This document shows, in pieces, positions 1-32,000 of a stretch of DNA of 32,000 bases; position 1 is the stretch's first letter; each line of letters starts with the position of its first letter. This DNA comes from an uncultured archaeon (GTDB lineage Archaea > Asgardarchaeota > Jordiarchaeia > Jordiarchaeales > Jordiarchaeaceae). The stretch is from contig CAZECW010000058.1 of the NCBI GenBank assembly GCA_964510585.1, forward strand, positions 1-32,000. The letters run 5' to 3'. A program made the position numbers and the translations under genes. Below the pieces are notes generated by a model that had not been told where the DNA came from, ran no database searches, and worked only from the letters and a program-made list of their open reading frames with translations.

Positions 1-141
1 ATAAAAAACATAATTATTACATCATGCCCTCCCCCTCTCTTCTTTTTATCTGGAAATTGTATTTTTTACCACTTTTTCGTAACAGAGGAGACAGAAAATA
101 AGCACATCTCACAATGTCGAGGTATTGAAAGGCTTGAAACA

Positions 142-660
142 TCAAACTCCTCTTTTTAGTTTTTCCTTAGTTTTTTCAACAATTCGAGTCATTGAGCGCC
201 ACATGCGTCCACGCCAATAAACTTGGCCGCAGTTTGTGCAAATCCAAAAGGCATTATAGGAATCCAATGTATTAGCTGAAACCTTATTTTTTATCTCCTC
301 TTTATCCACACTCTGAATTAGACCATTACATTCTGGGCAACGGGAGTTCTCAGGGGAAATGCTCAAATTTAAACCAAAAAAACCCGCAACTTCGAAAAAT
401 TGTTCCTCAAAAGAATTTTTCTGAATAAGTTTAACTTTTAAACCATACGAAGTCGCTCTCTTAAAAAAGTCCACATCCCTAGTGAGGAGGTTCAAATCCT
501 CCCGAATACAAACTTCTAGAAGCTCATCATCCCTAATTTTGGGAGAATAAAAAGTATAATATCCAAGGAGACGAAGCCAACGTGCAAGACGCCCTAGCAT
601 AGCGTCACAAGCAAACCTTCTTTCCCCACCATAATTTTCCTCTCTGTAAACACTCGTCAA
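142..660 (-). CDS. Mut7-C RNase domain protein (PIN-like fold plus Zn ribbon)
   Basis: N-terminal FACDAMLGRLARWLRLLGY, LLTRD, and C-terminal RCPECNG...CTNCGQVYWRG motifs typical of Mut7-C; TTG start with GGAGG upstream. Confidence 0.88.
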   Translation of the reverse strand: MTSVYREENYGGERRFACDAMLGRLARWLRLLGYYTFYSPKIRDDELLEVCIREDLNLLTRDVDFFKRATSYGLKVKLIQKNSFEEQFFEVAGFFGLNLSISPENSRCPECNGLIQSVDKEEIKNKVSANTLDSYNAFWICTNCGQVYWRGRMWRSMTRIVEKTKEKLKRGV

Positions 661-738
661 GAGTTCCTCCCCACCCTAAAGGCTAAAAAATTTATGAAAA
701 GCAATTTAACAATTTGAGGGTTATGCTTTGGATGCTTC

Positions 739-1110
739 TCATCCTTCAAAGATTTCCTTTGCACCCTTCTTAACTATCTTCAAGTTTACTTGGGTTATAT
801 CCTCAGAAATCGTATCCCCTCTAACCATCTTCATTCTACGCTGACCCTTATAGGGCGGATGATAGCCTGGTTTGCTACCAATAAGAATCCTTTTTCTCAC
901 CGGACCGTGCACCCCTTTTCGCATGGGGAAACCATCTTTATCGCTTCCACCGGTGAGCAAAAATTCGTATCCACTAAAACCCAGAGGTCCACCATCAATC
1001 TTCTGACCAATACGAGCCCCTAACAAGGCACGAGACTTTGCTTCATCAACATCAACCTGTACCGTACGTCCCTTTTCTGGGTCGGAAATCACCAGTTTAA
1101 ATCCGGGCAT
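739..1110 (-). CDS. rps6e: 30S ribosomal protein S6e
   Basis: FKLVISDP...GGSDKDGFPM...RG.TI...ITQVNLKI signature; start moved from 1149 to the ATG at 1110 (MPGFK), which has GGAGGT upstream. Confidence 0.96.
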   Translation of the reverse strand: MPGFKLVISDPEKGRTVQVDVDEAKSRALLGARIGQKIDGGPLGFSGYEFLLTGGSDKDGFPMRKGVHGPVRKRILIGSKPGYHPPYKGQRRMKMVRGDTISEDITQVNLKIVKKGAKEIFEG

Positions 1111-1191
1111 GAGTAATAACCTCCGATGGATACCAAAAAATACTATCAATAACTGCTTTTAAACTATTCGTATTTCTTTTCGTAGCTGAAT

Positions 1192-2976
1192 CTAACTTTC
1201 TTTCAGAAGGTCTAATAGTTTCCTGCTTTTGAACTCCTTTATTTCATTTAAAACCTCCAATTCATCAGGACTAAGCTCCTCCCCCAGTTCACGAGAGAGT
1301 CTATCTAGTTGAGTCTCTGGAATGTCCGAGTACAAAATATCCCCTTCGCGAATCTGGCGCCCCACCGTTGGTCCCCTAATACTGATAGCCACGCTTGAAC
1401 CTCTATGCGCAACCTGTCTCACTTCCCCCTCATCCTGAATTTGCATAATTTCGCCCACTCGCCGATTGTCCTTATTAACAAGCCTAGCCTTGGGAACCAT
1501 TGAACCCGCCAAAACTTCCACTCCCACAACTGCAGGCTTGCTCCTTCTAAAAACATAACCTGGCAAAATCCTAATCTTAAATGGACGCGCAAGTCCTGCC
1601 AAAGCTTGGCGCCGCTGCTCCTCCTTCTTTTCAGCGACCCACTTATCATAATCATCAAATAAACCATAAATTACATCACTACGAAAAATAGGAATACCAT
1701 TAATCTCTGCCTCCTCTTCAGCGTCCGGTAAAACACGTACACCAAACGCTAAAACCACAGCGTATAATGGCTCCCTCTCAGCAACCACCGCGGCCTCAAT
1801 TACATCCCTCTTACTCACATCACCTACATCCGCCAAACGCACCGGGACTCCCCGCTCACTAAAATAACTCATCAACGCCTCTAGACTGCCCAAGGTATCC
1901 GCCTTGAGAACCACCCCACTCTTACTAGTTTCAATACGCACTGATTCCACCTCAGCTTGAACCTCTCTTATTACCTGGTCAAGCTGAGACGAATCCTCCA
2001 CAGCGCGTAGAGGGGCGCCCGCGACAGCTTTCTCCAAACCCGGCGCAACGATTTTCACACCCGCAGCAGCCACCACCTCATCAACACTATCAAAACGCTG
2101 ACGTGGATCACGCATTTCATCCAAAGGTTTAGGCAACAACAAAGCACGAATATGAGTGTCAATCGCCTTCCCCAGTCCACCTACAACTATCAAATCATCC
2201 CTGTGCAAAATACCATCATAAATTATGGCATCTATGGTGTGGCCCAGTCCCGGCTCCTCTTTCACCTCCAAAACCACTCCCTTGGCTGCTCCTTCACTGA
2301 ACTGTAACCGCTGGCTTAAATACTGCTGAGCCAAACCTGCTAATACAACCAGTAGCTCAGCTATTCCCTCCCCAGTCACGGCACTTGTAGGAATTATAGC
2401 AATATTGCGAGTGAAGTCCCGCACTCTGTCAAAACGATCTCCAGAGAAACCCAAACGTGACAAGTCGCCCATAATCTCATATATCCGTTCATCCAAAAAA
2501 CGCAACACAAAATCCTGTTGGACACTCAAACTTTTGAGAATAGAGAGAGAACCAGAGGGAGACCAGCCATTAATCCTATCAACCTTGTTAGCAGCAATCA
2601 AAAAGGGTGTTTTACGAGTCCTTAAAATATCCACACACTCATAGGTCTGCGCCTGAAAACCATTCAAAATATCGACAACAAGAATGGCAAAATCTGCAAC
2701 CGCACCACCACGCTTCCTAAGATTAAAAAACGAACTATGCCCAGGCGTATCGATAACTAGGATACCGGGTATGGTTAATTTCACTTTATAAGACTCAAGT
2801 AGTTTACCGCCAATAGCATTTATGGTCTCTGTGTCAAGCATACTGGCCCCTATATGCTGCGTTATGCCTTTCGCTTCTCTCTTTTGCACCGCGGTTCCTC
2901 TAATTTTGTCTAATATGCTGGTTTTTCCACTGTCTATATGACCTAGCACCACGCAAATAGGCTGTCTCATAGGCAT
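1192..2976 (-). CDS. infB: Translation initiation factor IF-2 / aIF5B
   Basis: MRQPI..VLGH.DSGKT, GITQHIGA, DTPGH..F, NKVD GTPase motifs; KADTLGSLEAL; start set at ATG 2976 using the GAGGGG SD (2982 is an alternative); the ORF-track extension to 3195 is not homologous. Confidence 0.96.
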   Translation of the reverse strand: MPMRQPICVVLGHIDSGKTSILDKIRGTAVQKREAKGITQHIGASMLDTETINAIGGKLLESYKVKLTIPGILVIDTPGHSSFFNLRKRGGAVADFAILVVDILNGFQAQTYECVDILRTRKTPFLIAANKVDRINGWSPSGSLSILKSLSVQQDFVLRFLDERIYEIMGDLSRLGFSGDRFDRVRDFTRNIAIIPTSAVTGEGIAELLVVLAGLAQQYLSQRLQFSEGAAKGVVLEVKEEPGLGHTIDAIIYDGILHRDDLIVVGGLGKAIDTHIRALLLPKPLDEMRDPRQRFDSVDEVVAAAGVKIVAPGLEKAVAGAPLRAVEDSSQLDQVIREVQAEVESVRIETSKSGVVLKADTLGSLEALMSYFSERGVPVRLADVGDVSKRDVIEAAVVAEREPLYAVVLAFGVRVLPDAEEEAEINGIPIFRSDVIYGLFDDYDKWVAEKKEEQRRQALAGLARPFKIRILPGYVFRRSKPAVVGVEVLAGSMVPKARLVNKDNRRVGEIMQIQDEGEVRQVAHRGSSVAISIRGPTVGRQIREGDILYSDIPETQLDRLSRELGEELSPDELEVLNEIKEFKSRKLLDLLKES

Positions 2977-3554
2977 TTTCATATCCCCTCTAACTTTAAA
3001 TACACAATACCACATCTGCGTTTTCAATTTTTCGATAAACCACCCACTACAAAAACATGCAACAACGGCTCCCTGACAAGCCAACCTGAAAAATAGCAAA
3101 TTCCTACCACTCAAGCACCCGATTCCCACACCAAAAGATACATCATAAACCAGGCAATGGGCAAACCCCCCTACAGGTAAACACTCAACCCACAATTTTA
3201 GTTCAAAGATTCAAAACTATGCTTACCCCTCTAATTACTCACCAAAACAGTACCATCAACAACTTGCTTCATAATTCACAATAACTAGATACTTTTAAAT
3301 ACAACAACTTTTAGGAGTGGCATAGGGAAGAAACCACAACAAATAATCGAAATTTAGGATAATAAACAAAAAAGTGTTTTCTCAGAATTGTAAAAAATTT
3401 AAAAACAACCTGATCAAAATTAGATGCATAAACCCATAATAAGTACAGCGACGTAAATCTTCCCCAAGTGCATAAGCCTAACATTTAATAAAAAACAGTA
3501 ATAAATAGTACAGCTCATCTTTCATTCATCTATTGAAGAGAGGAGGTGAATAAT

Positions 3555-5039
3555 TTGAGCACAAAAAACATACCGCTCAAACAAATCAGCAAAAACATTT
3601 GGGAAATACCCAAAGATTTCCGCCCCTACATGAGGGTGCCCGCAAGAATCATCGCAAACGACTACCTCATGAAAGACATACACAAAGACCAAACCCTAAT
3701 CCAAGCGGCAAACGTAACCAGCCTACCTGGAATAAAAAAATTCTCCGTAACCTTGCCCGACACATGAAGAGAATCACCTCACCTGCGGGAAGCACACCAG
3801 GGCTACGGATTCCCAATAGGCGGAGTAGCCGCAACCGACTATGAAGAAGGAGTCCTAAGTCCAGGAGGCGTAGGATACGACATCAACTGCGGTGTTAGAA
3901 TAATCACAACCAACCTCGAAAGAAAAGACGTCGAAGAAAAAATAAAAATCCTAACACAAGAAATCTTCGACAACGTTCCCAGTGGCCTAGGCTCCAAAAG
4001 AAAAATTAAACTCTCAATGGGAGAACTAGACGGTATACTAGCCGAAGGCGTCAAATGGTCCATCGAAAAGGGATTCGGCTGGGAAGAAGACGCCCTATAC
4101 TGCGAAGCAAACGGAAGCCTAAAAGAAGCCGACCCCACAAAAGTATCAACCAAAGCAAAAGAAAGAGGCGTCGCACAAGTAGGCACACTAGGAGCCGGCA
4201 ACCACTTCCTCGAAATCCAATACGTCGAAAAAATCTTCGACCAAGAAGCAGCCAAAATCTACGGACTAAGAGAAAACCAAGCCACAGTCATGATACACAC
4301 AGGTTCAAGAGGACTAGGACACCAAGTATGCTCCGACTACCTAAGAGTAATGGAAAGAGCCACAAAAAAGTATGGAATCGAACTACCAGACAGAGAACTA
4401 GCAGCAGCACCCGGAAAAAGCCCCGAAGGCCAAGACTACCTAGCAGCCATGGCCGCAGCAGCCAACTTCGCCTGGGCCAACAGACAAAGCATAACCCACT
4501 GGGTAAGAGAATCCTTCCAAAAAGTATTCGGAATGTCAGCAGAAGACCTCGAAATGCACCTAATCTACGACGTAGCACACAATATAGCCAAAATCGAAAA
4601 ACACAAAGTCAACGGCGAAACCAGCACAGTCTACGTACACAGAAAAGGCGCCACACGCGCATTCCCCCCAGAACACCCCGAACTACCACAAAAATACAGA
4701 ACCATAGGACAACCAGTCATCATACCCGGAACAATGGGAACCGCCAGCTACATCCTCAGAGGACGAAAAGAAGCCATGGAACTCAGCTTCGGGTCAACCG
4801 CTCACGGAGCCGGGAGGGTGATGAGTAGGAATGAGGCGATTAGGAGTTTTAGGGGTGAGAGTGTGAAGGGTAAGCTTTTGTCTGTGGGTATTCTTGTTAG
4901 GGCTGCGAGTATTGAGGTTGTGGCTGAGGAGGCTCCTGAGGCTTACAAGAACGTTGATGAGGTGGCTAGGGCGTCGCATGATGCGGGTATTGCTTCTCTG
5001 GTTGCGCGTCTGCGTCCCTTGGGTGTCGTGAAGGGCTAA
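3555..5039 (+). CDS. rtcB: RNA-splicing ligase RtcB, two exons (3555-3761 and 3792-5039), about 484 aa after removal of a 30-nt intron
   Basis: Both parts are in the same frame; the joined sequence gives LPD|[67 protein letters not shown]; TTG start 3555 with GGAGGTGA SD at 3542-3549; 3792-4016 is open although missing from the ORF track. Confidence 0.95.
3762..3791 (+). other. Putative BHB-type pre-mRNA intron (30 nt, in-frame TGA at 3765-3767)
   Basis: Central 4-bp helix CCCG(3756-3759)/CGGG(3786-3789); 3-nt bulges AC|A (3760-3762) and AA|G (3790-3792); flanking pairs CA/UG on the intron side and UG/CA plus UCCGUA(3744-3749)/UACGGA(3804-3809) on the exon side; cutting after the 2nd bulge nt restores the conserved protein motif. 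Confidence 0.85.
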
Positions 5040-5433
5040 CATTGACGTGTGGACTTGGTTAATTGGATTGGGTTTATCGTTTATGTATGTTTCTTCACTT
5101 CTGCTACCTTGGAAAACGTGTTGTCCATTTATGAGAGGCGTTTTTTCATTTTTTTTAAAATAAGCGGCGTGGAGGAGGTTTTCTATAGAGGGTGTCTTTT
5201 GGAGTCTGTCTGAGGTGTTTTAACAAATTCTTTTTAATGGTTTTTTTGTAAAATGAGAGTTGCAATCGGGTTTAGGGAAACAATTTCTTCTTTTGGGTTA
5301 CGGATTTCTTTTTGCATGGAGTAGTAACTTGTTTTTTCTTTGAGTGATGTTTTGGTTTATAAATAAAAGGGTGGTTGAGGGGTAAAGGTTTTCTTGGGTT
5401 TTTATTTTTCTTTTGGGTCTTTATTCTTGTTTT

Positions 5434-5919
5434 TTACTTGAATTCTTCTTTTACGTTGCCTCTTAGGTATAGTATAAAGAATATTGCTATTATTGCTATG
5501 AATACGCTGCCTACGATGTAGATTATTGGGAAGCCTAGTAGGTATCCAATTGCGGGGGTTATTATTAGGAATAGGGAGCTTATGAGGGTGAGGTAGTACC
5601 CCCATTTTTTCCTGTAGGCGAATCCAAATGCTGAAACGATTAGTATGATTGCTATTATTATGCAGGCGGTGAATAGTAGAAGATAGTTGCTTGCATTTAG
5701 TTGTATTGAAAGTAGGTTGGGGATATATAGCATCCATATGAATACGTTCAGAAGCTCAGGTGTTGTCGGTGGGATTCGTGAAAGAAGGTTGCTCATTGAT
5801 GGTCCGGCGGATAGTGGTTTAAGGAAGAAAAGGTATCCTAGAAGTAATATGGCTATGGCTGATAGTATAAAAATTATGGATATCAAATTTGCTAGTTTTG
5901 GCGGTTGGGTTTCGGACAT
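5434..5919 (-). CDS. Hypothetical integral membrane protein (about 4 hydrophobic segments)
   Basis: 161-aa ORF with long hydrophobic stretches; ATG with GGAGGT upstream. Confidence 0.7.
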   Translation of the reverse strand: MSETQPPKLANLISIIFILSAIAILLLGYLFFLKPLSAGPSMSNLLSRIPPTTPELLNVFIWMLYIPNLLSIQLNASNYLLLFTACIIIAIILIVSAFGFAYRKKWGYYLTLISSLFLIITPAIGYLLGFPIIYIVGSVFIAIIAIFFILYLRGNVKEEFK

Positions 5920-6019
5920 TTCGTTACCTCCGTTAGATTCAATTAGGAAACCTAAACTTACTTAAATTTTTCTTTCTTTATGTGTTGTTTTATGATTTAT
6001 CTTTTATGTTTTTGTTTGT

Positions 6020-7434
6020 GGCACAGTTAACCAGGCGTTACCTATTGTGAGTAATCTTTACTTACGCTTCTTCTATTATAACTATGGTAATCTGTTTGTA
6101 TTACCTTCAGCTCGTAAAGAAAGCCCAGGAGGACACGGATAACGCAAAGATCATGCAGGAGCTTAAGACGTACTCAGGCGTACTCCCCTGCCCAAAATGT
6201 GGCTCCCCATCACGTAGAAGCGGCAAAAGAAAATATAAGGGCGGCTAAGACATAACAGTTCCAATGCAAGAACTGCAGCCTCCGCTACACCATCCTAACC
6301 ATCCTCCACTAGGAAGAACGCAAAAGATACCCACTCTCCCCCGCTGCAGCACAAACATCCATGTGATAGGGAAGTGCCTAAGCGAGGAAGGAAAGCAAAG
6401 GTTCCTCTGCAAAGGCTGCGGACACTTTTTCAAAAAAAGTTTGAGGGTATAAAAACCAGCCACGAGAAGATCTGCAAAGCCCCCAAAGAATACACCCTAA
6501 GAGGCGTCTCCTACTAGGACTCGGCCTTGCGACCTAGGCCTAACCGCTCCCGGACTCTGGAAAATATTCCAGAAGCTCGCTGAAAAGACCCCCGGACCTA
6601 TTCACAGTCTTCAACCCCCGCCTCCCACCAATCCTAACAGTTGACAAACACAAGGTAAAACTCAACGGAGTTTGGGATACTACTGGAGCACCCAGGACCT
6701 GGAGACCCGCATAGAGGTGAACTGGCCTTAAGCTGGGTTAGAAACGACCTGACAGCAAGGAACCTGGTTGAAAATGCACTGGCCAGGAACCCCTAAATCA
6801 AGGTCGTGATAAGCGACAGCCTCCCCCAACTATGACGCAGCCCTCCAACCTACAGGAAAACATGTGACAAAAATATATTATAAAAAGAAGCCAAAAGGGA
6901 GCAAAAATCCCTCAATAAGTTGTGGAGATCACAGTAGTCATATCCCATGAGGGGGAGGTAGCCTAAGTATACCGCGGCCTGGGGAAAACAATCCTAGTGG
7001 AGGAGGTGGGCGTCATAAAGGCTGAGGAACCAGCCCACCTCATACAAAGATACGCCGCCGGCGGTCTGCGTCTAAAATAGGCCTCGCATCATACTCTTCA
7101 ACCAGCTCGTCTAGTCCCTCACATCCCTAGTGATACGTGATGAGATCTACCACATTAAGTGTGGCAAGGAATATTTAAAAGCCTATATTGGGTGCCGCTT
7201 CAATTACCTGAAGAGGAGGCTTGTGCTGGTTTGACCGTAACTTCCGCAGCCTTGAATGGACTTAAGAATACCTTCAAGCTTCTCTCCATAGGCTACAACC
7301 TCCTCAAAGTTGCATCGGACACTGGGCCGCACCAATTCGAAGCTGGTGGCGTAAAAAAGCTCGACTACTACGAGGTATGGGATGAGCTAACCAAGCATAG
7401 TGCTCACAATAGGTAACGCTAGGTTAATTGTGCC
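6020..7434 (+). mobile_element. Decayed IS6-family-like insertion sequence, 1415 bp
   Basis: 32-bp terminal inverted repeats 6020-6051 (GGCACAGTTAACCAGGCGTTACCTATTGTGAG) and 7403-7434, 29/32 identical; the GGCAC start resembles IS26 ends; imperfect 8-bp flanks TTGTTTGT / CCGTTTGT. Confidence 0.8.
6105..7416 (+). pseudogene. Fragmented DDE transposase with N-terminal Zn ribbons; start approximate
   Basis: Remnants in shifting frames: CPKCGS, RFLCKGCGHFF, LTVDKHKVKLNG, YYWSTQDLETR, VVISDSLP, and C-terminal IGYNLLK; multiple stops and frameshifts. Confidence 0.72.
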
Positions 7435-7755
7435 CCGTTTGTAGCTAAAATTCTCAAAATAGGTAAATTGTTTAAGGTGTAACCATATTATTAAATGGAT
7501 TTAAAAAATTGTGGCGCTCTGCTTCCAGCGGGAGAGCGTATTTTGCCATGTTTTGAGAAATGCTGGTGGAGTTGAGTGTGTTTGCAATAATTTTTGTCTT
7601 AAAATAGTTTATTTGGATCATTAATCTCTGTTTTAAGGAAATGTTGCTGTGACATTTTGGGTCGGTGTCTTTCCCTTTAAAATCTTTGCGTAGGAGAGGG
7701 GATAATGGATGAGAGGTGGCGGAAGTAGAGTTTCCCCAAAATCGGGCTAACACCT

Positions 7756-8880
7756 TTGAGAATCTTGCTTAAGTGTCGGTTAAAAATACTAGGGAACATT
7801 ATGACCTTATTAATGAAGGACGCGGTGTCTCTTATTTACTGCAGAAAATTTTTATGCATAAAGAAGGAACAAATTTTCAGGGGGTTTTCTTATTTGGAGA
7901 GTAAGAAGTTGAAAAAATTGTTTAAATTGGTTAGTGTTTCTAATATTTCTCTACCCATAGCTAGGAACTTGAGGGTTGCACCTTATGTTAAGCTTAGGGT
8001 TGGTAAAATAACTAAGGCTGTTAATCTTAACTTTAACCTTGAGCTCGCTTCGCAGAAAGATGTTTTTCAAAGTGTTAAATATGTTCAGAGCGTTTCAAGT
8101 GAAGGAACTTATATTATTCCTCTACCTTTGGATATTAAAAAAATTCCCTCCGAAGCTAAGGAGGTTAATTTAACAATAGAATTGCAAGTGGGTAGAACTG
8201 TGATAGCAAAGAAAAAAATCTCCTTGCCCGTTTCGGATACCAAGAACCAGCTTGTAATGTCGCCTCCTTATGTTAGGGGAAATCGCATTATTGCGGGAGA
8301 GAGGCAGGATTGTTTTTGTGATTTGAAAAACACATCGGATTTACCCATTTCGATGTACTTTGAGATTCTATTAATATCCTTGGGAGGGGAGGAGATTAGA
8401 GTGTTTGGCGAACCTAGAAATGTTCCTCCTGGGAGACCAGACCAGATTCAAGCCAGGTGCGTGGCTCCTATTGATCTTCTGGGGGAGTGCTTCATAGTAG
8501 CCCGAGTTAAGTTCAAACAGGGAGAACAGGGGCTTGAGCAATGTACGGTTCGAAAAACAACGGTTCAATTATCTCGTGAACCAGTTATGGAAATTAAAAT
8601 AAGTGACTCCCCACAAATTCCTACCGCAGTTGAGGGAGGAAAAAAGGTAAATTTTAACGTTAAAGTATTACAAAATATTGAGAAGACTAAACTAAGATTT
8701 GATGTGCTGGTAACTATTGACACTCTCCGCGACTTGAAGTCGGGAGATTCTTGCTTCTGGCTCATCGGGAGCCTTCGAAGCAATGGGTGTGCCATCACCC
8801 AGTTAACACGCCCTTCCCTCAAAGGGAACGGCGTCTATGTTGGCACCCTCATGGGGGCTGCGTCTTGTTTAGCCTCTTAA
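7756..8880 (+). CDS. Hypothetical beta-rich protein; start uncertain; the last ~54 codons come from an inserted mini-element
   Basis: 374-aa ORF with no recognisable motif; codons after 8716 lie within the IS200/IS605-derived element. Confidence 0.6.
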   Translation: MRILLKCRLKILGNIMTLLMKDAVSLIYCRKFLCIKKEQIFRGFSYLESKKLKKLFKLVSVSNISLPIARNLRVAPYVKLRVGKITKAVNLNFNLELASQKDVFQSVKYVQSVSSEGTYIIPLPLDIKKIPSEAKEVNLTIELQVGRTVIAKKKISLPVSDTKNQLVMSPPYVRGNRIIAGERQDCFCDLKNTSDLPISMYFEILLISLGGEEIRVFGEPRNVPPGRPDQIQARCVAPIDLLGECFIVARVKFKQGEQGLEQCTVRKTTVQLSREPVMEIKISDSPQIPTAVEGGKKVNFNVKVLQNIEKTKLRFDVLVTIDTLRDLKSGDSCFWLIGSLRSNGCAITQLTRPSLKGNGVYVGTLMGAASCLAS

Positions 8881-8995
8881 GCCCAAGCCAAACCCTTCAG
8901 CTACCAACAACTATTAGTATACCCTACTTTCAAATAAACTTTTTTGGCGATTCATCCCCACGACTAGAAGTCGGGGGCTTTCTCGCCAAGGTTTT
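8717..8995 (-). mobile_element. Non-autonomous IS200/IS605-family mini-element (copy 1, 279 bp)
   Basis: On the - strand: TTAC target immediately 5'; AAAG before the left hairpin CCCCCGACTTCTAGTCGTGGGG; GAAT before the right hairpin CTCCCGACTTCAAGTCGCGGAG; ends in TCAA; internal segment GTTAACTGGGTGATGGCACACCC shared with copy 2. Confidence 0.85.
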
Positions 8996-9016
8996 GTAAG
9001 AACAGATTTTCATTTT

Positions 9017-9403
9017 TTAGATTTTGTAACCTTTTGGAATAATAATACTCACTTCGATGACCTTGGAGTACCTTACAATGTCCTGCAAAAGATCTACAAG
9101 ATTCTCGGAAACATCAATGGAACCCATCACTCCCACAATTCTTACCCCCACTATGTAAGTCTCCATAAGAAACACAACCTTCCCTCTCTGGTCGCTTAGG
9201 GAAATTATAATAAAGGTGTTCGTGTATCTTCCCTTACCCTCTGGACCCACAACAAACAAGTCTCTTTCAATCACCCTCCCTTTTTCAGCCAAGTCACGCA
9301 AAAATTCCGGCCTGAGAACCTGTCTTCCCGTAACTCGACGGGTATCCATAAATTCGTATGGGGCGGCCTCCGGAGAATCCATTCTTACCTTCCAATAAGA
9401 CAT
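9017..9403 (-). CDS. Hypothetical protein, paralog of 10494-10895
   Basis: ATG 9403 (MSYWKVR) with GGGGGTG SD; shares DTRRxTG, LRPxFL, PEGK and GVRxVG motifs with the second copy. Confidence 0.8.
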   Translation of the reverse strand: MSYWKVRMDSPEAAPYEFMDTRRVTGRQVLRPEFLRDLAEKGRVIERDLFVVGPEGKGRYTNTFIIISLSDQRGKVVFLMETYIVGVRIVGVMGSIDVSENLVDLLQDIVRYSKVIEVSIIIPKGYKI

Positions 9404-9610
9404 CAATTTCACACCCCCAAAAAAAAGAGGAAACCTCTCATGAATGTTTTAGAAGTTTAACCTCCTAATAAAACTTTCAAAAAAAGCCAAGAAATAAATA
9501 AAAATTTAAAGGGGACAATCTTTGGCGAGTTTTTCGAACAAAAAATATTTATTCCTCCACTTATTCGGGAACATGAAAACCCAAATAGTTTTAAAATGGG
9601 AGATGAATAG

Positions 9611-10375
9611 TTGACGCAACCAAAAATAATTGCAGTATCAGGAAAGGGTGGAGTGGGCAAGACAAGTTTTATCGCTCTTGCCCTAAAAGCTCTGCTAAAC
9701 TCTAATCATAAAGGGATACTCGTAATAGATGGCGACGCTGACTCCAACATACCAGAAGTTTTAGGGGTAAATGTCAAAAAAACTGTGGGAACAATTGTGA
9801 ATGATTTTAAAAGAAATATGGGCGGATTACCTCCTGGGGTTGATAAGAAGGACTACTTGGAATCCCTGATCTTTAGCATCTTGCAGGAGAGAGAAGATTT
9901 TGACCTATTAGTTATGGGTGCAACTGAAAGGGAGGGCTGCTACTGCAGCGTAAACAATCTTCTAACAAAAATAATGGATACCTTAACAAAAAATTATAAA
10001 TATACTCTACTAGACTTGCCTGCTGGCCTTGAACACGTGAGTAGAAGAACCAGTAAAAACATAAACTACATGTTCCTAATTACAGACACTTCAAAAATGG
10101 GGTTGCAGACCGCAGCCCGAATTAGAGACCTAGCAAAGAGCCTCAAATCCAACTTCGAGCACATATACCTGGTCGGAAACAAGGTGACACCAGACATAGA
10201 ACCTTTAGTAAAAGAACAAGCACAAAAGTACAATCTAGAATACGTTGGAAGCATCCCACCAGACGAAGAATTAGCACAATACAATCTGGAGGGAAAACCG
10301 CTACTCCTACTCCCAGAAACCAACCCAGCATACCAGACTGTGTCAAAAATTATAAAGTCCAAAATAACAGAGTAA
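9611..10375 (+). CDS. cooC: CO dehydrogenase/ACS nickel-insertion ATPase (CooC/AcsF family)
   Basis: Deviant Walker A GKGGVGKT, DGDADSN, Ni-binding GCYC, DLPAGLEH.SRR. Confidence 0.93.
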   Translation: MTQPKIIAVSGKGGVGKTSFIALALKALLNSNHKGILVIDGDADSNIPEVLGVNVKKTVGTIVNDFKRNMGGLPPGVDKKDYLESLIFSILQEREDFDLLVMGATEREGCYCSVNNLLTKIMDTLTKNYKYTLLDLPAGLEHVSRRTSKNINYMFLITDTSKMGLQTAARIRDLAKSLKSNFEHIYLVGNKVTPDIEPLVKEQAQKYNLEYVGSIPPDEELAQYNLEGKPLLLLPETNPAYQTVSKIIKSKITE

Positions 10376-10493
10376 ACCAGAAATAGCAAAATCTTGACTT
10401 ATCTTATGAACATTAAACTAGTAAAGAAGAACGTTATTGGCTCATTGTTGTTTAATTATGTGTTTTTGGTCGGATTAACAGTTTTTATTGGGC

Positions 10494-10895
10494 CTATTGG
10501 TTTGTGATGTTTAATCTGTAGGTGGGGGGAAGGATAAGTTTGAGTTCTTTGTGGTTTTCTCTATTGGCGATTTGCTGAAGATGTTCAAGGATTTTCTGAG
10601 CTCTTCGGGCACCATCAATAATGCCCACCATACGGACACCCAAGTCTATGCAGTGCTCAAAAAGCATTGTTACCTCACCTAAATCGTCCCTTAGACATAT
10701 CACAAGAAAGGTGTCAGAGTATTTCGGTTTGCCCTCTGGATCTATGACCTTAATTTCTCGTCTCACAATTTCTCCGTCTCTGGCTAGATGTTGAAGAAAA
10801 ATGGGTCTCAAAATAACTTTTCCTGTTTGTCGCCGTGTATCTTTAAATACAAGGCTTTCTGTTTGTGGTTGAATCCGAACTTGCCAGTTACCCAC
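10494..10895 (-). CDS. Hypothetical protein, paralog of 9017-9403
   Basis: GTG start with GAGGT SD; same motif pattern as 9017-9403. Confidence 0.8.
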   Translation of the reverse strand: MGNWQVRIQPQTESLVFKDTRRQTGKVILRPIFLQHLARDGEIVRREIKVIDPEGKPKYSDTFLVICLRDDLGEVTMLFEHCIDLGVRMVGIIDGARRAQKILEHLQQIANRENHKELKLILPPTYRLNITNQ

Positions 10896-10957
10896 CTTAT
10901 TGACCTCGAAACATTTTTCTCTAATTAATTTTAATGGGAATTTTGCTTATAACCTTT

Positions 10958-10986
10958 TTTATTATGTAGCATAATTACATAATAAA
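10958..10986. promoter_or_regulatory. Candidate operator: 11-bp perfect inverted repeat with 7-nt spacer
   Basis: TTTATTATGTA-GCATAAT-TACATAATAAA in the divergent intergenic region. Confidence 0.4.
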
Positions 10987-11104
10987 CCGGCATAATTTGA
11001 AGTTATTGGTACGAAAGGAATTTATAGAATATATAAAAATTTAGAAAGCATATAGCTACATTTATATTTTAAAAATATAAGTGTGGACGGGTAATTTTTA
11101 TCCA

Positions 11105-11557
11105 ATGACGGACTTCGTAATTAAAAGGGCTGAAACCAAAGATATAGAAGTTCTGAACGAAATAGAGAGGGAATGCTTCGCAGAACAAGCCTTCCCAAAA
11201 AGCTTCCTAAAATACCTTATCCTCTACCCCCACTCCATTTTCCTTAAGGCCATAATAGATGGGAAAATTGTGGGATTCATAGCCGGCATTTTGCAAGCCT
11301 CACACAGAGTGGGTAGAATTTACACTCTCGACATCAAGCCGGAATTTAGAAGAAGGAGTATCGCCTCAAAACTACTGCAAACTTTGGAAAGTGAATTCAA
11401 AAACAGAGGTATGGCCTCCTCTGTCCTTGAAGTAGAGGTAACCAACACAGCAGCTATAGGGCTATACCAAAAATTTGGATACCGCCCCGTGAGGGTGCTG
11501 AAAAATTACTATGGAAAAAATCGCAACGGCTTACAAATGGTGAAAAACTTGGTCTAA
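11105..11557 (+). CDS. RimI/Ard1-like GNAT N-acetyltransferase
   Basis: IYTLDIKPEFRRRSIAS acetyl-CoA motif A, LEVEVTNTAAIGLYQKFGY and NYY motifs; ATG 11105 preferred over GTG 11081. Confidence 0.88.
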   Translation: MTDFVIKRAETKDIEVLNEIERECFAEQAFPKSFLKYLILYPHSIFLKAIIDGKIVGFIAGILQASHRVGRIYTLDIKPEFRRRSIASKLLQTLESEFKNRGMASSVLEVEVTNTAAIGLYQKFGYRPVRVLKNYYGKNRNGLQMVKNLV

Positions 11558-11666
11558 CTCATCCGAAAAATATTATACTAGGATAGTGAACCTACTCCTC
11601 AGGTTACCAAAACTGTTTAATAAGGAATGGATTTGAGTTTCAAATTTTAAAAGAGGTGTATCAAAA

Positions 11667-12140
11667 GTGGTTTATGAGGAGAAGCTTATTCAAAAAGTAC
11701 TAGTGGCAATCGACGGTTCCATATACAGTGACAAAGTGGCAAGATACGGAGAGGAAATAGCAAAACACCACAATGCGGAAATCACACTAATACACGTAGT
11801 TGAGCCGCCAAAAATCATACTGCCCATGAGCGGAATGGAAACCACCCTACCCATGGCCGAAATAGAACTCACAGAAAAGTTAGCCACAGAAATGGAGAAA
11901 AAAGCCAAAAAGCTACTCAACCAATACAAAAAAGAAATGGAAAACAAAGGTATTAACGCTAAAATATTGATAGAAAGAGGAAACGTTTCCGAAACAATAT
12001 TGACAATCGCCGAAGAAGAAAGTTATGACTTAATCATAGTAGGTTGCCGAGGACTGGGAAACATTAAGCGTTTCATACTCGGAAGCGTCTCGGACAAAAT
12101 AAGCAAACATGCAAACTGCTCAGTATTAATAGTACGCTAG
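11667..12140 (+). CDS. Universal stress protein (UspA family)
   Basis: KVLVAIDGS, LIHVV, DLIIVGCRGLG...LGSVS...CSVLIVR; GAGGTG SD. Confidence 0.93.
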   Translation: MVYEEKLIQKVLVAIDGSIYSDKVARYGEEIAKHHNAEITLIHVVEPPKIILPMSGMETTLPMAEIELTEKLATEMEKKAKKLLNQYKKEMENKGINAKILIERGNVSETILTIAEEESYDLIIVGCRGLGNIKRFILGSVSDKISKHANCSVLIVR

Positions 12141-12632
12141 AACAGCACCGTCTAAAGTTCAAATCTACACCCCCTTAACAAAAAACACAATACGTACATA
12201 ATCAACGTGACAAAAGAACGTTACAAATACCGTGAATATTCCATAATTTTTAGCACAGATCCCTTTAAGGAGTATTATTTTATTTTGATGATGAATGTTT
12301 TCACCCGGAGCTGAAGCTAGCAGCCCCACTCCTGTGTACATGAATGTTAACAGGGTGACAGACCACTAACCCTTTACTACAAAGGTTTACCAAAACTAAG
12401 TGTTATTTAAAAGTAGGGATGGATTTACTTTTGCCACTATTAAGATATAGATAGCAGGCATTTTTGGTGGAAGAAAAATTTTGCAGTTTACCAGCTTTAC
12501 CAGTGTAACCAAAAGGGTAAGAAAAGTGCTATAAGTAGCCGCTTTGTTGGGTAAAAGAGGTAGTAGAATCTGGCACCATTTTATGATGCTAGAAATGGAT
12601 TGTAAAAAGTAGGAAAATAAAAAAGACGGGAA

Positions 12633-14402
12633 TTATTTCTTTACGACGTCCGGAATCTTTTCTGGAGGTAAGACTTTAACCTTCCATTTAGTGGCGCTCT
12701 CAATGCTAGTCTTCAGAGACTCAGCAGCCGGCGGAATGATGAGTTCCTTCTTAGTTATTTGCTCGTCAGCGCCGCCCTCTTGCATAACCTTTTTTATAGC
12801 TTCAGCATCAAGCTTCTTCTCTTTGACAGCAGTTTCAAAGTCTAAGCCCTCAGTGTCCACGACAAGTAGCCAAGCTGAAACGTTTGCGTCAAGTAGTGGC
12901 CTCTTGATTTCATAGAATGACTTGATGTTGTTCGTGGCGAGAAACACTGGACTTTCCTTACCGGGGTCGCCTACATATTTAAGACCCGTAGGCGCTCTAT
13001 ACTTGTCCCTCAGGAAGTCGGCAATGGCACCAGAGTCTTTGGGACCAACATACACGTCCCAACCGCTTAAATCTTCAATTTCGCCTTTGAATCTTGCAGC
13101 CATCCCGGGTATAATTAAAGCCCTGTGATTAACCTTTTCGGCGACCTTGAACTCAGTTAGAGCATCAGAAATACTGTTGGCATTAAGCTGACCACCGGCA
13201 GCGGAAGACTCAACGCCTATTCCGCCCGTATCCATAATTATTAGCCAGGCATTTATTTTAGCTTGTTCTAAGTCGGATTTTACAGTGTATGCTGTTAGGG
13301 CAAAGTTTGTAGTTATCATCACTGGACTGTTTCGGTCCGGTGCACCTATGGGCATTAGCTCCGGTGTTACCGCAGGGTGTACCCTGGGATCTTCGTAAAG
13401 GTTACTCACTAATACCACTAGTGGTAAGAATGTCCAGAGTTCTGATGAGTGTATGATGAGTAGGTCGGCATATCTGGCGACTAGTATTGCGGATAGGACT
13501 GTTTCTTTGAAGGCGGTTTCTAGTCTTTCTCCCTCGGAAACTCCTTCTTTGCCTATCCAGATTGTGGCGGGGACTCCTATGAGTGGCCAGCCCACATCTT
13601 TATCGTCCATCTCTATTGCAGCCCTTCGGAGCATAGTGAAGTTGTTTATGGTATCTGAGAGTAGTCCTTCTCCCCAGAAAGTTCCGGGGTCTAGAGCCAG
13701 TTCTTGAACTCCTGCTTGGTAGAGTGATTTTGCCAAGCTTTTTAGGAGGTCTAGGTCTCCGGGTGCAGCTACCACTAATGGTAGTTTTTCGCTTCTCGCG
13801 ATTTCTCCCACTTCTTTCCAGTTGTCCTTGGTGGCTGCGTAAAGTAACGGCTTCTTCCCCGCCGCGGCTTTTATTCCAGCCTTTAAGCATTCGGGTTTTA
13901 GTGAGCATAATATTATGGGCCAGTCTGTATTTTTCACGACTGTGGATACGGCTTTAGCGAATTTGTTGGGATCGCCGGACACACATTTTATAGCTATAGC
14001 GTCCAGCATGAGTGTTTTTCCAATGTAGAAGGTTCCCCAGTGTGTTATGAGGTCTACCCTTTTTACTAGTTCACTTTCGTCCATCTCGTCGTGGACATCT
14101 ATGGCTAATACTGTGGGGTTGTACCAAGTGAGCTCGTGGCGACGCATAACTTCTTTTCCGCCAATGGTTTTGACGTGTTCACCTTCACCGAATTTTATAG
14201 CTCTTACTGGTGGTGTTAATATTTCTTTGAGTTTATCGTAGTTTTTCTTGTTTTTAGGGTCTAGTATTGGTTTGCAGACTTCTAATTCTACTTCATGGTT
14301 GATGAGCTTGTAGGCGAATGCCATACACGTGTCGTCACCGCACTCCTTGCAGTTGGTTTTGGGTAGTAGATTATATATGTCTAAAGGTTTCAGCCTTGAC
14401 AT
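12633..14402 (-). CDS. cdhE: ACDS complex gamma subunit (corrinoid Fe-S protein large subunit) with an extra C-terminal domain copy
   Basis: LPKTNCKECG..TCMAFA Fe-S motif, TIM-barrel region, SPVMITTNFALT, LIIPG, VYVGP; followed by a ~120-aa repeat of the last domain. Confidence 0.95.
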   Translation of the reverse strand: MSRLKPLDIYNLLPKTNCKECGDDTCMAFAYKLINHEVELEVCKPILDPKNKKNYDKLKEILTPPVRAIKFGEGEHVKTIGGKEVMRRHELTWYNPTVLAIDVHDEMDESELVKRVDLITHWGTFYIGKTLMLDAIAIKCVSGDPNKFAKAVSTVVKNTDWPIILCSLKPECLKAGIKAAAGKKPLLYAATKDNWKEVGEIARSEKLPLVVAAPGDLDLLKSLAKSLYQAGVQELALDPGTFWGEGLLSDTINNFTMLRRAAIEMDDKDVGWPLIGVPATIWIGKEGVSEGERLETAFKETVLSAILVARYADLLIIHSSELWTFLPLVVLVSNLYEDPRVHPAVTPELMPIGAPDRNSPVMITTNFALTAYTVKSDLEQAKINAWLIIMDTGGIGVESSAAGGQLNANSISDALTEFKVAEKVNHRALIIPGMAARFKGEIEDLSGWDVYVGPKDSGAIADFLRDKYRAPTGLKYVGDPGKESPVFLATNNIKSFYEIKRPLLDANVSAWLLVVDTEGLDFETAVKEKKLDAEAIKKVMQEGGADEQITKKELIIPPAAESLKTSIESATKWKVKVLPPEKIPDVVKK

Positions 14403-14421
14403 TCTTTTTCACTCCCTTTTT

Positions 14422-15657
14422 TTAGACCTTTGTGGTTACCCAGTTTAGTAGTGGGCTGGGTTTGTCTTTCTTTTTGGATGTGAGGTATTCAACTACGGTT
14501 TTGAAGATTTGTACACTGGCGGGGTGGAGCATCATGAAGATGTCGCAACCATTCAGTGCTAGTGATAGTCCAGTGATGGCTTCCCATAGTGGTCCTCGAA
14601 AGTTTATGGTTCCCCATTCTGCTCCTTTCTTTTTGTCGCTCATGTAGGCTTCTCGGGCTCCCCACGCATTGGTGGTTCCTGAGGAGAGAGGCATTTGTAG
14701 GTCTTTTTCGCCTTTTAGGGCAGCCATTCTGATCCTTTCATAGACACTAAAGGAGTATTGTAGTCCGTATCCTAGCGCCGCAGTGGTGGCATCTTGTACT
14801 ATGTGGTCTTTGGGCAGTCCCGCGTCTAGTAATAGTTGGTTCATTTTCTTTTGGTTGTTGACATCTAGTTGGGTCCATGAAAGTACGTTGTGGTTGTATT
14901 TTTTGGCGGCTTCCACTATCCGTTTCCAGTCGAGGTTTTCTGATGCCGAGTTTAACATGAGGCGTTCATTTTGGGCTGCGGCGGCTGCGGCCTCGAGGAC
15001 TTCTGGGTCTTTGTCCGGGTTTCCGGAGCCTCCTATGAGGAGGGGGGTGTCTATGGCTTGCAGTACGTCTTCAATGGTTTTTGCAGCTTGTTTGGCAGGT
15101 GTATCTTTGATGTAGGGGTCGGTGCTGATAAGGTGTACGGTAACAAGGTCAGCGCCATATTCTTTAATGGCTTTTTTAGCCCACTCTGCAGGGTCATCCA
15201 TCACCTCATCGAAGTGGTCTTTGATGGGTTTAGGTAGGTTCATTCTCATGTCGAATACATCAAAAGTGACTAGGGGTCTGTTGGGGTTATCATATTCGAA
15301 GCGGTAGAATGGCGGAACTCTTTCTCCGCCTATTTTTCGGATTTCTTTTCGGGTGCCACCTTCCTTTCTGGTTTGACCGAATTGTACCTCCACTATCTGG
15401 CCAGGATATTCCTGTATTGGTGGTTTGAATTTTTCTTCTATGAACTGGAAGGGTTTTACTGCAGGTACTGCTGTAGGCATAACACCTGGGGCTAGGGCTC
15501 TCGCTGCTGGGGGAGGAGCTAGGGCGGCTACTCCCGCCGCCATTTTCAACACTAGCTCGTCAGCCTCTATAGTAACGTCTACCAGTTCTAGTTCGCCGAA
15601 CTCCTCCAGAATTTTTAATATGTCTTTGCCAAGCTTTGTAATATCATCTGTCGGCAT
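14422..15657 (-). CDS. cdhD: ACDS complex delta subunit (corrinoid Fe-S protein small subunit)
   Basis: HLISTDP, GGSGNPDKD, LGYGL.YS...ERIR.AAL, NAWGAREA. Confidence 0.95.
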   Translation of the reverse strand: MPTDDITKLGKDILKILEEFGELELVDVTIEADELVLKMAAGVAALAPPPAARALAPGVMPTAVPAVKPFQFIEEKFKPPIQEYPGQIVEVQFGQTRKEGGTRKEIRKIGGERVPPFYRFEYDNPNRPLVTFDVFDMRMNLPKPIKDHFDEVMDDPAEWAKKAIKEYGADLVTVHLISTDPYIKDTPAKQAAKTIEDVLQAIDTPLLIGGSGNPDKDPEVLEAAAAAAQNERLMLNSASENLDWKRIVEAAKKYNHNVLSWTQLDVNNQKKMNQLLLDAGLPKDHIVQDATTAALGYGLQYSFSVYERIRMAALKGEKDLQMPLSSGTTNAWGAREAYMSDKKKGAEWGTINFRGPLWEAITGLSLALNGCDIFMMLHPASVQIFKTVVEYLTSKKKDKPSPLLNWVTTKV

Positions 15658-15668
15658 TATTTATTCCT

Positions 15669-17156
15669 TCATTTTTTGCCTTTTTCTTCTCTCTTGATTA
15701 TCAATTTGTCAACTTTTATCTTCACGTTTTTGAAAATTAGTTGGAAGCCTTCTCCTGGGGCTGCTCCAGGGATTCCGCCGGGTAGTTGCAGGACTCCTTG
15801 TAGTAATGCTACGGGGACTCCTCCGGGCACCGCTGCCATTGTTGCGGGCATTGTTACTTGTGGAAGCGTGTATTCTGTGGGGGCTGTCGGGTACGCGGCT
15901 TCTGCGGGGGCTTCGGTGACCTCGGCTACTACTTCTTCTTTCCACTGTTTGACTATGGGGTGTCCTTTGTCTTTGAGCCATTGTCTTAGCTCTGTGGTGT
16001 TGGTTACATCTTTTTCGGTGGCGATTTTATCTCTTAGTCCTTCTGGTATGGCGTCTTGAACTCTTTCTTTTACGTTGGAGGGCACCCATACTACTCTGTT
16101 CCATCCTCCGTCGGCTTGCAGGAATCTTGGGCTGCGCATGTATTCTATTGCTATGCCGTTGAATCCTTCAACCTGTTTGCCTCCTCCAGTCTGGTTGGCC
16201 ATTGTGGAGAATGCTAGACCGTTTACTGCGGTGCCTTCGTAGCCTCTGTCTACGATTCCTATTCCATCTACTTCAGGTATGTAGAATGCTATGGCTTCAA
16301 AGCATCCACAGCTGGTGTGGGGGTATCCGAACATGCTGTACATCCATACCCTTTCTACTTCGCCTAGTGATTTCTGCTTTGCTACCTCGTTTACTCCTGA
16401 GTATTCTCCGTGAACCTCGTCAAGTAGTTCGCCTTTCGGAACCATAAAGTTGGGTCCTTTGGGGTCTACACGTGCGGCTGCGCGGGCGTCGAACCAGTTG
16501 ATGGCGCCGCATAGTGAGATTCTGTTTGGGGATATGATGCATACGTGGCTGGGTGCAAAGCTTTGGCATAGGACACAACCATAGAATTCCGTTACATCTT
16601 CGTCTTTCATTCCCCTGGCTCTTGCGTCTCTTGCCTCGTAGATTTGTAGCGCTTTCTTGTACCATTCTGATATCTTTTTGGGGTCTGTTATGAATGTTAC
16701 TTGTATCTTTTCTATGATTGGGAACTCTGATTTGAAGAGTCTGGTGAGAACTTTTCCTAGAAATTGGAATGAGTTGAATCCTTTCTTGTAGGAAGCTTTG
16801 CTTAGTCTCAGCCAAATGTCGTATCGCTGGTTTAGGTGCATGAATCCTTCCACGAAGTTTATGAATTCATGTATTCGTCTCTCAAGCACTGCCTCAAGAT
16901 CTTTTTCGATTTCTTTGCCTGCAACTTCTACCAGTATGCCTAGGGGGTAGGATTTTCCTTCCTCTAGGTCTTTCAAGTCGGGCCCTTGTATGAGGATTTT
17001 CCCGTCTTCGATTTCTTTCATGTCTCGGGCTTGCACTAGTTCGAATTTTTGTTCGACGTTTGGTCCGCCGAACTCGAATTGCATGTCTTTTCCGCGAATT
17101 CGTTCTCCTTCGTAGACTACTCCTACGTCCACAGGAATGTCGTCAAACATGCTCAT
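15669..17156 (-). CDS. cdhC: ACDS complex beta subunit (acetyl-CoA synthase)
   Basis: CQSFAPSHVC, CGAINW and HTSCGCFE A-cluster motifs; Pro/Ala-rich C-terminal extension. Confidence 0.96.
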   Translation of the reverse strand: MSMFDDIPVDVGVVYEGERIRGKDMQFEFGGPNVEQKFELVQARDMKEIEDGKILIQGPDLKDLEEGKSYPLGILVEVAGKEIEKDLEAVLERRIHEFINFVEGFMHLNQRYDIWLRLSKASYKKGFNSFQFLGKVLTRLFKSEFPIIEKIQVTFITDPKKISEWYKKALQIYEARDARARGMKDEDVTEFYGCVLCQSFAPSHVCIISPNRISLCGAINWFDARAAARVDPKGPNFMVPKGELLDEVHGEYSGVNEVAKQKSLGEVERVWMYSMFGYPHTSCGCFEAIAFYIPEVDGIGIVDRGYEGTAVNGLAFSTMANQTGGGKQVEGFNGIAIEYMRSPRFLQADGGWNRVVWVPSNVKERVQDAIPEGLRDKIATEKDVTNTTELRQWLKDKGHPIVKQWKEEVVAEVTEAPAEAAYPTAPTEYTLPQVTMPATMAAVPGGVPVALLQGVLQLPGGIPGAAPGEGFQLIFKNVKIKVDKLIIKREEKGKK

Positions 17157-17200
17157 CTATATATCCTCCTTTTCATTAATCATAATTTTTGATCATCAAA

Positions 17201-17743
17201 TTATGCTTTTAGTTCAGCTACTAAATCATCCAATTCTTTCTTCCATTCGCTCGGCTTTAGGTTATTAAAGCTGAAACTGGCGTTGGGTTGGTATTCTCTG
17301 TCCAGGCTTATGGACAAAATGTCCGGGGCAAAGTGTTTCAGTGTGGAGAGGGATTGGCTTTGGATGTAGTATATTCCTCCTAGGTATATTACACAATCGT
17401 AGTGTCCTTTTCCGTCTAGTCCCTTCCATTTTGGGTCTCTTAGCCTGTTTGTGATGTCCGCTAGCTGCATGTCTACTGCCTTGTCAAACCCCGCTTCCCG
17501 TAGTGCTTTAACCATATTTGCTGTCGCAACCACTGGAATGCCTGCCTTACCGATTTCAACCGCATAGTCCACTAATCTTTTACCGTCCAATTCTCTAATT
17601 GCATTGGCACTGACAATGAGTAGGCATCTCTTCTTCTTTTTTATCATCTTGGCGGCAACTTGTCCACTCATAAGGACGCTGGCGTTTTTTGATCCTCCCC
17701 AATTAGCACTTTGCCAAGGGGTTGGTGCTTTAGCAGCCATCAT
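17201..17743 (-). CDS. cdhB: ACDS complex epsilon subunit
   Basis: Position between cdhA and cdhC; W.GLDGKGHYD...GG.YY..SQ.LS.LKHFAP; start 17743 or 17740. Confidence 0.9.
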   Translation of the reverse strand: MMAAKAPTPWQSANWGGSKNASVLMSGQVAAKMIKKKKRCLLIVSANAIRELDGKRLVDYAVEIGKAGIPVVATANMVKALREAGFDKAVDMQLADITNRLRDPKWKGLDGKGHYDCVIYLGGIYYIQSQSLSTLKHFAPDILSISLDREYQPNASFSFNNLKPSEWKKELDDLVAELKA

Positions 17744-17753
17744 AATTCCTCCA

Positions 17754-20117
17754 TTACTTTTTAGCTTTAACTAATCTTTCGTATAGTGTGGGGTCTGGTA
17801 TCTCAGAAGGTTTCCAGTTTCTATCTTTAAGAACTCTCATCAAGTCTTCTTTGAAAGTCACTGGGATGTCGCCCTCAACCCTTATGTACTTTTGTATATC
17901 ATCTGGGAAGTCCTTTCCGTACTTTCTGCGGTACAGGTCTATCCAGTGGCTGAGTTTAATAGCCCTACCCTTGGAGGTGTCGTTGGGCCTCAAACACAAC
18001 TTGGCCGTCTGCACGATACACTCATCCATGTTCTCCGCTGCAACTATCAGGTGTTCAGGAGTTGGGCCAACATACACTTTATCCCCGGTTCGAGCATTGT
18101 ACACGTACCAGTCCTCGTCAATATCGCTGCGGCCGAGGTACATTCTTCTGTACTTGGAACCATGTGGTCCCACAATCACTGGTATACCATACATGTTACA
18201 CCCCGTCGCTATGGAGGCCGCCTTTTGACTGTAGGCTCCCCAAGCAACGCCAACAGCGCCCACTCTGTTTAAAACATAGTCTGCTATTTCTTCAAAGTTT
18301 GCTCTCAATGGCCTCCTTGCGAATATGTTTGCGATCTTTATTGCAGCTCCCACAATATGACTATTGGACACGCAGGAGCCAACATTTACAAGTCCACCGG
18401 CGTCAAAATCACCCGGATATTTTTCATAAAGTGTTAGTCCTTCTTCATCCTTGTATCTGGCTATGTCCATGGCTGAGCATCCGCTTACAACCACTATGTA
18501 TCTTCTTTTGAGGAACTCTTCAGCCATCTTGGCTACCTCTGTTGGTCCTGCGGGGTAGTTTGCGCAGCCAACGTAGGCAATCACACCCGGAATCTCACCC
18601 AACACTATGGGGGCACCCACGTTTCGGATTTCTGTGTCTTTAATTGGGCCACGCCCAACTCTGACCTTGTAAACATCACTTTTGATTTGGCTCTGAGATG
18701 CTGCATCTATCAGTTCTTTAACGGGTATATCCTTCCTGCAGGCTAGACTACATCTCCCGCAGCCCACACAGTCCTCATACAGAGATTCAAGCAGGCTTAG
18801 GTTACCAGAAGCCGCAGCCTTCACTGCTTCTGAGGTGAGCAGGTCATTTGGGCAAGCCCTCTCACAGTCATAACATTCGGTACACAACTTGGCAAATTCG
18901 GTAATCTGCTTCTTGTCGGGGACATTCTTAAACTTCTTTCTTAGGGGAGCCAGCTTCATGGCGGTTCTAACTGCGACCTCACCCGCCTTCTCGCCGTCAA
19001 GTATAAGTGCACCATTAGCTTCACCCGCCATAGCGTACTTGACAAGGTCTTCAACTATATCCTGTACTGGGTCGAAGGTTCTATCTTTTAGGCCTAAGCA
19101 GTTTTTCTCATTTGTGGCTATGAAAGCCGCTTTAACCTTGGCGGCCTCCTCGATGATATCGGTACGGATACACTGCTCATCAACCATCACAACGTCTGGA
19201 ATACCAGATCTGACGAAGGTTAACTGTCGCGCTATTGAGCCTATAATTTTATACCCGGGATTGTATCGGGTTAAGTCTAGGGCGGTGCAGCATATTCCAG
19301 CAAGTTCCAAGTTTTCCTCAAGATTGTGTTCACGTAGGTAGTCTATAACGCCCACACTGGGAATAACGTTGTGGCCAATTACTAGGATCATGGGTTTTTC
19401 TGGGTCTATACAACCCAAACCAATTTCTACCAGGGGGGCGTCCCCTTCACCCTTTGGAAAATTCAGTGCTGTTATCTGAATCAGGTCGGCTGTTTCCATT
19501 CCCACAAAATCCATTAAGCCAATGTGTAGGGCTTTAGCCTCAAAGTCTATGTAGCTTCCTTCTTGTCCAGTGTGGCATGCTGCGACTCCTTGTACTATCT
19601 GGTTTTCCACATAGTCTAACACTTCTTCTAAGTCGCTCAGTTTCTGAGGCTTTATCCCAAGCACATTTCTGATGATGGGGGCCTCTACTGCAATGTCATT
19701 GCCTAGGTTAATAGGGTAGTCGGGGCCGACTCTCTTGATGAGGTCGTGTAGCATGTGTCTTGCGTGACCTGCATGCGCTGATGCGCCTATGGTGCAAGCT
19801 AGGAGAACTATTCTTCCCTGAGTGTCTTCTATTGTGATTCCGCATGCGCCGCGTTTGCCTGCGGTTAGGTCGCAGTGACCATAGGTGCAGAGGCAGCAGC
19901 GGTCGCAGAATGGAGCGTAGAAGGGGCGATACCTTTTAAGAAGCCTGTCTACAGTCCAAGATCTAAGCTGTGCTAGAGTGGGTTTGGGTGTGGGTCCCAT
20001 GGGTTCCCATTCTTCTTCTTCCACTATGACTTTGCCTATTTGTACCTCTAGGTTTTTAAATGATGCTAGGGGTGTTTTTAGCTCGTCTGCCTTCAAATAT
20101 CCCGAAGTTTTTGCCAT
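17754..20117 (-). CDS. cdhA: ACDS complex alpha subunit (CO dehydrogenase)
   Basis: CCLCTYGHCDL, GHNV, GICCT, two extra ferredoxin motifs (CTECYDCERACP, CVGCGRCSLAC), VGSCVSNSH; GGAGG SD. Confidence 0.97.
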   Translation of the reverse strand: MAKTSGYLKADELKTPLASFKNLEVQIGKVIVEEEEWEPMGPTPKPTLAQLRSWTVDRLLKRYRPFYAPFCDRCCLCTYGHCDLTAGKRGACGITIEDTQGRIVLLACTIGASAHAGHARHMLHDLIKRVGPDYPINLGNDIAVEAPIIRNVLGIKPQKLSDLEEVLDYVENQIVQGVAACHTGQEGSYIDFEAKALHIGLMDFVGMETADLIQITALNFPKGEGDAPLVEIGLGCIDPEKPMILVIGHNVIPSVGVIDYLREHNLEENLELAGICCTALDLTRYNPGYKIIGSIARQLTFVRSGIPDVVMVDEQCIRTDIIEEAAKVKAAFIATNEKNCLGLKDRTFDPVQDIVEDLVKYAMAGEANGALILDGEKAGEVAVRTAMKLAPLRKKFKNVPDKKQITEFAKLCTECYDCERACPNDLLTSEAVKAAASGNLSLLESLYEDCVGCGRCSLACRKDIPVKELIDAASQSQIKSDVYKVRVGRGPIKDTEIRNVGAPIVLGEIPGVIAYVGCANYPAGPTEVAKMAEEFLKRRYIVVVSGCSAMDIARYKDEEGLTLYEKYPGDFDAGGLVNVGSCVSNSHIVGAAIKIANIFARRPLRANFEEIADYVLNRVGAVGVAWGAYSQKAASIATGCNMYGIPVIVGPHGSKYRRMYLGRSDIDEDWYVYNARTGDKVYVGPTPEHLIVAAENMDECIVQTAKLCLRPNDTSKGRAIKLSHWIDLYRRKYGKDFPDDIQKYIRVEGDIPVTFKEDLMRVLKDRNWKPSEIPDPTLYERLVKAKK

Positions 20118-20183
20118 TTTACTTCCTCCATAAAAATGCGCAGTAATGAAATAATCACTCCGCGTAACGGGAGATTTTTTTAG

Positions 20184-20196
20184 TTTTAAACTTTGC
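20184..20196 (-). promoter_or_regulatory. Candidate BRE/TATA box for the cdh operon
   Basis: On the - strand GCAAAG-TTTAAAA about 70 nt upstream of the cdhA ATG; motif match only. Confidence 0.35.
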
Positions 20197-20709
20197 TATG
20201 AATATTTGATACAGTTTCATTAAATGTTCCCCATCTAGATGTGCGGTGCCTCTTGTAACGCTTCCTCAACCTTTTTATGGCTTAGCCTTTTCCCCTGCCT
20301 TAAAGTCTATTTTTTGAAGCTTACATATTCCCCTAGCATTAAATAGCCCAAAAAATAAGTGGCGCCATATTAAATGTGCTAGTGTTTCTAGCAAGGTGGC
20401 AGATATTTTGGCGTTTAGCTTTCGACGGAGGTTAACTAACTCCAATTAAACTTGGTTGGTGGTATAATCATACCTCTGCTCAGAAATTGGCGGAGCAAGT
20501 TGCTTGGAAAAAATTAGTATACGTCATGTTTTACATTGTAAACACTCTTTGTTTACTAACTGGTGGTGTGTATAAAAAAATGAAAGTGAATGATTATTGT
20601 ATTCTCTCAAAGTAGTTTTATAAAGATTAATATTTTGGAATGCTATTTTCTGGGGGTTTTGCTCAATGTGACTTGAGTAGGATGTGTGGTGAGTTTAGCT
20701 GGTGCTTAT

Positions 20710-21591
20710 TTAGACTAGTTCTTTGAGGTAGATGAAGTGTTTTCCGAGTTGTCCTCCATAGTTTCCTGCGGTGATCTTTTTTATTCCGGGCATGTTTTTG
20801 ACTGTTTTTATTCCTACAGACATTGCTTTTTTTACGAGGTCGAGTGTGAGTCCGTTGATTACGATTTCGAAGACGCTGTTTACGTCGCCGGGTAGTTCGG
20901 AGTCTTCTATTTGCCCTTTTAGTGTGGGGCAGTATTTCTGGTTTGTTGTGGCGTGCATAAACTTGTATTTTAGTGATCCTACTTTGCTTCCGCTTCTACA
21001 TATTCCTCCGGGGAAGGGTAGGATTACTTTGTCTATTTTTTGTATTTCCTCTACTGCGGCTTCTGCTGCGGCTAGTCCTTGGTCTTCGGTTTGTGCTAGT
21101 ATGAAGAAGTTTCCTCCCGCTATTCCTTTTTTGGCGCCGAAGTCCTTCTCTATTATGAAGTCTCCTTCCATTACAGGTATCTTGTATACTTCTTTACCAG
21201 CTACTTCTCCCTTTTTTTGGAATCCGTCGCCAAAGTATTTCATTTTGTTTCCAGTATCGAATACTACTTCTGGCTCTTCTCCTAGGGCGTCAAAAACGGC
21301 GGTTGTGGGGCAGGTGAGGATGCACTGTCCCACCCGGTCTATGAGGACTTGTTCGAGGTTCTTTTTTGAAGCGCAGAACATCACAATTGCTCCTGGGCGT
21401 TTGTCTGGTGTTTCTGTTGCGGGAACCATTTTGTCGATGCCCGCCTCGCAGGGGCAGCCTATAGTTGATGTTGCGAAGCCTGTAGAAACGTTTGCGGCTG
21501 TTCTTGCCCATTTCTCATTTTTTGCTGTTATTAAGATTCTACTCATCCAGAGATTAAAGCATTCAGCAAAAGTGTCAACAATTTCCGCCAA
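20710..21591 (-). CDS. ftr: Formylmethanofuran:tetrahydromethanopterin formyltransferase
   Basis: ATSTIGCPCEAGI, GGICRSGSKVGS, ITAGNYGG.LG; TTG start with GGAGG. Confidence 0.96.
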   Translation of the reverse strand: MAEIVDTFAECFNLWMSRILITAKNEKWARTAANVSTGFATSTIGCPCEAGIDKMVPATETPDKRPGAIVMFCASKKNLEQVLIDRVGQCILTCPTTAVFDALGEEPEVVFDTGNKMKYFGDGFQKKGEVAGKEVYKIPVMEGDFIIEKDFGAKKGIAGGNFFILAQTEDQGLAAAEAAVEEIQKIDKVILPFPGGICRSGSKVGSLKYKFMHATTNQKYCPTLKGQIEDSELPGDVNSVFEIVINGLTLDLVKKAMSVGIKTVKNMPGIKKITAGNYGGQLGKHFIYLKELV

Positions 21592-21840
21592 AAATCATAA
21601 CCTCCGCTTTTATAATATCTTATCTCCATAAATCAGTTGTCATGGATTTATTTTTTTCTCCGAAAACCGACATTGAGTTTTAATATTGATCGCCATAGCT
21701 TTTAAGCTGTTTGTGTATGAAAAAAAGGCATAGTAAACTCTGAAACTGACTCTAAAAGTGTATTTTTAGGGGTATAATATTTTTATATTTGTTTCCTGAA
21801 AGGCTGTATATAATTGTAATTTGTGATAGATGGTGGTATT

Positions 21841-22674
21841 ATGGATGTTGTCAAAATAGGTTTTGTAAAGGTGGGAAACATTGGAAGCGCTCCACTACTA
21901 GAGTTCCTCTTGGATGAGAGAGCCGACAGAAACGATATTGATGTTCGGGTAGTTGGTTCAGGAGCAAAACTTAATCCAGAGCAAGCTGAGGAAGTAGCTA
22001 GAAAAATTCTGGATTTCAAACCAAATCTTGTGATTACTGTAAGTCCAAATGCGGCACTACCCGGCCCCGGAAAGGTTCGAGAAATAATGGCAGACGCAGG
22101 CATTCCTCTAATAGTGGTTTCGGACGCTCCGGGGAAAAAGATTAAGGAGGATGTGGAGGCTAAAAATCAGGGATACATAATTGTGAACGCCGATGCAATG
22201 ATAGGAGCAAGGAGAGAATTCTTAGACCCCACGGAGATGGCTATATTTAACGCAGACATCATAAAAGTTCTAGCTGCCACGGGCGCCTTCTCTGTGATAT
22301 ATCAGGAGATAGACAAAGTAATTGAACAGATAAAGAAGGGAGAGAAGCCAGAACTCCCAAGAATTATTATTACCAAGAATAAGGCAGTAGACGCTTTAAA
22401 CTTCCAGAATCCTTACGCCTACGCAAAAGCCTTAGCTGCTTACGAAATCGCAAGCGCAGTTGCAGACTTGAATGTTGAAGGATGCTTCAAACTACAGGAA
22501 GCAGAAAAGTACATACCAATAGTTGCAGGTGCACATGAAATGATGAGAGTAGCAGCAAAACTAGCTGACGAGGCAAGAGAACTTGAAAAAACAGGAGACA
22601 CTGTAATTAGGCGACCTCACAAGAAATCAGGAGAAATACTAACAAAAACCGCTCTACTTCAAAAACCATCCTAG
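21841..22674 (+). CDS. mtd: F420-dependent methylene-H4MPT dehydrogenase
   Basis: KIGFVKVGNIG, DERADR.DI..RV.GSGAK, MIGARREFLDP.EMA.FN; ATG 21841 preferred. Confidence 0.95.
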   Translation: MDVVKIGFVKVGNIGSAPLLEFLLDERADRNDIDVRVVGSGAKLNPEQAEEVARKILDFKPNLVITVSPNAALPGPGKVREIMADAGIPLIVVSDAPGKKIKEDVEAKNQGYIIVNADAMIGARREFLDPTEMAIFNADIIKVLAATGAFSVIYQEIDKVIEQIKKGEKPELPRIIITKNKAVDALNFQNPYAYAKALAAYEIASAVADLNVEGCFKLQEAEKYIPIVAGAHEMMRVAAKLADEARELEKTGDTVIRRPHKKSGEILTKTALLQKPS

Positions 22675-22788
22675 ATTTCCTTCCCATTTTTAATTTCCAA
22701 AACCCCAAAAACTTAGTTTATTTGCACCCTCTTTTTCCCTACAACCAGGGTTATTAGTAATTAGGTTTTTCCTAGTTTTCCGAGTATG

Positions 22789-22816
22789 TATATGCTTAAA
22801 AAGATATAAGCATATA
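22789..22816. promoter_or_regulatory. Candidate operator: 10-bp perfect inverted repeat with 8-nt spacer
   Basis: TATATGCTTA-AAAAGATA-TAAGCATATA about 210 nt upstream of the SAM synthetase gene. Confidence 0.4.
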
Positions 22817-23025
22817 ATTTAAATATTATTTAATGTAATAAATTATGAGTGTTCACATTTCGACTCCTCCATAAAAGAATAAGGAATAAAAAAGGTTGAA
22901 TTGAAAAACGATTGTAAAAAAGGTTCACAAAAAATTGATAAATATGTATTGGATAGGGGTGAAAACCAAAACAAGACTGAAAAATGAGCGACAAATAAAA
23001 ATTTAGTCGTGTTAAATTTCTGAAG

Positions 23026-24234
23026 GTGTTAGAAGTGAATCTGGAAGTAACAAAAGCTTTTGGTTTACCTCCTTCCCAGCTACCAATGGAAATGGTTGAA
23101 CGTAAGGGCAAAGGACACCCAGATTCAATATGTGACAGAGCCTCAGAGGAACTAAGTATAGCACTTAGCAAGTATTACCTTGAAAACTTTGGGCGGGTAT
23201 TACACCACAACGTTGATAAATGTGTACTAGTCGGTGGGCAGTCCAACGCCAGATTGGGCGGAGGGGAGATTCTCGAACCCATATACCTACTTTTGGTAGG
23301 CAGAGCGACGGCGCAGGTGGGAAACGATCCTTCAAAAAAAGTTCCCATTGGAAAGTTTGCTGTAGGACATACAAAAGAATGGATGGCCAAAGAATTTCCA
23401 CATCTCAATGTTACAAGTGACATAATAGTGGACTACAAAATTAAGCCTGGCAGCGCTGATCTAGTAGGAAACTTTGAACAGGCACCCGAAATACCCAGAG
23501 CCAACGACACAAGTTTCGGAGTGGCTTTTGCGCCATTCACAGAAACCGAGAATCTAGTGTATCAAACAGAAAAATTTCTTAACTCGCCTGAATGTAAGAA
23601 GAGATGCCCCGCCATCGGTGAGGACATAAAGGTCATGGGAGTAAGACGCCACAATACAATCAACCTAACAATAGCAGCGGCGATAATTTCCAGCGAAACA
23701 CCAGACAAAGACAGCTACATAAATGTCAAAGAAGAAATCAAGAACATCGCACTAGACTTAGCCTCAAAAATCACAGAGATGGACGTAAACGTGCATGTAA
23801 ACACGGCGGACGTGATTAAAAGCGATTTAATGTATCTAACAGTTACTGGCACCTCGGCGGAGCATGGTGACGATGGACAAGTAGGTAGAGGAAACCGAGC
23901 CAACGGATTAATCACACCCTACAGACCCATGACTCTGGAAGCCGCGGCGGGAAAGAACCCAGTAACACATGTCGGCAAAACATACAATACAGCTGCAAGA
24001 AGAATAGCGGATACACTAGTTAAAGAAGAACCAAAAGTGGAAAACGTCTCCGTATACATCGTAAGCCAGATAGGAGCCCCAATCACTGAACCACAAGGAA
24101 TAAACATAGAGATAAACATGAACGGATCAATAAACACTGTTAAGAGTACAGCGGAAGCCATAGCTGAAGAAGTAATGCAGGATATGCCCAACATCTGGAA
24201 GGGCTTTATGGAAAGAAAATACGAGCTGTTCTAG
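23026..24234 (+). CDS. mat: Archaeal-type S-adenosylmethionine synthetase
   Basis: ERKGKGHPDSICD, HHNVDK, GDDGQVGRGNR.NGLITP.RPM, AGKNPV.HVGK; start 23026 or 23035. Confidence 0.96.
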   Translation: MLEVNLEVTKAFGLPPSQLPMEMVERKGKGHPDSICDRASEELSIALSKYYLENFGRVLHHNVDKCVLVGGQSNARLGGGEILEPIYLLLVGRATAQVGNDPSKKVPIGKFAVGHTKEWMAKEFPHLNVTSDIIVDYKIKPGSADLVGNFEQAPEIPRANDTSFGVAFAPFTETENLVYQTEKFLNSPECKKRCPAIGEDIKVMGVRRHNTINLTIAAAIISSETPDKDSYINVKEEIKNIALDLASKITEMDVNVHVNTADVIKSDLMYLTVTGTSAEHGDDGQVGRGNRANGLITPYRPMTLEAAAGKNPVTHVGKTYNTAARRIADTLVKEEPKVENVSVYIVSQIGAPITEPQGINIEINMNGSINTVKSTAEAIAEEVMQDMPNIWKGFMERKYELF

Positions 24235-24472
24235 GGAGACAAAGCCATTTCGACCAAAATAAAAAACACTCCCTCCTACTTTAAATAGTATTTATTACCT
24301 TTTCATAGATAGCTGAAAACAAGTTTCCTTCTTTTAAACTTATTTTAAACATATGTATAAATTTGAGACGAATTATTTTTTGAAAATTAAAAATAGCTAA
24401 TTTATGAGGATTTGGAAATTAGATGAAGTGAGGGTAGTTTGGGTAGGATTAGTAGAAAGGGTGTTTTTGTTT

Positions 24473-25435
24473 TTAGATTTCATTTGTTTTTTTAAGCAGA
24501 GGGATGTCTATTTTGCCAGCTACATGGGATTTGCCGGTTTTAATGTTGTTTACCAGTATGCTTGCTGGTGCAAATATTCCTGGATCAATCTTGTAGAAGT
24601 CAAAGCCTGCTTCCTTGAATATCTGGTAGAATGGCTTGCCATAACTCTTTGAAGCACTGGAGGGAGTTTTCTTCACTATTTCAGCTAGCTCCTCATCATT
24701 ATCTGAATCAACAAAAAGAGTAACGTGTCCCGCAGCTATAATTTGATCGTTGGTCCTACCCATAGCTTTCGTGCTATCAGGATGTACTGGAGCAACGGGT
24801 GCGCAACCACTGGCGTAAATAATCTTTTTGGGATCCAAGCCCACTTCCGATATCTTATGTATACCGGTCTCTACTACTCTTCCCGAAATTTGAATTGAAC
24901 CCACGATACTACTCGTTGGAGCCACAACTATGTTCACTTGGCTGGTTTTAACGTTGCATCCCTCAGCAATCACTTCCACGACTTCATCGTTGGGCAACTT
25001 ATCCGCCTCGAGAAAAAGCACTGCAACATCCGCCTTATCCTCATAGTCAATCTCTTTGTATAATTTCTTGGGCTTTAACGAAAGCGCTCTCGCTGGACCT
25101 GAGCCCATGCCGAAAAATTTTTCTTTCTTGTCTACGATTCTCCAGCCTGCAAACTGTGAGCCGAGGGTAGAGATAGGAGGATAACTTGTGGAAACCATAA
25201 TAGAAGGGAGGAAAACATCTCCATACTGGGCGGTAACCACATTAGCCTTTCCCAAACCCCCTAAACAAATTTCTGTGGCCATTTCCCCTGCGGCAATACT
25301 CCCCTTAGCATTAATCCCAGCGTCAATTATATGCGCACCATCACCGGTTTTAAATACGTTAACCTGAAGAAGTTCATTGTTCTCCACCATTTTGTCAAAT
25401 AACATCTTGGCTTGTTGGTTCACACTGACAACCAA
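24473..25435 (-). CDS. mch: Methenyl-H4MPT cyclohydrolase
   Basis: LGSQFAGW, GSGPARAL, GRVVETG, FYKIDPGIFAPA. Confidence 0.95.
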   Translation of the reverse strand: MVVSVNQQAKMLFDKMVENNELLQVNVFKTGDGAHIIDAGINAKGSIAAGEMATEICLGGLGKANVVTAQYGDVFLPSIMVSTSYPPISTLGSQFAGWRIVDKKEKFFGMGSGPARALSLKPKKLYKEIDYEDKADVAVLFLEADKLPNDEVVEVIAEGCNVKTSQVNIVVAPTSSIVGSIQISGRVVETGIHKISEVGLDPKKIIYASGCAPVAPVHPDSTKAMGRTNDQIIAAGHVTLFVDSDNDEELAEIVKKTPSSASKSYGKPFYQIFKEAGFDFYKIDPGIFAPASILVNNIKTGKSHVAGKIDIPLLKKTNEI

Positions 25436-25448
25436 TTTAATTACCCCT

Positions 25449-26276
25449 TTAGATTTTTATATGTGGATTCTTATCCTTTGATATGTAAATTGAGCCCTTA
25501 CCTTCCTCTGAAAGGTCTCCAGAAAACCTCAGAAAAGGTCCCTTAACCTTTTGACCGTCTAAATCCAGTTCTGGCACCTCTTCCTCGAACTTGAAGGTTG
25601 GCAACAGCTCAGACACTTTTCCGAGGATAATAATCTTACCCTTAGTCATTTCCGCGCCGGCACGCTCTTGAGCATCACCGTAAATCACAATTTCGCCACC
25701 TGACATATTTAAACCTGCAAAGGGACCAATATTTCCCTTAACCACAACCTTTCCATCAGCCATACGAGACGCTACTTCGCTACCTGCATTACCTTCAACA
25801 ATAATAGTACCAAAAATTCCCTTCTCAAGCCGGGTCATGCCCTCATAAGAACCGCGGTAGGCTGCACCCAGATAGTTTCCAGCGTTTCCCTTAATGTGAA
25901 GTTCACCAGCCTGCATTTCAGCTCCAGCCCAGTGGTCAGCGTCTCCCTCAACTATTATTTTACCACCTTTCATCATTGCACCAACATGCATTCCAACTTT
26001 GCCCTTAATAATAATCTCACCTGCAGTCATACCTTGCCCGATACGCTTAGCAGTCGGGACGTCACCCTTAATTACAATCGAGGTCTCCCCAGCGGACGCT
26101 CCACTCTCACCGGATACCTTGAAAAGATCGCCGAGCTTCTTTTGCCGGTTACCTCTCCAAACTTCAATCTTCTTAATATCCTCAATACTCTTACCCGCAA
26201 AATTGTCAGGGGAGATACCCTCAGCTTCGATGGGAACCTTAGGCTGCTCCGAAGGGATCAACTCAACTGTCTTCAA
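25449..26276 (-). CDS. fwdC: Formylmethanofuran dehydrogenase subunit C
   Basis: Repeated GxxGxxxG beta-helix units; TTG 26276 (MKTVELIP) follows a GAGGTG SD. Confidence 0.93.
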   Translation of the reverse strand: MKTVELIPSEQPKVPIEAEGISPDNFAGKSIEDIKKIEVWRGNRQKKLGDLFKVSGESGASAGETSIVIKGDVPTAKRIGQGMTAGEIIIKGKVGMHVGAMMKGGKIIVEGDADHWAGAEMQAGELHIKGNAGNYLGAAYRGSYEGMTRLEKGIFGTIIVEGNAGSEVASRMADGKVVVKGNIGPFAGLNMSGGEIVIYGDAQERAGAEMTKGKIIILGKVSELLPTFKFEEEVPELDLDGQKVKGPFLRFSGDLSEEGKGSIYISKDKNPHIKI

Positions 26277-26295
26277 CCACACCACCTCTTTCAAC

Positions 26296-28005
26296 CTAGT
26301 TAGAGTCACCTAAGGTGATAGCCATAGACTTGGGTAAATATTCCATTTGAACTGGATAATTACGGAGAGTCACACTGTAATGATAAGTGAAACGGTATTT
26401 GAGATCATCTAATATGGAAGCTTCCTGCTCCTTAGGCAAGTGAACATCAACCCAAATAGTCTTACCAAAGGGAGAAGCAACTACCTTGCCATCCTTAACC
26501 ACAACCATTCCGTCCTTCACGGTGTAAGCAGCGTTTCCAAGTGCCTTCTCTAACTTCTTATAATCTGCTGAAGCATTCATCTTAACCGGGTCAAAGTTAT
26601 AAATAGCAACATCTCCATCTGCGCCCACGCCCAGATGACCCTTATTCTTCAGGCCCAGAAGCTTTGCAGTTGCAGCCCTAGAAACAATGGCAAGCTCGCC
26701 AAAACTATACTCCCGATCAAAATCTGGCAACTTAGTCTTCTGAGAAGCAGTACTGTGAACTTTCTCCAACATATCCTTACGAGCAGACTTGCTCATAAGC
26801 CAAGAGAAAAACGTTGGATATTTAAAGAAGGGCCCACCATTAGGGTGGTCTGTAGTAGCACAAACCTTCCAAGGATCTTTAATACCTAACAAAAGCTCTA
26901 AACCAATAGCCCACTGGACTGCATTCACAGGATTCTTGCGCCTAAACTCGTAAGGCACTACACCAGAACTAGTTTCCAGCTCCACATCTGCATTAGTCCA
27001 CTTCTGATGATTAATACCCTGCAAAGCATACTCCCAAGGGCCGTCAGCTGTCATAGTTGTTGTATCTCCGAATATTACTTGTCCCACATCTATAGTTATG
27101 TGGTCGTGTTTGTTAATATATTCTATTATAGGTTCTGCCCCGGATGCAAAATTCTGCCAACTATCACCCGCATACGCGTTGAATTGACAGTGTGTGAAAT
27201 GCATCACATTTTTTCTTCCAGTTGCAGCATTAATCTTTTTCACAGTATCGAATGTCTCTAATGTAATTTCATAATTTCCGGGATGCCCCAAGTTGTTTCC
27301 ATGTACGTGTATGGTGTGGGGTAGTCCAAGTTTTTCGTTTGCCCAAGCCAATCCTTCAATTATTTGTCTGGGTGAAATTTCAAAGTATGTTACGGGATCA
27401 TCAAGACTGTTTACGTTTTTGCCCCATCCCCAGTTCTCGTCTCCCCCAGGATTTACTATCTTTACCGCGAAACCTTTTGCGGCTCTAAGCAGCCAAGCTA
27501 TGAAAGCAACCAGTTTTTCCGTTTCCCTATTCACTATGTAGTCGAATACGAACCAGTTGTTTCCAAGTAAGGGGAAACACGCTTTATCAATTATGGGAAT
27601 ATCATTTAGTTCTTCATGTGTGTGGCGAGCTTTGAGTGGAGGCATAGCTGGTTCAAAGGCAGTTGTATAGCCCAGCTGAGCATATCTATACCCGGTTACG
27701 AAGGTCGTTGGCACAGAGTAACCTGTTCCGGATCTAAGTCCTGGAGCCTTTGGTACTACGTCTTTCCTATGGTCTTCTGGCCTCAATATTCGGCCGGTGT
27801 TTACTTTGGCTCCCGCTATGTGAGTATGAATATCAACTCCGCCGGGCATTACCACCATACCGCTTGCATCAATAATTTGTGCTTTTTTGGATAATTTGCT
27901 GGCTTCTACAACTTTTCCATCCTTTATCGCAATATCCATTTTTTCTCCGTCTATTTTGTTAAGAGGATCGTAAACATAACCGTTTTTTATCAAGAGTTCT
28001 GCCAT
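26296..28005 (-). CDS. fwdA: Formylmethanofuran dehydrogenase subunit A (amidohydrolase fold)
   Basis: PGGVDIHTHIAG, HFTHCQFNAY, TDHPNGGPF; ATG 28005 (MAELLIKNG) with GAGGG SD. Confidence 0.96.
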   Translation of the reverse strand: MAELLIKNGYVYDPLNKIDGEKMDIAIKDGKVVEASKLSKKAQIIDASGMVVMPGGVDIHTHIAGAKVNTGRILRPEDHRKDVVPKAPGLRSGTGYSVPTTFVTGYRYAQLGYTTAFEPAMPPLKARHTHEELNDIPIIDKACFPLLGNNWFVFDYIVNRETEKLVAFIAWLLRAAKGFAVKIVNPGGDENWGWGKNVNSLDDPVTYFEISPRQIIEGLAWANEKLGLPHTIHVHGNNLGHPGNYEITLETFDTVKKINAATGRKNVMHFTHCQFNAYAGDSWQNFASGAEPIIEYINKHDHITIDVGQVIFGDTTTMTADGPWEYALQGINHQKWTNADVELETSSGVVPYEFRRKNPVNAVQWAIGLELLLGIKDPWKVCATTDHPNGGPFFKYPTFFSWLMSKSARKDMLEKVHSTASQKTKLPDFDREYSFGELAIVSRAATAKLLGLKNKGHLGVGADGDVAIYNFDPVKMNASADYKKLEKALGNAAYTVKDGMVVVKDGKVVASPFGKTIWVDVHLPKEQEASILDDLKYRFTYHYSVTLRNYPVQMEYLPKSMAITLGDSN

Positions 28006-28226
28006 TGAGCGTCCCTCAAGCCTTCTTTTAGCCTTCACAACATATTCCGAATCATTATTTATCTTTTTTGTTAGATCTCCACTTGTTTTTATTTAAAACC
28101 AAATCAACAATAATTACCTCGAGTTTGCAAATCTTATTTGGGCTGGTTTCGCTTCAATAGATTGGTTTTGGCTAAAACTTTTCGGCTTCCCCTTTAAAAA
28201 TAATATGATAATCACGCCTTTTTTAC

Positions 28227-28557
28227 AAGACGAGTGCCCAGAAAGCCCCCGATTTTAATCGCGGGGATGAATGGACAAAAGACTTAGTTTTTCCGGTAAA
28301 CAGTATATATTGGATGTAGCTCGGATGTCCAAAAGCTCGAATAAGGCTCCAAGCCGAGACAAGCAGAGAAGGTTCGAGCACAGACATAAATATTAAATAT
28401 AGACTACCTCCATAAAGGTGGCGTTAACTGGGTGGTGGCACACCCATTGCAGATAGCCACTGAGCGGTGAAGGGATGAACGCTTAAACGAATGTATCCCC
28501 GAGTGTTGAAGGGGCTGTGTGCAAGAATCCCCCGACTTCAGTCGAGGTAAGTGTCAA
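28227..28557 (+). mobile_element. Non-autonomous IS200/IS605-family mini-element (copy 2, 331 bp) with TnpB C-terminal remnant
   Basis: TTAC at 28223-28226; AAAG before the left hairpin CCCCCGATTTTAATCGCGGGG; GAAT before the right hairpin; TCAA end at 28554-28557; internal DIN..LNIDYLHKGGVNWVVAHP resembles a degraded TnpB RuvC-III D.NAA.NI motif plus tail. Confidence 0.85.
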
Positions 28558-28756
28558 TGAGGTAAAGTATCCAGCCAGATTGGGGTGCATCTCCTTCTAC
28601 ATGATGCCTTTTCTGATTTCTATGCGCCATTTTATGTTAATTTTCATTACCTATCGTTTTTTAAGGATAGTATAAAAACGGTTTAGAATAAGTTTTGGGG
28701 CTTTAATTTGGTGGTGTACTTACGTGTAAGGAAAATATTCTGTATTTTTATTTGCC

Positions 28757-28857
28757 ATGAAAAACTTTTTTCATATTTCTGTCTAAAACGCTTAAGCGTA
28801 TGAATGTTTCCTATGAAAAACTTTTTTCATATTTTGTCTGAAACGCGTAAGCGTATG
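28757..28857. repeat. Tandem direct repeat, 2 units with a 56-bp period, each carrying two palindromes
   Basis: ATGAAAAA-CT-TTTTTCAT at 28757-28774 and 28813-28830; ACGCTTAAGCGT at 28788-28799 and ACGCGTAAGCGT in unit 2. Confidence 0.85.
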
Positions 28858-28924
28858 GGGTTTTTATGAATTATACAAAGGATGGAGAAAAGTTGTTTTA
28901 GGGATTTAAAAAATCTGGGGAGAT

Positions 28925-29599
28925 TTATGATGTTTTGGGTGTAGTTAGCTTTTCAACTATTTTGTCCCAGATATCTGTATGTTCGCCTTCTGAGAGCACT
29001 TTGGTTCTTTTTATTTCGAGGGCACCCTCTCCGGGGCAGGCTGTTACGCACAGTCCGCATAAGATGCATTTATTCTTGTCTACCTCTATTTTAGGGGGTT
29101 TGTCCCAAGGATGTTCACGTTTTGGTATTTTTATGGCTTCTGTAGGACAGATGAGTGCACAAGTGGCGCATCCTCCCGGGCATTTTTGGGGATGGGCTAC
29201 AATTTCACCCTCAAAGTACTTTTTAGCAGTTTTTTCCTCATCTTTTGCTAGTTTTACCTTTTCGGCTTTAAGATTGGGTAGTGCGCCCCCTTCCACAACT
29301 ATTAGCTTTGGCTCTTCGTTGATTAGGAGTTCAAGGGCTTCGAAGGGACAAAGATATACACAAATTCCACAAAAACTGCACTTCTTCTTGTCAACAAGCA
29401 CAGAAGGCACATCGGACAATTCTTTCCCAGCGGCTCCGACCGGTCCTCTTTGGATGGCTTCCTTGGGGCAGACAGTTATGCATATTCCGCAACCTGTACA
29501 CTTTTTTCTGTCAAGTATGAGTTTAGCGTCTACATCTATCATTTTCATTTCAGTTACTATTTTGTCCTTTTCAATTTGTTGACCATAATACGGAAACAT
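28925..29599 (-). CDS. fwdF: Polyferredoxin, FwdF-like (4 x 4Fe-4S motifs)
   Basis: CTGCGICITVCP, CSFCGICVYLCP, CPGGCATCALICP, CILCGLCVTACP; ATG 29599 with GGTGA SD; fwd context. Confidence 0.8.
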   Translation of the reverse strand: MFPYYGQQIEKDKIVTEMKMIDVDAKLILDRKKCTGCGICITVCPKEAIQRGPVGAAGKELSDVPSVLVDKKKCSFCGICVYLCPFEALELLINEEPKLIVVEGGALPNLKAEKVKLAKDEEKTAKKYFEGEIVAHPQKCPGGCATCALICPTEAIKIPKREHPWDKPPKIEVDKNKCILCGLCVTACPGEGALEIKRTKVLSEGEHTDIWDKIVEKLTTPKTS

Positions 29600-29606
29600 T
29601 CTTTTC

Positions 29607-29867
29607 TCACCGTTCCTCAACGAGTTCAAGTTTTAAGCTCCTAGTGGAGCAAGCTTCTACACATACTCCGCAGCCATCGCATGCATCTGGATTCACTACT
29701 TCACATTTTCCATTGCGTACACGGAGCGTGTAGAGCTCCTCATTGGGATTGTTTTCCAGCCTCAGACGCTCATTTATTGGACAGGCGGTAACACAGTCAC
29801 CACAACCGTTACATAGTCGAGTTCTTACGTGAATCCGGTAAACGTTTTTGCGGGTTTCAGTTTCCAT
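29607..29867 (-). CDS. fwdG: 2x[4Fe-4S] ferredoxin, FwdG-like
   Basis: CNGCGDCVTACPIN and NPDACDGCGVCVEAC; directly upstream of fwdF. Confidence 0.75.
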   Translation of the reverse strand: METETRKNVYRIHVRTRLCNGCGDCVTACPINERLRLENNPNEELYTLRVRNGKCEVVNPDACDGCGVCVEACSTRSLKLELVEER

Positions 29868-30354
29868 GGGAGTACCTCTCCTTTTTATAGTTTCTTAGAT
29901 TTATAGAGTTATTTATTATTTTTTGCTGCCTTAGTGGTTGACATATTTCCGTCAGCCTACCAATAGATGGCAACTTTTGCATTAATTTTCCGCCGAAACA
30001 TTGATTCAAGTTGTTTTTAAATTTATAGCTTTTTTTCTCATTATTAATGCTATTTTAGTTTCCGATAATGGTTCAGTAAAAGGTATTAACTTTATATCGG
30101 GAATTGCTTCTGTCTATTAGGGAATTTTGCTTCTGGTTTTGTTTCAGGCCCTGTTCATGGAAAAAGAGTAGTATGGGAAGATATATAGTTTAGATTTAAT
30201 AAATAAGTTTAAAATTACAGAAACAAAAAGGGGTTTAGACCATTAATTCGAATTTTTTATCCCAATTTTTAAATACTGTTTTTAAGGCACATTTTTTAAG
30301 TGATACATTTATATTATGGTAACATTTGTTTTAGTAGAAGGTAAGGTGTTCCAC

Positions 30355-30603
30355 GTGGCAAGAGTAAAAATTGACAGAAAAGTATGCCAGGGATGTGGCA
30401 ATTGTGTAGCGGTATGTCCCTACGGGATAGAGAGAAGACTTTATGAAAGCGGGTTCACCTCTTGCCATGATGGGAACATGGATCAAGCTATCTGTGTAAT
30501 TAACGGCGTAGCATGCGTAATTAAACCAGAACTATGCTCTAAATGTAAATATTGGGACTGCGAAAAGGTCTGCCCCAGCGGGGCACTCAAGATTGAAGTG
30601 TGA
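30355..30603 (+). CDS. Second 2x[4Fe-4S] ferredoxin, FwdG-like
   Basis: CQGCGNCVAVCP and KPELCSKCKYWDCEKVCP; GTG 30355 with AAGGTG SD; directly upstream of fwdD. Confidence 0.75.
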   Translation: MARVKIDRKVCQGCGNCVAVCPYGIERRLYESGFTSCHDGNMDQAICVINGVACVIKPELCSKCKYWDCEKVCPSGALKIEV

Positions 30604-30618
30604 GGAGGAAAAAGAATA

Positions 30619-31023
30619 ATGTCAAAAAATAACTCCATAAAAGCAATTTTGATAACAGGCAGAAGTCTAGACCAAGGCGTAGCCATAGAAAGTGATAAAT
30701 CTGGGGATATTTACACTAGAGCTTGTGGAAAGGTCTTCATAGATCCTCAAGATATGAAAAAGCTGAAAATTCTAAGCGGGGACATAGTTCTAGTAAAAAC
30801 GAAATACGGAGAAGTTGTGGTTAGGGCGGAAAAGTCGCCAGACGCCCCTCACGAAGGAATCGTGTTTATCCCGATGGGCCCCTGGGCGAATCAGGTTGTA
30901 AATCCTTACACTGATTCCACAGGCATGCCTTCCTTTAAAGGGGTTGATGCCACAGTCGAGCCCGCCCCGGGTAAACCTGTTTTGAGCTCAATCGAACTGG
31001 CAAGAAAATTTTTGAAGCAATAG
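30619..31023 (+). CDS. fwdD: Formylmethanofuran dehydrogenase subunit D (molybdopterin dinucleotide-binding)
   Basis: LITGRSLDQG, GIVFIPMGPWAN, TDSTGMPSFKG. Confidence 0.95.
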   Translation: MSKNNSIKAILITGRSLDQGVAIESDKSGDIYTRACGKVFIDPQDMKKLKILSGDIVLVKTKYGEVVVRAEKSPDAPHEGIVFIPMGPWANQVVNPYTDSTGMPSFKGVDATVEPAPGKPVLSSIELARKFLKQ

Positions 31024-31046
31024 AGTGATTACAGGAGGAACAAGTT

Positions 31047-32000
31047 TTGGCTCGGGAAGTTGTAACTGATGTTGTTTGTCCTTTTTGTGGCTCGCTCTGC
31101 GATGATGGAGAAATAGTTCTTGAAGAGGGAAAGATAGTTGAAACTAGAAACCTTTGCACTATTGGTACAACCAAGTTTTTGTCGTCTCAGAATGGACATA
31201 GGATAACCAAGCCCATGATTAGAGAGAAGGGCGAACTTAAGGAGACAACTTTTGATAAGGCAGTAAAAAAGGCGGCAGAGATTCTCGTGAACGCTGAAAG
31301 ACCACTTCTTTATGGATGGGCCTCAACTGAGTGTGACGCCCATCGTGTTGGAATTGAGCTGGCAGAGGAGCTTAACGCAGTCATAGATGACACTGCAAGT
31401 GTTTGTCACGGCCCTTCAACTATCGCAAAACAGGAGGTGGGCCTTCCATCCTGTACATTAGGGCAAGTGAAAAATAGGGCAGACGTTATTATTTATTGGG
31501 GTTGTAACCCAGCACATGCACACCCAAGACATATGTCAAGATATACTACGTTCATCAGGGGCTTTTTCAGGGAACAGGGAAAACAGGATCGAACCCTAAT
31601 AGTAGTTGATGTGCGCAATACGGATACCGCTAAGCTTGCAGACCACTTTTTGCAGGTTAAGCCAGGATATGATTATGAGGTTTTAAATGCCCTTAGAGCC
31701 ATAATTAAGGGACAACCTATCCGTGGAGAAGATGTAGGCGGAGTACCCGTCTCTAAAATCAAAGAAGTAGCCGAAGTAATGATGAATGCGGGGTTTGGGG
31801 TCATTTTCTTCGGTTTGGGACTAACTATGTCTAGAGGAAAGCATAGAAATGTGGAAAACGCTATTAAGCTCACTATTGAACTTAATGAGTACGCCAAGTT
31901 TGTGATTATGGCTATGAGAGGACACTATAATGTTGCAGGGTTCAGTATTGTTGCTGGTTGGCAGACGGGTTATCCTTTTGGAATAGATTTTCAGAGGGGC
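31047..32000 (+). CDS. fwdB: Formylmethanofuran dehydrogenase subunit B (Mo/W catalytic subunit), 3' truncated by the window end
   Basis: Translated by hand from TTG 31047 (AGGAGG SD): CPFCGSLCDD, SVCHGPS (Cys ligand, TGT), TLGQVKNRAD, WGCNPAHAHPRH, RGHYNVAG; open to 32000; absent from the ORF track. Confidence 0.95.
   Translation, partial: MAREVVTDVVCPFCGSLCDDGEIVLEEGKIVETRNLCTIGTTKFLSSQNGHRITKPMIREKGELKETTFDKAVKKAAEILVNAERPLLYGWASTECDAHRVGIELAEELNAVIDDTASVCHGPSTIAKQEVGLPSCTLGQVKNRADVIIYWGCNPAHAHPRHMSRYTTFIRGFFREQGKQDRTLIVVDVRNTDTAKLADHFLQVKPGYDYEVLNALRAIIKGQPIRGEDVGGVPVSKIKEVAEVMMNAGFGVIFFGLGLTMSRGKHRNVENAIKLTIELNEYAKFVIMAMRGHYNVAGFSIVAGWQTGYPFGIDFQRG

Follow-up and report, generated by a model that had tools for sequence, protein, structure and literature searches.

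Positions 3762-3791 of the 32,000-nt stretch of archaeal DNA analysed here (the window) are, in our assessment, very likely a genuine BHB-type intron with a relaxed 3' site in the pre-mRNA of the genome's sole rtcB gene. The insert (ACATGAAGAGAATCACCTCACCTGCGGGAA) is 30 nt long, lies in frame and carries a TGA at 3765-3767, in agreement with the first-pass annotation of this DNA, which had described rtcB as split by exactly 30 nt with an in-frame stop and had predicted that its deletion yields an intact protein of about 484 amino acids. Joining 3761 to 3792 does result in a single open reading frame (3546..5039) of 487 codons from a GTG at 3546 or 484 codons from a TTG at 3555, the latter being the likely start, downstream of a Shine-Dalgarno-like GGAGGTG. 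Removal of the intron gives LPD^AHQGYG (caret, splice junction or cut site) in a register identical to that of uninterrupted orthologues, and the predicted spliced junction reads TTGCCCGAC^GCACACCAGG, with GAC^GCA at the nucleotide level. Protein homology leaves no freedom in placing the 5' junction (D^A), a one-base shift leading to an altered product.

A stop-tolerant Pfam search aligned the RtcB profile (positions 1-426, match starting at 3702) contiguously over the break, with '1 TGA' inside the match. Exon 2 alone matches PF01139 at profile positions 21-426 (E = 1.5e-170) and aligns to residues 67-481 of Pyrococcus horikoshii RtcB (E = 6e-175), and a tblastn comparison with the intron-less orthologue of the sister family leaves a gap at exactly the 30 inserted nucleotides. 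The break falls between Asp65 and residue 66, one residue before His67 (P. horikoshii numbering), while the DINC, NHF, HTGSRG, AHN and AHGAGR motifs are all encoded in exon 2. One rtcB copy is present in the window genome (3.78 Mb, 96% complete). A homing endonuclease adjoining rtcB was considered and rejected: the flanking gene encodes aIF5B (GTP_EFTU and IF-2 domains), and no Pfam match was obtained for the ORF closest downstream. The coordinates of all features are collected in Table 1.

It should also be mentioned that the strand composition flips abruptly within the 3' part of rtcB (window 4600-5000), from A+C-rich to G+T-rich. On the plus strand, AT and GC skew are +0.56 and -0.27 at 4600-4799 and -0.19 and +0.51 at 4800-4999. 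The flip is also found in two homologues, is weaker in two others and is absent from the sister family, and blocks of opposite skew repeat along the window. A possible cause is deamination acting unequally on the two strands, together with a boundary of replication or recombination.

Table 1 Coordinates of the rtcB intron, its predicted RNA motif and related features. Plain positions refer to the window; G000 denotes the window genome.
Feature	Position	Strand	Basis or remark
rtcB exon 1	3546..3761	+	72 codons from GTG 3546; ends FSVTLPD; protein conserved in all intron-bearing homologues
rtcB intron (putative)	3762..3791	+	30 nt; tblastn gap; homologous inserts in 9 sequences
rtcB exon 2	3792..5039	+	415 codons + TAA; Pfam PF01139, P. 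horikoshii RtcB alignment
Exon-1 strand of exon-exon helices (UCCGUA, CCUUG)	3744..3755	+	RNAalifold; covarying pair
Central helix, 5' strand (CCCG)	3756..3759	+	exon 1; pairs with 3786-3789
5' bulge (AC^A)	3760..3762	+	cut after 3761; 3 nt, fits BHB exactly
Intron hairpin (inner helix h')	3763..3785	+	81.5% of cells paired, 9 sequences
Central helix, 3' strand (CGGG)	3786..3789	+	intron; pairs with 3756-3759
3' splice site (AA^G)	3790..3792	+	cut after 3791; 3-nt bulge or within 8-nt loop 3790-3797
Exon-2 strand of exon-exon helices (CAGGG, UACGGA)	3798..3809	+	RNAalifold; pairing test
cbf5 intron (candidate), 31 nt, phase 1	L148:1797-1827; G000 C18:27688-27718	-	removal restores catalytic GHAGTLD^PKVTG
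ahcY intron (candidate), 30 nt, stop-containing	L151:2095-2124; G000 C4:20568-20597		removal restores signature TKWE^FDN
tyrS intron (candidate), 30 nt, stop-containing	L151:3647-3676; G000 C4:22120-22149		removal restores EPSG^LFHLG, HIGH region
Census candidates, 24-33 nt (moaE, aconitase-family, POR alpha, Alba, two others)	G000 C140:43121-43147; C181:4163-4195 (-); C72:43794-43826 (-)		
Same census set, continued	G000 C20:52146-52175; C150:~29198-29255; C82:29071-29094		
Motif-only intron candidates	G000: gatE-like gene, hypD-like gene, loci on C180, C193, C24		
EndA subunit gene	G000 C157:27006-27584	-	
EndA subunit gene	G000 C126:19612-20208	+	

The nearest relatives of the window genome are hot-spring and wetland-soil metagenome-assembled genomes of Candidatus Jordarchaeia / Freyarchaeota, including the closed chromosome CP147778 (3.6 Mb). 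In all six genomes of the genus, and in three JGI metagenome contigs recovered with a pattern anchored on the intron 3' end and exon 2, rtcB carries an insert at an identical codon boundary. It measures 30 nt in eight of these nine sequences and 29 nt in CP147778, where it shifts the frame of the only rtcB and where the predicted spliced junction is CCCTGCCCGAT^GCTCATCAGGGC. Every copy contains an in-frame stop (seven TGA, two TAA), and the interior of the insert diverges widely between copies. Outside the genus, the motif PDxHxGYG, read directly, is uninterrupted in each of the four sister-family genomes that gave a match, as well as in 21 rtcB genes of the same phylum. No internal stop in rtcB was found outside the genus among the approximately 150 matches listed from a 400-genome search of the phylum, which gave 284 further matches beyond this list. 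The motif is also intact in 73 of 80 more distant loci; use of the break site by other lineages was rejected, the only broken records among the 80 loci being four from Freyarchaeia/Jordarchaeia. As part of one joint explanation with the intron itself, we regard it with good confidence as probable that the insert was gained once, at the base of the Freyarchaeia/Jordarchaeia genus, and has been retained since.

The same data bear on three other ways of accounting for the interruption. That the insert is a sequencing or assembly artefact is vanishingly improbable, given its presence in nine independent assemblies, among them a long-read-validated closed genome (PMC11291895). The first-pass annotation had called for read support of the 30 nt, and the stretch is contained wholly or partly in independent assemblies and public runs from 14 studies, including hot-spring runs of several studies; in two runs it is complete. 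A decaying pseudogene, with ligation taken over by another enzyme, could present an in-frame stop and, in one species, a frameshift. However, dN/dS amounts to 0.046-0.064 across exon 1 and exon 2 (between species with dS saturated between two subclades), the break always occurs at one site with fold and length preserved, and the tRNA genes of the lineage almost all need a ligase (PMC11291895). A second intact rtcB, with relaxed selection on the present copy, had been named beforehand as a possible objection; neither the window genome nor the closed genome contains a second rtcB, and at a dN/dS of about 0.05 we consider decay extremely improbable.

Translational recoding, be it read-through of the stop, selenocysteine insertion at the TGA or a T4 gene 60-type bypass of the hairpin by the ribosome, is likewise highly improbable. 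The stop does lie close behind the break and beside a hairpin, and selenocysteine machinery has been reported for the lineage (PMC11291895), but the stop is TAA instead of TGA in two copies, one insert of 29 nt shifts the frame, and read-through would insert 10 residues of variable sequence after Asp65 and ahead of His67 in a conserved motif. A bypass would also call for take-off and landing codons that match, yet upstream of GCA CAC there is neither a GAC nor an ACA in register on which to land, and homologues differ at these bases. Taken together, the conservation of the insert, its stops, the dN/dS values and the distribution effectively exclude a pseudogene, an assembly error, selenocysteine insertion or read-through, and an insertion at the protein level.

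A different type of interruption was observed in two other Asgard genomes (G013:C38:129362-132151 and G034:C1:1558414-1561179), in which rtcB lies inside an open frame of about 1000 amino acids and the match breaks off close to the DINC metal site, some 33 residues into what corresponds to exon 2. The split resembles an intein, which would represent a second element type targeting the same part of rtcB.

The 66 nt surrounding the insert (3744-3809) are predicted to fold with a free energy of -20.5 kcal/mol (z = -2.8), a stability reached by one of 200 shuffled sequences. An outer exon stem between UCCGUA (3744-3749) and UACGGA (3804-3809), as originally proposed, is predicted for the transcript, and both the exon helices and the central helix emerge independently in RNAalifold. 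The initial description of the motif as a canonical BHB holds for the central helix and the 5' bulge and goes too far at the 3' site. A 3-nt 3' bulge requires a closing exon helix of 1-2 bp (G3755-C3793 and U3754-A3794), whereas an alternative conformer, in which CCUUG 3751-3755 pairs with CAGGG 3798-3802 and encloses a 3' loop of 8 nt, is calculated to be 4-6 kcal/mol more stable in all nine homologues. Because the 8-nt-loop conformer is more stable and the fourth pair of the central helix is G.A in four homologues (G-C in the other five), the modelled motif is a relaxed BHB, at its 3' site, and not a canonical one. Relaxed motifs of this kind are cleaved by broad-specificity EndAs, according to one study (PMC5829648).

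Pairing was also assessed in a 66-column alignment of the nine rtcB sequences covering the exon-exon helices, the 4-bp central helix and the intron hairpin. Overall, 88.9% of cells were paired, compared with 40-45% when partners were slid by 1-3 columns. Exon helices reached 94.9%, and the intron hairpin of the window is the weakest of the nine. The first-pass annotation had anticipated insertions at this site in related rtcB genes with covarying pairs in the central helix. The insertions are there, while covariation is located elsewhere: three of the central pairs are invariant in all nine sequences, and the three pairs that change on both sides comprise one exon-exon pair and two pairs of the intron hairpin (22-40 and 23-39 in the alignment). 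The exon-exon pair, 3753-3800, occurs as U.G, U-A and C-G and involves a Leu first and a Gln third codon position, both synonymous sites. This covariation is based on nine related sequences with few independent changes, and the observed score was reached by 9 of 500 shuffles. On the exon-1 strand of the motif, four of five codons are nucleotide-invariant, as against 20% of comparable codons gene-wide.

With respect to transcripts, none of the listed runs that contain the window rtcB is on record as RNA. Four wetland metatranscriptome runs compared with the closed-genome relative yielded two contigs of 100% identity (L037 1223-1415 and 1965-2189), which lie in exon 1 and exon 2, respectively, neither bridging the intron at L037 1472-1500. 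When the 45-aa junction peptide was searched against 5.8 billion proteins, the only match was an 82%-identical fragment of an uninterrupted RtcB from another lineage. We infer splicing of the rtcB transcript from the sequence itself.

The window genome encodes two EndA paralogues, located on other contigs, whose ORFs are both uninterrupted. The alpha subunit (192 aa; best PDB matches 3p1z_B and 3ajv_B) retains the catalytic Tyr, His and Lys and is nearest to the catalytic subunits of Aeropyrum, Sulfolobus and Pyrobaculum, which belong to crenarchaeal heterotetramers, while the beta subunit (198 aa) is without the catalytic His. Going by family membership, we infer that the host EndA would be able to cut non-canonical motifs. 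The tRNA genes of Freyarchaeia are 92-95% intron-bearing (PMC11291895). In the window genome, 96% complete at 3.78 Mb, ARAGORN detected only nine tRNAs, two of them with implausible 'introns' of 564 and 2238 nt, and evidently most tRNA genes of this genome escape recognition on account of introns that are non-canonical or multiple.

Expression of rtcB can be envisaged as follows. CCCG and upstream bases of exon 1 would pair with the 3' end of the intron and with exon 2, and a heteromeric (alpha-beta)2-type EndA would cleave 3' of C3761 and of A3791, generating 2',3'-cyclic phosphate and 5'-OH termini. RtcB already in the cell would then ligate the two exons and restore the conserved motif. Unspliced mRNA, as had been pointed out in advance with an estimate of about 70 residues, would yield only a fragment of 70-73 aa that contains no catalytic motif, all downstream motifs being located in exon 2. 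New RtcB would thus very probably require RtcB that is already present; if RtcB is the only 3'-P/5'-OH ligase, its synthesis would depend on both EndA and RtcB.

Introns of this type appear not to be confined to rtcB. A homology-free genome scan, combining the BHB motif with ORF fusion in three versions, hardly exceeded its slid-partner controls, if at all (340 vs 275-325; ~1700 vs ~1700), the signal being drowned out by junctions between adjacent genes, and a tblastn census was used instead, in which the ORFs of the intron-less sister genome (2.14 Mb, whole) were compared with the window genome. A short insert with a stop or frameshift was found for 24 of the 1257 ORFs with a solid counterpart, and about nine of these 24 combine a full central helix with a near-perfect intron stem at boundaries defined by homology. 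They are located in rtcB, ahcY, tyrS, moaE, an aconitase-family gene, the alpha subunit gene of 2-oxoacid:ferredoxin oxidoreductase (POR alpha), Alba and two others. Such mini-introns would therefore be present in about 1% of the conserved genes, whose functions are diverse (~9/1257, plus cbf5). In stop-tolerant family searches, tyrS showed three internal stops and ahcY one, and cbf5 was truncated at the profile start. ahcY and tyrS are neighbours in the window genome, and the inserts in cbf5, ahcY and tyrS each present a 4-bp central helix and 3-nt bulges. Intron ends of the form 'A...AA' were considered as a signature and dismissed: they hold for rtcB, ahcY, tyrS, cbf5 and moaE and fail for the introns on C72 and C181. 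An enrichment of mini-introns in genes of tRNA biology was likewise not upheld, the census matches being functionally mixed.

The census is central to the question of whether the rtcB intron is there for a purpose. The first-pass annotation had suggested a possible feedback loop on splicing capacity, conceptually like XBP1 splicing. On a selective reading, the intron would be an autoregulatory device through which ligase production is tied to the capacity for splicing or to its load, by XBP1/HAC1-like logic. The self-dependence follows from the anatomy of the gene, the stop sits in the second intron codon in eight of nine copies, synonymous sites on the exon strand of the motif are conserved, and the ligase gene is interrupted while the endA genes are intron-free. 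However, an early stop and synonymous constraint are equally expected of any BHB intron that keeps its fold, there is no evidence of regulated or partial splicing, and the same intron type occurs in those roughly nine conserved genes of unrelated function, as well as in cbf5. Furthermore, the loop would be positive and not homeostatic. We therefore judge an autoregulatory role unlikely. The same low probability is assigned to a broader proposal, according to which EndA and RtcB routinely splice mRNAs in this Asgard lineage and the rtcB intron is a selected positive-feedback or checkpoint element, a forerunner of eukaryotic RtcB-dependent regulated mRNA splicing.

Most likely, the dependence of RtcB on itself is a tolerated by-product of the spread of mini-introns of about 30 nt in a lineage where nearly every tRNA gene is interrupted, and the rtcB intron is probably not a purpose-built regulator. 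Selection for the loop is disfavoured because the affected genes are functionally unrelated and because, in a positive loop, low ligase levels lead to still less ligase. A third argument is that the intron would add little risk, since a cell without RtcB is already non-viable when nearly every tRNA needs ligation.

If these predictions hold, endonuclease-type introns of about 30 nt would interrupt roughly 1% of the conserved protein genes of an Asgard archaeon, its sole ligase gene among them, and organisms closely related to eukaryotes would routinely use protein enzymes to splice mRNA as they express their genes. A ligase locked into self-dependency could be inherited only, with no restart from zero. 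At a practical level, current gene callers mis-annotate such essential genes as broken, and the segment 3744-3809 offers a compact natural substrate for studying the specificity of Asgard EndA.

Splicing of mRNA without a spliceosome is known from eukaryotes. In metazoan XBP1, cleavage by IRE1 is followed by ligation by RtcB, and in yeast HAC1 the ligase is Trl1. In both cases, an endonuclease that leaves 2',3'-cyclic phosphates acts first and a tRNA ligase second, and intron removal alters the translation product. These systems employ IRE1 and twin stem-loops, are regulated by stress and target a transcription factor. The rtcB intron would involve another endonuclease and another RNA motif, and its likeness to XBP1 and HAC1 is one of analogy only.

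Closer counterparts exist among archaea. The non-canonical tRNA introns of Thermoproteales and of Freyarchaeia/Atabeyarchaeia (PMC11291895; 10.64898/2026.10.13.758758) resemble the rtcB intron in their length of about 12-35 nt, their relaxed BHB variants, the association with a broad-specificity two-subunit EndA and their proliferation within one lineage. In contrast to the rtcB intron, which lies in an open reading frame and adds a stop or frameshift, they reside in tRNA genes. Neither of the two studies of Asgard tRNA introns (PMC11291895 and preprint 10.64898/2026.10.13.758758) mentions mRNA introns or rtcB. The BHB intron of Haloferax volcanii HVO_1309 (PMC7714728) is similar in that an mRNA serves as EndA substrate, but it is located in the 5'-UTR and not in the coding sequence.

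The most direct parallel is the intron in the pre-mRNA of crenarchaeal cbf5, a pseudouridine synthase gene (Watanabe 2002; Yokobori 2009, PMC2738675); apart from it and the HVO_1309 case, no BHB intron in an archaeal mRNA had been reported as of 2020 (PMC7714728). As the first-pass annotation had supposed, an rtcB mRNA intron turned out not to be described in the literature searched, where cbf5 was until recently the only known host of a BHB-type intron in a coding sequence; rtcB would be a new one. The cbf5 and rtcB introns are both short, interrupt coding sequence and, for rtcB by prediction, form a BHB from exon and intron. Both would rely on an (alpha-beta)2 host's endonuclease for tRNA splicing and on a tRNA ligase, predicted in the case of rtcB, and both show lineage-restricted gain or loss, with the window genome's own cbf5 also interrupted, by 31 nt. 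Unlike crenarchaeal cbf5, for which splicing was demonstrated experimentally, rtcB has an Asgard host, a relaxed 3' site and splicing that is predicted. The principal difference lies in the host gene, which here is the ligase itself, so that its product would be needed to complete its own mRNA.
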